From contig JAWLBL010000024.1 of assembly GCA_041687695.1 (NCBI GenBank), positions 13,047 through 77,046 of the forward strand: a DNA stretch of 64,000 nt, given 5' to 3'. Below are positions 1 to 64,000 of the stretch, piece after piece. The position numbers were made by a program, and so were the translations under genes. The DNA comes from Myxococcota bacterium. GTDB taxonomy: Bacteria; Myxococcota_A; UBA9042; PHBI01; JAWLBL01. The notes beneath the pieces are model-generated. The model searched no databases. It had not been told where the DNA came from and worked only from the letters and a program-made list of their open reading frames with translations. The first letter of the stretch is position 1, and each line of letters starts with the position of its first letter.

Positions 1-492
1 CTGGCCTCCCAGTTCGACACCGTGGTCATCGCGTACAACAGCTTCCAGCTCCTCCACTCGCTGTCCGATCAGGAGGCCTGCCTCCGGCGCATCCGGGAGC
101 ACCTCGTCCCGGGCGGGCGGCTCCTCTTCGAGGTCACCCCCTTCCTCCTCCGCGATCCGCCATCGGACTGGTCGCATCGTGCCACCGCCCATTTGCACGC
201 GGATCCGACGATCGCGGGCGACGGGACCGTCGTGTCCGCCTGGGAACGATGCCGCACCCGCCCCTCTGCCCAACTCAACCACTTCGACGTCCGCTACGAG
301 CTCTTCGGGACCGACGGGACGCGCCTGGAGCTGCATCACACCCTCACTCTGCGCACGATCTTTCGTTTCGAACTCGAGTTGTTGCTGACGGCCTGTGGCT
401 TCGCGGTCGAGCGGATCGACGGCGATTACGACGGCACACCCCTCGAAGCATGCGAAGACGAAGGGATGGTCGTCTCCGCGCGCACCACCTGA
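1..492 (+). CDS. Class I SAM-dependent methyltransferase, 5'-truncated by the window edge
   Basis: Frame open from base 1. FDTVVIAYNSFQLL...CLRRIREHLVPGGRLLFE and ELELLLTACGF are typical class I MTase motifs. Confidence 0.8.
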   Translation: MASQFDTVVIAYNSFQLLHSLSDQEACLRRIREHLVPGGRLLFEVTPFLLRDPPSDWSHRATAHLHADPTIAGDGTVVSAWERCRTRPSAQLNHFDVRYELFGTDGTRLELHHTLTLRTIFRFELELLLTACGFAVERIDGDYDGTPLEACEDEGMVVSARTT

Positions 493-502
493 GGGCCTGC
501 GC

Positions 503-2152
503 GTGTGTGGCTTCGCGGGGGTCCTGGGAGAGCCGGCCGAGGACGCTGCCTCGGTGTGGCGCACCCTGGAGCGCCGCGGTGTGCCCGACGGGAGTTGGAC
601 CTGCGGTCGCTTTCGAGGCTGGCAGTCCCGGCTCGCCATCGTGGCGCCCGAGGAGGGGCGCCTCCCGGTTTCGTGGACCCTGTCGCCCGACCACCACATC
701 GTCCTTTTTGGAGCCGGCCAGATCCACAACCATCTCGCCCTTCGGCGCCTGCTGTCAGCCGCCGACCGCGCGCGCGCCCCCAGCAGCGATCTGGCCCTGG
801 TGGGGCTCCTGTGGGCCCGGTTCGGCTTGCAGGGGCTCCGGCTGCTCCGGGGGCCCTATTCGGCGGCCATCTGGGAGCAGCGGGAGGGTCGACGGCGCCT
901 GTGGCTGTGCCGCGACCGTCTGGGACGTCGTCCTCTGTTCGTCGCGCGATCGCCTGGTCGCCTCGCCTTCGCGACGAGCATCGCGACCCTGAAGTGTCTC
1001 CACCCCGTCGGAGCTCCCTGTCCAGACCGTGTCCTGCAGTTTCTGGGCGCTGGCACCACCTGCGCCGATGGTGCCGTTCACCGCGACATCGAGAGCGTGC
1101 CGCCCGGGGGCGTCTGGGGCTTCGACCTCGACGGAGGCTGCGTCATGCAGGCCCGGCTCCCCCCTCCCGCGCTCACGGGGCTGCCCCTCGGAGCGGTGCT
1201 CGCGGCCGCGATGGAGCGCATTCGCCTCGCCGACACGCCCCCAGTCCTGGCGCTGTCGGGTGGCGTGGACTCCTCCTGGATGGCCCTCCGTCTGGCGCGA
1301 CACGGGCCCGTGAACGCCATCACCTTGGTGCGCCCGGGCGTCTCGGATCCAGCATCGTCGCGGTCGGCGCAGGTGGCACGGACACTGGGGCTCCGGAGCG
1401 CCGTCGTGTCCTGGGAGCCTCCTCCGGCCGCTCGGGCGCTCGCCTGCCTCTCCGAGCGCGTGGATCGTCCCGCCTCCACCCCGGCCGTTCTACACAATGA
1501 CGCGCTGCACGCAGCCGTCCCTGGCCGCCTGCTCCTCGGCGGTCACGGCGCGGACGAGGTCCTGGGCGGCTACGGCCGCTACGTCGCCTTCGCCACCGGC
1601 CAGCCTCCGGCGTGGTCGCGAGCCGAGCTGGCCTTGCGTGTGTGCCCCGAGTTCGTGCGCGGCCGGAGAGCGCTCGCAGACTGGATCGCCGCCTCCTCGT
1701 CTTCCGAGCGCCTCGCGCGCTGGTGGGACCTGACCCTCTTGCAGGCTTGGGACAACTTCCACCTGCCCGACGAAAATGGCCTCCACCACGGAGTGGAGGT
1801 CCGGTCTCCGTTCCTGGACCTGGACGTGGTGCGAAGCGGACTGTCGGAGCCGACCTCACACAAGGAGGTCCTGCGCGCCGAGCTCCGCAGCGTGCTCCCC
1901 TCCGAGCTCGTCGACGCTCCCAAGTCGGGGTTCGACACCCCGTTCGACTATGCGGCGTGGCTCATCAGCGAGTGGCCGGATCTTCGACGCGCCTGGCTCG
2001 GTTCAGAAGCCGAGACACTCGTCCCGCGCCATCTGCGCGCCCTGCTGCAGGACGCCGAGGCGCCGCGCTTGGCGCCTCTCCTTGCATGGCGCGCCGTGGC
2101 GCTGAGCGCGCACCTTCAGAGCCATCGACGCCCCCAGATCCTCGGCCAGTGA
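503..2152 (+). CDS. Asparagine synthetase B-like amidotransferase (divergent; family includes lasso cyclases)
   Basis: GTG at 503 gives the Ntn N-terminus MCGFAGV. Also RDRLGRRPLF, ATP-PPase loop [27 protein letters not shown] and PKSGF. Confidence 0.85.
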   Translation: MCGFAGVLGEPAEDAASVWRTLERRGVPDGSWTCGRFRGWQSRLAIVAPEEGRLPVSWTLSPDHHIVLFGAGQIHNHLALRRLLSAADRARAPSSDLALVGLLWARFGLQGLRLLRGPYSAAIWEQREGRRRLWLCRDRLGRRPLFVARSPGRLAFATSIATLKCLHPVGAPCPDRVLQFLGAGTTCADGAVHRDIESVPPGGVWGFDLDGGCVMQARLPPPALTGLPLGAVLAAAMERIRLADTPPVLALSGGVDSSWMALRLARHGPVNAITLVRPGVSDPASSRSAQVARTLGLRSAVVSWEPPPAARALACLSERVDRPASTPAVLHNDALHAAVPGRLLLGGHGADEVLGGYGRYVAFATGQPPAWSRAELALRVCPEFVRGRRALADWIAASSSSERLARWWDLTLLQAWDNFHLPDENGLHHGVEVRSPFLDLDVVRSGLSEPTSHKEVLRAELRSVLPSELVDAPKSGFDTPFDYAAWLISEWPDLRRAWLGSEAETLVPRHLRALLQDAEAPRLAPLLAWRAVALSAHLQSHRRPQILGQ

Positions 2153-3192
2153 TCGCCGAGATCATTGGGTCCCAGATCCGCACCGGGCAGCGGCTCGGCC
2201 ATGGCCTCTACGTGGGCCGCCAGGGGGGCTGATAGGGGCACCCCGAGCGAGGGCAGGCGACGCAAGACGTAAGCGGCACCGGCGGACAAGCCGAGCTCGA
2301 TGACGATCTCCAGGGCGCGGGCGTGTTCGGCAGGGGAGGCGGTCGCGACCAGCGCGGCTACGTCGGCGCATTGATGCGCGCCTCGCCCGAAGCGCTGCAC
2401 ACCCTCCCAGTAGAGCTTGTAGACGGCCAGCGCGATCGACCAGCTTCGGTCGGCCAGGCAGAGGCCGTCGAGGCGGACCGCGTCGCGCAGCAGGCGCCGC
2501 GTGGACACGGCGGGGTTGATTCCGTGGTGCGCGTCCACCACGAGGAAGAGGACGGCGCGGCCCGATCGGACCGTCCAGGGGAGGCTGCAAACGGCCGCGA
2601 CTCGGCTCACGAGATCGACGGACACGCGCTGAGGCGAGAGCTCCACGGGGCGGACCAGGTAGCCGAGCTCGTAGTGCTCGGCCTCGACCAGGCGCCGACG
2701 CTCGAGATCGGGGCGCACGAACTCGCGCATCCGGGGGTTCCAGTCCGCGGCGCTGTAGCCGGCTTCCAAGAGCAGGCGCTCGGCCCGTTCGAGCTCTTCG
2801 GGCCAAACGGCGAGATCGAGATCCCGACCCACGCGGCGCAGGCCCGTCCAGCGCCGCACGGCGCTCCCCTTCATCCAGGCGTGTCGGATCCCTTCTTCGT
2901 CGAGGCGCGCTCCGAGGCGGCCGAGCTCGTCGTCCTGCAAGCGGGCCGTCAGCTCGGCAAGGTCCGCCAGATCACGGGCCAGGCGGAGCTGTGGCCGCTC
3001 CCCATCACATCGGTCCGAGGAGGGGCCGAGCAGATGGGGCGCGACCTGCCAGAGCTCGATGGCCAGACGGTCGAGGCCGCTGGGGACGCCATCGCCGCGG
3101 CTCTCGGCGCGAGGTCCGAGCCAGGGCGCGAGGTCGACTAGCGCCGCGAGGCTGCGACGTCCGGCGTCGTCATTCACGGCCTGATGCGTCAC
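2116..3192 (-). CDS. Nucleotidyltransferase family protein (NTP_transf_5-like)
   Basis: WMKGSAV...RRVGRDLDLAV (KG...R...DxD) followed by LLLEAGY and VDAHH. Start is uncertain (GTG 3192 or 3177). Confidence 0.7.
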   Translation of the reverse strand: MTHQAVNDDAGRRSLAALVDLAPWLGPRAESRGDGVPSGLDRLAIELWQVAPHLLGPSSDRCDGERPQLRLARDLADLAELTARLQDDELGRLGARLDEEGIRHAWMKGSAVRRWTGLRRVGRDLDLAVWPEELERAERLLLEAGYSAADWNPRMREFVRPDLERRRLVEAEHYELGYLVRPVELSPQRVSVDLVSRVAAVCSLPWTVRSGRAVLFLVVDAHHGINPAVSTRRLLRDAVRLDGLCLADRSWSIALAVYKLYWEGVQRFGRGAHQCADVAALVATASPAEHARALEIVIELGLSAGAAYVLRRLPSLGVPLSAPLAAHVEAMAEPLPGADLGPNDLGDHWPRIWGRRWL

Positions 3193-3727
3193 TCGAGGGC
3201 GACCGGACCCGACCAGACACGGGGCCCTCGGTCGTCACAGGGCGGAGCGCGTCGACCCGAGCGGACACGGGCCCGTCGGTCGCGACCACACCCGACACCG
3301 GAATGGGCGAGGCCGACAGCGGGCCGAGGTGTCGGACCAGGGCCGCCGCGACGGCCTCGACGTCCGCGTCCGTGAGGGTCCGGTTGCCGCGGAGGACGGG
3401 AGTGCCGGGCGAGGCGGCGGCCACCGAAGGAATGGGAGAGGCCGAGACGGCCGGGATCGGGGAAGCCGAGACCATGGGGGTAGGCGAGGCCGACAAGCCG
3501 CCGCGGCCAAAGCGCCGAGCGGGCGCGGTGCGCCCCGTGCTCAGCCGGCTGGCGACGAGATCGGCCAGGATCTCGAGCTGGCTCCGGCGGGACATGCCGA
3601 GCCTGCGTGCGACGGCGCTGGCGACATGATCGGCCAGGAAGTCCATGTCTGGGGACTTGGGAGTGGGCGAGGCGCTGCTCTCAGCGAGGGCGAGACGGAG
3701 GAGCTCCTGGAGGTCACGACGAGGCAT
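3170..3727 (-). CDS. Repeat-containing small protein, candidate multi-core peptide precursor
   Basis: ATG 3727 is preceded by AAGGA and the gene overlaps both neighbours. It has five SASP(I/T)P motifs, three amphipathic helical segments and two T(D/E)GPVS(A/G)RV motifs. Confidence 0.7.
   Translation of the reverse strand: MPRRDLQELLRLALAESSASPTPKSPDMDFLADHVASAVARRLGMSRRSQLEILADLVASRLSTGRTAPARRFGRGGLSASPTPMVSASPIPAVSASPIPSVAAASPGTPVLRGNRTLTDADVEAVAAALVRHLGPLSASPIPVSGVVATDGPVSARVDALRPVTTEGPVSGRVRSPSSDASGRE
3428..3499 (-). repeat. Three tandem 24-bp units encoding xxSASP(I/T)P
   Basis: Units 3428-3451, 3452-3475 and 3476-3499 differ mainly at synonymous positions. Confidence 0.85.
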
Positions 3728-4847
3728 GGCGAGTCCTTGTGTCGGTGAGGGTGGCGTTTCGGACGATGAGTTCGGCAACCGAGTCCTGGCCCGGCTCCGT
3801 CCAGCGATGCCGGACGAAGGCGCCGAGGCCGGGAAGGGGGTCCTCCTGCGTCTTCAGCAGGCCCCGCAGCCTGTCTCCCAGGACGTCGGAGTAGGGCCCC
3901 AGGCAGGCCCGCAGCGCGGCCTCGACGGCCGCGACGCCGATCGCTTCGGGGAGCCCGGCAGGGATCCGAAGCGAGGGATGGATGGCGCTCAAGGGAACCA
4001 GGCAGCCGGGCGGGAGCACGTCGCGGTAGCGCTCGAGGATGAGGGCCTGGCTGTAGTTCTGCGGCGGTAGGAAGCGCGGAGGGACGCCCATGGACAGGGC
4101 CTCCACGGTCGTGGTGATCCCAGGGGCCGTGATGAGCCGCTCGCAGCGGGCGAGGCGTCTGACGAACTCGTCGTGCGGCAGATGCCCGATCTGCACGTTC
4201 GGGTAGTCGTCGCGCAAGGCCGCGCTGAGCGCCGCGTTCGTGCAGACGAGGACGGAGCCGTAGCGGGTCGTCGCTTCGGGCAACAACGCCTCGAGCACGA
4301 GACGCGCATAGCGCAGGTAGAGATCACCATGCACGAAGGGGTTGGCCAACCCCGACAGGTTGATGAGCAGCTCCCCGGACCGCGGGCCTCGGGCGACACC
4401 CTGGGCGGCATCGATCGGAGGCACCGCCCGCCGATTGCTGCCGAACTCGACCTCGCGGTCGAGGAGGAAGTCCTGGACGAATACAGCCTGGGCGTTGTCG
4501 ATGCCGGGGGGCGGCGCGTGCCACATCCAGTCGAGGCTGTCCACGACGTACAACGGCGGATCGACGACCGGGTTCCAGTCGGCGGCGACCGACATGTTGA
4601 GGACGCTGACCACTGCGGTCGCATCGGCCGCGGTACGGCGTAGTCGCGCCCGGCCCAGGTCGGTGTCCACCGCCAGCTCGTGAATCTCGTCGAAGACGTG
4701 GGCGCGTCGTGCAAAATCGAGGGCGATGCCGTCACCGTAGAACGCCAGGACGGCTTCGTGACATCGGCGCTGCAGGGCCCGTGCGATGGTCACCGCCTTC
4801 GACACGGGACCGAAGCCGAACGATGTGGACAGAAACACGAACCTCAT
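3714..4847 (-). CDS. GT-B glycosyltransferase resembling cytosylglucuronate (CGA) synthase, BlsD/MilC-like
   Basis: Motifs FGFGPVSK, VDSLDWMW, LINLSGL, LPHDEF, TAPGITT and LPPQNYSQ match my recollection of the CGA synthase family. Confidence 0.65.
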   Translation of the reverse strand: MRFVFLSTSFGFGPVSKAVTIARALQRRCHEAVLAFYGDGIALDFARRAHVFDEIHELAVDTDLGRARLRRTAADATAVVSVLNMSVAADWNPVVDPPLYVVDSLDWMWHAPPPGIDNAQAVFVQDFLLDREVEFGSNRRAVPPIDAAQGVARGPRSGELLINLSGLANPFVHGDLYLRYARLVLEALLPEATTRYGSVLVCTNAALSAALRDDYPNVQIGHLPHDEFVRRLARCERLITAPGITTTVEALSMGVPPRFLPPQNYSQALILERYRDVLPPGCLVPLSAIHPSLRIPAGLPEAIGVAAVEAALRACLGPYSDVLGDRLRGLLKTQEDPLPGLGAFVRHRWTEPGQDSVAELIVRNATLTDTRTRHASS

Positions 4848-5217
4848 GGTGCGTGCAGCCTAGCGTAGGTCGTCCTGCAAGGAAACCGGATCGCGGTCGA
4901 TTGTGTGATGCAGTGAAGGAGTGCCAGCTGCGCTGACCTGACGGTGGGCTCGATGGCTTCATTGGCGGCCGTCAGCGTTGGAGACGATCACCCAGCGCTC
5001 CCGCGCCTCGACCTGGTCCTCGCCTGGCCCGACACGAGCCGTTCGTGTCCGCGACCGCGATGGAGGCGATGGCGTCGGTTGGCGCGCTCTGGCCCGGTTT
5101 TCGGGCGTCGAGCGCCCTGGCGCGCGAGTTCTGGGCGCCGCAGGATCAAGCGGTGACCATCGAGGAGGGACGACGTTGCGCGAGGGCGGCCTGTCGGCGT
5201 AGTGGCGCTGAGCGGTC

Positions 5218-5895
5218 TCAGGTGCGGGTGACGAGGGCGACGAGGCCGGCCATGGCGGCGCGTTCGGCGGCGGGGTCGTAGGCGGCCGCGGCGGAGCGGT
5301 GGGTGAAGCCGTGGGTGGCGCCTGGGTGGACGGTGACGCGGGCGGCCGGGTGGTCGGCGAAGGCGGCGCGGATGGCGTCGACGGCGTGGGGCGGGACCAC
5401 GGGGTCGACGGCGCCGAAGTGGAGGTCGGCGGGGACGCGGACGCGCGGGGCGAGGTCGAGGTGGGCCTCGATGCGGGTGGCGTGCCAGGTGGCGAGGGCG
5501 TCGGCCAGGCCGTCGGCGGCGGCGTGGAGGGCGAAGGGGCCGCCGAAGCAGACGCCGAGGACGACCAATGGCGTGCTCGGGGCCTGGTCGCGGGTCCAGG
5601 CGATGAGGGCCTGCAGGTCGCCGTAGGTCTGGGCGAAGTCGAGCTGGCGCAGGCGGCCCATGACGCGCGGCATGTCGGCGTAGTCGGCGGGGCCGGGGTC
5701 GGTGCGGGCGAAGGGGTCGAAGGTGGTGACGAGCGTGGCTCGCTCGGACAGTTCGGCCATCTGCTGGCGGACGTCGGGGGCGACGCCGAAGGCGGACGGG
5801 ACGATGACGACGGCGGCGCCGGCGCCGGTCGCGCGGGCGACCGTGAGGGGGACGCGGTGGCCATCGGCGGTCAGGACGGGGTGGTCGAGCGACAT
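5218..5895 (-). CDS. Dienelactone hydrolase family protein
   Basis: Nucleophile motif GVCFGG, FGAVDPVVP and HPGATHGF. ATG at 5895. Confidence 0.9.
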   Translation of the reverse strand: MSLDHPVLTADGHRVPLTVARATGAGAAVVIVPSAFGVAPDVRQQMAELSERATLVTTFDPFARTDPGPADYADMPRVMGRLRQLDFAQTYGDLQALIAWTRDQAPSTPLVVLGVCFGGPFALHAAADGLADALATWHATRIEAHLDLAPRVRVPADLHFGAVDPVVPPHAVDAIRAAFADHPAARVTVHPGATHGFTHRSAAAAYDPAAERAAMAGLVALVTRT

Positions 5896-6225
5896 CGGTG
5901 CCTCGGGTCGGGTGAGGGGTGGGGCGTTGGAGCGGGGCGGGCGGTCGTCGGCTGCTTCAGCGTTCGGCGGCGTCGGCGCAGGGCGCCGTGGCGAACGGGG
6001 CGGCCCACACGCCATGACAGTAGGAGGTGCGCGGGACGCCGTCGAGGGTGACCTGGTGGTAGCCGCGCCGCTCCATCGTGAAGGCGTCGGCGGTCTCGTC
6101 CGGTCCGGCAGCGCGGGGCGGAATGTGCGCGCGATGCCCGTGGAGCGGCGCTCTGCTACGCGCAGCCAGCTTCGTCGTGCAGGATGACGTCGCGAACCCT
6201 TCGCGAACCGACCGAGAGCATCGCC

Positions 6226-7500
6226 ATGCGTCCCATCGAACCCCGGCCGCTGGCCGGACCGACCGTCGTCCTCTCGTGGGTGGCCGCGCTCTGGCTCGGA
6301 GCGCTCGGCGGGACCGCGTGGGCGGCACCGCCCGAAGCCCCCCCGGAGCCCATCGCGAAGGAGGTGTCCCCGGCCCGGGGCGAGTGGCCGGGCTTTCGCG
6401 TCGAGGTCCCCGGGCGCGACTCCGAGGTCCGGGTCCGGGGGCTGGTCCAGGCCGATGGCCTGTTCTTCATCGACGATGAGCGGGATCAGAGCGATAGGTT
6501 CGAGATCCGCCGCGCCCGTGTCGCGTTGCAGGGCAAGATCGGCAAGGTGTTCGGCTTTCGCGTCGAGCCGCAGTGGACGCCTGGGAACGTCGTCCTGCTG
6601 GACGCCTACGTCGACGTCCGGGTCTTCGACGCGCTCATCGTGCGCGCGGGGAAGCAGAAGACGCCGCTCGGCCTCGAGATGCTGCAGCCCGTGACGGCGC
6701 TGATCCTGCCGGAGCGGGGGCTCTCGACGGCCCTCGTGCCCCTGCGCGACATCGGCGTCCAGGTGCTCGGCGAGGTCGCCGGCGGCGTGTTCTCGTTCGC
6801 GGCCGGCGTAGGCTCCGGGGCCGCCGACCAGGTCCTGCCGGACGGCAACGTCGACGACGCCTTCGACGCGTACGGCCGCGTCTTCGTCCAGCCGTTTCGC
6901 GCCTCCGAATCTCCCGCGCTGCGCGACCTCGGCGTCGGCGTGGCCGGCAGCTGGGGCCGTGAGACGGGCGGCGAGGCGGACGGTGGGCTCGGTCGATACC
7001 GCACCGGCGCGCGCGACACGTTCGCCCGGTTCGCCGACGACGTCGTCGCGGATGGGGACCGCTGGCGGCTGAACCCTCAGCTCTGGTGGTACTTCGGCGC
7101 CTTCGGGCTGATCGGCGAGTACGTGTACTCGGAGCAGGAGGTCCGGCGGGGCGCGGACGCCCGCGCTGTCGGTCACCACGCGTGGACGGCGGGCGCCTCG
7201 TACGTGATGACGCGGGAGCGCGCCTCCTACCGAGGTGTCACGCCGGCCCACACCGGGGGCGCGTTCGAGGTCGCCGCGCGCTTTGGCGAGCTGCATCTGG
7301 ACGACGGCGCGATCGAGGCTGGGCTCTTCCGCGCGGGTGCCCCGGATGTCGTCCGCGCTTGGGGCGCGAGCTTGAACTACTGGGCGCACGCTGCGGTCCG
7401 CGCGCAGCTCGCGTTCGAGCAGACCCGCTTCGAGCGGCCCGGCGCCGCGTCGCGGTCCCCCGAAAACGCCCTGTACCTGCGCCTGCAGGCCGCTCCGTAG
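6226..7500 (+). CDS. OprO/OprP-like anion-selective porin
   Basis: Signal peptide, FEIRRARVALQG, LLDAYVD, GKQKTPLGLEMLQ, RDIGVQ and GAFEVAARF. Confidence 0.85.
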   Translation: MRPIEPRPLAGPTVVLSWVAALWLGALGGTAWAAPPEAPPEPIAKEVSPARGEWPGFRVEVPGRDSEVRVRGLVQADGLFFIDDERDQSDRFEIRRARVALQGKIGKVFGFRVEPQWTPGNVVLLDAYVDVRVFDALIVRAGKQKTPLGLEMLQPVTALILPERGLSTALVPLRDIGVQVLGEVAGGVFSFAAGVGSGAADQVLPDGNVDDAFDAYGRVFVQPFRASESPALRDLGVGVAGSWGRETGGEADGGLGRYRTGARDTFARFADDVVADGDRWRLNPQLWWYFGAFGLIGEYVYSEQEVRRGADARAVGHHAWTAGASYVMTRERASYRGVTPAHTGGAFEVAARFGELHLDDGAIEAGLFRAGAPDVVRAWGASLNYWAHAAVRAQLAFEQTRFERPGAASRSPENALYLRLQAAP

Positions 7501-7506
7501 CGCGGG

Positions 7507-7542
7507 GCGCTCGGTCGGACGCCCGCTTTGCGGGCTCGGGTC
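7507..7542. repeat. 36-bp dispersed repeat, second copy at 12077-12112
   Basis: gcgctcggtcggacgcccgctt(t/c)gcgggctcgggtc, one mismatch between copies, with an internal gcccgc/gcgggc inverted repeat. Confidence 0.85.
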
Positions 7543-7581
7543 AGACAGAAGGGGGACGCCCTTCGCGGGCGGCAGCCGTCA

Positions 7582-7738
7582 ATGACGGCACCTTGTAGAG
7601 GGACTGAGCTGCGTCGGTGTGGACGACGGCTGGTGCCGCGTGTCCGAGACGCGCGAGCGCCTCGCTGGGTGGGAGCACCCCGCTCTCGTTGTTGGCGTGC
7701 ATCACCGTGACGAGCGCCGTGTCTAGCGTGAGCGCCTC
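7582..7738 (-). pseudogene. Internal fragment of a cysteine desulfurase (NifS/IscS)
   Basis: Hand translation EALTLDTALVTVMHANNESGVL...VVHTDAAQSLYKVP. No start codon and no catalytic C-terminal part. Confidence 0.8.
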
Positions 7739-7867
7739 CTACTTGCCCTCCACCGGACCGGCGAGATCGAAGACGAGGTCGAGCTCGAGCCGCTCGGTGT
7801 TCGCCCCGAGCGGCGTCGCTCGCCAGCCCGCGTATTGGCCGGGATCGAGGGTGGTGGGCTCGCTCAT
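7739..7867 (-). pseudogene. N-terminal stub of a class I methyltransferase
   Basis: MSEPTTLDPGQYAGWRATPLGANTERLELDLVFDLAGPVEGK stops (TAG) just where motif I (VLDVG) would be expected. The ATG overlaps the upstream stop. Confidence 0.6.
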
Positions 7868-8484
7868 CCGGCGCCCCGCCGGCAGAGCGCATAGGCGAAG
7901 GCCTGCGACGCACCCCAGGGCGTGGTGTGCTCTTCGTCGGCCTGGTCGACGAGTTCGAAGCCAGGGCCAAGCGCGGCCGCGATGCCGCTGGATGCGTACC
8001 GGGTCACCGGCAGCCCGCTGCAGCGCTCGGGGCCGTTTGGGCCGAAGGTGGCGATGATTGCGAATCCGCCCGGACGGACGGATCGACGCAGCGCCTCGAT
8101 GTAGGCGTCCCGGCGCTCCGGTTCGGTGAGGAAGTGGAACACGGCGCGGTCATGCCAGAGGTCGACGGTGTCCTCGTCGAAGAGAGGCGTCGTGGCGTCT
8201 CCGACGACCCACTGGACCGAGCGCGCGGCATCGCCGAGGCGAGCTCGGGTGTGGGCGAGCGCCTCGGCCGAGATGTCCGCCACGGAGACGCGCTCGAAGC
8301 CTCGGGCCAGGAGGTCGTCCACGAGCGTCGACGCTCCGCCGCCGACATCGACCACATGGGCGCGAGGGTCGAGCCCGCAGCTGTCGATCCAGGCGAGGGA
8401 ACGCTCGAGGCGTGGCCGGTACCAGCTGACCGCGTCCGGCGACTTGCCGCGATAGACCTCATCCCAGTGCTCGCGCGTGCTCAT
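7864..8484 (-). CDS. Class I SAM-dependent methyltransferase
   Basis: HWDEVY, VDVGGGASTLVD, WHDRAVFHFL and GPERCSGL. Confidence 0.9.
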   Translation of the reverse strand: MSTREHWDEVYRGKSPDAVSWYRPRLERSLAWIDSCGLDPRAHVVDVGGGASTLVDDLLARGFERVSVADISAEALAHTRARLGDAARSVQWVVGDATTPLFDEDTVDLWHDRAVFHFLTEPERRDAYIEALRRSVRPGGFAIIATFGPNGPERCSGLPVTRYASSGIAAALGPGFELVDQADEEHTTPWGASQAFAYALCRRGAG

Positions 8485-8639
8485 GCGTGCTCCCAGCTCT
8501 GCATCCAGGGCTTCGCCAGGTAGCGATCCCAGCCGTCGCACATCACCGTGCTGACCGGACCCGACAAGGGGAGGTCGCAGCCTACGGGCTCGAGACGAGC
8601 GAGCGGCGTGTCGCCGATACGGGCGAGGACGCTCTGCAT
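8481..8639 (-). pseudogene. Cysteine synthase family gene with a large in-frame internal deletion
   Basis: N-terminus MQSVLARIGDTPLARL is joined directly to C-terminus GPVSTVMCDGWDRYL. Only 52 aa, with no PLP-lysine region. Confidence 0.75.
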
Positions 8640-8992
8640 CAGAACACGAGCGTGCGGTCGGCCCACTGCACCCAGTCGGTCAGCGCTTCGAGCGTGCTCC
8701 GCCGGGTGCTCGCGCTCAGCTCGTCGACGGTGATGCCGCGGGCGTCCATGCAGGTCCCGCACACGCCGATCTCGCCGCCGCCGCGGCCGGCCACCTTCAG
8801 CATCCGCTCGATGTTGTAGTAGCCGTTCGGGGTCTGCTGCCCGCGCTTGGTGCAGGCCGCCGCGTCGCCCATGAGGAACACCCGGATCTCCTCGCCGTCG
8901 CGCTTGGCGAGGGCTCCGGCCAGGCGCAGCCCGTCGTAGCTGCGCTCGGTGCCGTAGGGAGGATCGTTGAGGATGAAGAGGGTCTTGGCCAC
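8639..8992 (-). CDS. DsrE/YchN family sulfur relay protein
   Basis: LFILNDPPYGTERSY, VFLMGDA and CGTCMDARG. GTG start with an AGGAG RBS. Confidence 0.9.
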   Translation of the reverse strand: MAKTLFILNDPPYGTERSYDGLRLAGALAKRDGEEIRVFLMGDAAACTKRGQQTPNGYYNIERMLKVAGRGGGEIGVCGTCMDARGITVDELSASTRRSTLEALTDWVQWADRTLVF

Positions 8993-8994
8993 GG

Positions 8995-10563
8995 TCAGGC
9001 TCCTCGTGAGGTGAGCGGACGCTGGGCCAGCCACGCCTGCGTGCCGCCGCACAGCGAGCGCACGGAGGCGAAGCCGAGCTCGCGCAGGAGCGCGGCGCCC
9101 TGCTCGGAGCGGCCGCCGCCTTTGCCGCAGGCGGTGACCAGCAGCGCGTCCGTGGACAGCTCGGCGGCTCGGTCGGCCAGCACGTCGAGGGGGATGTTCA
9201 GCGCGCCGTCCACGTGCGCCTCGGCGTACTCGTCGCGAGACCGCACGTCGATGATGACCGCCCCCGGCAACCGCGCGAGCGCCTCGGGCTCGATGCAGCT
9301 CGCGCCCGCCTTCGCAGGCTCCGATGGCTCCTTGCGCCGCAGCGTCTCGCGCATGCGCACGGCGACCACCACGCCCGACGCGAAGGTCAGCGCGGCGATG
9401 GTGAGCGTGGCGGCCGAGAGCCCGAAGGCGTCGGCCACCATGCCCGCCAGGAGCGCCCCGACGGCGTAGCCCATGTCTCGCCAAAGGCGATAGACGCCGA
9501 CGGACGAGGCCCGCCAGCTCGGGTGGGCGACGTCGCCGATCGCCGCGAGCAGGGTCGGGTAGACCATCGCGGTCCCGAGCCCGAGCAGCACCGCGCCGGT
9601 CGCGAACACCGCGAAGCTCGAGCCCAGCGCGATGACCACGATGCCCGCCGCCTGCGTCCACATGCCGGCGACGATCAGCCCCTTGCGGCCGACGCGATCG
9701 GACCACGCCCCGGTCACGAGCTGGGCGAGCCCCCAGACGGCCGGGTAGATGGCCGCGAGCGTGCCGATCTCGGCGAGCGACACATTCGCGGCGGCGAACA
9801 CGAGCGGGAACAGCCCCCAGGCCATGCCGTCGTTGAGGTTGTTGACCATGCCCGCCTGGCTCACCGACGACAGGTCGGGGTCGGTGAAGCTGGTGCGGGC
9901 GATGACCTCGCGCTGCGAGAGGGTGTCGTGCGCCGCCGTGCCCGCGAGCTTCGACTCGTGGTCGACGTGGTGCAGCGTCTCCTTGACCGCGAAGACCGAG
10001 AGCAGCGTGCCGAGGGCCACGAAGCCGACGCCGAGGTAGAAGGGCTGGGGCCGCAGGCCGACCTCGGCCGCGATGAAGCCCGTCGCCAAGGCCGACAGCG
10101 CGACCGCGAAGTAGCCGGCGAACTCGTTGAGACCCATGGCCAGGCCGCGGTTCTTCGGGCCGGCGAGGTCGATCTTCATGATGACCGTCGTCGACCAGGT
10201 GAGCCCCTGGCTGACGCCGAGCAGCACGTTGGCCGCGAGGATCCAGGTCCATGACGGCGCCCACATCAAGAGGAACGGCACCGGCGCGGCGACGAGCCAG
10301 CCGGCGACGAGGACGTGCTTGCGCCCGAAGCGATTGGACCACCGACCGGCGAAGTAGTTGGTCAGCGCCTTGGTGACGCCGAAGACGACGATGAACGAGA
10401 GGATCGCGGTGCGTGCGGCGAGCTGGAACTCGTCCTCGGCGATGGCGGGCAGGATGCTGCGCTCCATGCCGACCACGGCGCCGACGAAGGCGTTGACGAG
10501 GACGAGCAACGAAAACTGAGCCCAGTTCTCGCGCAGACCGAGTTGGATGGCGGGCCTGCTCAT
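8995..10563 (-). CDS. MFS transporter with a C-terminal rhodanese domain
   Basis: Multiple TM helices with SNRFGRK and SDRVGRK motifs. C-terminal IIDVRSRDEYAEAHVDGALNIP...CGKGGGRS...LCGGTQAW. Confidence 0.9.
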   Translation of the reverse strand: MSRPAIQLGLRENWAQFSLLVLVNAFVGAVVGMERSILPAIAEDEFQLAARTAILSFIVVFGVTKALTNYFAGRWSNRFGRKHVLVAGWLVAAPVPFLLMWAPSWTWILAANVLLGVSQGLTWSTTVIMKIDLAGPKNRGLAMGLNEFAGYFAVALSALATGFIAAEVGLRPQPFYLGVGFVALGTLLSVFAVKETLHHVDHESKLAGTAAHDTLSQREVIARTSFTDPDLSSVSQAGMVNNLNDGMAWGLFPLVFAAANVSLAEIGTLAAIYPAVWGLAQLVTGAWSDRVGRKGLIVAGMWTQAAGIVVIALGSSFAVFATGAVLLGLGTAMVYPTLLAAIGDVAHPSWRASSVGVYRLWRDMGYAVGALLAGMVADAFGLSAATLTIAALTFASGVVVAVRMRETLRRKEPSEPAKAGASCIEPEALARLPGAVIIDVRSRDEYAEAHVDGALNIPLDVLADRAAELSTDALLVTACGKGGGRSEQGAALLRELGFASVRSLCGGTQAWLAQRPLTSRGA

Positions 10564-11222
10564 GTGAGGCCTCCTGCGGCATCGAGCGTGTGGACGGACA
10601 CATCGCTGCGGCGCGCGTCGAAGCCGAGCTCGCGCAGCCGCCGGACGGCCTCGGCCGACAGCGTGCAGAACGGACCCCGGCAGTAGGCGACGATGGTTCG
10701 GTCCCGCGGGAGCTCGCCGAGCCGCGACTCCAGCAGCGGCAGCGGCACCGAGAGCGCGCCGGGCAGGTGCCCTTCGGCGAACTCTCGTTCGGGGCGCACG
10801 TCGAGCAGCGTCACGTCGCGGGCGTGCAGGCGCTCGAGCAGCGTGTCCCGGTCGAGCGGCTCGAGGCCAGCGGGGTCATCGAAGAACTCCCGGGTCAGCT
10901 TCTCGAGCCCTGCGATGTGCTGGGCCGCGACGTCCTGGAGGTGCACGAGCAGCTCGGCGACGTCGCTGCCGGCGAGCGAGTAGACGACGTGGAGGCCGTC
11001 GCGCTCGGTGGAGACGAGCTGGGCGCGCTTGAGCGCCTGCAGGTGGTGCGAGGTGTTCGCCACCGACTGATCGATCTCGCCGGCGAGCACCTCCACCGTC
11101 CGCGGCGCCTGGGCGAGCAGCTCCAAAATCTCGAGCCGCGCCGGGCTCGACAGCGCCTTTCCGACCTCGGCGAGGTGGGCGTAGGCGGCGTTCTTGAAGG
11201 TTCGGGACCTGGACTTCGACAC
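10560..11222 (-). CDS. ArsR/SmtB family regulator fused to a rhodanese domain
   Basis: KALSSPARLEILELL...TSHHLQAL HTH, then LLDVRPEREFAEGHLPGA and YCRGPFC. Confidence 0.92.
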   Translation of the reverse strand: MSKSRSRTFKNAAYAHLAEVGKALSSPARLEILELLAQAPRTVEVLAGEIDQSVANTSHHLQALKRAQLVSTERDGLHVVYSLAGSDVAELLVHLQDVAAQHIAGLEKLTREFFDDPAGLEPLDRDTLLERLHARDVTLLDVRPEREFAEGHLPGALSVPLPLLESRLGELPRDRTIVAYCRGPFCTLSAEAVRRLRELGFDARRSDVSVHTLDAAGGLT

Positions 11223-11246
11223 GTTGACCTCGGCGACACGAAGTGC

Positions 11247-11262
11247 TCAAGTGATTACTTGA
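11247..11262. promoter_or_regulatory. Palindromic operator, probable ArsR box
   Basis: TCAAGT-gatt-ACTTGA is a perfect inverted repeat about 25 bp upstream of the ArsR gene. Confidence 0.65.
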
Positions 11263-11400
11263 ATACGGCCCATGACGGAGCAAGTCAAGGCGCGGACGCG
11301 ACTCCGCAACGCCAGCGTGGGAGCGCGAGGGCCGACGAGAGCACCACGGCCGCTCGTCGCCGACGCTGCGTCGCGCGAAAGCACCGAAAAATCGGGCATG

Positions 11401-11532
11401 AAACGACGAGAGTCCCCGGGGTGACCGCCGAGGCTCTCTGTAGACCGCCCACCGTCGATGACTCGCGGTGGGGTAAGACGGCTCAAATGGGGCCTGGCTT
11501 GCCCGACGCATGAGTGCCCCGCGGGACTACAG
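11401..11532. repeat. att-like junction 1 (arm X - GGCTC - arm Y)
   Basis: 11401-11484 matches 15828-15914, and 11480-11532 matches 12188-12240. Confidence 0.85.
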
Positions 11533-11647
11533 CTGGCGCCGTGAACCCTTGGAACCGCGAACTTCGCCGGCCGTCCGAGGGCCTGCGTCGACCCGTGGGG
11601 CGTGTCCGTCGTCATCGAAGCGGGCGGCTGCGACGAAACCGCCGAGG

Positions 11648-11950
11648 TCACCCGCGCAGCGCCGCGACCCACTCGCGGATCGTCGCGCAGGCTTCGTCGA
11701 GCGGGATGCGTGGGCCCCAGAACACCGGCGCGATCTTCGCCTAGGCCCGTGCGACGCTAGCGCGCTTGTCCGGGTCGTCGAGCACCAGCGACGGGTCGTC
11801 GGCGCTCGGCAGGGCGGCGATGCCCTTGTCTGCGAACATGTCCTCGGCCAGGGCGAGGGTGGAGGTCTCGGTCGGGGGGAGCCGGTCGAGCGCCTGGATG
11901 ATCCGGGCGGCGTCCTCGTAGTGACACACGAAGGCGTCCGCCTCGACCAC
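11648..11950 (-). pseudogene. C-terminal gene remnant with an internal stop, possibly an AbiEii-like nucleotidyltransferase
   Basis: AFVCHYEDAARII...KRASVARA*AKIAPVFWGPRIPLDEACATIREWVAALRG*. The 5' end is replaced by repeat arm Z. Family assignment is from memory. Confidence 0.5.
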
Positions 11951-12192
11951 GGCTCGGGTCGCTGGCCCGAGCCCGACATTCGGACCAGAAATGCAGGAAG
12001 GCCCACCCCCTGGTGGGGGCGGCCTTCCTGGTCTCTGGCTCCGGCGGTTGGACTCGAACCGACACCTGCCTCGCGTGCGCTCGGTCGGACGCCCGCTTCG
12101 CGGGCTCGGGTCGCTGGCCCGAGCCCGACATCCGGGCCAGAAATGCAAGAAGGCCACCCCCTGGCGGGGGCGGCCTTCTTGGTTTCTGGCTC
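11951..12192. repeat. Two direct copies of a ~90-bp arm Z (11951-12041, 12103-12192), each ending in TGGCTC
   Basis: About 7 differences over ~90 bp. Each copy contains a GC-rich terminator-like hairpin. Confidence 0.9.
12036..12060 (-). repeat. Duplicated 3' end of tRNA-Asn (att remnant)
   Basis: tggctccggcggttggactcgaacc versus tggctccggctgttggactcgaacc at 15909-15933 (24/25 identical). Confidence 0.9.
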
Positions 12193-12379
12193 AAATAGGG
12201 CCTACCTTGCCGGACGCATGAGTGCCCCGTTGGTTTACAGGGCGGCCGCGTAAGTCGCTGGAATCACGCGACTCCATCTCGCCCGTCCGCGACGCCCGCC
12301 GGCGTGTGGCTCGTGCCCATCGCCGTCACTCCGGGAGGCTACGGCGAACCGCAGGGCCTGAACCCTCATGATGAACCAC

Positions 12380-12412
12380 TTGCAAAAGGTTACGCGTCGC
12401 GTTACTTTTTGC
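12380..12412 (+). promoter_or_regulatory. Sigma70-type promoter overlapped by an inverted repeat (probable AbiEi operator)
   Basis: TTGCAA-N17-TACTTT, inside the imperfect palindrome gcaaaaggttacgcgtcgcgttactttttgc. Confidence 0.6.
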
Positions 12413-12425
12413 GCGAGGTTCAGCG

Positions 12426-13220
12426 ATGGCGAGTCCCGGCACCCTACATGAGTGGATCGAGGCGCTCCCCGAGGAGGGGAGGTACGTCTTCGCGCGTCCG
12501 GACGTCGACGCGGTGACCGATGCCTCCGCCGCGGCCATCAAGATGACGCTCTACCGGCTGAAGCAGAGCGGCGCCATCGTCACGCCGAGGCGAGACTTCT
12601 TCGTCGTGGTGCCGCGGGAGTACCGCGCGGCCGGCTGCCCGCCGGCGACCTGGTTCATCGACGACCTCATGCGTCACATGGGCCGGCGCTACTACGTCGG
12701 GCTGCTGACCGCGGCTGCGCTCCACGGGGCGGGGCATCAGCAGCCCATGGCCTTCCAGGTGATGGTGGACTCGGCCGAGCGCGACATCGAGGTGGGGCGC
12801 GTCCGCATCGACTTCCACATGAGCAGCGTCTTCGATGGCGCGGCAACGCAGCCCATGCAGACCGAGACCGGCACGATGCAGGTCGCGACGCCCGAGACGA
12901 CCGCCTTCGATCTCGTGCGCTTCCCAGCCGCGGCGGGGTACTGGAGCAACATCGCGACGGTCCTCGCCGAACTCGCGGAGAAGCTCGACCCCGAGGCGCT
13001 CGCCGCCGGCGCCGCGCGCATGGCGAGGACGGACGTGCAGCGCCTCGGCTGGCTCCTCGACTTCGTGGAGCAGCCGGACCTCGCGGGCGCCCTCGCCGCC
13101 ACGGTTGAGGGTAAGCGCCTGCTGCCGACCCCGCTCACGGGGGCCCGCGAGTCGGCCGACGCCCCCCTCGACCCCCGCTGGCACGTGCTGGTCAACGACG
13201 ACGTGGAGCCCGACCTGTGA
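12426..13220 (+). CDS. Type IV toxin-antitoxin antitoxin, AbiEi family
   Basis: N-terminal wHTH, YYVGLLTAAALHGAGHQQP and VATPETTAFDL. Coupled to the downstream toxin. Confidence 0.9.
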   Translation: MASPGTLHEWIEALPEEGRYVFARPDVDAVTDASAAAIKMTLYRLKQSGAIVTPRRDFFVVVPREYRAAGCPPATWFIDDLMRHMGRRYYVGLLTAAALHGAGHQQPMAFQVMVDSAERDIEVGRVRIDFHMSSVFDGAATQPMQTETGTMQVATPETTAFDLVRFPAAAGYWSNIATVLAELAEKLDPEALAAGAARMARTDVQRLGWLLDFVEQPDLAGALAATVEGKRLLPTPLTGARESADAPLDPRWHVLVNDDVEPDL

Positions 13221-14041
13221 TCCCGAGAGCGAGCATCACCGCGTGGCGCAAGGCCGCGCCCTGGCCCGACAACACCCAGGTCGAGCAGGACCTCGTGCTC
13301 TCCCGCGCGCTCGTCGAGCTCTTCCGCCGCCCAGCGTTCGCAGAGGGCGCCGTGTTCCGCGGCGGCACCGCGCTGCACAAGCTCTTCTTCGAACCGCCCG
13401 GTCGCTACTCCGAAGACATCGATCTGGTGCAGCGCACGGCGGGGCCGATCGGCCCGCTCGTCGGCGAGATCCGCGCCGCGCTCGACCCCTGGCTCGGCAC
13501 GCCCAAATGGAAGGCCGGTCAGGGCCGCTTCACCCTCTACTACCGCTTCGACACGACCTTCACGCCCGTCGTGCAGATGCGCGTGAAGATCGAGATCAAC
13601 ACACGCGAGCACTTCGCCGTCCACGGCTACGCCACGGAGCGGGTGGAGGTCGCGAACCCCTGGTTCTCGGGGCACGCCGACGTGGCGACCTTCAGCCTGC
13701 CCGAGCTCCTCGGGACCAAGCTGCGCGCGCTCTACCAGCGCAAGAAGGGGCGCGATCTCTTCGACCTCGACCTCGCGCTGGACCACCCCGCGTTCGACGG
13801 CGACCGTCTGCTCGCGGCCTTCGAACAGTACATGGCGTTCGGCGGCACGCCGGTGACCCGCGCGCAGTTCGAGGCGAACATGGCGGCGAAGCTCACCGAC
13901 CCGGCGTTCCTCACCGACGTGCCCCCGCTCTTGAGGACGGGCCTCGAGCATGACGCCGCCGCGGCATGGGCGCGCGTCCACGCGGCGCTCGTCAGCCGTC
14001 TCCCCGGCGATCCGTGGAAGGGGGACGGCGATGCGCGCTGA
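13217..14041 (+). CDS. Type IV toxin-antitoxin toxin, AbiEii nucleotidyltransferase
   Basis: QVEQDL, FRGGTALHKL, RYSEDIDL, KIEINTREH and KLRALYQRKKGRDLFDL. Confidence 0.93.
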   Translation: MIPRASITAWRKAAPWPDNTQVEQDLVLSRALVELFRRPAFAEGAVFRGGTALHKLFFEPPGRYSEDIDLVQRTAGPIGPLVGEIRAALDPWLGTPKWKAGQGRFTLYYRFDTTFTPVVQMRVKIEINTREHFAVHGYATERVEVANPWFSGHADVATFSLPELLGTKLRALYQRKKGRDLFDLDLALDHPAFDGDRLLAAFEQYMAFGGTPVTRAQFEANMAAKLTDPAFLTDVPPLLRTGLEHDAAAAWARVHAALVSRLPGDPWKGDGDAR

Positions 14042-14102
14042 CGTGCGAGCCGGCCGCCTTCGCCGGCGTCCCTTCATCATCCGCTGACGCGCGAGGTCGA
14101 CG

Positions 14103-15440
14103 ATGTTCACCTCGCGTGGTCAACCCGTTCTCCGTTGCGCCATCTACACCCGCCAGTCGGTCGCGCGCGGCGAGCAGGACCTGACCTCGTGCGACGTGCA
14201 GCGCGAGCGCTGCGAGGACTACGTGCGGGCCATGCAGTACGAGGGCTGGGTCGCCCTCGACGAGCGCTTCGACGACCTCGGTGTGAGCGGCGGCAGCCTC
14301 GAGCGGCCCGCGCTGCGGCGCCTGCTCTCGTGGTGTGCGCAGGGTCGGGTCGACGTCGTGGTGGTCACGAGCCTCGACCGGCTCGCCCGCAAGATGTCCG
14401 ACTGGGTGCGGCTCAACGACTGGCTGAAGCAGGCCAGCGTCGAGCTGGTGATCTTGCAGGGCGCCGGCGGGGCACGTGGGCCGCTCGCCGAACTCGTGAA
14501 CAACGTGGTAGCGAGCCTGGCCGAGTTCGAGCGCGACATCATCCGCGAGCGGCTGCGCGAGGCGAAAGGGCGGGCTCGCGCTCGCGGGCGTCGTGCCGCC
14601 GGACGCGTGCCGCTCGGCTACCGGGCGGACCCGAACACGCGGCAGCTCGTCGTCGACGAGGACGAGGCTGCGCTGGTGCGGGCGTTCTTCGAGCGCTGCG
14701 CCGCCGGCGAGTCGGGCGCGGCGATCGCCGCTTGGGCGAACGCGGCGGGCCACCGAACCAAGGTCCATGGAGGCAAGGGCGGCGCGAAGTGGACGGGGCG
14801 CTCGGTGCTGCAGGTGGTCCGCAACCCGATCTACGTCGGCCGTCGCGCTCACGGAGAGGGCACGGTCGAGGGCGTGCACGAGGCGATCGTCGACGAGGAC
14901 CTCGCCCGGCGCGCCTTCGCGGCGCTCGACGCCCGGCGCACGCGCGAGCCGTCGCCTCGGTCGAAGACGCCGCAGTGGGACCAGGACCCGTGGATGCTGC
15001 GCGCGCTGCTGCGCTGCACCGGCTGCGGGCGCGTGATGACGACGACGGCCTCGGCGGCGGTCACGATGGAGAACGCCGACGAGGTCCCGCGCTACTACCG
15101 CTGCCGAGGGGACGCCGCGCGCCCGGCTTGCACACCGCCGGTGCAGGTCGCCGCGCGCCACGTCGAGGCGCGGGTGCTGACCGTGCTTCGCGAGGCGCAC
15201 ATCTCCTGGTTCCGCGACGACCGCTCGCGCGGCTTCCTCGAGGCCCTCGCGCCCGCGTGGGACACGTGGCAGCGCGACGACGTGGGCGCCCGCAACGCGA
15301 TGGTGCGCGGGCTCGTGTGGAGCGCCGAGTGGGATCGCGAGCTCGGGCTGACGAAGCTCGTGCTCGACGACATCACCGTCGACGCCTTCATTGACGAGGA
15401 CCCGGTGCTCGTCGAGACGCTCCCGGCCCGCGCCGAGTAG
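14103..15440 (+). CDS. Large serine recombinase (resolvase, recombinase and Zn-ribbon domains)
   Basis: AIYTRQS, DLGVSGGSLERPAL, LDRLAR, LAEFERDIIRER, PLGY, NPIYVG, HEAIVD and CTGCG...YYRC. Confidence 0.92.
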   Translation: MFTSRGQPVLRCAIYTRQSVARGEQDLTSCDVQRERCEDYVRAMQYEGWVALDERFDDLGVSGGSLERPALRRLLSWCAQGRVDVVVVTSLDRLARKMSDWVRLNDWLKQASVELVILQGAGGARGPLAELVNNVVASLAEFERDIIRERLREAKGRARARGRRAAGRVPLGYRADPNTRQLVVDEDEAALVRAFFERCAAGESGAAIAAWANAAGHRTKVHGGKGGAKWTGRSVLQVVRNPIYVGRRAHGEGTVEGVHEAIVDEDLARRAFAALDARRTREPSPRSKTPQWDQDPWMLRALLRCTGCGRVMTTTASAAVTMENADEVPRYYRCRGDAARPACTPPVQVAARHVEARVLTVLREAHISWFRDDRSRGFLEALAPAWDTWQRDDVGARNAMVRGLVWSAEWDRELGLTKLVLDDITVDAFIDEDPVLVETLPARAE

Positions 15441-15908
15441 GACGTCAGACGCTCAATGCACCGACGACGCGTCGGCACGAGAACCACGGTGCGCGTCTCC
15501 TGACGTCTCATCGCCGCTGCGTGCTCTCGACGCCGCCGAAAGGGGGAGGTGGATGCTATTCGCGCTCCGGGAGCTTGTGGCGAGTCGGCCGACGGAGACG
15601 CGCCCGCGCGCGCCGAAAAGCGCTGTCGGGATGTCCCACTCGCCGCTGTAAACCGGGTGCTCTTTGGTGTTAAGCGCCCGGACGCGTCTCCAGGTGTCTG
15701 CGGGCCCGTCGAGAGCCCGTTTCGATCCCTCGGCGGCGTCTCGCGAGGTGGCCGTGGCTCTGGTGCTCGTCCACGGCTCGCTCCGCCGTCGTCGCGGTAC
15801 CTCGCGCAAGCCCGCGTCAACAGGCCAAAAACGGCGAGAGCCCCGACGGCGTGACCGTCGAGGCTCTCTGTAAACCGCCCACCGTCGATGACTCGCGGTG
15901 GGGTAAAA

Positions 15909-15984
15909 TGGCTCCGGCTGTTGGACTCGAACCAACGACCTAGCGGTTAACAGCCGCTTGCTCTACCGACTGAGCTAAGCCGGA
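15909..15984 (-). tRNA. tRNA-Asn (GTT)
   Basis: TCCGGCTTAGCTCAGTCGGTAGAGCAAGCGGCTGTTAACCGCTAGGTCGTTGGTTCGAGTCCAACAGCCGGAGCCA: 76 nt, cloverleaf, encoded CCA. Confidence 0.97.
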
Positions 15985-16155
15985 ATATAGGGGGGAGCGC
16001 CCGTCGTGGTGGGGCCGCCCGCTGTCGTGAGGGGCTATGTAGGGCCGGTCGGGGAGGGTGTCAAGCGGGAAGTTGTTGAGGGCTGGGAGGGGGATCGGCG
16101 ATGGAGCTTGCGAAAGGGCGGGGAGGGTGGTTGGGTGGGGGCGAAGGGAGACGCC

Positions 16156-17856
16156 GTGAGTGAGACGCCGCTAAAGGTGCTGCCCCTGGGGGGCCTGGGT
16201 GAGATCGGCATGAACTGCATGCTGGTCGGACGCCGGGGGCGGTGGGTCATGGTCGACTGCGGGGTGCAGTTCCCCGACGTGTGGGAGCTGGGGGCCGAGC
16301 GGAAGCTGCCCGACCTGGGGCTCATCGAGAGCCTGGCCGACCAGATCGAGGCGGTGGTGATTACGCACGGCCACGAGGACCACATCGGGGCGCTGCCGTG
16401 GGTGCTGCCGCGCCTGAACGAGGGCACGCCGCTGTGGGCCAGCTCGTTCACCGAGCAGCTGATTCGGCGGCGGCTGACCGAGCACGGGCAGTGGTTCGAG
16501 GGGCGGGTGCAGCGCTTCGTCGTGGGCGAGCGGTTCCAGGCGGGGCCGTTCGAAATCGAGGGGCTGCGGGTGACGCACTCGCTGCCGGACTGCGCGTCGC
16601 TGGTGATGCGCAGCGAGGACGGGACGGTCCTGCACACGGGCGACTGGAAGATCGACGAGACCCCGATGGACGGGGAGCACTTCGACCGCGCCGGGTTCGA
16701 GCGGGTGGGGCGCGAGGGCGTCACGCTGATGCTCAGCGACTCGACGAACATCCGGACGCCCGGGCGGACGCGCAGCGAGCGCGAGGTGGGGACGGCGCTG
16801 CGGCGCGAGATCGAGGCCTGGGAGGGCCGGGTCATCGTGACGATGTTCGCGTCGAACCTGCATCGGCTGCGGGCGCTGGTCGAGGCGGCCGAGGCGACGG
16901 GGCGGAAGGTCGCGTTCGCCGGGCGGTCGCTGTGGTCGTATCTCGAGGCGGCGTGGCGGGACGGGCGGGCGCCCATCGAGCCGTCGCGGGTCGTCGACAT
17001 GGAGTACATCGAGTCGATGGACCCGCGCGAGGCGCTGGTGGTGACGACCGGGTCGCAGGGCGAGCGGAACGCCTCGCTCGGGCGTGCGGCCGAGGGCGAG
17101 CACCCCAAGCTGGTGGTCGGCAAGGGGGATCTGGTCCTGCACTCGGCGCGGGTCATCCCGGGCAACGAGGCGCGCGCCTATCAGATGTTCAACCAGCTGG
17201 GGACGCGCGGGGCCAAGGTCATCCACGGGTCGCGGACGGACATCCACACCTCGGGGCACGCGCAGCAGGACGAGCTGCGCGAGCTGCTCAACCTGGTGAA
17301 GCCGCAGCACTTCGTGCCGGTGCACGGCGAATACACCTTCTTGCAGGGGCACGCCGAGCTGGCGCGGCTGGCGGGTCGGCGGGCCACCGTGCTGCAGAAC
17401 GGCGAGACGCTGGCCGTGACGCGTCCGGCCGGCGGTGAGGGCGCGGCCGGCGAGTCGGCCGAGGCCGAGCGCGTCGGGATGGACACCCTCGAGGTCATCT
17501 ACAACGACGGGCCGGCGACGGGCGACCGCGCGGAGATGAAGCTGTCCGAGCGGCTGCGGGTCGCGTGGAACGGCGTCGTGGTCGTGGACCTCACGCTCGA
17601 GCGCGAGCCCGGCGGGCTGACCCGCGGCAAGGTGGCGGTCGAGACGCGCGCGATGTGGACCGACGACGGGCGCATCGAGGGCGAGATGGTCATCGCGGCC
17701 GAGCGGGCCGTGCACGGGTGTCCGGCGAGGACGCCGTTTGCCGAGATCCAGGAGGTCGTCCGCGCGGTCATCCGCCGCATCGCGAAGAAGCGGTTGGACA
17801 AGCGCCCGGACGTCATCATCGTGGCCCACGAGGGCCGGGTGGAGAAGACCGTTTGA
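16156..17856 (+). CDS. rnj: Ribonuclease J
   Basis: PLGGLGEIGMN, THGHEDHIG, HTGDWKID, HTSGHA and PVHGE. Confidence 0.95.
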   Translation: MSETPLKVLPLGGLGEIGMNCMLVGRRGRWVMVDCGVQFPDVWELGAERKLPDLGLIESLADQIEAVVITHGHEDHIGALPWVLPRLNEGTPLWASSFTEQLIRRRLTEHGQWFEGRVQRFVVGERFQAGPFEIEGLRVTHSLPDCASLVMRSEDGTVLHTGDWKIDETPMDGEHFDRAGFERVGREGVTLMLSDSTNIRTPGRTRSEREVGTALRREIEAWEGRVIVTMFASNLHRLRALVEAAEATGRKVAFAGRSLWSYLEAAWRDGRAPIEPSRVVDMEYIESMDPREALVVTTGSQGERNASLGRAAEGEHPKLVVGKGDLVLHSARVIPGNEARAYQMFNQLGTRGAKVIHGSRTDIHTSGHAQQDELRELLNLVKPQHFVPVHGEYTFLQGHAELARLAGRRATVLQNGETLAVTRPAGGEGAAGESAEAERVGMDTLEVIYNDGPATGDRAEMKLSERLRVAWNGVVVVDLTLEREPGGLTRGKVAVETRAMWTDDGRIEGEMVIAAERAVHGCPARTPFAEIQEVVRAVIRRIAKKRLDKRPDVIIVAHEGRVEKTV

Positions 17857-17864
17857 GCGCGCCG

Positions 17865-18536
17865 ATGCCATTGGGTGTTCCGCTGTCGCCCGTCCCCGAG
17901 GGCTTCCCCGGGCGGGTCGACTTCATCAAGTCCGCGCAGCGCCTGCAGGAGGCGCCGCACGTGCCGCTGCCCGAGATCTGCTTCTGCGGGCGCTCCAACG
18001 TCGGCAAGAGCTCGCTCATCAACGGCCTGTGCAACCGCAAGCAGCTGGCGCGCGTGTCCGGCACGCCGGGGCGGACGCGCCTCATCAACTTCTTCAACGT
18101 GCAGGACGAGGTCGTCCTGGCCGATCTGCCGGGCTACGGCTACGCCAAGGTCCCGGCGGCCATGCAGGCCGACTGGGGCAAGCACATCCAGGCCTACCTG
18201 GCGTCGCGCCCGCAGCTGGTCCTGGCCCTGATGCTGGTCGACATCCGGCGCGACCCCGAGGAGGAGGAGCAGCAGCTGTATTCCTGGTTCGCCCAGGGTG
18301 GCCGCCAGTGCTTGATAGTGGCTACGAAGGCCGATAAGGTGGCGGTCAGTCGCCGCAAGCAACGTTTGACGGCGATCGCGAGCGCGCTCGAGGTCCCCAG
18401 GCGGGACGTCGTCGCCTTCTCGGCGCTGACCAAAGAGGGGAAGGACCTCCTCTGGGGCGCCATCCTGGCCCAGGCCAAGCGAGCCCAAGTGAGCTCCTCA
18501 GCGAGTTCCGAAGCGAGCCCCGAGGCGAGCGAATGA
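17865..18536 (+). CDS. engB: Ribosome biogenesis GTPase YihA/YsxC
   Basis: GRSNVGKSSLIN, PGRT, DLPGYGYA and TKADK. Confidence 0.95.
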   Translation: MPLGVPLSPVPEGFPGRVDFIKSAQRLQEAPHVPLPEICFCGRSNVGKSSLINGLCNRKQLARVSGTPGRTRLINFFNVQDEVVLADLPGYGYAKVPAAMQADWGKHIQAYLASRPQLVLALMLVDIRRDPEEEEQQLYSWFAQGGRQCLIVATKADKVAVSRRKQRLTAIASALEVPRRDVVAFSALTKEGKDLLWGAILAQAKRAQVSSSASSEASPEASE

Positions 18537-18699
18537 GGATCCCGGCGGTCCCAGGCGCGCCCTCCGGGTCGCGACACCGCTTGTTCGTTGCAGCGCCTGC
18601 CAGACCGAACCTCGACACCGCGGGTCGCCCCTCGGCCGAGCCCTCGCGCGCCCAATCGCGCGCCGGCTCGCGTCTGCAGGCGGCCCGGCCACCCAGAGC

Positions 18700-19203
18700 A
18701 TGCTGAGCCCCGACGAAGTCACCATCGAGCCGATGCGTCCCGAGGACATCGAGGACATCCTGAGCATCGAGCAGGCCTCCTTCGACGACCCGTGGACCGA
18801 GGACACCTTCCGCTCCGAGCTGCGCCACTGCTGGTCGCAGTGCCGCGTCCTGCGGCGGCGCGAGGACGGGCGCGTGGTCGGCTACCTGGTGTTCTGGACC
18901 GTCGTCGACGAGGTCCACCTGCTGAACCTGGCGGTCAAGCCGGGCGAGCGGCACCACCAGAAGGGCCGCATGCTGCTCGACTACCTGGTCGCGTACGCCT
19001 GCGAGCACCACGCGCGCTTCATCACGCTCGAGGTGCGGCGCTCCAACGAGGCCGCCATCTCGCTGTACGAGCGCGGCGGCTTCCGGCAGGTGGGCGTGCG
19101 GCCGAGCTACTACCAGAGCAACGGCGAGGACGCGGTCGTGATGCTGTACGACTGCGGGTCCAACAGCAACGTCGCCGCCCTGCCCGCCGCCTCGGAAGGG
19201 TAG
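18700..19203 (+). CDS. rimI: Ribosomal protein S18-alanine N-acetyltransferase
   Basis: IEQASFDDPW, LNLAV, LEVRRSNEAAISLY and YY...EDAVVM. Confidence 0.92.
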   Translation: MLSPDEVTIEPMRPEDIEDILSIEQASFDDPWTEDTFRSELRHCWSQCRVLRRREDGRVVGYLVFWTVVDEVHLLNLAVKPGERHHQKGRMLLDYLVAYACEHHARFITLEVRRSNEAAISLYERGGFRQVGVRPSYYQSNGEDAVVMLYDCGSNSNVAALPAASEG

Positions 19204-19210
19204 CGGGCGC

Positions 19211-19888
19211 GTGAGGGCGACCCTCCCCGGCAGCGGCCTGTACGCCATCCTGGACGACCGGCACGTGCCGCTCGGCGCGTTCCCGGGCGCGGCGCGCGTG
19301 CTGGCGGCCGCCGGCTGTCCGCTGGTGCAGCTGCGCATGAAGGGCGCCGACGACCGGGCGCGCCTGGACGCGCAGCGGGCGGTCGCGGCGGCGCTCATCG
19401 GCACGCAGGCCGTGCTGGTGGTCAACGACCGGCCGGACCTGGCGGCGATCCTGCACGCCGAGACGGCCGGCGGCGTGCGCGTCGGCCTGCACCTGGGGCA
19501 GGACGACCTGCCGCCCGAGGTGGCGCGGCGCGTGGTCGGGCCGCAGGTGCTCATCGGGCTGTCGACCCACGACGAGGCGCAGGCCCGGGCGGCGGCGAGC
19601 GCGCCGGTGGACTACGTCGGGTTCGGGCCCGTGTTCGCGACGCGCAGCAAGGAGCGCCCGGACCCGGTGGTCGGCCTGGACGGGCTGGCGCGGGCGGTCG
19701 GGGCGTCGGCGCACCCGGTGGTGGCCATCGGTGGGCTGGACGGGCCGCGGGCGGTCCAGGCGAGGGGAGCGGGTGCGTGGACGGTGGCGATGATCGCGGC
19801 GCTGTACGAGGGGCTGGACCTCGGGACGACGGCGGGGCTCGAGGCGCTGCGGGCGCGGGCGGCCGGGCTGCAGGAGCGGCTCGCGTGA
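19211..19888 (+). CDS. thiE: Thiamine-phosphate synthase
   Basis: [32 protein letters not shown] and VAIGG. Confidence 0.93.
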
Positions 19889-20799
19889 GCGCGGCCGAGC
19901 GGGACAAGGTCTGGACGGTGCTCGAGACGCTGACCTGGACGGCCGAGTTCTTCGGGCGGCAGGGGGCGCTGTCGCCGCGGCTGGACGCCGAGCTGCTGCT
20001 GGCCGAGACGCTGGGGCTCAAGCGGATTCAGCTGTACGTGCAGTACGACCGGCCGCTGACCGAGGACGAGCGGGCGCGCTACCGCGAGCTGGTCAAGCGG
20101 CGCGGGCGGGGCGAGCCGGTGCAGTACATCCTGGGGCGGCAGGAGTTCTGGTCGCAGAGCTTCGAGGTGGGGCCGGGCATCCTGGTGCCGCGGCCCGACA
20201 CCGAGGTGCTGGTCGAGGAGGCCCTGGCCGAGGCCAAGCGGATCGCCGAGGCGACCGGTCGAGCGGCGCTGCGGATCGCGGACGTCGGGACCGGCTCGGG
20301 CGCCATCGCGGCGGCGGTGGCCAGCGAGCTGCCCGAGGCGCGGGTCTGGGCCGGGGACATCGCGCGCGAGCCGCTGGAGGTGGCGCCGCGGAACCTGGCG
20401 GCGGCCGGGGTGGGCGACCGGGTGGCGGTCGTGCACGCGGATGGGCTGGGGCCGCTGTGGGAGGCGGCAGGGCGCGAGCCGTTCGATCTGGTGCTGTCGA
20501 ACCCGCCGTACATCCGCGCGGGCGAGTACGCCGGGCTGATGCGCGAGGTGCGGGACTTCGAGCCGCGCGGGGCGTTGGTGGCGGGGGCGGACGGGCTGGA
20601 GGTGATCCGGCCGCTGGTCGCGGAGGCGGCGCGCGAGGGGGGCCTGGCGCCTGGCGGGGCGCTGGCCGTGGAGATCGGCGACCGGCCGCAGGCCGAGGAG
20701 GTCGCGGAGCTGATGCGGGGGGCCGGGTTCGAGGCGGTGCGTGTCCGGGACGACTACGCCGGGATGGCGCGCGTGGTGGTGGGGCGGCGGCCCGCCTGA
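19885..20799 (+). CDS. prmC: Release factor glutamine methyltransferase
   Basis: GEPVQYILG, LVPRPDTE, DVGTGSG and SNPPYI. Confidence 0.95.
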   Translation: MSAAERDKVWTVLETLTWTAEFFGRQGALSPRLDAELLLAETLGLKRIQLYVQYDRPLTEDERARYRELVKRRGRGEPVQYILGRQEFWSQSFEVGPGILVPRPDTEVLVEEALAEAKRIAEATGRAALRIADVGTGSGAIAAAVASELPEARVWAGDIAREPLEVAPRNLAAAGVGDRVAVVHADGLGPLWEAAGREPFDLVLSNPPYIRAGEYAGLMREVRDFEPRGALVAGADGLEVIRPLVAEAAREGGLAPGGALAVEIGDRPQAEEVAELMRGAGFEAVRVRDDYAGMARVVVGRRPA

Positions 20800-20906
20800 G
20801 CGCGCCGCGGGTTACGAACGGGGCTGCGGACAATTTCGCGGGGCTCTGTTAAGGTGCGGGCCGTGACGTCGCTGCGGGCGACGCGAGGGGAGCGCACAGG
20901 CAGGCC

Positions 20907-22520
20907 ATGGCGAAGCTCATCGTTCAGCTCGAGACGGGGCGGCGGCGCGAACACGAGCTCGGCGCCACGAACACCGTGGGGCGCCACCCGATGCAGACCG
21001 TGCAGGTGCTCGATCCGCAGGTCAGCAAAGAGCACCTGGTGCTCGAGCGGCTGCTGGGCGGGCGCTGGATGCTGCGGGACCTGGGCAGCCTGAATGGCAC
21101 CTTCGTCAACGACGAGCTGGTCAGCGGGTCGGTGCGCATCCGCAACCGCGACCGCATCGTCATCGGCTCGACGCAGATGGTGTTCCTGGACCCGACGGCG
21201 GCGGCGACGGGCGACCACAAGGTCACCATCGGCGACAACCTCGAGTCCAGCATCTACGAGACGGCGGCCGAGCCGGACGCGAGCGAGTTCCTGCCGGTCG
21301 AGCGCATCGACGACGCCGAGGTGCTCAAGCGCGACTACGAGCGGCTGCGGCTGGCGGCGCGGCTCAACCAGGAGATCGCGCTCGAGGTGCGGCAGGACCG
21401 ACTGCTGCCGCGCATCCTCCAGAACCTGATGAGCGTGCTCAAGGCCGACCGCGGCGTCATCCTGCTGGCCGAGCAGCCCGGGGCGCCGCTGGAGCCGCGG
21501 GCGGTGCGCGTGCGCGGGGACATCCCGACGGACGAGGCGATCTCGCTGTCGAAGACCATCCTGAACAAGGTGCTCAAGGAGCGGACCGCGCTCATCACCA
21601 ACGACGCGCAGAAGGACGACCGCTTCTCGAGCGCGCACAGCGTCATCCTGGCGGGGATCCGGTCGACCATGTGCGCGCCGCTGATTACGCGCGACAAGCA
21701 GGTCATCGGCGTCATCCACCTGGACAGCCTGTACAAGCCGAACGCGTTCACCGAGCGGGATCTCAGCGTGCTGCAGGGCGTGGCGCAGGCCGCGGCGATC
21801 GCCATCGAGAACAGCCGCCTGGTCGAGCGCATCGAGAAGGAGGCCGTCACGCGCCAGAAGTTCGAGAAGATGCTGTCGCCCAACCTGGTCGAGCGCGTCA
21901 TCTCGGGGCAGCTGAAGATCGAGAAGGGCGGCGAGCTGAGGAACGTGACCGTGATGTTCACGGACATCCGCGGGTTCACGGAGCTGAGCGAGCATGCGCC
22001 GCCGCAGCACGTGGTCAAGCTGCTCAACGAGTACTTCGAGCTGGTGGTCGACATCGTGTTCGACTTCGACGGGACGCTCGACAAGTACATCGGCGACAGC
22101 GTGATGGCGGTGTGGGGCGCGCCGGTGGGCGACCCGGACGGGCCCGAGAAGGCGGCGCGGGCGGCGATCGAGATCCAGAAGGCGATGGCGCAGTTCAACG
22201 AGCTGCGGCGATTGGACGGGATGGCCGAGCTGCACACGGGCATCGGCATCGACACCGGCGAGATCGTGGCGGGCTACATGGGCTCGTCGAAGACGATGAG
22301 CTACACGGTGGTCGGCGCCAGCGTGAACCGGGCCAGCCGCCTGTGCTCGGCGGCGGGCGAGGGCGAGATCCTGCTGAGCGACCACACCTACAAGCTGCTG
22401 GGTGGGGCGGTCGAGGCGGACCCGCGGGCGCCGCTGCGGCTCAAGGGGATCAGCGGCGAGACGCCGAACTGGTCGGTGCGCGACTGCTGGACGCGGCGGG
22501 TCCCGGTCAAGATCGCGTAG
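20907..22520 (+). CDS. FHA-GAF class III adenylate/guanylate cyclase
   Basis: FHA (GR, VSKEH, SLNGT), a GAF domain, and cyclase motifs FTDIRGFT, DKYIGD and VNRASRL. Confidence 0.92.
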   Translation: MAKLIVQLETGRRREHELGATNTVGRHPMQTVQVLDPQVSKEHLVLERLLGGRWMLRDLGSLNGTFVNDELVSGSVRIRNRDRIVIGSTQMVFLDPTAAATGDHKVTIGDNLESSIYETAAEPDASEFLPVERIDDAEVLKRDYERLRLAARLNQEIALEVRQDRLLPRILQNLMSVLKADRGVILLAEQPGAPLEPRAVRVRGDIPTDEAISLSKTILNKVLKERTALITNDAQKDDRFSSAHSVILAGIRSTMCAPLITRDKQVIGVIHLDSLYKPNAFTERDLSVLQGVAQAAAIAIENSRLVERIEKEAVTRQKFEKMLSPNLVERVISGQLKIEKGGELRNVTVMFTDIRGFTELSEHAPPQHVVKLLNEYFELVVDIVFDFDGTLDKYIGDSVMAVWGAPVGDPDGPEKAARAAIEIQKAMAQFNELRRLDGMAELHTGIGIDTGEIVAGYMGSSKTMSYTVVGASVNRASRLCSAAGEGEILLSDHTYKLLGGAVEADPRAPLRLKGISGETPNWSVRDCWTRRVPVKIA

Positions 22521-22539
22521 GGACCCGGGCCGGCTGGAA

Positions 22540-22710
22540 GAGGGTGTCCTATTGATGCCGGCGGAGGCGCCGTGGAGTGCTGTGGCTTGCCGGAGCCTCG
22601 GCCCCGGCGGCTTGCCGCCGGGATCTGGCCGCCAACCCGGCGCAGCAAGCTGCGCCGGATGGGGGCTCCACCAAGGTGGAGCACTCCGGTTGGCCTCTTG
22701 CGACACCCTC
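22540..22710. mobile_element. MITE-like element 1 (171 bp) with TGGAA target-site duplication
   Basis: Ends GAGGGTGTC...GACACCCTC, TGGAA at 22535 and 22711, nested internal hairpins. A related copy starts at 63960. Confidence 0.8.
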
Positions 22711-22787
22711 TGGAAGCCGGCAGTCCCAGCAGGGCGGCGCTAGCATGGGCACTGAACCGGGCTGGGAGCCGGCGATCCCTGGGGGCC

Positions 22788-23753
22788 CTAGAAGTAGTAG
22801 AGGGCCTGGACGGCGGCCTGGGGGAACATGATGACGCGGTCGGGGTGGTCCTGGTTGACCGAGGTCAGAAAGGCCACGCCGGCGAAGACGTCGAAGTGGT
22901 TGGAGGCGGCCCAGCTGAGGCCGAGGTCGACGTGGAGGTGCTGACCGAGCTCGTAGAGGGCGCGGAAGGAGCCGAGCTCGGGGCCGAGGCGCTCGTCGCG
23001 GCCGAAGGGCGTCATCATGCCGACGCCGAGGACCGGGGTGATGGCGCGGCGGAAGCCGAGGAAGCGGACCCGCGTGTCGAGGGTGCGGAAGACCAGGCCG
23101 ACGCTGACCTCGAAGGAGACGTGCTCGTCGCGGAGCCAGCCGAGGGTGAGGGCGGTGACCCCGTCGAAGCCGAGGCCGAGGCCGACGCCGAGCTTGCGGC
23201 CGGCGCGGGGGCCGGGGTCGGGGGGCGGCACGACGGGGTCGGCGGCGCGGTGGAGGCTCGGGTCGGTCATGGCGCCGGGCGCCGCCGGGGGCTCGGGCGG
23301 CGTGGGCGGGTCGGGCGGGCGGTGCTCGGGGGGCTTGTCGGCGGGCGGCGGCGTGTCGGGCAGGCGCGGCGGCGGCGGGGTGGGGGAGACGCCCGTCTGC
23401 ATGCGCTGAACGAAGGCGGCGTCGTCGAGCAGGGTCGGATCGAGCTGGGCGGCCTTCTGCCAGCACTCGCGGGCCTCGGCGGCCGAGCCGATGGTGGAGA
23501 GCTTGTCGCCCAGCCCCAGGTAGGCCTGGGCGCAGACCTTGCGCGTGTCGAGCTCGAGCGGCCGCTGGGCCTGCTGGGCCTCGTGCTCGGCCAGCTCGCA
23601 CTGCACGACGGCGCTGCCGTGGCGGCCGGCCTCGAGGGCCTGTTGGGCGAGGGCGCGTTGCTGGGCCTCGTCGGCGTGGGCGCGCGGGGCGGCGCCGAGG
23701 ACGAGGGCGGCCATCGCGAGGGCCAGCGCGTGGGGGTGGGGTCGTACGGTCAT
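22788..23753 (-). CDS. Exported protein: TPR-like N-terminus, Pro-rich linker, beta-rich C-terminus ending YYF
   Basis: Signal peptide ending AHA, WQKAAQLDP TPR-like segment, terminal Phe. Coupled to the tdk stop. Confidence 0.65.
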   Translation of the reverse strand: MTVRPHPHALALAMAALVLGAAPRAHADEAQQRALAQQALEAGRHGSAVVQCELAEHEAQQAQRPLELDTRKVCAQAYLGLGDKLSTIGSAAEARECWQKAAQLDPTLLDDAAFVQRMQTGVSPTPPPPRLPDTPPPADKPPEHRPPDPPTPPEPPAAPGAMTDPSLHRAADPVVPPPDPGPRAGRKLGVGLGLGFDGVTALTLGWLRDEHVSFEVSVGLVFRTLDTRVRFLGFRRAITPVLGVGMMTPFGRDERLGPELGSFRALYELGQHLHVDLGLSWAASNHFDVFAGVAFLTSVNQDHPDRVIMFPQAAVQALYYF

Positions 23754-24364
23754 CAGAGCCTCTCGAGCTGATCCAGGCTCGGGTCGAGCGGCATGTCGAG
23801 CTGTCGGGCGAGATCGGGCTCGAAACAGCGGCGGCATCGCGGCTCGTAGATCTCGGCGGCGCCCACCAGGACGCGGTTGCCGCTGGCGACGAGGCGCTGC
23901 GAGCGGTTGGCCGGGGCGCCGCAGCGGACGCAGACGGCGAGGGTCTTGGTGACGTACTCGGCGATGGCCATCAGCTGGGGCATCGGATCGAAGGGCCGGC
24001 CGCGGTAGTCCTGATCGAGCCCGGCGACGAGGACGCGCTTGCCGAGGTTGGCGAGGCGGTCGACCACGTCGACGATGCCCGGATCGAAGAACTGGACCTC
24101 GTCGATGCCGACGACCTCGGTGCGGTCGTGGACGGCCTTGACGATCTCCTCGGACGAGGCGACCAGGGTGGCCGGGATGCGGAGATCGGAGTGGCTGGTG
24201 ACGTCCGCGTCACCCGAGCGGGTGTCGACCGCCGGCTTGAAGACCTGCACGCGCTGGCGGGCGAGGCGCGCGCGGCGCAGGCGGCGGATGAGCTCCTCGG
24301 ATTTCCCGGAGAACATGCTCCCGCAGATGACCTCGATCTGACCCATCGGGTGGCGGCTGTACAT
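23753..24364 (-). CDS. tdk: Thymidine kinase
   Basis: ICGSMFSGKSEELIRR, IDEVQFF, AGLDQDYRG and Zn-binding CVRC/CRRC. Confidence 0.96.
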   Translation of the reverse strand: MYSRHPMGQIEVICGSMFSGKSEELIRRLRRARLARQRVQVFKPAVDTRSGDADVTSHSDLRIPATLVASSEEIVKAVHDRTEVVGIDEVQFFDPGIVDVVDRLANLGKRVLVAGLDQDYRGRPFDPMPQLMAIAEYVTKTLAVCVRCGAPANRSQRLVASGNRVLVGAAEIYEPRCRRCFEPDLARQLDMPLDPSLDQLERL

Positions 24365-24523
24365 GCGCGCGACCTTAGCAGAGCGGATGGCGCGGGTCAG
24401 CCCCCGTGGACGGTCGGGCCCGGACGCACATCGGACACGCACACGCGTGCTTGGTAGGCGCCGCGAAGCGGTGTTAGGGTGCGCGCCGCTCGCGACCCGA
24501 AGGGGAAAGAAGAGGCGATCCGG

Positions 24524-26944
<2,421 letters not shown>

Positions 26945-26953
<9 letters not shown>

Positions 26954-27119
26954 CCGCTCAGATTGAGCCACCAAGGGAGGAGTCCGCGAAGTCGCTACAA
27001 CGCGGGTCCAGGGGCGCAGCCCCTGTGGAGGCGATGCCTGCGCATCGCCGAGCATCGACAACGACGTTCAGCGACGTCGCGGGCCCGACCGACTGGCTCA
27101 AGCTGGGCGGCCACCGCTC
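26945..27119. mobile_element. MITE-like element 2 (175 bp) inserted in the last codons of leuS
   Basis: 26-bp terminal inverted repeats (26945-26970 / 27094-27119, 3 mismatches), GTG duplicated at 26942 and 27120, internal hairpin caggggc-gca-gcccctg. Confidence 0.8.
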
Positions 27120-27136
27120 GTGAGGTAAGGGTTTAG

Positions 27137-27685
27137 ATGCGCTTCGAGAAGGACAGCAAGGTCACGCACCCGGCGCGGGTCGTCGTCGAGACGATGATGG
27201 ACCGGATGGACGAGATCCTCCCGCACCTCGGGGCGGTCGAGAGCATCCAGACCATCAGCCGCGAGACGTTGGCGGACGGGCGCGAGCACATCGTGCGCCG
27301 CTGGCAGGGCACGGCCGACAGCGCCCCGGCGGCCGTGCGGCCGTTCCTGTCGCGCGAGGCCCTGGCGTGGACGGACGACGCCGTCTGGTCGCCGGGCGAG
27401 TTCAAGGTCGATTGGACGCTGTCGACCAAGTTGAGCAAGCTCTACACCTGCGGCGGGACGAACTACTTCCTGCCGCACCCCGACGACCCCGACAACGCGA
27501 CGCTGATTCGCATCACGGGCGATCTCGTGGTGCAGCCGGACAAGCTGCCGGGCGTGCCGACGCTCATCGGGCGGAAGCTGGCGCCGCAGGTCGAGAAGTT
27601 CGTCGTCAACCTCATCTCGCCGAACCTGACCGAGACGGCGCGCGGGATACAGGCGTACCTGGATGAGCGACGCAAGGCAGGCTGA
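27137..27685 (+). CDS. START/SRPBCC-like (DUF2505-like) protein
   Basis: Strong codon bias. The size and beta-rich pattern with a C-terminal helix fit this fold. Confidence 0.6.
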   Translation: MRFEKDSKVTHPARVVVETMMDRMDEILPHLGAVESIQTISRETLADGREHIVRRWQGTADSAPAAVRPFLSREALAWTDDAVWSPGEFKVDWTLSTKLSKLYTCGGTNYFLPHPDDPDNATLIRITGDLVVQPDKLPGVPTLIGRKLAPQVEKFVVNLISPNLTETARGIQAYLDERRKAG

Positions 27686-28154
27686 GCGCGGCCGGTCGGC
27701 CGTCGACCGCGCGGGCAGCGTGCGCGTGACGGCGGCGCGGCTGGGGGCGGCGCTGGGGGCCTGCGGGGCGCCCGCGGTGGCGCACGGGGCCGTCTGGGCC
27801 GGCATCGGCGACGCGCGGGCCTGGGTCGGGCTGGTGGCGATGGCGGTCGGGGCGCTGCTGGGCGCGCTGACCTGGCCCGTCTTCCAGCCGCCGGGCGAGA
27901 CGGGCGCCGGGACCGAGCGGCCGGGCATCGGGTTCTCGGCGCTGTTCGCCGGGTGCGTGTCGCTGGTCGCGGGGGCGTTCGCGGCCTTCCCCATGGGCGC
28001 CGTCATCGGGACGGCGGGGGGGCTGGTCGGCGGGGCGACCGTGGCGCTGGCGTGGCGGCTGACGCAGGGGCTGGGGCCGACGGTGCGGCCGCTGGTGGCG
28101 TTCGTGGCGGGCGGCGTGGCGGCCTGGGTGGTCGCGCGGATGGTGACGATGTGA
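27663..28154 (+). CDS. Small integral membrane protein
   Basis: Several hydrophobic G/A-rich helices. Overlaps both neighbours. Confidence 0.55.
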   Translation: MSDARQAERGRSAVDRAGSVRVTAARLGAALGACGAPAVAHGAVWAGIGDARAWVGLVAMAVGALLGALTWPVFQPPGETGAGTERPGIGFSALFAGCVSLVAGAFAAFPMGAVIGTAGGLVGGATVALAWRLTQGLGPTVRPLVAFVAGGVAAWVVARMVTM

Positions 28155-29278
28155 GCGGCAACACCTTCGGCCGGCTGTTTCGGGTGACGACCTTCGGCGA
28201 GAGCCACGGGCCGGCGCTGGGGGCGGTGGTCGACGGGTGTCCGCCGCGGCTGGCGCTGAGCGAGGCCGACCTGCAGGGGGATCTGGACCGGCGGCGGCCG
28301 GGGCAGGGGCGGCTGTCGAGCGCGCGCAAGGAGGCGGACCGGGTCCGCATCCTGTCGGGGGTGAGCGAGGGGCTGACGACGGGGACGCCCATCGCGCTGG
28401 TCATCGAGAACACGGATCAGCGGCCGGCGGCGTACTCGGGGATGGCCGAGCTGTATCGGCCGAGCCACGCGGACTACACCTACGACGCCAAGTACGGGCA
28501 CCGGGCGGTGTCGGGCGGCGGGCGGGCGTCGGCGCGCGAGACGGCGGCGCGGGTGGCGGCGGGCGCGGTGGCGCGCAAGCTGCTGGCCGAGGGGCTGGGG
28601 GTCGAGATCGTCGCCTGGGTGGACCAGGTCGGGGACATCGCGGCGAACGTGGACGTCGACGCGGTGACGCGCGAGGCGGTCGAGGCGAGCGGCGAGATCC
28701 AGTGCCCGGACCCGGCGGCGGCGGGCGCCATGACGGCGCTCATCGAGGCGGTGCGCAAGGACGGCGACACCATCGGCGGGGTCATCCGCTGCGTGGCGCG
28801 GGGCGTGCCGCCGGGGCTCGGCGACCCGGTGTTCGACAAGCTGGACGCGCGGTTGGCCTCGGCGATGCTGGGGCTGCCGGCCGCCAAGGCCTTCGAGGTG
28901 GGCAGCGGGTTCGCCGGGACGGCCATGCGGGGCAGCGCGCACAACGACCCGTTCGTGCCGGGCGAGGGCGGGCGCGTCGTGACGACCACCAACCTGTCGG
29001 GCGGCGTGCAGGGCGGCATCTCGAACGGGATGCCGGTGTGGTTCCGGGTCGGCTTCAAGCCGGTGGCGACGCACTTCAAGGAGCAGACGACGGTCGACCG
29101 GGCGGGCAGGCCGGCGACGTTCACGGCGCGCGGGCGGCACGACCCGTGCGTGGTCCCGCGGGCCGTGGTCATCGTCGAGGCGATGACGGCGCTGGTGCTG
29201 TGCGACGCGTGGCTGCGGCAGCGCGGTCAGGTGGGCCACGTCGGCGCGGTGACGATCGTGGCGCCCGACGAGGGCTGA
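28151..29278 (+). CDS. aroC: Chorismate synthase
   Basis: TTFGESHG, RPSHAD, GGGRASARETA, GGISNG and GRHDPC. Confidence 0.97.
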   Translation: MSGNTFGRLFRVTTFGESHGPALGAVVDGCPPRLALSEADLQGDLDRRRPGQGRLSSARKEADRVRILSGVSEGLTTGTPIALVIENTDQRPAAYSGMAELYRPSHADYTYDAKYGHRAVSGGGRASARETAARVAAGAVARKLLAEGLGVEIVAWVDQVGDIAANVDVDAVTREAVEASGEIQCPDPAAAGAMTALIEAVRKDGDTIGGVIRCVARGVPPGLGDPVFDKLDARLASAMLGLPAAKAFEVGSGFAGTAMRGSAHNDPFVPGEGGRVVTTTNLSGGVQGGISNGMPVWFRVGFKPVATHFKEQTTVDRAGRPATFTARGRHDPCVVPRAVVIVEAMTALVLCDAWLRQRGQVGHVGAVTIVAPDEG

Positions 29279-29381
29279 TACCGCCGGACGGATGTGCCAA
29301 GTTGACCCTCCGGGGGGCGGGGGCCTAGAATCGGGAGCACGCGGGGGCCGCTCGACGGGCCCGAAGGAGCCTCGCGCCGCC

Positions 29382-31031
29382 ATGGAAGAAAAGTTCTGTC
29401 CAAGCTGTGGCCGAGGTTATCCGCCGGACGCGACCGTGTGCGACGACGACGGGCAGCGCCTGGTCGTCGTCGAGCAGGAGCGGTCCCTGGTCGGGCTGGA
29501 GCTCGAGGGCAAGTACCGGCTGACGGACGAGCTGGGCCAGGGCGGCATGGGCGCGGTCTATCTGGCGGTCCAGTCGTCGATGGACCGCGAGGTGGCCGTC
29601 AAGGTCCTGCGGCGCCAGTTCTGTCAGGAGAAGGTCGCGATCAGCCGCTTTCTTCGCGAGGCGCGAGCGGCGAGCAAGCTGACGCACCCCAACACCATCC
29701 GGGTCTACGACTTCGGGCAGACGTCCGATGGCCTGCTGTACATGGTGATGGAGCGGCTGACCGGGTGCTCGCTGGCCGACATCATGGACGACGAGGGGCG
29801 CATCGCGGTCGAGCGCAGCGTCCACCTGCTGGCGCAGGTCTGTGACTCGCTGGCCGAGGCGCACGCACAGGGCATCACACACCGGGATCTCAAGCCCGAG
29901 AACATCTTCGTCGAGCAGAAGTTCGGCAACCCCGAGCACGTGAAGGTGTTGGATTTCGGCATCGCCAAGATGGCCAACGACGCCAACACGCAGGCGACCG
30001 CCACCGGGATGATCTGCGGGACGCCGTCGTACATGAGCCCCGAGCAGGCCATGGGCAAGGAGATCGACGGGCGCAGCGACGTCTACGCGCTCGGCATCCT
30101 CCTGTACGAGATGCTGGTGGGCGTGCGGCCGTTCGATGGCGACACGGCGATGGAGGTGATGCTCAAGCACCTCAACGCGCCGATGCCGCCGCTGCCGCCC
30201 GAGGTGGCCGCCGAGGTGCCGGCGCCGCTGGTCGGGCTGCTCGAGCGCATGCTGGCCAAGCAGGCCGACGGGCGTCCTGAGTCCTGTCAGGCGCTCAAGG
30301 CCGAGCTGATGGCGTGCATGGGGCAGGCCCCGGCGCCCGCCCTCGCGCCGCGACCCGCGCCCAAGGAGCGGGCGACGACGCGCGACGCGGTCACAGCCTT
30401 CGACAAGGCGGGCCTGGGCCCGGACGCCGCGGTGAAGCCGAAGAAGGGGCGCGGCGCGGTCTACGCGGCGCTGGCGGTCGTGGTGGCGCTGGCGGCGGGG
30501 GGCGTGTGGTGGTTCGTCCTGCGTGACCCGGGCACGCCGCCGGGTGAGCGCCTGGCCGGCAAGCCCGCGGCCGAGGCGCCGACCGCGCAGATGGAGCCGC
30601 CGCCGCGCGAGGCCGCAGCGCCCGCCGAGGCCCCAGCGCCGGAGCCGATCGCCGAGGCGCCGGCCGAGGCGCCGGCCGAGGCGCCCTCCGAGCCTGTCGT
30701 CGAGGCCCCGGAGCCGGTCGAGGCCGTGCTCGAGCCGCCGCCGGTGGTGATGGTCAGCCTGACCATCGAGAGCACGCCGCCGGGCGCGCAGATCTTCGAG
30801 GGCGAGAGCCTGCTGGGCATGACGCCGCTGACCTTCGAGCGGCCCAAGGACAGCGGCGTCCAGAGCTTCACGCTCAAGCTGGACGGCTACAAGGACCACG
30901 AGGTCGCCGTCGGCACGATGAGCAACCTCGTGCAGCCCGTGACGCTGCAGCGCGTCGCCCGCAAGAGCGGCGCGCGCCCGAGCCCCAAGAGCGGCAAGGA
31001 CCAGAAGAAGTTCGGGGTGGGCACCTTCTGA
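29382..31031 (+). CDS. Membrane Ser/Thr protein kinase with a PEGA domain
   Basis: CPSC Zn knuckle, LGQGGMG, HRDLKPEN, DFGIAK, a TM helix, and IESTPPGAQIF...LGMTP. Confidence 0.93.
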   Translation: MEEKFCPSCGRGYPPDATVCDDDGQRLVVVEQERSLVGLELEGKYRLTDELGQGGMGAVYLAVQSSMDREVAVKVLRRQFCQEKVAISRFLREARAASKLTHPNTIRVYDFGQTSDGLLYMVMERLTGCSLADIMDDEGRIAVERSVHLLAQVCDSLAEAHAQGITHRDLKPENIFVEQKFGNPEHVKVLDFGIAKMANDANTQATATGMICGTPSYMSPEQAMGKEIDGRSDVYALGILLYEMLVGVRPFDGDTAMEVMLKHLNAPMPPLPPEVAAEVPAPLVGLLERMLAKQADGRPESCQALKAELMACMGQAPAPALAPRPAPKERATTRDAVTAFDKAGLGPDAAVKPKKGRGAVYAALAVVVALAAGGVWWFVLRDPGTPPGERLAGKPAAEAPTAQMEPPPREAAAPAEAPAPEPIAEAPAEAPAEAPSEPVVEAPEPVEAVLEPPPVVMVSLTIESTPPGAQIFEGESLLGMTPLTFERPKDSGVQSFTLKLDGYKDHEVAVGTMSNLVQPVTLQRVARKSGARPSPKSGKDQKKFGVGTF

Positions 31032-32392
31032 TGTGGGAACGGCTGAAGTCCTTTTGGGGCAGCCGCGCGCCGGGCGATCTCGACGAGGCGGGCGAGGCGG
31101 ACGAGCGTAGCGCGGGCGAGGCGGGTGGCGCGGGCGAGGCTGCGGTCGCGGAAGCGCCAGCGAGGGCGCCTGCGCGCGAGGCGGCCCCGAGCCCGGCGAC
31201 GTCCGAGCTGCGGGCCATCGACGAGGCGCTGGCGGCGGGAGATCTGGGCCTGGCGCTGGGCCGCGTGCGGGATCTGTTGGTCGCGATGCCGACGGCGCCC
31301 GACGTCATGGACCGGGCGGCGCGGGTGCTCGAGACCGCGGGCGAGGGCGAGCTGGCCCATCAGTTCCGCGTGGCGCGGGGCGGGCGCGACGGCGCTGGCT
31401 ACCTGACGCTGGCGCGCAGCTTCCTGGTCATGGACGACGCCGAGCTGGCGGCGGCGCTGGCCCGGGCGGCGCTGGGCCGCAGCGGACCGGACGACGCGGC
31501 GGCCCTGGGCGTGGTGGCCGACGCGCTGGCCCGGCAGGGCGAGCACGACGAGGTGCTGGGCCTGCTCGAGCGGCTCGAGGGGCGCTTTTCGGACGCGGCG
31601 CTGCTGGACCGGTACGCCGTCTCGGCGCTGCTGGCCGGGGACCGGGCGCGTTACGACCGGGTCGCGGCGGCCGTCGCGGCGGACCCGGACGCGGCCTGGG
31701 TGGCGCGGGCGGCGGCGCGGGCCGGGGCGTTCGGCCCGGACGAGGACCGGCCGCTGCGTCACACGCTGTTCGTCCAGTACGGGGCGGCGCTGCTGGACGC
31801 CGACGAGATCGTGCGGGGCGCCCCGCTGGGGCCGGCGCGGCTGATGCGCGTGCTGGACCGGGCGCGGGTGGCCTGCGAGCTGGTGCCCAGCGTGGGCGAT
31901 CGCATCGCCTACGTGTCCCCTCGGGGCGAGGTGTTTGCGCGGTGGATGGCGGGCGCGGTCGACGGGACCGCGGTGCCGATGAGCGCGCGCATCCCGGGGG
32001 CGCGGGTGCTGGTGGTGGTGGTCGACGACGACGACATGGCGACGCTGGTGGGGCACCGCGCGTTCCACGAGGGGCCGCTGGTCATCCTGCAGGTGGTCAA
32101 GGATCCGCGGCGGGCCGAGCTGCCCGCGCCCGATCTCATCGGGCTGCTGGGCGAGGACGTCGTGCTGCCGCTCGAGGGGGTCGAGGCCGAGCGCGCCGCC
32201 GAGCGGGTGCCGCCGTCGCTGTTGGCGGCCGAGCTGGCGCGGGCGGCGAGCGGGGCCGAGTACGACTCGGGCGCGGCCGAGGTGGGGCCGTGGCTCGAGG
32301 AGCGGCTGACCATGCTGTCGCTGGTCGAGGCGATCGGGCCGGACGAGCGCCTGGCGTGGCTGGCGGACCTGCCCAGCTGGCTTCGAAAGTGA
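31031..32392 (+). CDS. Hypothetical protein with a TPR-like helical N-terminal half
   Basis: Coupled to the kinase stop (TGATG), codon bias, Ala/Leu-rich helical repeats. Confidence 0.65.
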   Translation: MWERLKSFWGSRAPGDLDEAGEADERSAGEAGGAGEAAVAEAPARAPAREAAPSPATSELRAIDEALAAGDLGLALGRVRDLLVAMPTAPDVMDRAARVLETAGEGELAHQFRVARGGRDGAGYLTLARSFLVMDDAELAAALARAALGRSGPDDAAALGVVADALARQGEHDEVLGLLERLEGRFSDAALLDRYAVSALLAGDRARYDRVAAAVAADPDAAWVARAAARAGAFGPDEDRPLRHTLFVQYGAALLDADEIVRGAPLGPARLMRVLDRARVACELVPSVGDRIAYVSPRGEVFARWMAGAVDGTAVPMSARIPGARVLVVVVDDDDMATLVGHRAFHEGPLVILQVVKDPRRAELPAPDLIGLLGEDVVLPLEGVEAERAAERVPPSLLAAELARAASGAEYDSGAAEVGPWLEERLTMLSLVEAIGPDERLAWLADLPSWLRK

Positions 32393-32395
32393 CGA

Positions 32396-32427
32396 AGGCC
32401 GCCGCGATCCGGGGATCGCAGCGGCCT
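32396..32427. terminator. Stem-loop between convergent genes
   Basis: aggccgccgcgatcc-gg-ggatcgcagcggcct. No clear U tract. Confidence 0.4.
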
Positions 32428-32470
32428 CGACGACCTCACCGCGCGCCCTGAAGAGGGCGGCGGTCGCTAG

Positions 32471-32646
32471 CCTGTATTTCTCACCAGCTCCTACTGCGCC
32501 CGGGGCTAGCACCGCACCTCCGCGGCGTTCTCGCTCCGGCCGGCTCGACGTACTGTCAAGTACGCCTTCACCGCCCTCCGCTCCGAGCACCGCGGATCTG
32601 CGGCACTATCCCTCGGGCTCGCTACGGATCTGGTGAGAAATGCAGG
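32471..32646. mobile_element. MITE-like element 3 (176 bp) flanked by CTAG
   Basis: ctagcctgtatttctcaccag ... ctggtgagaaatgcaggctag (20/21 inverted match). The right CTAG contains the stop codon of the adjacent gene. Confidence 0.85.
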
Positions 32647-33153
32647 CTAGAACCGGTGCTCGTCCGCGCGGTCGGCCTGCTCGATGGGCGGCTGGCCGTG
32701 GCGGTGGATGAGGATGCGCTCGGAGTCCTCGAAGATGACGCGGATCTTGTTGCCCGGCAGCTGCTCGAGGACGACGCCCGTCCCGAAGGTCGGGTGCAGG
32801 ATGATGTCATCCTTGGCCCAGGTCTCCTTGACGTTGTAGCGGCGCGCCTCGGTCTCGGCGTGCTCCTCGAGCAGCCCCTCCCAGCGGACCTTGGCCGAGG
32901 CGGCCGACTTGGTGCGCGCCTTCTCGGTGCGCGACTTGGCGCCGGCCGTGGCCGTGCGGCGCGTCGCGCCCGGGGCCGAACTGCGCTTGGGCGCGCTCTT
33001 GGGGGCGCGGTAGCGATGGAAGGTGTGGCAGGTGTTGCACTTCACCTGAACCGGGGTGTCTTCGACCATCGCCACGATGGTGTGGGTGAGGTCCATCTTG
33101 CACTTGGTGCAAAAGGCGTCGACGTCGCCGCCGGTGTGGAGTCGATCGGACAT
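32647..33153 (-). CDS. Conserved hypothetical Zn-ribbon protein with a C-terminal Tudor/CarD-like segment
   Basis: CTKC...CNTC, a basic linker and HPTFGTGVV. Confidence 0.75.
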   Translation of the reverse strand: MSDRLHTGGDVDAFCTKCKMDLTHTIVAMVEDTPVQVKCNTCHTFHRYRAPKSAPKRSSAPGATRRTATAGAKSRTEKARTKSAASAKVRWEGLLEEHAETEARRYNVKETWAKDDIILHPTFGTGVVLEQLPGNKIRVIFEDSERILIHRHGQPPIEQADRADEHRF

Positions 33154-33255
33154 GCGGGAGCTTCTCTCTCTCGAGGTCGCAAAAAGGGGGTGGGGCGGAC
33201 GCGCGCACGCCGCCGCGCGCGGGTCGTCCGGTATGCTGCAAGCCCCGCGGATTGG

Positions 33256-33744
33256 CTAGGGCTTGGGCTTGGGATCGCGGAAGGTCCAGTGATTGTTGGC
33301 CGCGTAGTTGGCCGTCATCCCGAAGGCGATCCCGCTGAGTTGCGCCAGGTGGACGTTCCAGGTCCAAAAGTGCACCAGGAACATGGCGCATCCGTACTGT
33401 ATGCCGATTGCGGCCGCGCTGGCGATGACATACTTGCCGAGACGCGCCAGGAAGTCGCGCTTGCGTGGGCCTTTCTGGCGCTCGCCCCAGGTCCAGGCGT
33501 CGTTGAGCAGGAAGTTCGACAGGACGCTGACGCCGATGCCCAGGGCGCTGGCGAGGCTGGCCTGCACCGACAGCTCGAAGTCGGCGAACACGTACAGGCC
33601 GAGCTGCAGGAACAGCAGGTTCACGACGACGCCGCTGGACCCGACCAGGCCGAACTTGACGAAGCGGCGGCGTTCGGGCGTCAGCTGCGCCTCGAGCCAG
33701 CGGACGGCGCGCCACTCGCGCAGCGACAGGACCAGCGAGCGCAT
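33256..33744 (-). CDS. GtrA family protein
   Basis: FVKFGLVGSSGVVVN, SNFLLNDAWTW and NYAANNHWTF. Confidence 0.88.
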   Translation of the reverse strand: MRSLVLSLREWRAVRWLEAQLTPERRRFVKFGLVGSSGVVVNLLFLQLGLYVFADFELSVQASLASALGIGVSVLSNFLLNDAWTWGERQKGPRKRDFLARLGKYVIASAAAIGIQYGCAMFLVHFWTWNVHLAQLSGIAFGMTANYAANNHWTFRDPKPKP

Positions 33745-33746
33745 CG

Positions 33747-35063
33747 CTACTGGACGTCTTCCACGCGCAGGTAGCGCGTCGGGGACAGGACGAAGGGCAG
33801 GGCGTCGATCTCGGACAGGGCCTGGATGACGCTGCCGTGGCGGGCGGTGTGGGTCATGATGACGACCTGCACGGGGCGGCTGGTGCCGCCTTCCTCCTGG
33901 ATCATGCGCGAGATGCTGATGCCATGGTGGCCGAGGGCGCCCGCGATGCCCGCGATGACGCCCGGCTCGTCCTCGACCGTGAAGCGCAGGTAGTACGGGC
34001 AACGCGTCTCGTCGTGGGCGCGGAGGCCCCGCTCGGGCACGAGCTGCTGGTGGAAGGCCAGGTGCGGCAGGCGGCCGGAGGTGCCGCGCTGCAGGTTGCG
34101 GCCGAGCTCGATGATGTCGCTGACGACCGAGGCGGCCGTGGGCATCATGCCAGCGCCCTGGCCGTAGAACAGCATCGGGCCGAGCGCGTGCGAGTGGACG
34201 CGGACGGCGTTGAAGACGCCGTGGACCGAGCCGAGCAGCGACCCTTCGGGGATGAGCGCCGGGTGGACGCGCGCCTCGATGCCGTCGTCGTGGGCGCGGG
34301 CGACGGCGAGCGGCTTGATGGTGTAGCCGAAGGACTGGGCGAAGTGGACGTCGACGTCGCTCACCCGGTCGATGCCCTCGGTCAGGATGGCGTCGAAGGG
34401 GATGGTCGCGCCGTAGCCGATGGAGACCAGGATGGACAGCTTCTGCGCGGCGTCGATGCCCGCGACGTCCATGGTCGGGTCGGCCTCGGCGTAGCCGCGC
34501 CGCTGCGCCTCGGCGAGGACGTCGCCGTAGGAGCGGCCCTCGCGCGCCATGGCGGTCAGGATGAAGTTGCTGGTGCCGTTGATGATGGCGTGCAGCGTGT
34601 CGACGCGGTCGGAGGCCAGCCCCTCGCGCAGCATGCGGATGATGGGGATGCCGCCGCCGACCGAGGCCTCGAAGATGACGTCGCGCTTGGCCTCGTCGGC
34701 GGCGAGGAAGACCTCGGCGCCGTGGCGGGCGAGCAGGGCTTTGTTGGCCGTGACGATGTGCTTGCCGGCGGCGAGGGCGCGCAGCAGCAGGGTGCGCGCT
34801 GGCTCGTAGCCGCCCATCACCTCGACGACGACCTGGATGTCCGGGTCGTCGATGACCGCGTGGGGGTCGGTGGTCAGGCGCTCGCGCGGGACGACCGGGT
34901 CGCGCGCCTTGTCGAGGTTCGACACGGCGATGCGCCGGACCTCGATGTCGGCGCCGAGGCGCGAGCGGATGTCCGAGGCGTTGTCCTGCAGGATGCGCAG
35001 GACGCCCGTGCCGACGGTGCCGCAGCCGAGCAGGCCCACGCGGATGGGTTCGATGGCGCTCAT
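33747..35063 (-). CDS. hom: Homoserine dehydrogenase (with ACT domain)
   Basis: [29 protein letters not shown] and GYAEADPT. Confidence 0.96.
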
Positions 35064-35070
35064 GGGCGGC

Positions 35071-36639
<1,569 letters not shown>

Positions 36640-36660
36640 GGGGCCCGCCTTCAGCGAAGG

Positions 36661-39601
<2,941 letters not shown>

Positions 39602-39605
<4 letters not shown>

Positions 39606-40468
39606 GGCGGCGGCGGCCGGCGTTGGGGCCGTTCCTGGATCAGGTGGTGGCGACCTACAACCACCCGCGCTACCTGGGGACCGACCCGCTGTCGACGCTG
39701 CACCGCTACGCGGACCCGCGCGACCAGGAGCTGGTCGGGTTCCTGGCGGCCGGGCTGGCGTTTGGAAACGTCAAGGCGGTCATCGCGGCCATCGATCGGG
39801 CGCTGGCGCCGCTGGGTGAGCGGCCGGCCGAGAGGCTGGCTCGCATGGACGAGGCCGAGGCGGCGCGCGCGGCCGCCGGGTTCAACCACCGGTGGATCTT
39901 CGAGCAGGACCTGGCGCAGATCTACCGGCTGCTGGGCGCGGTCGCGCGGCGGGGTGGGGGGCTGGAGCCCCTGTTCGCCCGGGGGATGACGCCCGACGCA
40001 CCAGACGTGCGGCCGGGGGCGCGCGCGCTGGTCGACGGGCTGACCGAGCTGGCGCTGGGGCTGGGGCTGGACCTGGGCCGGCTGGGGACGCGCTACTTCC
40101 TGAGCGACCCGACCGGCGCCGGGGCGGCCAAGCGCCTGCACATGTTCCTGCGCTGGATGATCCGGCGCGACGGGCTGGACCTGGGCCTGTGGACCAGCGC
40201 GACCCCCGCCCAGCTGGTCGTCCCGCTGGACACGCACGTCGCGCGGCTGTCCGGGTACCTGGGCCTGACGCGGCTGAAGTCGCCGGGCGGCCGGATGGCG
40301 CTGGACATCACGGAGAGCCTGCGGCGCTTGGACCCGGCGGACCCGGTGAAGTACGACTTCGCGCTGACGCGGCTGGGGATCCTGCGCGACTGCCCGCCGC
40401 GGCGCGACGTGGCCAAGTGCGCGCGGTGCGCGCTGGTCGAGGTGTGCCGCAAGGGCGCGCGGCGCTGA
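39602..40468 (+). CDS. TIGR02757/DUF2400 family protein
   Basis: KRLHMFLRWM, DLGLW, PLDTH, DPVKYDFAL and a C-terminal Cys cluster. Confidence 0.9.
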
Positions 40469-40497
40469 CGGCCGGCGCCCTGGCGGTCAGGAGACGA

Positions 40498-41151
40498 TCA
40501 CTTGCCGCCGAACCCGCTGCCGCCCTGCGGGGCGGTCGGGGCGGGGGCCACCGGGGCGGGCGCGGCGGGGGCCGGGGCCGCAGGGGCCGCGCCGCCGAAG
40601 CCGCTGCCGCCCTGGGGCGCCGCGGCCGGGGCGGTGGGGGCCGGGGCGACCGGGGCCGCCGTCGGGGCCGGGGCGACCGCGCCGCCGAGCTTGCCGCCCG
40701 TGGCGGGCTGGGTGGGCGTCGGCTGGGCGGCGGGGACCGGGGCGACCTGGCCGGCGGGGGCCGGGGCGACCTGACCGGACGGGACCGGCTGGTTGAGCTT
40801 GCTGCCCGGCGGCGGGGTCTTGCCGGCGGCGGCGGCCGCCTTCTTCTCGGGGTTGATCTCGCGCTCGTAGGCCTCCATGCGCGAGCAGACCTGGGCGATG
40901 GCGCTGATGGCGTCCTCGCCGCCCTTGGCGCTGGCGGCCTGGAAGTCGCGGTCGAACTCGGCGAGCTTGGCCTGGATGTCGGCCTTCATCACCGGGTTCT
41001 TGGTCGCGAAGGCCGACAGGCTGTCCTTGATGCGGTTGTAGCGGTTGGTCTGGCCCTCGACGGAGCTCTTGCAGCCGGACAGGGTCAGCGCCACGAGGGC
41101 GAAGAGCGCGAGCAGGACGCGCGCGGAGCGCGGGAGCGACGGGCGATTCAT
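40498..41151 (-). CDS. Lipoprotein with a Pro/Ala-rich tail
   Basis: Lipobox LSGC, AGGAG RBS, a helical core, and PQGGSGFGG present twice. Confidence 0.8.
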   Translation of the reverse strand: MNRPSLPRSARVLLALFALVALTLSGCKSSVEGQTNRYNRIKDSLSAFATKNPVMKADIQAKLAEFDRDFQAASAKGGEDAISAIAQVCSRMEAYEREINPEKKAAAAAGKTPPPGSKLNQPVPSGQVAPAPAGQVAPVPAAQPTPTQPATGGKLGGAVAPAPTAAPVAPAPTAPAAAPQGGSGFGGAAPAAPAPAAPAPVAPAPTAPQGGSGFGGK

Positions 41152-41210
41152 TGTCGGGTTCTCCTGGTGGGTGGTCGCCCGGGCCAACGTCCGGGCGGCG
41201 GTTGGGGGAA

Positions 41211-41612
41211 TCAGAAGCGGTCGGCGTAGGCGCCGTAGGTGCGCTGCTCGAGGTCGTCGGCGGCCTTGGCGACCCAGAACAGGGCCTTGCCGACCTCCTG
41301 GAGCTGCGCCGTGGCGTCGGACAGGCCGTGCACGACCACGACGTCGTTGCCGCGCAGGGCCACCTTGCCATAGGTGAGCGAGGCGTTGAGCCGCAGCGCG
41401 TTCCACGGATCGGCGACGACGTTCATGTCGCCCGCCTGGCTCCAGATGAAGGCCACGACGTCGTTGTCTCCGTCGCGGCCCATCGTGACGTTGACGACCT
41501 GCGTTCGGCCGACCTGCGTCGGCACCTCGACGCGCACGTCGCCATTGACCATGCGCTGGGCGGGCCAGGCGCGCAGGCCGGCGGCCTGGATCGCCAGGTT
41601 GATGACGTTCAT
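41211..41612 (-). CDS. YbjN/type III chaperone-like fold protein
   Basis: GRTQVV, ALRLNASLTYGKVA and VAKAADDLE...YADRF. Confidence 0.7.
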   Translation of the reverse strand: MNVINLAIQAAGLRAWPAQRMVNGDVRVEVPTQVGRTQVVNVTMGRDGDNDVVAFIWSQAGDMNVVADPWNALRLNASLTYGKVALRGNDVVVVHGLSDATAQLQEVGKALFWVAKAADDLEQRTYGAYADRF

Positions 41613-41852
41613 CGGCGGCTCCTCGCTGCGAGCGGGTCCATGCCCCGCGGTCCCTCCGCGGTGTCATGCCCCGTCATGCCCCGTCATGGAACGGACGCGC
41701 GACCCGGGGCGGCCCGCATCTTTGACCGGCCGGGCGTCGCTTGACAAGCCGTCCCCCCCGACGGTGACGCGGCGGCGCGTCCGGGCGACTTGGGCAGCAG
41801 CGGGAGCGTGTGCTAACGTCGCGCAGGGCATGGGCATCCCCATAGGAGAGAC

Positions 41853-43256
41853 GTGGACACGACCATAGCGACCATCGCCATCGGGCTCCTGATCTTCCTG
41901 GCGCACGTCTTCACGGCCGTGTTCGAGCGCACCCGCATCCCGGACGTGCTCCCGCTCGTGGTCCTCGGCCTGCTGGTCGGGCCCGTCTTCGAGTACGTCA
42001 ACCCGGCGACCTTCGGCTCCATCGGCAGCGCCTTCACGACCATCGCCCTGGTCATCCTGCTCTTCGAGAGCGGCCTGAGCCTGAACATCGCCGAGCTGCG
42101 GGCCTCGATGCTCTCGAGCCTCAAGCTCACCGTCATCAGCTTCCTGGCCCACATCGTCGTCGTTGCCATCTTCTGCGTGACCCTGCTCGGCCTTGGCGTC
42201 CTCGAAGGCGCCCTGCTCGGCGCCATCGTCGGCGGCACCTCCTCGGCCGTCGTCATCCCGATGGTCAAAAAGCTCCGCATCCGCCCGGTCACCCGCACGA
42301 CCCTGCTGCTCGAGTCCACCTTCAGCGACGTCCTCTGCATCGTCGTCGCCCTCGGCCTCATCGAGTCCCTCAAGCTCGGCAGCCTCGAGCCCGGCAAGAT
42401 GTTCGGGCAGATCATCGCCTCCTTCCTGATGGCCGGCATCCTCGGCGCCGCCGCCGGCGGCTTCTGGTCGACCATCCTCCACCGCATCCGCCAGCTCGAG
42501 AACAGCACGTTCACGACCCCGGCCTTCGTCTTCATCATCTACGGCGCCGCCGAGCTGCTGGGTTTCTCCGGCGCCATCGCCGCGCTCGCCTTCGGCACCG
42601 TCCTCGGCAACGCCGACACCATCCGGCAGCTGCCCATCAAGGCCTTCGCCTCCTTCCACCCCATCGTCCTCAGCGGCACCGAGAAGGCCTTCTTCGCCGA
42701 GATCGTCTTCCTGCTGAAGACCTTCTTCTTCGTCTACATCGGCCTGTCCATCCGCTTCGTCGACCTGTGGACCGTCGGCGCGGCCGCCGCCATCACCGTG
42801 GCCCTGTTCGCCATGCGCATCCCGGTCGTCCGCGTCTCGCTCGCCCCATCGTCGGGCCGCTTCGACCTCAAGGTGGCCGCCATCCTGGTCCCCAAGGGGC
42901 TCGCCGCCGCCGTCCTCGCCTCGCTGCCCCTGCAGGCCGGCCTGTCCTCGGGCATGGTCATCCAGGACACCACCTACATGGTCATCCTCATCAGCATCCT
43001 GATGACGGCCGTGCTGTCCTTCCTGGCCGAGAAGGGCAAGCTGTCGGTGCCGTGGGACTGGATGTTCCGCCCCGACGCCGCCCCCGCGGACGCCGCCGCC
43101 GTCGCCGACGCCCCCGGCAGCGCCGACGAGCCGGCTATCGAGGTCGCGAGCCCCGTCACCGGGGACGTCGCGGTCGCCGCGGCCCCCGCGGCTCCGGCTT
43201 CGACGCCGACGGACGCCACGCCCGACGAGGACGAGCGCCGGGTCGCCGTCGACTGA
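41853..43256 (+). CDS. Cation:proton antiporter (CPA1/NhaP-like)
   Basis: Many TM helices, ILLFESG, GTSSAVVIP, LESTFSD, FFFVYIG and PKGLAAAVLA. Confidence 0.9.
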   Translation: MDTTIATIAIGLLIFLAHVFTAVFERTRIPDVLPLVVLGLLVGPVFEYVNPATFGSIGSAFTTIALVILLFESGLSLNIAELRASMLSSLKLTVISFLAHIVVVAIFCVTLLGLGVLEGALLGAIVGGTSSAVVIPMVKKLRIRPVTRTTLLLESTFSDVLCIVVALGLIESLKLGSLEPGKMFGQIIASFLMAGILGAAAGGFWSTILHRIRQLENSTFTTPAFVFIIYGAAELLGFSGAIAALAFGTVLGNADTIRQLPIKAFASFHPIVLSGTEKAFFAEIVFLLKTFFFVYIGLSIRFVDLWTVGAAAAITVALFAMRIPVVRVSLAPSSGRFDLKVAAILVPKGLAAAVLASLPLQAGLSSGMVIQDTTYMVILISILMTAVLSFLAEKGKLSVPWDWMFRPDAAPADAAAVADAPGSADEPAIEVASPVTGDVAVAAAPAAPASTPTDATPDEDERRVAVD

Positions 43257-43263
43257 CGGCCGC

Positions 43264-44670
43264 TCAGGGGCTCAGGGCCCGCGCGTTGCGCGCCTCCTCG
43301 CGGGCCAGCGCCTGGCGGGCGCGCTCCAGCTGTCTGGCGCGCGATTGGCCTTCGGGCGCGTAGCGTTCCGCCCGCTCGTACGCCGCCACGCTCGCCTCGT
43401 AGTCGCCGACGCGCATCGCGTCGCGTCCCACGAAGCGGTAGTAGTCGAAGCGGACCGTCGAGCGCTCGAGGCCCTGGGTCAGCGTCACCGCCACCAGAGC
43501 CGCGGCCAAGGCTGCGCTGGCGGCGGCCAGCAAGCGGTCGCGGGCGAGCTGCAGCATCATCACGAGGGCCATCCAGGCGGCGAAGAGATCCAGCGCGTCG
43601 GCGGCCCCCGGCAGGTCGGCGGCTCGCCCGGCCCGGTGGAGCAGCAGGCGCGCCACCACCGCGGCCCCCAGCACCAGGGCCCAGCGCCACGAGGGGGTCA
43701 GGCGCCGCAGCGGGCGCCGCACGCGGGCCATCAGGCGGTCCAACAGGCGAGCGGGCGGCTGGAGCACGAGCTGGGTCGGCAGGGTCAGGAGCCGCGGCGG
43801 CGCGAGCACGACGATCGCGAGGCCGACGGCGTAGCCGCTGAACCAGCCGATACGCAGGCCCAGGCGCTCGGCGCCCATGTGGAAGGCGACCACTGTGGCC
43901 AGCGTGAGGGCACGCAGCACGCGCAGCGACAGGCGGTGGGGCATCGGGCGCCACAGCGACGCCAGGTAGCCGAAGGCGATGAGCACCTGGGCCGCCACCA
44001 CGCCGCGGGCGAGCCAGGTGGCCAGCTGGTCCGGGGCGAGGGCGAGGGCCCGAGTCAGCTCGGTCAAAGGCTCGGCGAGCGGCCCGGTCTCGATGAGCCG
44101 GGTCAGGACCTGGCCGTCGCGCCAGCCCTCCTCGAGCTTGGTGACCGCCGTGAAGGCGTACAGGACCACCAGCATGGCGGTGAGCAGGGCGAGTCCCCAC
44201 CCGCTGACGCAGGGCACTTCGGGGCGGCGGAGCGGACCGCGCAGGACGTCCCGGAGCGTCGGCCGGGGCCCGAGCGCCGCCGCGGCCAGCACCAGCGACA
44301 GGAAGTAGTGGTGCTGGTAGCTGTCGAGCAGGCTCATCGCCCACGACCAGGTGTAGGTGACCAGCAGGAGCAGCAGGCTGGCGCGTCCGCCGACCCCGAG
44401 CGCGGCCGCCAGGCCGAGGGCGCCGACCAGGGTCAGCAGCCCGACGTACAGCGCGGGTGATGGGAGCGGCTGCAGCGCCTCGAGCCAGGCGAAGTGGGCG
44501 ACGTTGAAGCCGCCGACCCCGTAGCGGCCGCCGTGCGGGATCATGAGCAGCCAGGCGTCGAGCGCGACGGCCAGCGGGACCAGGCGCTGCAGCCACAGGA
44601 CGCGAACCGCGGGCACGGGCCCGAACCAGACGCGATCCCAGGGGCCGAGACCGGCGCGTTCGGGGCTCAT
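43264..44670 (-). CDS. HTTM-domain (VKGC-like) membrane protein with a C-terminal TPR-like segment
   Basis: SYQHHYF, VLYAFTAVTKLEEGWRDG and FHMG...IGWFS. Confidence 0.75.
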   Translation of the reverse strand: MSPERAGLGPWDRVWFGPVPAVRVLWLQRLVPLAVALDAWLLMIPHGGRYGVGGFNVAHFAWLEALQPLPSPALYVGLLTLVGALGLAAALGVGGRASLLLLLVTYTWSWAMSLLDSYQHHYFLSLVLAAAALGPRPTLRDVLRGPLRRPEVPCVSGWGLALLTAMLVVLYAFTAVTKLEEGWRDGQVLTRLIETGPLAEPLTELTRALALAPDQLATWLARGVVAAQVLIAFGYLASLWRPMPHRLSLRVLRALTLATVVAFHMGAERLGLRIGWFSGYAVGLAIVVLAPPRLLTLPTQLVLQPPARLLDRLMARVRRPLRRLTPSWRWALVLGAAVVARLLLHRAGRAADLPGAADALDLFAAWMALVMMLQLARDRLLAAASAALAAALVAVTLTQGLERSTVRFDYYRFVGRDAMRVGDYEASVAAYERAERYAPEGQSRARQLERARQALAREEARNARALSP

Positions 44671-45308
44671 CGGGACGCCTCGGCGAGTCGGTCGGCCCAT
44701 GGGGCGCAGGCGCGGGCATGGACGACCAGGGGCACCTGCTCGCCGTCGGCGCGGACGCACTTGCGCTTCAACTCGACCGAGACCACCTCGGGCGCGTCGC
44801 AGCGGTCGGTCAGGAAGGCGTCGACCACCGGCGTGCGCCCGAGCCGCAGCGCGCCCGCCCAGGCCGGGTGGAGCGCCCGGCCGAGGCGGACCTGCCGCGC
44901 AGCGCCGGTCTCGAGCCGCTCGACCGCGACGGCCTGGCACTGCCAGGCGCGCCGCGCCGAGAACATGCGCCACGCGAAGCGCTCGTCCGAGGGGTCGCGC
45001 CCGCCGGCGTAGTAGTGGAGCGGGCCGGCGAGCTGCAGGCCGAGCAGGATGACGATGGCGGCCGTCGCGGCGAGGCGCGGCCAGCCCGCGCGCGGCGGCG
45101 CGCCCTCAGAGGGTGTTTGCGAACCATGGATTTCGTCGGTTTCGAGCCGAGGTCGGAGCAGATCCGGTTCCCGGAGACCGAGGCGAACTGTTAGTTCGCC
45201 GCAGCGTCTCCGGGGGCCGGAGCTGCCCGACACGACGCGGGGCTCGGGGCCGCAGGTCCCGTGGAATAGCTGGTTGGCAAACACCCTCTCAAAGGTCGGG
45301 ATGGACAT
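44667..45308 (-). CDS. Small membrane-anchored protein with FAWRMF motif, carrying an in-frame 61-aa MITE-derived insert
   Basis: ATG 45308 with a GGAGG RBS, one TM helix, DERFAWRMFS. Overlaps both neighbours. Confidence 0.7.
   Translation of the reverse strand: MSIPTFERVFANQLFHGTCGPEPRVVSGSSGPRRRCGELTVRLGLREPDLLRPRLETDEIHGSQTPSEGAPPRAGWPRLAATAAIVILLGLQLAGPLHYYAGGRDPSDERFAWRMFSARRAWQCQAVAVERLETGAARQVRLGRALHPAWAGALRLGRTPVVDAFLTDRCDAPEVVSVELKRKCVRADGEQVPLVVHARACAPWADRLAEASR
45109..45288. mobile_element. MITE-like element 4 (180 bp) with TCA target-site duplication
   Basis: GAGGGTGTTTGCGAACCA ... TGGTTGGCAAACACCCTC (17/18 inverted match). TCA at 45106 and 45289. Confidence 0.9.
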
Positions 45309-46548
45309 CGGCGCCTCCCAGCACCCGGAGCGCCTCGAGCTCGGCCGCGAGGGCGGCCTGGCGGAGATCGACGTGCCGCTGCGTGAGCTCGGCGCGGGTG
45401 CGGACCGTGTCGAGGAGATCGAGCACGCCGCTCTGGCCGGCGCGCCAGGCCTCGCGCGACAGGGCGTCGAGCGCCGGGAGATCGGGCAGGACCTCGCGCT
45501 CGAAGGCGTCGAGCGCGCGCCGGCGGGCCGCGAGCGTCCGGGCCGCGGCGACGACCTGGGCGCGCAGCGCGGTCTCGAGCGCCTCGCGGGTGGCGGTGGC
45601 GGCCAGCAGCTCGAGGCGCGCGCGCTCGAGGCCCGCCTGGTTGCGGTCGAAGAGCGGCACGTCGAGCGTCAGCCCGGCGTAGAGGTTCGCGCTGCCGGGA
45701 TCGGTGGTCACCATCGGGCCGAGGGCGATGGCCGGGGTGGGCCAGGCTTCGCGGCGTTCGACGTCGATGGCGCGGCGGGCGGCGGCCTCGCGCAGGCGCG
45801 CCACCTCGAGCGCCGGCGAGCCGGCCTGGACGCGCGCCCAGAGCGCGTCGGGGTCCGTGGGCACCTCGGCGAGGGCCAGGGTGGCCGGCGCGCGTGGCGC
45901 CCAGTCGGCGCGGCCGAGGGTGGCGGCGAGAAAAGCGGAGGCGGCGTCGCGCTGCGCGGTCAGCTCGGCGAGGTCGGCCTCGGCCTGGGCCAGCTCGGAG
46001 GTGAGACGCAGGACGTCGTAGCGGCTGGCGCTGCCGGCCGTGGCGCGCTCGGTGACGACGCCGAGCAGGTGGCGGACGGCCTCGGTGGTGGTCGACTGCG
46101 CGGCCAGGCGGGCCTCGGCGGCCTGCAGCGCGACCAGCGCGTCGCGCGCCCGGGCCAGGACGTCGCCGAAGGTGAGGGCGACCTCGCGCTCGGCGGCGGC
46201 GATGCGGGCGCGGGCCAGGCGCTCGCGGGCGGCGCGCTGGCCGCCGATGAGCAGTGGCTGCTCGACGATGAGCTGGTGCTGGGTGCCGTCGACGGTGTTC
46301 TCGCCGGCGAGCAGGTGGAGGGTGCCGTAGCCCACCGAGGGGTTGGGCAGGCGGCGCGCTTCGGTCAGCTCGGCGCGCGACACGGCGGCCTGGGCCCCGG
46401 CCGCGGCCAGCTCGGGGCTGGCGGCGCGGACGAGGGCGGGCAGGTCGTCCCAGGTGACGAGCTCGGGCAGCGCTGGCGGCGGCGGGGCCGCGGCTGCGGG
46501 CGAGGGCAGGGCGAGGAGGAGCACCGCCAGGGGGACGAGGCGCTTCAT
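45289..46548 (-). CDS. TolC/CzcC family outer membrane efflux protein
   Basis: Signal peptide, LPNPSV, EQPLLIGGQR and VPLFDRNQ. Confidence 0.9.
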   Translation of the reverse strand: MKRLVPLAVLLLALPSPAAAAPPPPALPELVTWDDLPALVRAASPELAAAGAQAAVSRAELTEARRLPNPSVGYGTLHLLAGENTVDGTQHQLIVEQPLLIGGQRAARERLARARIAAAEREVALTFGDVLARARDALVALQAAEARLAAQSTTTEAVRHLLGVVTERATAGSASRYDVLRLTSELAQAEADLAELTAQRDAASAFLAATLGRADWAPRAPATLALAEVPTDPDALWARVQAGSPALEVARLREAAARRAIDVERREAWPTPAIALGPMVTTDPGSANLYAGLTLDVPLFDRNQAGLERARLELLAATATREALETALRAQVVAAARTLAARRRALDAFEREVLPDLPALDALSREAWRAGQSGVLDLLDTVRTRAELTQRHVDLRQAALAAELEALRVLGGADVHPDL

Positions 46549-49500
46549 GCGGCCACCTCCCCGTGCGGCTCGAGGGGCGGGGCGAGGCCCTCCGGCGCGT
46601 CGTCCTCGGCGTCCGGCAGGGGCATGCGCCTGGGCGAGATGGCCTGGTAGACGACCGGCAGCAGCCACAGGGCGACCAGCAGCGTCGTGACCATGCCGCC
46701 GACGATGACCATGGCGAAGGGGCGCTGGGTCTCGCTGCCGACGCCGGTGGAGACCGCCATGGGGAGCAGGCCGAGCATGGCCAGGACGGCGGCCAGCAGC
46801 ACGGCGCGGAAGCGCTCGGCCGCGCCCTCGACGATGGCGTCGCGGCGTTCGGCGCCCGCGCGGCGGCGGTCGTCGATGGCGCTGACCACGAGCAGGCCGG
46901 CGAGCGAGACCTGGCCGAGCAGGGCGATGAAGCCGATGGCGGCGCTGACCGACAGGGGGATGTCGGCGAGGTGGAGGGCGAAGACGCCGCCGGTCATGGC
47001 GAAGGGGGCGGTGAGGAGGATGGCGGCGGCGCTGCGGAACAGGCCGAGGGCGCCGACGAGCAGGAGCGTCACGATGACCAGGGCGATGGGGACGATGATG
47101 GACAGGCGCTCCATGGCGCGCGCCTGGTTCTCGAACTCGCCGCCCCAGACCAGGTAGGTGCCGTCGGGCGGGCGGACCTTGGCCTCGACGACCTCCTGGG
47201 CCTCGGCGACGACCGAGCCCATGTCGCGGCCTTCGATGTTGAACTTGAGGGCGAGGGTGCGGCTGTTGGCCTCGCGGTTGATGGAGGCGCGGCCGGCGGC
47301 GACCGAGGTCTCGGCGACCTGGCCCATGGGGACGCGGGCGCCGTTGGGGGCGGCGATGGGGATCTGGGCGATGCGGCCGACGTCGGCGCGCTCGTGGGCG
47401 GGCAGCCGGACGCGCACCGGGATGGCGCGCTCGCCCGACCAGAGCTCGGTGACGACGCGCCCGGCGAGGGCGGTCTCGACCACGGCCTGGGCGCTGGCGA
47501 CGCTGATGCCTTCGCGGGCGAGGGCCGCGCGGTTCAGGGTCAGCTGCAGCTGCGGCACCGAGGCGTCGCGGTAGAGATCCAGGTCGACGATGCCGTCGAC
47601 GGGCAGCAGCGCCGCCTTGATCTCCTCGAGGGTCGAGCGCATCGCCTCGAGGTCCTGCCCGAAGATCTTGACGACGACCTTGCCGCGGACGCCGCTGATG
47701 GCCTCCTCGACGTTGTCCTTGATGGGCTGCGAGAAGTTGAAGGCGATGCCGGGGATCTCGGAGAGGCTGGCGCGGATCTCGTCGACCAGCCGCTCGGTGG
47801 TCATGCCCGCGCGCCACTGGGCCTCGGGGGCGAGGCGGACGAAGCACTCGGACATGTTCACGCCCTCGTTGTCGGTGCCGTCCTCGGGGCGGCCCTGCTC
47901 GTTGAGGACGCCCACCACCTCGGGGAAGGCGCCGATGCGGCGGCGCACCTCGGCCATGAGGTCCTGGCTGGTGTCCAGATCGATGCTGGCCGGCATCTCG
48001 ACGAAGATGACGAAGTCGCCCTCGTCGAGCTCGGGCAGGAACTCGCTGCCGAGCTGTCGGGCCGAGTGGGTCGCGCCCACGACCAGGCCCACGGCGACCA
48101 GGACCGGGACGAGGCGCCAGCGCAGGGCGCCGTCGACGCTGCGGCGGTAGGCGGCGCGCAGGGCGCCGATCCAGCGCGGCTCGGTGGGCAGGCGGCGGCC
48201 CGGGCGCATGGCCATGGCGCACAGGGCGGGGACGATGGTGAGGGCGAAGACCAGGGCGCCGACGAGGGCGAAGCTGTAGGTGAGGGCGAGGGGGCGGAAG
48301 ATGCGGCCCTCGACCTGCTCGAGGGTGAAGACCGGGATGAGGGCGGCGATGATGATGGCCATCGCGTACAGGGTCGGGCGCGAGACGTCGAAGGCCGCCT
48401 TGGTGACCAGGCGCAGCATCTGGCGGCGGGTGCGCGGCTGCTGGTGCTGCGCCTGGTGCAGGACGTTCTCGACGAGGACCACGGCGCCGTCGACCAGGAT
48501 GCCGAAGTCGATGGCGCCCATCGAGATGAGGTTGGCGGGCAGGCCCATGGCGTAAAGGCCGGTGAAGGCGGCCAGGAGCGACAGCGGGATGACGGTGGCG
48601 ACGATGAGCGAGCCCGAGAGGCTGCGCAGGAAGAGCCAGACCACCGAGACGATGAGCAGGAAGCCGTGCAGCAGGTTGTGGTGGACCGTGTCGAGGGTCT
48701 GCGAGACCAGCAGGCTCCGGTCGTAGAAGGGGACGACGCGCATCCCTTCGGGCAGGGCGCGGGTGTTCAGGGTGTCGACGGTGGCGTGGACGCCCGCGAG
48801 CACGTCGCTGGGGTTTTCGCCGCGGCGCAGCAGGACGAAACCCTCGACCGTGTCGCGCTCGGCGCCGAAGCCGACCGCGCCGCGGCGTGGGGTGTGCGAG
48901 CGGACGAGGCGGGCGACGTCGCCGACGGTGACTGGGGAGCCGCCCTCGCTCGACAGGACGACCTCGCGGAGATCGTCCGGGGTGGCGACGTAGCCGACGC
49001 CGCGGATGGCGAGCTCCTGGTCGCCCTGGCGCAGAAAGCCGCCGCCGACGTTCAGGTTGGAGGCCTCGAGGGCGGAGGTCACGTCGTCGAGGGTGAGGTC
49101 GTGGGCGGCGAGGCGGTCGGGGTCGACCTCGACGTGGACCTCCTCGAGGTAGCCGCCGAAGCTGACGACGTCCGCGACGCCGGGGACCTGCTTGAGCAGG
49201 CGCGAGACGGTCGTGTCGAGGGCGGCGCGGCGCTCGAAGAGATCGTGGCGGTCGCTGACGACGCGGAACTGATAGATCTCGCCCAGCGGGGTCGCGTTGG
49301 GGGCCAGGTCGGGGACGACGCCGTCCGGCAGGTCGGCCGTCGCGATGCGCTCGCTGATGAGGGCGCGCGATTTGAAGGCGTCGGCGTCGTCCTGGAAGGT
49401 GAGGGTGACCAGCGACAGGCCGAACAGGCTCTCGCTGCGCAGGCGCGTCATGCCCGGCGTGCCGTTGAGGGCGCGCTCGAGGGGGATGGTCAGCTGGCGC

Positions 49501-49685
49501 TCGATCTCCTCGGGCGCGTAGCCGGGCATCTGGGCGATGACGGTCACCTGGACGTTGGTGACGTCGGGGAACGCCTCGATGGGCGTGCGCAGGTAGGCGT
49601 GGGCGCCGTAGGCGGCGAAGGCGAGGGTGAGGACGATGGCCGCCATGCGGCGGTGGACGCACCAGTCGATGAGCGCTTTGAGCAT
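46545..49685 (-). CDS. CusA/CzcA family heavy-metal RND transporter
   Basis: IEAFPDVT, ANLISMGAIDFG, EFLPELDEG and GSETQRP. 1046 aa. Confidence 0.96.
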   Translation of the reverse strand: MLKALIDWCVHRRMAAIVLTLAFAAYGAHAYLRTPIEAFPDVTNVQVTVIAQMPGYAPEEIERQLTIPLERALNGTPGMTRLRSESLFGLSLVTLTFQDDADAFKSRALISERIATADLPDGVVPDLAPNATPLGEIYQFRVVSDRHDLFERRAALDTTVSRLLKQVPGVADVVSFGGYLEEVHVEVDPDRLAAHDLTLDDVTSALEASNLNVGGGFLRQGDQELAIRGVGYVATPDDLREVVLSSEGGSPVTVGDVARLVRSHTPRRGAVGFGAERDTVEGFVLLRRGENPSDVLAGVHATVDTLNTRALPEGMRVVPFYDRSLLVSQTLDTVHHNLLHGFLLIVSVVWLFLRSLSGSLIVATVIPLSLLAAFTGLYAMGLPANLISMGAIDFGILVDGAVVLVENVLHQAQHQQPRTRRQMLRLVTKAAFDVSRPTLYAMAIIIAALIPVFTLEQVEGRIFRPLALTYSFALVGALVFALTIVPALCAMAMRPGRRLPTEPRWIGALRAAYRRSVDGALRWRLVPVLVAVGLVVGATHSARQLGSEFLPELDEGDFVIFVEMPASIDLDTSQDLMAEVRRRIGAFPEVVGVLNEQGRPEDGTDNEGVNMSECFVRLAPEAQWRAGMTTERLVDEIRASLSEIPGIAFNFSQPIKDNVEEAISGVRGKVVVKIFGQDLEAMRSTLEEIKAALLPVDGIVDLDLYRDASVPQLQLTLNRAALAREGISVASAQAVVETALAGRVVTELWSGERAIPVRVRLPAHERADVGRIAQIPIAAPNGARVPMGQVAETSVAAGRASINREANSRTLALKFNIEGRDMGSVVAEAQEVVEAKVRPPDGTYLVWGGEFENQARAMERLSIIVPIALVIVTLLLVGALGLFRSAAAILLTAPFAMTGGVFALHLADIPLSVSAAIGFIALLGQVSLAGLLVVSAIDDRRRAGAERRDAIVEGAAERFRAVLLAAVLAMLGLLPMAVSTGVGSETQRPFAMVIVGGMVTTLLVALWLLPVVYQAISPRRMPLPDAEDDAPEGLAPPLEPHGEVAA

Positions 49686-49695
49686 GGGGCGCGCC

Positions 49696-50847
49696 TCAGA
49701 GCAGCTGGCCGGCGAGGCCGTCGATGAGCAGGGCGCCCTCGACCAGGACCGACTCGCCGGCCGTGAGGCCGCTCAGGACCTGAACGGCGCCGTCGATGAC
49801 CGGCCCGACCTGGACTTCGCGGGCGACGAAGGCGCCGTCCTCGCGCTCGACGTAGACGATGGTCTGGCCATCGCCCTTGACCAGCACCGCCGCCGACGGC
49901 ACCGAGAGCAGGCCCTCCGAGCGCGTGAGCAGCGTCGCCCGGACGTAGGTGCCGGGGCGCACCGCGGGCACCGGCGGGTCCAGGGCGACGAAGACCTCGG
50001 CGCGGCGCTGCCCCGACAGGGTCGAGCCGATGCGCGCCACGCGGCCCGTGACCGGCGCCGCCAGCGAGGCCACCGCGAGCGTCACCTCGGCGCCCTCGGC
50101 GACCAGCGCGAGATCGCGCTCGAAGATGTCCACCACCACGTGGACGTCCGCCGGGTCACCCAGCTCGACCAGCGGGGCGCTCCCCGGGTCGACCGTGGCC
50201 CCCACCGTCGCGCTGCGCGCCAGGACCGTCCCGTCGATGGGCGCCCGGACGGTCACCCGCTCGCCTTCGCCCTCGCCCAGCAGGCTCGCCGTCTGCTCGG
50301 CCCGCCGGAGATCCGCCTGCGCCTCGGCCAGCCGCAGCTCGGCCGCGACCCGGTCGGCCTCGATGCCCACCCCGCGGGCCACCATCGTCCGCTGCCGCCG
50401 CGCCGCATCCCGCGCCGCCGTCACCGCCACCCGCGCCCGCGTCAGCTCGGCCCGCAGCGCGAGCGCCTCCGGGCTCGCGAGCACCGCCAGCGCGTCGCCC
50501 GTCTGCACCCGGTCGCCGACTCTGGCCCGCAGCTCGACCACGCGCCCGGCGATCGGCGCCCCGACCTGCGCCAGCGCGCCGTCTCGGAAGGCGACCCGCC
50601 CCGGCGCCCGGACCGCCCCCGCGTTCGCCCCCGACCGCACGGCCCGCACCTCGACGAAGGCCCGCGTCGCCGCTTGGACGTGGATCGACCCGTCCGCCTC
50701 GATCCGAGGCCCGACCGCCTCGGTCACGGCGCCGCCCGCAGCCGCCTCGCCGCCGGCCTGCGCCGCCGCCTTCTGGACACACCCCGATCCCGCCAGCGCC
50801 GCCAGCACCGCCGCGGCCGCCACCCGGTTCCCAATCACCTGAAACAT
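49696..50847 (-). CDS. RND efflux periplasmic adaptor subunit
   Basis: APIAGRV, VRAPIDGTV, VPSAAV and SGLTAGESV. ATG with a GGAGG RBS. Confidence 0.92.
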   Translation of the reverse strand: MFQVIGNRVAAAAVLAALAGSGCVQKAAAQAGGEAAAGGAVTEAVGPRIEADGSIHVQAATRAFVEVRAVRSGANAGAVRAPGRVAFRDGALAQVGAPIAGRVVELRARVGDRVQTGDALAVLASPEALALRAELTRARVAVTAARDAARRQRTMVARGVGIEADRVAAELRLAEAQADLRRAEQTASLLGEGEGERVTVRAPIDGTVLARSATVGATVDPGSAPLVELGDPADVHVVVDIFERDLALVAEGAEVTLAVASLAAPVTGRVARIGSTLSGQRRAEVFVALDPPVPAVRPGTYVRATLLTRSEGLLSVPSAAVLVKGDGQTIVYVEREDGAFVAREVQVGPVIDGAVQVLSGLTAGESVLVEGALLIDGLAGQLL

Positions 50848-50902
50848 GGCTGTCCTCCCGGCGCGCCGCGCACCACGCGGCGGTCGCGCCGGGGCCTCCC
50901 TC

Positions 50903-50918
50903 ATCAAGACGCGTGCCA
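50903..50918 (-). promoter_or_regulatory. Sigma54 -24/-12 promoter of the efflux operon
   Basis: TGGCAC-GCGTC-TTGAT (consensus TGGCAC-N5-TTGCW). The adjacent divergent regulator is a sigma54 activator. Confidence 0.65.
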
Positions 50919-51088
50919 TCCGCCGGTCAGCGCCCGATGAGCCAGACACCATGCGGGCCTTCGGCCCATCGGCCCTCCGCGCGCCGGCGCCCCGGTGTGT
51001 GGCGAGATGGTTCATTGTTTGTCGCCAGCGCACATTTTTGCCATGGTCGCGCACGCCTGCCACACCGACCCGGCGGGCGAGGACGGTC

Positions 51089-52562
51089 ATGGGCATCTCG
51101 ACCCGCATGACGGCGCTGACCACCGCGGTGGGGCTCGTGCTCTTCGGCACCTACGGCCTGCTCGCGAGCCGCTCCGAGGAGCGCGAGCTGAACCGGGCCG
51201 CGCTGCGCGAGCTCGAGCTGCTCGGCCGCAGCGCCCAGGAGGCCATCGAGAACGCGCTGCGGGACCGCCAGATCGACGACACACGCGATCTGCTGGCGCG
51301 CCTCGAGACCATCGACCCGACGGTCGACCTGATGATCTTCGACACCGCGCTCGGCCTCGTCGGCGCCTCGCTCGGCAGCCGGCACGACGCCCCGGAGGTG
51401 CGCGCGATGGCGCGGCGCGTCACGGGCGAGCAGGCGCGCGCCTTCGACTGGGTGCCGCCCGACGACCCGGAGGTGCTGCTGGCCGCGTTCCCGCTGACCA
51501 TCGGGGACGACGCGCCGGCCGGGGCGCTCGTCATCTCGCGGCCGCTGACCGAGCTGCGCCAGGATCTCGCGACCACCGAGCGCAACGTCGCGATCTCGGT
51601 CGGCCTCTTCGTCGCCGCCTCGGCCGCGCTCGGGCTGATGCTGGGCACGCTCTACATCGGCCGCCCGCTGGCGCGCATGGCCAACGCGATGCGCCGCGTC
51701 CGCTCGGGCGACCTCGAGTCGGGCCTCACCGTCGAGCGCGACGACGAGGTCGGCGCCGTCGCGCGCGAGTTCAACGGCATGGTCGACGAGCTGCGCGCCA
51801 CGCGGCGCCTGCTCGAGGAGGAGGCGGAGTCGCGCCGACAGCTGCAGCGCGTGCTGCAGGAGGCCGACAAGCTCATCACCATCGGCCAGCTCTCGGCGGG
51901 GCTCGCGCACGAGATCGGCTCGCCCCTGCAGGTCCTCGCCGGGCGCGCCAGGGCCCTCGTGCAGCACCCGGACGACCCCGCGCGCACGCGCCGCAACGCC
52001 GACATCCTGGTCGCCCAGAGCGAGCGCATCCAGCGCATCGTCGAGCAGCTCCTCGAGTTCGCCCGCCGCCGGCCCGCGCGCCTGTCCCGCGTGAGCCTGG
52101 TCGAGCCCGTCCAGGCCGTCATCCACCTGCTGGCCTACGAGGTGCGCCGCCGCGGGCTGCGCGTCGTCGCCGTCGTGACCCCCGACGTCCCGGACGTCGA
52201 GGCCGACCCCGACCAGATCCAGCAGGTCGCGCTGAACCTCATCACCAACGCCATGAACGTCACCCCGGCGGGCGGGACCATCACCGTGCGCCTGTCGCGC
52301 GGCGTGATGCCCGCCTCGGACGCCTCCGCCGGCGCGCCGTCCGCCTGCCTCGAGGTCGTCGACACCGGCCCCGGCATCCCCGAGGCCGCCCGCGAGCGCC
52401 TCTTCGAGCCCTTCTTCACGACGCGCGTCACCGAGGGCGGCACCGGCCTCGGGCTCGCCGTCGTCCGCGGCATCGTCACCGCCCACCGGGGCGCGCTCGT
52501 CGTCGCCTCCTCGGACGCCGGCACGCGCTTCACCATCTCCCTGCCCGCCGCCGAGGTGGACC

Positions 52563-52570
<8 letters not shown>
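51089..52570 (+). CDS. HAMP-domain sensor histidine kinase
   Basis: Two TM helices, HAMP, AHEIGSPL, NLITNA, DTGPGI and GGTGLGL. Confidence 0.94.
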
Positions 52571-53951
<1,381 letters not shown>

Positions 53952-54000
53952 GCGGCGGCCGGCGCCTCGGCGCCGAGGGCCGACGGGTGGGCCGCGAGCT

Positions 54001-54030
54001 TTGACAACGGGGGGCCCGCGTTCGTATAGG
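54001..54030 (+). promoter_or_regulatory. Sigma70-type promoter upstream of lipA
   Basis: TTGACA-N18-TATAGG, followed by a GGAGG RBS. Confidence 0.5.
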
Positions 54031-54059
54031 AGGGGCCCCGCCGCCGCCTGGAGGTCGCG

Positions 54060-55091
54060 ATGAAGTTCCCCATCCTGAACGCCACCTCTAATGATCTTCA
54101 GGCCGCCGAGGCGAGCGCGTCCCAGGCTGGGCCGACGCCGCGCCGGCGAACGCCGGGTGCGCCTCGGGCGCCCAAGCCGCCGTGGCTCAAGGTCAAGGCG
54201 CCGGGCGGGGCGCGCTACCAGGAGATCGTCAAGCGCCTCGAGGGCCTCAAGCTCTACACGGTCTGCCAGGAGGCCCGCTGCCCCAACATCGGCGAGTGCT
54301 GGGGCGGCGGCACGGCCACCATCATGTTGATGGGCGGCACCTGCACCCGCGGCTGCCGCTTCTGCGCCGTCACGACCGGCAAGCCGCCGGTCCTCGACCC
54401 CGACGAGCCGAAGAACGCCGCCGCGGCCGTCGTCGCCATGGGCGTCGACTACATCGTGCTGACCAGCGTCAACCGCGACGACCTGCCCGACGGCGGCGCC
54501 GGCCACTTCGCCGAGTGCGTCCGCGAGTTGAAGCGCCTCGACCCCGAGATCCTGGTCGAGGTCCTCATCCCCGACTTCCAGGGCAACCTCGACGCGGTCG
54601 ACGCCCTCATCGCCTCGGGCCCCGAGGTCATCGCCCACAACGTCGAGACCACCCGCCGCCTCACCCGCCGCGTCCGCGACGTCCGCGCCACCTTCGACCA
54701 GTCGCTCGCGGTGCTGCGCCACATCCACGAGGCTGGCCGCGGCCGGGGCGCCGGCGGCGTCGACGTGCTGGCCAAGACCTCCATCATGGTGGGCCTGGGC
54801 GAGACCGAGGACGAGGTCGTCGAGGCGCTGCGCGAGCTGCGCGCCGTCGGCACCGACGTCGTGACCTTCGGGCAGTACCTGCAGCCCTCGCCCAAGCACC
54901 TGGACGTCGTCGAGTTCGTCACCCCGGCGCAGTTCGACCGCTACGCCGACCTCGCCCGCGAGATGGGCTTCCTCTACGTCGCCTCCGGGCCGCTGGTGCG
55001 CTCGAGCTACCGCGCCGGCGAGTTCTACCTCAAGGCGCACCTCGACGCGCAGCGCGCCGGCCGGGCGCCGGGGGCGGAGGGCCAGGCGTGA
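54060..55091 (+). CDS. lipA: Lipoyl synthase
   Basis: [20 protein letters not shown] and VRSSY. Confidence 0.97.
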
Positions 55092-56062
55092 CGGCGGCGC
55101 CGCAGACCGGACCGGAGCCTTTGGCGATGACCGTGCCCACCTCGACCACGAACGGCGAAGGGAGCGACGAAGGCGACCGGAAGGCGCAGCTGTCGCGCCT
55201 TCTGCGCCTGGTGACGACCGGGCTCGAGGCGGCGGCGCTCGAGGCGCTGCTGATGCGCCTGATGCGCGACGGGCGGTTGGCCACCGTGTCGCCGGCGGGC
55301 GACGCCCGGGTGGCGATGATCGCGGCGGCGGCGGCGCTCGCGCCCGGCGACCTGCTGCTGGGCACCGCGCGCGACCTGCCGGCGGCGCTGGCCCGCGGGC
55401 TGACCTTCGAGGCGGCGCTGCAGCAGGCCTTCGGCACGGCCGCCGACACCGCGCTGGGGCGGGGCCTGCCGGGCGCCATCCACGACGGCGTCCTGGGCGT
55501 CGGGCTGACCGACGGCAACATCGCCTCGCACCTGACCCACGCCGCCGGCTTCGGCCACGCCGCGCGCCTGCGGGGCGAGCCGCGGGTCGCCCTGGCCCTG
55601 TTCGGCGGCGCGGCCCAGGCCCACGGCGAGCTGCACGCCGCGCTGAACTTCGCGGCGCTGTACCGCGCGCAGGCCATCTTCGTCGCGCGCGGCCCGCTGG
55701 CCGGCGAGCTGCCGCTGACCGAGGCGGCGCCCGCCTGGGGCATCCGCGCGGTGCGCGTCCCCGGCGACGACGGCCTGGCCATCTGGGACGCGGTGGCCGA
55801 GGCCCGCGCCCGCGCCGTCGCCGGCGAGGGCCCCACCGTGGTCGACGCGCGCCTGGACGGCCCGCTCACCCCGCGCGACGCCCAGGCCCTGCAGGCGCTG
55901 AGCGGCTGGCCGCCCGAGCGGCAGCGCGAGACCCACGACCGCATCGACCGCGCGCTGGTCGCCGCCCGGCGCGCCGCCGAGGCCGCCCCGCCGCCGGCCC
56001 TCGAGACCTTGACCGAAGCGGTCTTCAGCGACCGCCCGTGGCACCTCCGGAGCCCCGAATGA
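55088..56062 (+). CDS. Degenerate 2-oxoacid dehydrogenase E1-alpha-like protein
   Basis: E1-alpha-like outline ([38 protein letters not shown]), but no GDG or NN ThDP motif. Start is GTG 55088 or ATG 55127. Confidence 0.8.
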
Positions 56063-57069
56063 CCGCGACCACGACGACCGCCGCCAAGGCCGGTCCGCGC
56101 ACGATGAACCTGGTCCAGGCGGTGGGCGACGCCCTGGCCGTCGCGATGGCCGCCGACGAGCGCGTCGTCCTGCTGGGCGAGGACATCGGCAAGTTCGGCG
56201 GCGTCTTCCGCGCGACCGCCGGCCTGCACGAGCGCTTCGGCGCCGACCGCGTCATCGACACGCCGCTCAACGAGGCCGGCATCATCGGCACGGCCGTCGG
56301 CATGGCCCTTTACGGCATGCGGCCGGTCCCCGAGATCCAGTTCTCGGACTTCATCTACCCGGGCTTCGACCACATCGTGAACGAGCTGGCCAAGTACCGA
56401 TACCGGTCGGGCGGCCAGTTCACCTGCCCGGTGACCATCCGCACGCCGGTGGGCGGCGGCATCCGCGGCGGCCACTACCACTCGCAGAGCCCCGAGGCCT
56501 ACTTCATCCACACGCCGGGCCTCAAGGTCGTCTGCCCGTCGACCCCGTACGACGCCAAGGGCCTGCTGCTGGCCAGCATCCGCTCGGACGACCCGGTGCT
56601 CTTCCTCGAGCCCAAGCCCATCTACCGCAAGGCCATCGGCGAGGTCCCCGCCGGCGACTACGAGGTCCCGCTGGGGCAGGCCCGGGTGGCGCGCGAGGGC
56701 GACGACTTGACGCTGGTCGCCTGGGGCGCCATGGTCCCCGTCTGCGAAGAGGCCGCGACGCGCCTGGCCGGCGAGGGCATCGAGTGCGCCGTCATCGACC
56801 CGCGCACCCTGTGGCCGCTGGATCTGGACGCCATCACCGCGCGGGTCGAGCGCTCGGGCCGCTGCGTCATCGTGCACGAGGCCCCGCGCACCTGCGGCTT
56901 CGGCGCCGAGATCGCCGCGCTCGTGCAGGAGCGCTGCTTCCTCCACCTCGAGGCGCCGGTGACGCGCGTGACCGGCTTCGACGTGCCGTTCCCGCACACC
57001 CTCGAGCACGCCTACCTGCCCTCGGTGGCCCGCGTCGTCGACGCCGTCGAGGCCTCCCTCCGCTACTGA
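56059..57069 (+). CDS. 2-oxoacid dehydrogenase E1 beta subunit
   Basis: GEDIGKFGGVFRAT, EIQFSDF, HSQSPE and DPVLFLEPK. Confidence 0.95.
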   Translation: MTATTTTAAKAGPRTMNLVQAVGDALAVAMAADERVVLLGEDIGKFGGVFRATAGLHERFGADRVIDTPLNEAGIIGTAVGMALYGMRPVPEIQFSDFIYPGFDHIVNELAKYRYRSGGQFTCPVTIRTPVGGGIRGGHYHSQSPEAYFIHTPGLKVVCPSTPYDAKGLLLASIRSDDPVLFLEPKPIYRKAIGEVPAGDYEVPLGQARVAREGDDLTLVAWGAMVPVCEEAATRLAGEGIECAVIDPRTLWPLDLDAITARVERSGRCVIVHEAPRTCGFGAEIAALVQERCFLHLEAPVTRVTGFDVPFPHTLEHAYLPSVARVVDAVEASLRY

Positions 57070-57104
57070 ACCTTCAGCCTCCGTCCCTCCTGGGAGCCCC
57101 TTTC

Positions 57105-58496
57105 ATGACGACGCGCTTCGAGTTCAAGCTGCCCGACCTCGCCGAAGGCATGGTCGAGGGCGAGATCGTGGCCTGGCTGGTCGCCCCGGGCGACGAGGTC
57201 AAGGACGAGCAGCCCATGGTCGAGGTGATGACCGACAAGGCGACGGTCACCATCTCGAGCCCGCGGCCCGGCAAGGTGCTGGAGCTGGGCTTCGAGGCCG
57301 GCGACATCGCGCCGGTCGGGGCGACGCTGTTCGTGCTCGCGGTGGCGGGCGAGGGCGCGGCCGAGGTCGCCCTGGCGGCGCAGCAGGCGCCGGCGGCTGC
57401 GCAGGACCTGCCGGCGGCGCGGCCCTCCACGCAGCCGGCCGAGCGCGAGCAGACCGAGGGCGTGCTGGCCGCCGCGGGCGGCGGCGGGGCGGTGGCGGCG
57501 CGGGCGGTCGAGCCGGTGCCGCGGGGCGGCGGGCGGGCGCTGGCGACCCCGGCGACCCGGCGGTTCGCGCGCGAGGTGGGCGTGGACATCGGCCAGGTGG
57601 CGGGCACGGGCCCGGCCGGCCGCGTCACGCGCGAGGACGTCGAGGCGTTCGCGAAGGGCGGCGCCAAGGCCCAGCCTGAGGCGCCGCGGGCCACGCCGGC
57701 CCCGCAGCTGGCGGCGGTCGCGCAGGCGCCGGCGTACTCACAGCCGCATTCGGCGCCGGCTTACTCGCCGCCGCGTTCGGCGACGGCCGAGGAGGTCGAG
57801 GAGCGCGTGAAGATCCGCGGCCTGCGCCGCGCGATCTACGAGACGATGTCGCGCTCGAAGGCGACGGCCTCTCACTTCACCTACGTCGAGGAGATCGACT
57901 GCACGAACCTGGTGGCCGCGCGCGAGCGGCTCAAGGCCGCGGCCGAGGCGCGCGGGCTGCGCCTGAACTACCTGCCGTTCATCGCCAAGGCGGTGCTGCT
58001 GGCGCTGCGCCAGTATCCGAAGATGAACGCGTCGGTCGACGACGCGGCCGGCGAGATGGTGATGAAGCGCTACTTCCACCTGGGCATCGCGGCGGCCACC
58101 GAGGCCGGCCTGACGGTCCCGGTGGTGCGCCACGCCGACCAGCTGACGCTCATCGAGCTGGGCCTCAAGGTGGGTGAGCTGGCCGACAAGGCCCGCGCCG
58201 GCAAGCTGTCGCCGCCCGAGTCCAAGGGCTCGACCTTCACCATCACCAGCCTGGGCAAGACGGGGGGCCTGTTCGCGACGCCCATCATCAACCACCCCGA
58301 GGTGGCCATCCTGGGCATCCACAAGATGGAGCCGCGGGCGGTGGTGCGCGGCGGGCAGATCGTCGCGCGGCAGATGATGAACATCAGCCTCAGCTTCGAC
58401 CACCGGGTCATCGACGGGCACGAGGGCGCCGACTTCACGCAGCGCATCAAGCACTACCTCGAGGACCCCGAGCTGATGCTGCTGGAGATGGTGTGA
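57105..58496 (+). CDS. 2-oxoacid dehydrogenase E2 acyltransferase
   Basis: Lipoyl motif EVMTDKA, E3-binding ATPATRRFARE and FDHRVIDG. Confidence 0.95.
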   Translation: MTTRFEFKLPDLAEGMVEGEIVAWLVAPGDEVKDEQPMVEVMTDKATVTISSPRPGKVLELGFEAGDIAPVGATLFVLAVAGEGAAEVALAAQQAPAAAQDLPAARPSTQPAEREQTEGVLAAAGGGGAVAARAVEPVPRGGGRALATPATRRFAREVGVDIGQVAGTGPAGRVTREDVEAFAKGGAKAQPEAPRATPAPQLAAVAQAPAYSQPHSAPAYSPPRSATAEEVEERVKIRGLRRAIYETMSRSKATASHFTYVEEIDCTNLVAARERLKAAAEARGLRLNYLPFIAKAVLLALRQYPKMNASVDDAAGEMVMKRYFHLGIAAATEAGLTVPVVRHADQLTLIELGLKVGELADKARAGKLSPPESKGSTFTITSLGKTGGLFATPIINHPEVAILGIHKMEPRAVVRGGQIVARQMMNISLSFDHRVIDGHEGADFTQRIKHYLEDPELMLLEMV

Positions 58497-59632
58497 TGAC
58501 GGCGGCGGTCGAGCAGCTCGAGGCGGCCGCGACGGCCGAGGCCGCGCCCCCTGAAGAGCGCGTGCTGCGGGTGCTGGGCGAGGACGGACGTCTGGTCGAG
58601 GGCGCGCCGCTGCCCGACGGGCTGGACGCGCCGGCCGTGCTGGCGCTGCACCGCCTGATGCTGCGGCAGCGGCTGCTCGACGACCTGATGCTGACCCTGC
58701 AGCGGCAGGGGCGCATCAGCTTCTACGGCGCCGCGACCGGGCAGGAGGCCGCCGTCTTCGGCAGCGGCTGGGCGCTCGAGCCGCGCGACTGGGTGCTGCC
58801 GGCCCTGCGCGAGGGCGGCCTCGCGCTGATGCGCGGCTACCCGCTCGAGCACTACCTGGCGCAGTGCTTCGGCAACGCCATGGACGTCACCCACGGCCGC
58901 CAGATGCCGTGCCACTACGGTGCCGCGGCCCAGAATCACGTCACGCTCAGCTCGCCCATCGCCACCCAGCTGCCCCACGCGGTGGGCGTCGCCTTCGGCA
59001 TGAAGATCCGCCGCGACGGCGCGGTCGCGGTCGGCTACATGGGCGACGGCGCGACCAGCGAGAACGACTTCCACTCGGCCCTCGACCTGGCGTCCCGACA
59101 GGTGCTGCCGGTCGTCTTCGTGTGCCAGAACAACCAGTGGGCCATCAGCGTGCCCTTTTCGGGCCAGACCGCCTCGACCTCGGTCGCCATCAAGGCCCGC
59201 GCCTACCGCATGCCCGGCGTGCGCGTCGACGGCAACGACGTCTTCGCGGTCTACCAGGCCATGCGCGGCGCGGTCGCCCGCGCCCGCTCCGGCGGCGGCC
59301 CGACCCTGCTCGAGGCCCTGACCTATCGCATGGGCGCCCACTCCACCTCGGACGACCCCTCGCGCTACCGCGACGAGGCCGTCACCGAGGCCTGGAGGGC
59401 CAAGGACCCCATCGCGCGCCTCGAGAAGTACGTCCTGGCCGAGGGGCTGGCCTCAGAGGACCAGCTGAAGACCCTGCGCGACCAGCTCTTCAAGGACATC
59501 CGCGAGACCCTGGCCCGCGTCGAGGCCGCCCCGGCCGCCCCGGCCCTCGAGACCCTCTTCACGGACGTCTTCGCCGAGCTGCCCGACTTCCTGAAGGCGC
59601 AGGCGGCCGAAGCGGCGCGGTTTCAGCGCTAG
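58496..59632 (+). CDS. 2-oxoacid dehydrogenase E1 alpha subunit (intact)
   Basis: GDGATSE...QNNQWAIS and YRMGAHSTSDDP. Confidence 0.95.
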   Translation: MTAAVEQLEAAATAEAAPPEERVLRVLGEDGRLVEGAPLPDGLDAPAVLALHRLMLRQRLLDDLMLTLQRQGRISFYGAATGQEAAVFGSGWALEPRDWVLPALREGGLALMRGYPLEHYLAQCFGNAMDVTHGRQMPCHYGAAAQNHVTLSSPIATQLPHAVGVAFGMKIRRDGAVAVGYMGDGATSENDFHSALDLASRQVLPVVFVCQNNQWAISVPFSGQTASTSVAIKARAYRMPGVRVDGNDVFAVYQAMRGAVARARSGGGPTLLEALTYRMGAHSTSDDPSRYRDEAVTEAWRAKDPIARLEKYVLAEGLASEDQLKTLRDQLFKDIRETLARVEAAPAAPALETLFTDVFAELPDFLKAQAAEAARFQR

Positions 59633-59768
59633 CCGCGCGGTCCCGTGAACCGGCTGGAGTGGTCGTTCTCGACGCCGCGGCGCCGCGAGCGGCGCGATCC
59701 AACGAGCCCGCGCGAGCGCGGGCACTCCAGGTGGATCCAACCGACGAGCGGGCGCCAGTGCCGCCCCG

Positions 59769-59856
59769 CCACGGCTGACGGCCACGGCCCCGGCTCCCGG
59801 CTCCCGGCCACGGCCACGGCCACGGCTCCACGGCCTTCGCTCACGGCCCCCACGCC
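59769..59856. repeat. Degenerate 6-7 bp tandem repeat (cacggc / ctcccgg)
   Basis: cggctcccggctcccggccacggccacggccacggctccacggcc, in the gap between E1-alpha and lpdA. Confidence 0.7.
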
Positions 59857-59918
59857 GGTCTTGCCTCGCGCCGCACCCTCTGCGAAGGTCCGGCGCACTC
59901 GAAGGCCAAGGAGCGAGC

Positions 59919-61334
<1,416 letters not shown>

Positions 61335-61982
61335 CGCGGCGGGGCCGCCGTCACGCGGCCCGCTGCTCGCGCGCCACTTGGGCGTCGTCGAGTACACCCA
61401 GGCGCTCGAGCTGCAGCGCCAGCTGGTCGCCCAGCGCAAGGCCGGCGACCTCGGCGACACCCTGCTGCTGCTCGAGCACCCGCCGGTCTTCACCCTCGGC
61501 CGCCGCCGCACGGCCGCCGACAACGTCCTGTTCCCCGGCGACACCCCGGTCGTGCAGGTCGAGCGCGGCGGCGACGTGACCTGGCACGGCCCGGGCCAGC
61601 TGGTCGGCTATCCCATCGTCCTGCTGCAGCCGGGCGAGCAGGACCTCCACCTGGTGCTGCGCCGGCTCGAGGACGCCCTCATCGCGCTGCTGGGCGAGCT
61701 GGACCTGCCCGACGCCGGCCGCAAGGAGGGCCACACGGGCGTGTGGTGCCGCGGCCGCAAGCTGGTCTCGCTGGGCGTCGCCGTGTCGGGCTGGGTGACC
61801 TTCCACGGCTTCGCCCTCAACGTCGACTGCGATCTCGGCTGGTTCCGTCGCATCAACCCTTGCGGCCTGGACAGCGACGTCATGGGCTCGGTCGCCTCGC
61901 TGGGCGGGCGCGTGCCCAGCCGCGACGAGCTGCTGCGCCTCGCCCACGTCCACGTCGCCCGCGCCTTCGAAAGGACCCCCGC

Positions 61983-62735
61983 ATGACCCCGCACACCGTC
62001 TTCGTCACCGGCGCCACCTCGGGCATCGGCGAGGCCGTCGCCCGCCGCTTCGTCGCCGAGGGCCACAAGGTCCTGCTGACCGGCCGCCGCGCCGACCGCC
62101 TGATGGCCCTGGCCGACGAGCTGGGCGAGCGCGCCCACGCGCGGCCGCTGGACGTGCGCTCGCGCCAGGATGTGTCGACTTTGGCCGACAATCTGCCCGA
62201 GGGATGGGCCGATGTGTCGATTCTAGTCAACAACGCCGGCCTGGCGCTGGGCCTCGGGCCCGCCCACGAGGCCAGCCTGGACGACTGGCAGGCGATGATC
62301 GACACCAACGTCACGGGGCTGGTCTCGGTCACGCGGGCGCTGTTGCCCGGCATGGTGGCGCGCGGGCGTGGGCACGTCGTCAACCTGGGCTCGGTCGCCG
62401 CCAGCTACCCGTACCCGGGCGGCAACGTCTACGCCGCGACCAAGGGGTTCGTGCGGCAGCTGTCGCTGGCGCTGCGCTCGGATCTGCTGGGCACGCCGGT
62501 GCGGGTGACCTGCGTCGAGCCGGGCGCGGTCGAGACCGAGTTCTCGGTCGTGCGCTTCGCCGGCGACACCGACCGGGCCTCGCAGGTCTACCAGGGTTAC
62601 CGGCCCCTGGGCGCCGAGGACGTGGCGGAGGCCGTATTCTGGTGCGCGACCCTGCCGGCGCACGTCAACGTGAACGTGCTCGAGCTGATGCCCACCGCGC
62701 AGGCCTTCGGCCCCTTCGCCTTCGCGCGGCAGTGA
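61983..62735 (+). CDS. SDR oxidoreductase, YdfG-like
   Basis: TGATSGIG, NNAGLALG, YAATK and LPAHVNVN. Confidence 0.93.
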   Translation: MTPHTVFVTGATSGIGEAVARRFVAEGHKVLLTGRRADRLMALADELGERAHARPLDVRSRQDVSTLADNLPEGWADVSILVNNAGLALGLGPAHEASLDDWQAMIDTNVTGLVSVTRALLPGMVARGRGHVVNLGSVAASYPYPGGNVYAATKGFVRQLSLALRSDLLGTPVRVTCVEPGAVETEFSVVRFAGDTDRASQVYQGYRPLGAEDVAEAVFWCATLPAHVNVNVLELMPTAQAFGPFAFARQ

Positions 62736-62827
62736 TCACGGGCGCTCCGCGCGGCGACCAAGACGCACGTGAATGCCGGCGAGGGGGCCGGCGTCGCTCG
62801 TGCCTCACGCCAACCTACGGAGTCATC

Positions 62828-63883
62828 ATGAAGCGCACCATCTCCTTGCTGCTGTCCTCGGGCCTGCTCCTCGGCGCCGGCTGCCCGCCGGCGGGCGAGG
62901 GCGACGACGCCAGCGAGTTCGAGCGGGCCCTGCCGACCGCCGCCCAGCTCGAGATCAAGGGGCCCACCGGGACCGTGGCGGGCGGTCTGGCCGACGGCAC
63001 GATGATGGGCGGCGCCCTGGGCGAGGTCAGCCAGTACTACCAGTTCACGGCCGGCACGACCCTCGCGGTGAACCTGGGCATCCTGCGTATCCTGGCGCCC
63101 ATCCGCTTGGTCATCGAGACCTTCCCGCCCAGCGTGGTCGAGGCCGACCGCGCGGTCTGGCAGGGCTCGGGCGCGCTCGATCCCCAGGACCACATGCTGG
63201 TCGTCGAGCGTCCCAGCGAGGGCCACTACGAGTTCATGGTCCTGTCCAGGCTCAAGAGCCCCGCCGACAGCCCCTGGCGCGTGGTCGTCGGCGGCGAGAC
63301 GACGCCCGGCGCCACCCCGGGCGAGGGACAGGGCAGCGTCTGGGTCGACCTGGACCAGGACCGCGACGACAAGACCACGGGCAAGGCCCTGGCGGTCTGG
63401 TCGCGCGCGGGCGGCGAGCGCGAGGTCAACACCTTCTTCTACGCGTGGTCCGACGACGTGGCCAAGCACCCCGCCCGCGACGCGACCTACTACTTCAAGC
63501 GCCAGCCCGAGGGCGGCGGCGTGTTCGTCTTCGGCGTGCCCGAGGTGAACATCCACCACGAGGCGAGCAAGAGCGCGATGGAGCGCGCCCTCATCGCCAG
63601 CCGCTGGCTGCCCACCGGGCAGGGCCGCTCGGACGTCTACGCCGACGGCGGCGACGTCGCGGCCGACGGCTACGACCAGGTGCACGTCACCCAGTGCTGG
63701 GCCGCCAACAGCTTCGAGACCACCTACGAGCAGATGATGGGCGACTCGACCAGCGGGCAGTCCGACGTGAAGTTCGAGGCGGGCGACCTGGGCTCGTGCG
63801 CCTTCCCGGCGCCGCAGGCGGCCGCGCTGCCCGAGACCCCGCCGGCCCCGGTGGCGGGCGCGCTGCCGCCCGAGGCGCAGTAG
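62828..63883 (+). CDS. Lipoprotein of unknown function
   Basis: GGAG RBS, signal peptide with lipobox GAGC, beta-rich body and a C-terminal Cys pair. Confidence 0.8.
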   Translation: MKRTISLLLSSGLLLGAGCPPAGEGDDASEFERALPTAAQLEIKGPTGTVAGGLADGTMMGGALGEVSQYYQFTAGTTLAVNLGILRILAPIRLVIETFPPSVVEADRAVWQGSGALDPQDHMLVVERPSEGHYEFMVLSRLKSPADSPWRVVVGGETTPGATPGEGQGSVWVDLDQDRDDKTTGKALAVWSRAGGEREVNTFFYAWSDDVAKHPARDATYYFKRQPEGGGVFVFGVPEVNIHHEASKSAMERALIASRWLPTGQGRSDVYADGGDVAADGYDQVHVTQCWAANSFETTYEQMMGDSTSGQSDVKFEAGDLGSCAFPAPQAAALPETPPAPVAGALPPEAQ

Positions 63884-63959
63884 CGACGCGCGGCGGGGCG
63901 GCCGGCGTGGCGCCGCCCCGGTCCGCCCCGGCCTGCCCGCAGCGTCGGGCCGGCTGGAA

Positions 63960-64000
63960 GAGCGTGTCGTATGGATGCCGGCGACGGCGGCCTTGGAGTG
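63960..64000. mobile_element. Left end of a second copy of MITE-like element 1, cut by the window edge
   Basis: cgggccggctggaa|gagcgtgtcgtatggatgccggcg...tggagtg aligns with 22526-22579. Confidence 0.7.

Follow-up and report, generated by a model that had tools for sequence, protein, structure and literature searches.

A divergent cytosylglucuronate-type gene cluster of a Myxococcota bacterium with a PF14907 nucleotidyltransferase and a helix-repeat protein that may carry nucleosides

Microcin C-type peptide-nucleotides are ribosomal peptides that bear a nucleotide and act as Trojan horses, with a ThiF-family adenylase acting on the C-terminal Asn. In fosfazinomycin biosynthesis, two kinases produce an NTP surrogate and a nucleotidyltransferase ligates this surrogate to a ribosomal scaffold peptide; in this system, described in 2026, the payload is a phosphonate linked to the C-terminal hydrazide, the peptide is 22 residues long and has a YxxP motif, and RRE domains are present (PMC13622209). 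The action of an HprK-type kinase and an NTP transferase on peptide Ser is likewise established, for PsmK and PsmN of pseudomycoidin (PMC6993621). Peptidyl-nucleosides of cytosine are represented by the cytosylglucuronate clusters (bls, mil, arginomycin and gou), whose enzymes have relatives among the core enzymes of the locus described here.

We analysed 64,000 nucleotides of one contig (C24) of a Myxococcota bacterium (GCA_041687695.1 JAWLBL010000024.1:13047-77046), hereafter the window. A sequence-only reading of this stretch had placed at its left end, in the accessory region left of a tRNA-Asn att array, two convergent, tightly coupled gene sets, had expected the cluster to continue left of base 1, and had suggested a RiPP-nucleoside hybrid or a glycosylated or nucleotidylated peptide as product, with a polysaccharide or LPS locus as the alternative to be checked upstream. 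The gene arrangement and the continuation to the left were confirmed, and the interpretation was supported in part. Gene calling with Pfam and NCBIfam profiles recovered all five genes of window 1-4847, which overlap by 14 nt (glycosyltransferase and repeat gene), 8 nt (repeat gene and nucleotidyltransferase, or NTase) and 37 nt (the convergent 3' ends of the AsnB-like and NTase genes), and the segment proved to be the right-hand end of a 15-gene cluster (C24:3460-17893; Table 1). The 10 further genes to its left, with the start of the methyltransferase MT2, include BlsM-like and BlsE-like genes, two DegT aminotransferases, two GNATs, two methyltransferases (counting the MT2 start) and three kinase-type genes, and do not form a polysaccharide locus. 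GC3 ranges from 0.79 to 0.88 within the cluster and has a median of 0.94 over 3,041 long frames, which is compatible with an origin outside this genome; a search for a tRNA fragment bounding the cluster at the left found none, so that a link to the tRNA-Asn att site is at most conjectural.

Table 1. Cluster genes and nearby features, in window positions unless stated; negative positions lie left of base 1
Feature	Position	Strand	Remarks
Operon	start L001:3460 = window -9586	+	MT2 is the 11th gene
Operon genes 1-6			in order: BlsM-like hydrolase, GNAT, BlsE-like radical SAM, DegT (two), GNAT
Operon genes 7-11			in order: methyltransferase, stand-alone PPDK N-terminal (ATP-grasp) domain, HprK-like kinase, P-loop kinase-histidine phosphatase fusion, MT2
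MT2, class I SAM methyltransferase, 264 aa	-302..492 (3' part 1..492), start L001:12744	+	
AsnB-like amidotransferase / amide synthetase, 549 aa	503..2152	+	Asn_synthase and GATase_7 matches
NTP_transf_5 (PF14907) nucleotidyltransferase (NTase), 353 aa	2116..3177	-	Pfam 41.8 bits
Repeat protein ORF, 185 aa	3170..3727	-	no Pfam or NCBIfam match
Amphipathic helix repeats of the repeat protein	residues 31-44, 50-63, 122-135		e.g. LADHVASAVARRLG
GT-B glycosyltransferase, distant CGA-synthase (BlsD/MilC) relative, 377 aa	3714..4847	-	TIGR04467
tRNA-Asn	15909-15984		
Partial copy of tRNA-Asn (single)	12036-12067		

For the hydrolase, all six PDB matches were of the BlsM/MilB type (best E 2.9e-14, to BlsM), with the GTHVELGWA motif aligned. 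The top PDB matches of the radical SAM protein were BlsE (E 3.5e-50; next family 2e-8), and it retains CxxxCxMC, GGEP and auxiliary Cys residues; against TIGR04466 (BlsE/MilG) it scored 189 bits, below the cut-off of 400, with the next model at 77 bits. BlsE itself was reportedly later reassigned as a dehydratase. The top model for the glycosyltransferase was CGA synthase (TIGR04467) at 77 bits, far under the cut-off of 300, and the protein is 30% identical over 314 aa to an annotated Kitasatospora CGA synthase (E 4e-19). Of five loci matched with it, the best four have a BlsE-like or another radical SAM gene in the vicinity; a search by sequence found no solved structural relative. Both DegT genes carry the Lys motif; their scores are 99 and 162 bits. 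Together, the homologies of the hydrolase, radical SAM enzyme and CGA-synthase-like glycosyltransferase point to a divergent cytosylglucuronate-type nucleoside pathway, neither LPS nor lasso, and the core enzymes, as relatives of those for blasticidin and mildiomycin, likely build a cytosine amino-sugar nucleoside.

Like the bls, mil, arginomycin and gou clusters, the locus has a BlsM/MilB-like hydrolase and DegT, together with a candidate BlsD/MilC-like glycosyltransferase and a candidate BlsE/MilG-like radical SAM enzyme. An amidating enzyme is a further likeness to gougerotin, as are a GNAT and a methyltransferase (PMC12835213). It differs from these clusters in that its glycosyltransferase and radical SAM protein fall under the family cut-offs, the glycosyltransferase lies on the strand opposite to the remaining core, and two DegT genes, three kinase-type genes, NTP_transf_5 and the repeat protein are present, whereas tblastn with Kitasatospora and Paenibacillus queries (E 1e-3) gave no match in C24:1-31000 to BlsF, BlsI-type ATP-grasp ligases, BlsK or CGA-cluster MFS exporters. 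The earlier statement that this mix fits no known class was not supported: its core reads as a cytosylglucuronate pathway, with precedents for other parts in gougerotin (PMC12835213) and fosfazinomycin (PMC13622209).

The AsnB-like protein (Asn_synthase 88.8 bits, GATase_7 64.8 bits), with its start chosen by eye at GTG 503 to yield an N-terminal Cys, keeps that Cys, the GATase domain and the PP-loop SGGVDS. It reads AGQIHN where the canonical motif is NGEIYN and where its best PDB match, a hydroxyamidotransferase, reads SGETYN. Its match to the lasso cyclase model NF033535 covers the GATase part only and reaches 46.6 bits against a cut-off of 525. The suggested link to lasso peptides was not sustained, given this Cys-bearing GATase domain and the lack of PqqD/RRE on the contig (PF05402 matched two PqqD genes in the genome, on C11 and C12 only). 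The top NCBIfam model for MT2 was daptide_MTase (105 bits, under its cut-off of 175). The kinase-type genes carry kinase motifs and are predicted to be active as such; the HprK-like and PPDK-like proteins had no match among plasmids.

The late steps of fosfazinomycin biosynthesis (FzmA, H, F, K, T, U, Z) likewise bring together, in one cluster, an AsnB-like enzyme, a SAM methyltransferase, two kinases of which one has an ATP-grasp fold, a nucleotidyltransferase and a ribosomal scaffold (PMC13622209). By motif, the Asp triad of the nucleotidyltransferase and two kinases are present in the window cluster, as predicted activities. In contrast to fosfazinomycin, the window has a nucleoside core and a 185-residue multi-repeat protein lacking Tyr, with no RRE nearby: in the four gaps scanned, no short reading frame preceded by a ribosome-binding site was found as a candidate YxxP precursor, and the PqqD search of C24 was negative. 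Pseudomycoidin/paeninodin tailoring (PsmK and PsmN) similarly pairs an HprK-like kinase with an NTP transferase of uncharacterised type with DxD, both acting on ribosomal-peptide Ser (PMC6993621); unlike that system, the window has no lasso precursor, no RRE/PqqD (B1) or B2 peptidase by Pfam among the 15 cluster genes, and an AsnB of the amidotransferase type. No ThiF-family adenylase was found among the 15 genes.

The NTase passes the PF14907 cut-off of 31.2 bits, and the Atlas clusters that it matched were all PF14907 at 0.95-0.96. It retains KGS, D119-x-D121 and D215, the three aspartates being invariant in all seven aligned sequences. Its predicted structure (pLDDT 71) resembles nucleotidyltransferase folds, the nearest solved ones being MenT1 (E 2e-5, TM 0.42 of the query, 18% identity) and ANT(2'')-Ia. 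PF14907 is frequent: of 301 genomes from the phylum, 179 contain it. For the clade of this NTase, no match was found in 17 other genomes of the order, in 401 genomes of another phylum, or in viral contigs or phages, the one match in 400 genomes of its own phylum was a generic member, and in the 5.8-billion set the protein matched itself alone. A search of 72,556 plasmids returned two near-identical Bradyrhizobium records only, whose enzyme is the closest relative found (33.7% identity, E 6e-30) and its sister in the tree, with support of 100/99. At four more distant NTase loci a small upstream ORF occurs in three, with a single A-S-x-V match in just one. A phosphonate survey describes a family with a thymidylate kinase adjoining PF14907 (10.1101/2021.04.07.438883).

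The repeat protein (pI 11.3, 14% Ser) consists of an N-terminal helix followed by three amphipathic helix repeats and disordered linkers; its structural model is poor (pLDDT 46). Two distant homologues, P0002 and P0007 (60% and 34% identity, on contigs of 1.1 and 1.7 kb), indicate that the gene is real, and the ORF has a Shine-Dalgarno-like AAGGA and a GC3 of 0.83, similar to its neighbours. It had been taken for a Ser/Pro repeat gene. SASP(I/T)P-like units do occur in the linkers, six here and six in P0002, but the conserved unit is instead a 14-residue amphipathic helix with a VASAVARRL-like sequence, and Tandem Repeats Finder detected no array at the DNA level. The third helix has Ala in the window protein and Ser in both homologues. 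Such a helix is equally suited to binding and to modification. Of 11 representative matches to the repeat protein, five sequences besides the self-match were examined; P0007 was retained and nine others were dropped as long or unrelated low-complexity proteins. Nothing further was found in metagenome contigs, in the Atlas, in the 5.8-billion set with a three-sequence profile, or in plasmids with P0007 as query; the sole extra match in 401 genomes of the phylum (G183, E 6.6e-5) was weak, had an internal stop and was not accepted. The repeats are not encapsulation peptides here, because the 99% complete genome has no microcompartment shell genes (0 PF00936 matches; the control search was positive in 2 of 14 genomes).

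The Bradyrhizobium plasmid NTase is surrounded by QueD, FolE, QueE, IMPDH-like, PRTase, UbiD and UbiX genes, a set that matches TubA-F of the tubercidin cluster by annotation (PMC6112128). The locus differs in lacking an annotated Nudix hydrolase (TubG) or MFS exporter (TubI), and has no annotated HprK; it carries instead a thymidylate-kinase-like gene, the NTase and, preceding it, three small ORFs with VASAV-type helix repeats. Each ORF has a Shine-Dalgarno-like site, one abuts the NTase gene, and two lack annotation in the plasmid record. Together they hold 14 A-S-x-V matches, with Ser recurrent at one motif position. A regex-free model built solely from the window's repeat family gave at least two matches in only 2 of 5,911 frames across 400 kb of the plasmid, both being ORFs beside the NTase, and the third ORF ranked 4th; a whole-protein HMM also put those two ORFs on top (E 0.002 and 0.005). 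The exact 9-mer VASAVARRL is common to the window and Bradyrhizobium proteins; among 70,156 frames from the window's genome, 1 contains it. None of 35 generic PF14907 control loci (34 distinct) had a frame with two matches. A reciprocal PSSM ranked the window protein first of 57,992 frames, a result that is partly circular because the window protein itself conforms to the pattern used to choose the units. Since single-sequence phmmer with each ORF did not place the window protein among the matches listed, and hhalign gave probabilities of 30% and 1%, the proteins have a common motif, but their homology may not extend over the whole length. The motif is short and Ala/Val-rich, and independent lineages with gene context number only two. 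The expected recurrence of the enzymes with a repeat ORF was seen in part: the NTase-repeat pair recurs in another nucleoside cluster, which links the repeat gene to the nucleotidyltransferase, but neither gene is present at any of seven other CGA-type loci (L002, L003, L004, L011, L015, L016, L017).

Because the pair also adjoins this unrelated nucleoside pathway, a likely role of the NTase is to join a home-made nucleoside to the repeat protein. We propose tentatively, as the best-placed reading although at slightly less than even odds, that the kinases activate the cluster-made nucleoside and the NTase loads it onto the repeat protein, by analogy with FzmFKU in fosfazinomycin. By homology, the BlsM-like hydrolase would release cytosine from CMP, the glycosyltransferase would couple it with a UDP-uronic acid, and the radical SAM enzyme with a DegT would form the amino-sugar. 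GNATs may then acylate, methyltransferases methylate and the AsnB-like enzyme amidate, as GouJ, GouN and GouB do for gougerotin. The P-loop kinase, HprK-like kinase and PPDK ATP-grasp domain could, by comparison with FzmF and FzmK, convert a hydroxyl to a triphosphate-like form, and the NTase would move the monophosphate form to the repeat protein encoded just upstream of it. The A-S-x-V helices, through their Ser, are the most likely acceptors and the SASP(I/T)P units the next candidates; each chain would then bear several payloads. The loaded protein might serve as a protected storage or delivery form from which proteolysis frees the payload. A glucuronate nucleoside lacks a 5'-CH2OH, a point against this reading as regards the site of phosphorylation. 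More doubtful, if still conceivable, is that the NTP_transf_5 clade and its multi-repeat helical carriers form a portable two-gene module added to unrelated nucleotide-analogue pathways (cytosylglucuronate; 7-deazapurine in Bradyrhizobium; perhaps phosphonate-ribose in B. japonicum), loading many analogue copies on serines as a new class of multivalent RiPP-nucleotide conjugates.

The repeat protein could instead bind the NTase as a scaffold, chaperone or antitoxin-like inhibitor, with the enzyme acting on a small molecule (self-resistance, ANT(2'')-like) or putting the analogue on RNA (MenT-like). We consider this unlikely but worth weighing: it accounts equally well for the gene pairing, the repeats are amphipathic helices within a disordered chain, the four repeat proteins share a basic pI of 11.3-12, and MenT1 and ANT(2'')-Ia are the nearest folds. 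Those matches, however, reflect a generic nucleotidyltransferase fold; three Bradyrhizobium repeat genes with their 14 matches seem too many for an inhibitor, the recurrent Ser sits at one motif position, and the encapsulation-peptide role is excluded here. It is quite improbable that the repeat protein is modified without a nucleoside, the HprK-like kinase phosphorylating Ser and the NTase adding a sugar or an ordinary NMP to phosphoserine. That chemistry has its precedent in PsmK/PsmN (PMC6993621), an HprK-like gene lies in the cluster and, by eye, near the distant NTases L024 and L025, and the protein is rich in Ser; yet at the sister locus, where these repeats recur, no HprK is annotated and a nucleotide-kinase-like gene accompanies a base-analogue pathway, and the window cluster lacks lasso machinery. 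Improbable to a like degree is that the cluster makes an ordinary free peptidyl-nucleoside antibiotic, as those for gougerotin and blasticidin do, and that the NTase and repeat gene are passengers in it. The remaining 13 genes are readable as such a pathway, PF14907 is widespread, and the other CGA-type loci lack both genes, but the two lie in one overlapping same-strand run with the CGA-synthase-like gene at cluster-like GC3, the sister NTase also sits within a nucleoside cluster with the same repeats, and no exporter or BlsI-type ligase was matched in C24:1-31000. DegT, GNAT, glycosyltransferase, AsnB and NTP_transf_5 families are all known from polysaccharide/LPS or lasso loci. A surface polysaccharide/LPS or lasso peptide locus, suggested also by NCBIfam side matches among the cluster genes, is nevertheless very improbable, given the BlsM- and BlsE-specific matches, the lack of Pfam matches to a flippase, polymerase or exporter across the 15 genes, the location of both PqqD genes on other contigs, and the lasso cyclase score of 47 bits against 525.

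Should the nucleoside-loading proposal prove true, the 2026 finding on NTP-surrogate nucleotidyltransferases would extend from phosphonate to nucleoside antibiotics and from C-terminal to repeated internal sites, and loading on a repeat protein would be a new mode of carrying nucleoside compounds. PF14907, a common yet nearly unstudied family with one paper listed under its accession, gains a concrete substrate hypothesis. Even with the carrier idea set aside, the locus is a divergent CGA-type cluster. Because the plasmid record leaves two of the Bradyrhizobium repeat genes without annotation, carriers may be overlooked in other orphan nucleoside clusters. The Bradyrhizobium version offers a predictable payload, a tubercidin-type nucleotide, in cultured strains.

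The five genes named in the sequence-only reading were all real, and its expectation that the cluster extended to the left proved correct: the contig carries a single + strand run of twelve genes that converges head-on with the - strand run of the glycosyltransferase (GT), the repeat gene and the NTP_transf_5 (PF14907) nucleotidyltransferase (NTase). The resulting 15-gene cluster has a GC3 of 0.79-0.88 versus a genome median of 0.94, in a genome (GC 73%) that is the sole member of its family in the genome set examined. The PPDK-like protein consists of the N-terminal ATP-grasp domain alone, with matches stopping at PPDK residue 341. To the right, the MFS-rhodanese fusion is probably unrelated to the nucleoside cluster.

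Features of the window (G000:C24:13047-77046), its contig and the loci compared with it
Feature	Coordinates	Strand	Content
Genes 1-4	L001:3460 onward	+	nucleoside 2-deoxyribosyltransferase family, GNAT (Acetyltransf_6), radical SAM, DegT
Genes 5-8		+	DegT, GNAT, methyltransferase, PPDK-like
Genes 9-12	to L001:15198	+	HprK-like, P-loop kinase/histidine phosphatase fusion, methyltransferase, AsnB-like (window 503-2152)
NTase	window 2116-3177	-	PF14907
Repeat gene	window 3170-3727	-	185 aa
GT	window 3714-4847	-	cytosylglucuronate-synthase-like
MFS-rhodanese fusion	window 8995-11222		MFS transporter fused to rhodanese-like domain, preceded by ArsR-rhodanese regulator (by eye)
tRNA-Asn region	window 11344-15984		direct repeats of 90-145 nt; partial tRNA copy at 12036-12067
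AbiEi/AbiEii-like pair	window 12426-14041		named by eye
Serine-recombinase-like ORF	window 14103-15440		named by eye
Bradyrhizobium plasmids	L014:11038-21513 (NZ_CP145949.1; also NZ_CP096256.1)		tubercidin-type 7-deazapurine cluster, adjoining integrase
B. japonicum plasmid	L021:508-14551 (NZ_CP066352.1)		NTase cluster, also with dephospho-CoA-kinase-like gene
Rhizobium and Bacillus plasmids	L023:13347-17175; L024:4830-20069; L025:3953-14772		distant NTase relatives
Second CGA-type cluster in phylum	L011:11079-18217 (G275)		DegT, BlsE-like (345 bits), GT; by eye after GT: carrier-protein-like ORF, tRNA-synthetase-like ORF, ABC-F protein
Paenibacillus, Anoxybacillus, an Oligoflexia MAG	L002:8763-17739; L003:732-8347; L004:1708-11116		CGA-type clusters

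The core of the cluster is very likely a cytosylglucuronate (CGA)-type pathway. All six PDB matches of the first gene were BlsM/MilB CMP hydrolases (best E 2.9e-14), and the best PDB matches of the radical SAM enzyme were BlsE (E 3.5e-50). The latter scored 189 bits against TIGR04466 (next model 77 bits; cut-off 400), and the top model for the GT was CGA synthase at 77 bits (cut-off 300). Searching genome contigs with the GT gave five loci, three of which (L002, L003 and L004) also encoded relatives of the hydrolase, radical SAM enzyme and DegT; at L005 the one relative present was that of the radical SAM enzyme, and L006 matched weakly and over part of the length, with a DegT near by. PMC5572114 and PMC3715490 describe CGA as the core common to blasticidin S, mildiomycin and arginomycin, with BlsD/MilC making it and BlsE/MilG processing it. 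None of BlsF, BlsI, BlsK or the CGA-cluster exporters was matched in this cluster. The type of activity of BlsE is important because a decarboxylated sugar would offer the AsnB-like enzyme no carboxyl; later work reportedly makes BlsE a dehydratase instead. GouB of the gougerotin pathway is AsnB-like. GouB is assigned to amidation, GouJ (an N-acetyltransferase) to acyl transfer and GouN to methylation (PMC12835213), and with amidation and methylation thus known from gougerotin, the methyltransferase and AsnB-like enzyme require no special explanation. BlsE itself is termed a decarboxylase in PMC3715490.

The repeat protein had two homologues, P0002 (60%) and P0007 (34%), both on contigs too short to show neighbouring genes. 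An N-terminal helix is retained in all three proteins, as are between three and five amphipathic helices, each 14 residues long and following the pattern D-x-(L/V/I)-A-x-x-V-A-x-R-L. The window protein and P0002 have SASP(I/T)P units in common, and these are mostly gone in P0007. At the DNA level, too, two of the helix repeats form a repeat (21/23 nt, spacing 69 nt), and a low-confidence structure prediction (pLDDT 46) suggested four helices with the rest of the chain disordered.

Searching a set of 5.8 billion proteins with the NTase returned no match besides itself, and tblastn against 72,556 plasmids found two Bradyrhizobium records (33.7%, E 6e-30) with NTases identical to each other. The window and Bradyrhizobium NTases were sisters (support 100/99) in a tree built from 40 PF14907 proteins, a partial sample of the family. 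Besides these two, the tree included the phylum's 30 best-scoring loci, two rows from G407, two own-genome paralogues and four plasmid relatives. The Bradyrhizobium gene (product WP_166106876.1) neighbours QueD, FolE, QueE, IMPDH-like, PRTase, UbiD and UbiX genes, which correspond by annotation to tubercidin TubA-F as given in PMC6112128; a passage of 10.64898/2026.04.15.718813 is consistent with this gene set, and its text mentions neither Bradyrhizobium nor nucleotidyl transfer. No counterpart of the tub-cluster Nudix hydrolase (phosphate removal) or exporter was annotated at the Bradyrhizobium locus, which instead has a thymidylate-kinase-like gene along with three short ORFs for basic proteins (133, 218 and 99 aa). 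The repeat ORFs of this locus lie at L014:17087, 17609 and 19322. Two of these were unannotated, and all three have a Shine-Dalgarno-like site and are composed of (I/V/M/L)-A-S-x-(V/I/L) helices. The 99-aa ORF abuts the NTase gene, as the window repeat gene does, and both proteins start MPR.

When 2,684 frames from 12 loci were scored with a matrix built on the window family, the three Bradyrhizobium ORFs (two copies each) took the top six places. A pattern-free test, with units taken directly from the alignment and covering 400 of 456 kb of plasmid (5,911 frames), gave at least two matches in only two frames, both Bradyrhizobium repeat ORFs; the third ranked 4th, with one unrelated frame ahead. 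With a whole-protein HMM, the same two ORFs headed the ranking both for 5,690 frames taken from 46 loci and for the set of 5,911 (E about 0.002 and 0.005). The 9-mer VASAVARRL is exactly common to both loci; in the window's genome, a single frame out of 70,156 contains it. The reciprocal matrix ranked the window protein 1st of 57,992 short frames, its units having been picked by a pattern that this protein also fits. When 35 generic PF14907 loci were examined with roughly 1.5 kb of flank (34 are distinct, as L020 and L047 overlap), no frame had two matches. Single-sequence phmmer with the three Bradyrhizobium ORFs did not return the window protein, nor did the window protein or P0002 as query recover those ORFs; P0007 placed two of them 1st and 3rd, below significance, and hhalign gave probabilities of 30% and 1%. 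Judged from these sequence comparisons, the helix motif is common to both loci and its placement beside sister NTases is not due to chance, the likeness established being that of the motif, not of the whole length.

Gene content, motifs and coupling were directly observed, and so was a second nucleoside cluster in which the NTase and repeat genes again occur together, accompanied by a nucleotide-kinase-like gene. Membership of the blasticidin, lasso or fosfazinomycin families was rejected by membership tests. Compared with fosfazinomycin, the cluster resembles a CGA pathway coupled to fosfazinomycin-style scaffold ligation. In that pathway, according to PMC13622209, an AsnB-like enzyme and a methyltransferase act first, an ATP-grasp kinase and a second kinase then produce a triphosphate-like phosphonate, and the nucleotidyltransferase FzmU joins it to a ribosomal scaffold peptide; the authors call FzmU the first NTase with an NTP surrogate as substrate. 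Similarly, a Ser of a peptide is modified by PsmN, an NTP transferase, together with an HprK kinase (PMC6993621). By analogy, the cluster kinases may activate the completed cytosine nucleoside, which the NTase would then load onto the repeat protein, probably at the motif Ser, represented in the helices by S37 and S60.

That the NTase and repeat protein form a functional partnership is likely. The main rival to covalent loading is that the repeat protein is a non-covalent partner of the NTase; the solved folds closest to the NTase model were MenT1 and ANT(2''). Loading predicts that end genes for a free nucleoside would be exchanged, and in both loci these genes (ligase or phosphate removal, exporter) are replaced by kinases, NTase and repeats. 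We regard covalent loading of the nucleoside as a serious possibility that falls somewhat short of probable, and suggest more tentatively still that the cluster represents a new class of multivalent peptide-nucleotide conjugates. A literature search, mostly of titles and abstract starts, found no description of a nucleoside cluster that combines a helical repeat protein with an NTP_transf_5 enzyme; one survey notes PF14907 and thymidylate kinase next to PEP mutase (10.1101/2021.04.07.438883).

Small-molecule gene settings also surround more remote NTases, which match the Bradyrhizobium or B. japonicum enzyme at 22-25%. The B. japonicum p1S06B NTase occurs with PEP-mutase-family, aconitase-like, PRTase and PRPP synthetase genes, possibly a phosphonate nucleotide-analogue pathway, and a 74-aa ORF immediately upstream has a single LASAVV. 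The R. leguminosarum NTase gene lies between an upstream ORF of 138 aa and a downstream thymidylate-kinase-like gene; in Rhizobium CB3171 the upstream ORF has 132 aa, and inspection by eye picked out HprK-like and radical-SAM-like genes. The Bacillus NTase neighbours DegT-like, NUDIX, radical SAM and phosphotransferase genes, with no small ORF seen, and none of these last three loci had a motif match. No single supported clade unites the six NTases (two changes on the 40-protein tree), and kinase neighbours were viewed at NTase loci alone.

Within the stretches examined, none of the seven other CGA-type loci (L002, L003, L004, L011, L015, L016 and L017) had the NTase or a repeat ORF; the genome of L002 has PF14907 genes away from its CGA-type locus. 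This marks the NTase-repeat module as something added to nucleoside pathways rather than a component of the CGA core. The BlsE model also matched, under its cut-off, in the Lactococcus lactis control genome. In both the Paenibacillus and the Anoxybacillus cluster there is a GNAT of the Acetyltransf_6 type as well as an ATP-grasp gene; the cluster of the Oligoflexia MAG encodes a kinase with 30% identity to the P-loop kinase of the window cluster.

Follow-up and report, generated by a model that had tools for sequence, protein, structure and literature searches.

A 3,722-bp element (12193-15914) lies at the 3' end of tRNA-Asn within the window, the stretch of 64,000 nucleotides of a Myxococcota genome that was analysed. 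The element is bounded by junctions at 12188 and 15910 and carries three genes, which encode AbiEi, AbiEii and a large serine recombinase (LSR). An older, decayed insert lies to its left (Table 1). Contigs matching 11.2-16.2 kb derive from related elements, and no relative of the LSR was found among the viral contigs searched. Among the sequencing runs searched, none came from the source sample and none contained over 24% of the sequence words. The ssrA gene is on a different contig from the tRNA-Asn locus.

Table 1. Features of the tRNA-Asn locus, in window coordinates.
Feature	Position	Strand	Evidence or remark
36-bp copy of spacer/Z start	7507..7542	+	ends in 10-bp direct repeat
Cargo left of X1	7543..11343	-	five genes or fragments
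Class-V aminotransferase fragment	7580-7738	-	cargo left of X1
Methyltransferase	7864-8541	-	cargo left of X1
DsrE	8639-8986	-	cargo left of X1
MFS-rhodanese	8995-10563	-	cargo left of X1
ArsR-rhodanese	10560-11222	-	cargo left of X1
X1-GGCTC-Y1, putative decayed attP-type seam	11344..11532	+	arm comparison, motif scan
AbiEii-family gene 3' fragment	11741..11950	-	older sister element; cut at a GGCTC; overlooked in initial annotation
Z1, second terminator-arm copy	11951..12041	-	with tRNA fragment forms partial duplicate of empty attB
tRNA 3' end copy (33 nt; 12036-12067) and spacer	12036..12112	-	no anticodon motif
Z2, single long hairpin, B' arm	12103..12192	-	without motif; hairpin folding, motif scan
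Core and Y2, left element end (P arm)	12188..12240	+	joint with Z2 is attR-type
AbiEi antitoxin	12426..13220	+	Pfam PF09407; PADLOC
AbiEii toxin (type IV TA / abortive infection)	13217..14041	+	Pfam PF08843; PADLOC E 1e-101
Large serine recombinase, 445 aa	14103..15440	+	coiled coil absent; catalytic S19; four Zn cysteines; resolvase, recombinase and zinc-ribbon domains
Two additional motif copies	15646-15655 and 15667-15676	-	possible accessory sites at 258 and 237 bp from TC, spaced by 21 bp
X2, right element end (P' arm)	15771..15914	+	two hairpins, motif 15868-15877 between; joint with tRNA is attL-type
tRNA-Asn(GTT), B arm	15909..15984	-	intact; sole copy in genome
Motif CGGTTAACAG, tRNA-Asn anticodon loop	15944..15953	+	30-39 bp from TC; top match of X-arm-trained motif

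Four copies of GGCTC, at 11480, 12037, 12188 and 15910, join recurring arms. The initial annotation paired these arms as X-Y, Z-tRNA fragment, Z-Y and X-tRNA, and all four pairings are present. GGCTC alone carries little information, with 17 copies on the + strand of 11401-15984. The two Z arms match over 91 nt (92% identity, E 1e-30), the X arms over 145 nt (79%, E 9e-26; 93% in the last 68 nt) and the Y arms over 53 nt (85%, E 5e-10). The tRNA fragment matches the tRNA over 33 nt (91%, E 1e-4). Among the BLAST matches listed, X, Y and Z each have exactly two copies in the 7.97-Mb genome, the next matches having E of at least 0.004. The arms, found among these matches at the tRNA-Asn locus only, are therefore not genome-wide repeats, a possibility that the annotation had raised against itself. 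The terminator-like hairpins it ascribed to X and Z correspond to strong folds on the tRNA strand (z -5.9, -2.5, -8.7 and -3.6). A terminator scan calls X2 and Z1 on that strand; its sole call in Z2 is on the + strand. Z and X have a CCAGAAA lead-in in common, and the HMM score of Z is weak (E 0.59).

The core at 15910-15914 corresponds to G71 A72 G73 C74 C75 of the tRNA. Z2 is likely to be the native terminator: it resembles the tRNA-Asn flank in G006, a one-contig genome with no PF07508 match. The two hairpins of X2 likely restore this function. With G73-CCA and a replacement terminator provided by the X end, the tRNA stays whole, as can be read directly from the letters. The proposed crossover core, GGCTC, is common to the four junctions, but the exchange itself probably involves only its TC (15913-15914), because three off-target Y junctions, whose other ends lie beyond the contigs, have GATC or GGTC instead. 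TC is common to all 12 of the AAATAG-type Y junctions in the fetched loci, which are preceded by an X-type arm (eight), by Z (one) or by unrelated DNA (three). In four of four runs, the sequence left of Y consists of X-type or X-like arms of 8-26 nt; these count as a hint only, since they fall under the 31-nt bridge rule. The assignment of attP to X/Y and attB to tRNA/Z is supported: the predicted X2/Y2 joint occurs in three other assemblies (104/105, 114/120 and 110/120 nt; 92-99% identity).

Relatives of the element occupy the same target. G010, a genome whose sole PF07508 match is its short LSR, has a clean island of the form terminator-ATGGCTC-[related LSR]-X-ATGGCTC-tRNA-Asn; this supports the link, made in the annotation, between the sites and the enzyme encoded here. 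Related short LSRs also lie in islands contiguous with tRNA-Asn in G009 and G419. The tandem arrays of these two genomes contain X/Y seams and end at tRNA-Asn, and with the seams in the window they uphold the reading of the locus as a tandem island array. For the majority of the close homologues L023-L026 and L033-L039, no tRNA was found in the available surrounding DNA. An island array by itself is an ordinary kind of hotspot. Two features are unusual here: a conserved clade of LSRs without a coiled coil, and a sequence motif well outside the canonical 25-bp half-sites.

The LSR has a resolvase domain (PF00239, E 1e-32) with the Y-x-R-x-S signature, a recombinase domain (PF07508) and a zinc ribbon (PF13408; C305, C308, C334 and C343), and fold searches match it to Bxb1 and SPbeta. 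In an alignment of 71 rows, S19 is nearly invariant and R68, D92, R93 and R96 are invariant. The position of the coiled coil is occupied by 15 residues, versus 107 in a long relative. The distance from the fourth zinc cysteine to a conserved tryptophan is 24-47 residues in all 71 rows, and the AF2 model (pLDDT 89.5) has a short loop where the coiled coil is expected. The LSR belongs to a conserved clade that lacks the ~90-residue coiled coil; a single branch of the tree parts short from long forms with support of 100/100. Its dN/dS of 0.11-0.15 against close relatives points to purifying selection, and the C-terminal part is weakly constrained against G009 (0.68). Pfam gives no match in the LSR to DUF4368, which marks the multi-targeting TndX-like LSR clade. 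The genome's two other LSRs are only distantly similar (32% and 25%). The open-access literature searched yielded no account of natural LSRs that form a coil-less clade, of LSR insertion at tRNA-Asn or of LSR arm-type sites. The main texts of the Durrant preprint and paper contain no occurrence of 'tRNA'; the supplements and the TIGER/Islander tables may list these sites.

A 10-bp motif equivalent to the tRNA-Asn anticodon loop recurs at +30 in the tRNA, +39 in Y, -36 in X and -237/-258 in X. In Y2 it reads TGGTTTACAG (12231-12240). Y is 95% conserved in four relatives over +1..+48 versus 62% over +49..+96, and contig matches to Y2 end at 12240. Trained on X arms alone, the motif has matches in the anticodon loop and in Y2, each equalled in 1/2000 shuffles, and of 60 tRNA calls it places tRNA-Asn at the top. 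There are 133 genome-wide matches of at least 12 bits, six of them within the 4.6 kb of 11401-15984. The motif is not significant in five of eight Y arms scanned. Distal copies like those of X2 occur in 15 of the 21 X ends examined. The att sites can probably not be read as ordinary 50-bp sites: the distance from the core to the conserved motif is 30-48 bp, and further copies are present at 237-267 bp. The canonical 25-bp half-site test gives no peak of inverted symmetry between X and Y at TC within 3-25 bp. Ends of elements with long, coiled-coil LSRs, such as the tRNA-proximal element of G009, likewise carry the motif and its distal copies, which are therefore not special to the coil-less enzyme. 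They are found, too, in element ends without a nearby short LSR.

A complete explanation can be proposed that we regard as moderately probable. The element's own coil-less LSR would have inserted it through crossover at TC, with X/Y on the circular form and tRNA/terminator on the chromosome as partner sites. The resulting tRNA/X joint is likely reusable, and tandem arrays with X/Y seams would therefore build up, although the order of events is itself reconstructed. The 11480 seam of an older array would have been trimmed by deletions, and the 12037 junction would stem from local duplication of the tRNA end and terminator. The motif, present in the tRNA and in both element ends and repeated ~200 bp inside X, likely governs site choice. 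The element-end copies of the anticodon-loop sequence may stand in for the missing coiled coil: LSR subunits bound to distant copies could draw the partners together. The outcome would be a recombinase with little directionality. A bolder version is held only tentatively and is somewhat doubtful as it stands: a natural integrase clade that has lost the coiled coil and achieves synapsis by lambda-like or resolvase-like looping, via subunits bound to the motif at 30-48 and 237-267 bp, acts without direction, and assembles and reshuffles tRNA-Asn cassette arrays.

In the accepted model, both intermolecular synapsis and directionality require the coiled coil (PMC3783163). An engineered LI integrase without it excises all four site pairs intramolecularly and does not integrate intermolecularly (PMC3783163); a helper integrase may therefore be needed here. 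A coiled-coil long LSR linked to DUF2924 would then integrate the element in trans, and the short LSR would be an unregulated resolvase that excises and reshuffles array cassettes. Long LSRs of this kind (e.g. G009 C515, 533 aa; 38% identity over the first 364 residues) resemble the short-LSR element in X-type ends, motif and tRNA-Asn target, but keep an insert of coiled-coil length and reside in ~50-kb elements, unlike the 3,722-bp element. No experimental description of them was found in the literature searched. In G009 and G061, short-LSR elements have arrays and motif in common with long LSRs or DUF2924 genes, and the off-target Y junctions, like the GGCTC/GGGTC breakpoints at 11951 and 7542, might have arisen by intramolecular deletion. 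Against such a helper, the short-LSR elements of the genome under study and of G010 lie directly between tRNA and terminator, and in neither genome was a DUF2924 match or a long family member found; the helper would need to have arrived and been lost twice. We consider this explanation unlikely, though it is the strongest of the rivals to integration by the element's own LSR.

The X1 motif (11438-11447) is intact except for one base and that of Y1 is decayed; the 11480 junction appears to be a decayed seam where, in an older tandem array, a cargo unit adjoined an LSR unit. The AbiEii fragment aligns over 68 aa, with 68% identity, to residues 220-287 of the G009 element's PF08843 protein, and G017 has homologous ArsR-rhodanese and MFS genes behind an X-type arm at tRNA-Asn. 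Two repeats also escaped the initial annotation: the last 36 nt of the spacer (12077-12112) recur at 7507-7542, and a 10-bp direct repeat, GGCTCGGGTC, is shared by 7533-7542 and 11951-11960. The 36-bp copy probably marks the outer limit of the older insert. A genome-wide REP is rejected as its identity, since the genome has no further match within 9 mismatches. That the 4.4-kb insert is a circle closing one split gene is likewise rejected, because each of its ends carries a fragment of a different gene. Since the older insert is located outside both terminator copies, extra duplication and deletion steps are needed, for which the arrangement defines no unique order. The annotation treated all four junctions as integration products. 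They could all be LSR crossover products, for instance by direction-free exchange of arms between attL-type and attR-type sites: all four arm combinations occur with the same core, and a coil-less enzyme would be expected, by analogy with the engineered integrase, to recombine any pair of sites. Yet a repeat of 151-bp period, made up of Z1, the tRNA fragment and Z2, reaches far past the core, the fragment ends before the conserved anticodon motif, and crossover shifts arms without duplicating them. G015 has tRNA-end/terminator duplications of the same kind and no LSR match in its genome. The 12037 junction is more likely a tandem duplication than an integration product, and an origin of all four junctions by crossover is improbable.

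A tRNA 3' repeat of ~33 nt is the usual scar of tyrosine integrases. The fragment could accordingly be the attR of a lost tyrosine-integrase island, with the LSR element as a passenger, but this is very improbable: no tyrosine integrase was seen among the ORFs scanned at the locus, the element ends have only 5 bp in common with the target, the fragment is only 35 bp from Z2, and Y and X flank LSR units in many other genomes. An assembly artefact or chance repeats can scarcely be credited even for a metagenome-type draft of 63 contigs, since the divergence of 8-21% between arm copies speaks against a collapsed repeat, and junctions of these types are also present in independent assemblies.

The locus falls among the tandem LSR islands anchored at tRNA or tmRNA genes: the target tRNA-Asn is restored and repeated att seams lie behind it. 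Ccr proteins are presumably only distant relatives of the 445-aa LSR. LSR arrays at the 3' ends of tRNA-like genes are already described for Dehalococcoides ssrA islands (PMC3146451), and arrays of this kind for SCC (PMC11470126). The ssrA islands are likewise tandem islands behind a single-copy tRNA-like RNA gene, with a CcrB-like LSR (DsiB) beside the site and many islands without an integration module. They differ in their ssrA target, 20-bp direct repeat, T-loop insertion, 540-aa DsiB, partner DsiA and six-gene module (PMC3146451). Here the last acceptor-stem pairs of tRNA-Asn are used, 2-5 bp are shared, and a three-gene element carries a single coil-less LSR and no dsiB/dsiA module. SCC/SCCmec composites, built by CcrAB or CcrC, are also defence-rich tandem cassettes at the 3' end of a conserved gene and are excised in any combination (PMC11470126), and Ccr recombinases are described as having relaxed directionality (PMC12286644). 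Unlike SCC, which targets rlmH, the locus has a single recombinase gene at tRNA-Asn and no ccr complex or replication module. Catalytic, recombinase and zinc-ribbon domains and the probable 2-bp crossover are shared with the LI/A118, Bxb1, SPbeta SprA and phiC31 integrases. The LSR lacks the coiled coil of these canonical directional enzymes, and its motif lies at 30-48 bp versus their 11-24 bp (PMC3783163). Relative to its place in the B arm, the motif is shifted outward by 6-9 bp in the P arms, versus 5 bp for LI (PMC3783163). Extra motif copies at 237-267 bp and the apparent reuse of attL-type joints are further differences from phage integrases. Tycheposons and tyrosine-integrase tRNA islands resemble the locus in tRNA hotspot and tandem build-up, with LSRs in a minority; in 910 of 937 the recombinase is of the tyrosine type, and the partial tRNA repeats left behind are ~40 bp long (10.1101/2020.12.28.424599).

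A natural coil-less LSR makes the model in which the coiled coil is necessary directly testable. Because attP, attB, attL and attR are all readable at one locus, a plasmid assay suffices. At stake is whether synapsis can be reached by another route or whether two enzymes divide the labour in island arrays. Sites of the coil-less family should be taken with at least 50 bp per arm, possibly 300 bp. The motif suggests how an LSR selects one tRNA species. The possibility that Z is itself an element end is ranked lower, because Z is without the motif and resembles flanks in G006 and at the G010 island's far end.

The four GGCTC cores and arm pairings described in the initial annotation are borne out by a sequence check: X-Y (core 11480), Z-tRNA fragment (12037), Z-Y (12188) and X-full tRNA (15910). 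Arms numbered 1 are the copies at junctions 11480 and 12037; X2 and Y2 are the element's ends, and Z2 adjoins Y2. Each pair matches significantly: Z over 91 nt (92% identity), X over 145 nt (79%), Y over 53 nt (85%), and the tRNA fragment against tRNA-Asn over 33 nt (91%). The genome comprises 7.97 Mb in 63 contigs, and the window spans C24:13047-77046. No extra copies of the arms occur among the BLAST matches listed for the whole genome, and X1 and X2 are the sole matches below E 0.4 to an HMM of X-type arms. Overall the annotated pattern is real and mostly upheld; junction 12037 is read instead as a duplication.

Features of the tRNA-Asn locus (window positions)
Feature	Position	Strand	Length	Remarks
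tRNA-Asn(GTT)	15909-15984	minus		single copy in genome; adjoins RNase J gene
Element	12193-15914		3,722 bp	abiEi, abiEii, 445-aa recombinase
Inverted repeat	12369-12430			imperfect; precedes abiEi; probable antitoxin operator

The inverted repeat is kept before differing cargo in related elements. Genome and metagenome collections supplied close homologues (90-98%) of the large serine recombinase (LSR); sets of 61, 401 and 107 related genomes supplied more distant ones. LSR units start with the Y arm (AAATAG) wherever the left end was covered, and end with a double-hairpin arm terminating in RGCTC. Of 12 distinct AAATAG-type Y junctions among the fetched loci, eight are preceded by an X-type arm (window 11480, L023, L024, L033, L034, L036, G009 and G074), one by Z (window 12188) and three by unrelated DNA ending in GATC or GGTC (L025, L026, which equals L116, and L118). 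One of these three off-target junctions lies inside an IS3-like ORF. Since TC is common to all 12, it is the likely crossover; the GGCTC core is present at all four window junctions, but the exchange itself probably involves only its last two bases. TC corresponds to tRNA positions 71-72, G73 and CCA come from X, and the tRNA is intact.

The proposed attP, an X/Y joint, finds direct counterparts: the predicted X2/Y2 joint is identical to L023 at 104/105 nt, to L024 at 114/120 nt and to L033 at 110/120 nt. The proposed attB, tRNA/Z, is supported too. A model of the empty site is called as a complete tRNA-Asn. Z looks like the native arm. A similar single hairpin lies behind tRNA-Asn, followed by metabolic genes, in the one-contig genome G006, which has no PF07508 match, and another at the far end of the G010 island; we infer this from genomes outside the window's family. 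Near-identical LSRs in L024, L033, L034-L037 and L039 have exchanged toxin-antitoxin cargo (AbiE variants, an HTH plus PIN-like pair) and swapped X ends, which suggests that they recombined in the shared stretch lying upstream of the hairpins.

Relatives share the tRNA-Asn target. In the 4.5-kb G010 island a terminator and ATGGCTC are followed by a frameshifted 51% homologue with cargo, an X arm, ATGGCTC and tRNA-Asn. G009 carries X-Y, AbiE and a 64% homologue, X, then 53 kb with DUF2924 and a long (coiled-coil) LSR, X and tRNA-Asn. In G419 a short (coil-less) LSR precedes two X seams, of which the latter adjoins tRNA-Asn. These arrays ending at tRNA-Asn in G009 and G419 sustain the reading as a tandem island array. 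Different genomes carry near-identical X arms behind tRNA-Asn (L075 and the end of L033; L060 and L040), and the X motif described below lies at the expected distance in 11 of 28 scorable tRNA-Asn flanks, the window's own counted (5 of 33 loci were left out because they were too short or were not tRNA-Asn). A strict tRNA link is opposed by the three off-target Y junctions and by L023-L026, L033-L039 and L081-L084, whose fetched DNA contains no tRNA.

Several flanks show further variation. In L075 (G001) and L046 (G063) the adjoining arm replaces the encoded CCA, with AAGCTC or TAGCTC before the tRNA and G73 and C74 alone kept. In L087 (G017) and L088 (G001) tRNA-Asn is flanked by X-type arms; neither genome has a PF07508 match, and these are likely recombinase-less cassettes. 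The G017 cargo comprises arsenic-resistance-type, ArsR-rhodanese and MFS genes. The left end of a G419 element (L095:19573-19620) is a degenerate tRNA-Asn copy of ~45 nt that keeps the anticodon-region motif.

Junction 11480, with both arms decayed, has the same form as the seams of L023, L024 and L033. On its left is ArsR/rhodanese/MFS/DsrE cargo; G017 has homologues of it behind an X arm next to tRNA-Asn. On its right an AbiEii-family gene, resembling the one in the G009 element, is represented by its final 70 codons. Junction 12037 had been taken for an integration product, which is not upheld. Z1 and the tRNA fragment form a repeat of tRNA/Z2 whose period is 151 bp, G015, which has no LSR match, shows comparable duplications of tRNA end and terminator, and tandem copies of this kind are known at E. 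coli tyrT. On these grounds 12037 is read as a putative duplicated, partial attB. At the G015 locus (L092, reverse strand 13050-13340) the tRNA-Asn 3' end and terminator are repeated in tandem as three partial copies. A 36-bp repeat (7507-7542 and 12077-12112) and a 10-bp repeat (GGCTCGGGTC, at 7533 and 11951) flank an older 4.4-kb insert with a broken gene at each end. This insert requires added duplication and deletion steps, which could have occurred in more than one order.

The recombinase (PF00239, PF07508, PF13408) is an LSR, yet it lacks the coiled coil of canonical serine integrases. Residues 3-364 align at 38% with the 533-aa LSR of G009, residues 380-445 align weakly to its 465-530, and 15 residues stand where the longer protein has 107. 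The fourth zinc cysteine and a conserved tryptophan are 24-47 residues apart in 71/71 alignment rows (query plus 70 of 120 listed homologues; fragments excluded; search range 244-779 aa). In 12 long relatives, where the equivalent tryptophan was chosen by eye, the distance is about 110-160 residues, mostly 128-137. The AlphaFold model (pLDDT 89.5, pTM 0.62) runs from helix 351-364 through a loop to helix 373-392, closing strands and two short extra helices. Fold searches match Bxb1 (E 3.6e-16) and SPbeta integrase (Z 18.9, rmsd 17.8, 386 aligned, model 7-428 on chain 10-537). In an unrooted tree of the shared region, one branch (100/100) splits 38 short from 12 long forms. Three close relatives give dN/dS values of 0.11, 0.11 and 0.15; the comparison with G009 gives 0.30 overall and 0.68 for the C-terminal part. 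According to PMC3783163, LI integrase without its coiled coil still binds DNA and excises intramolecularly with all four site pairs, and intermolecular integration is abolished. Despite this, short-LSR elements sit directly at the tRNA in the window genome and G010. Neither genome has a DUF2924 match; G010 has no other LSR, and those of the window genome are distant from the element's.

The inner 30 bp of X arms are highly variable, with hairpins kept, and within 25 bp there is no inverted symmetry between X and Y. An unsupervised 9-mer search of 22 X arms recovered TTGTTAACA-like sites, 19/22 of them 34-39 bp from TC. The resulting matrix, built without any tRNA or Y sequence, has its best match in the tRNA-Asn anticodon loop at +30 and also matches Y2 at +39 (each 1/2000 shuffles); it ranks tRNA-Asn first among the genome's 60 tRNA calls, and rebuilding the matrix with internal X arms alone leaves the result the same. 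The motif is significant in 3/8 Y arms and, at the 1% level, in 0/10 Z or Z-like arms; the 33-nt tRNA fragment lacks it. Y conservation is 95% to the motif's last base (+48) and 62% past it. X2 has two more copies, oriented the same way, 237 and 258 bp inside it, with copies at 237-296 bp in 15/21 X ends (several near-identical, hence non-independent) and 0/2 Z-like flanks. Genome-wide, 133 matches reach at least 12 bits, six of them in the 4.6 kb of this locus, two of which are training sequences.

According to PMC3783163, the LI zinc-ribbon motif occupies positions 16-24 of attP and 11-19 of attB. The window LSR's linker exceeds that of the long relative by only six residues and is judged insufficient to span another 20 bp, so the motif would more likely be bound by a second subunit or a different protein. 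Because the motif also accompanies long LSRs, it is a family trait and no proof of compensation for the missing coil.

The arm pattern, the limits of the element, the whole tRNA, the absence of the coiled coil and the motif's conservation are established from sequence. Beyond these, we infer a scheme in which the window LSR would integrate the element by crossing over at TC, tRNA/X joints would serve again as targets, the motif would assist synapsis and directionality would be low. Dehalococcoides ssrA islands and SCC composite islands work like this element, which belongs to neither. The open-access literature searched gives no description of a coil-less LSR clade or of the motif.

Elsewhere in the genome, an element of ~35 kb (C19 about 108,700-143,720; right end, L002) has its own long LSR (from C19:142167; 32% to the window's) and interrupts one recA copy at ...FINQ... 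codons; a second recA, on C27, is uninterrupted across that point. A third, distant LSR (C57:6123-8039) has a coiled-coil-like stretch and a C-terminal HTH-like tail. A gene cluster of lower GC3 (window 395-4847 and L001:3600-14000), in which no X or Y arm was found, encodes GNAT, radical SAM, two DegT aminotransferases, phosphatase/kinase, asparagine synthase-like and nucleotidyltransferase proteins and may be another acquired block. A ~140-bp repeat at C24:1-142 has many genomic copies, often at contig ends.
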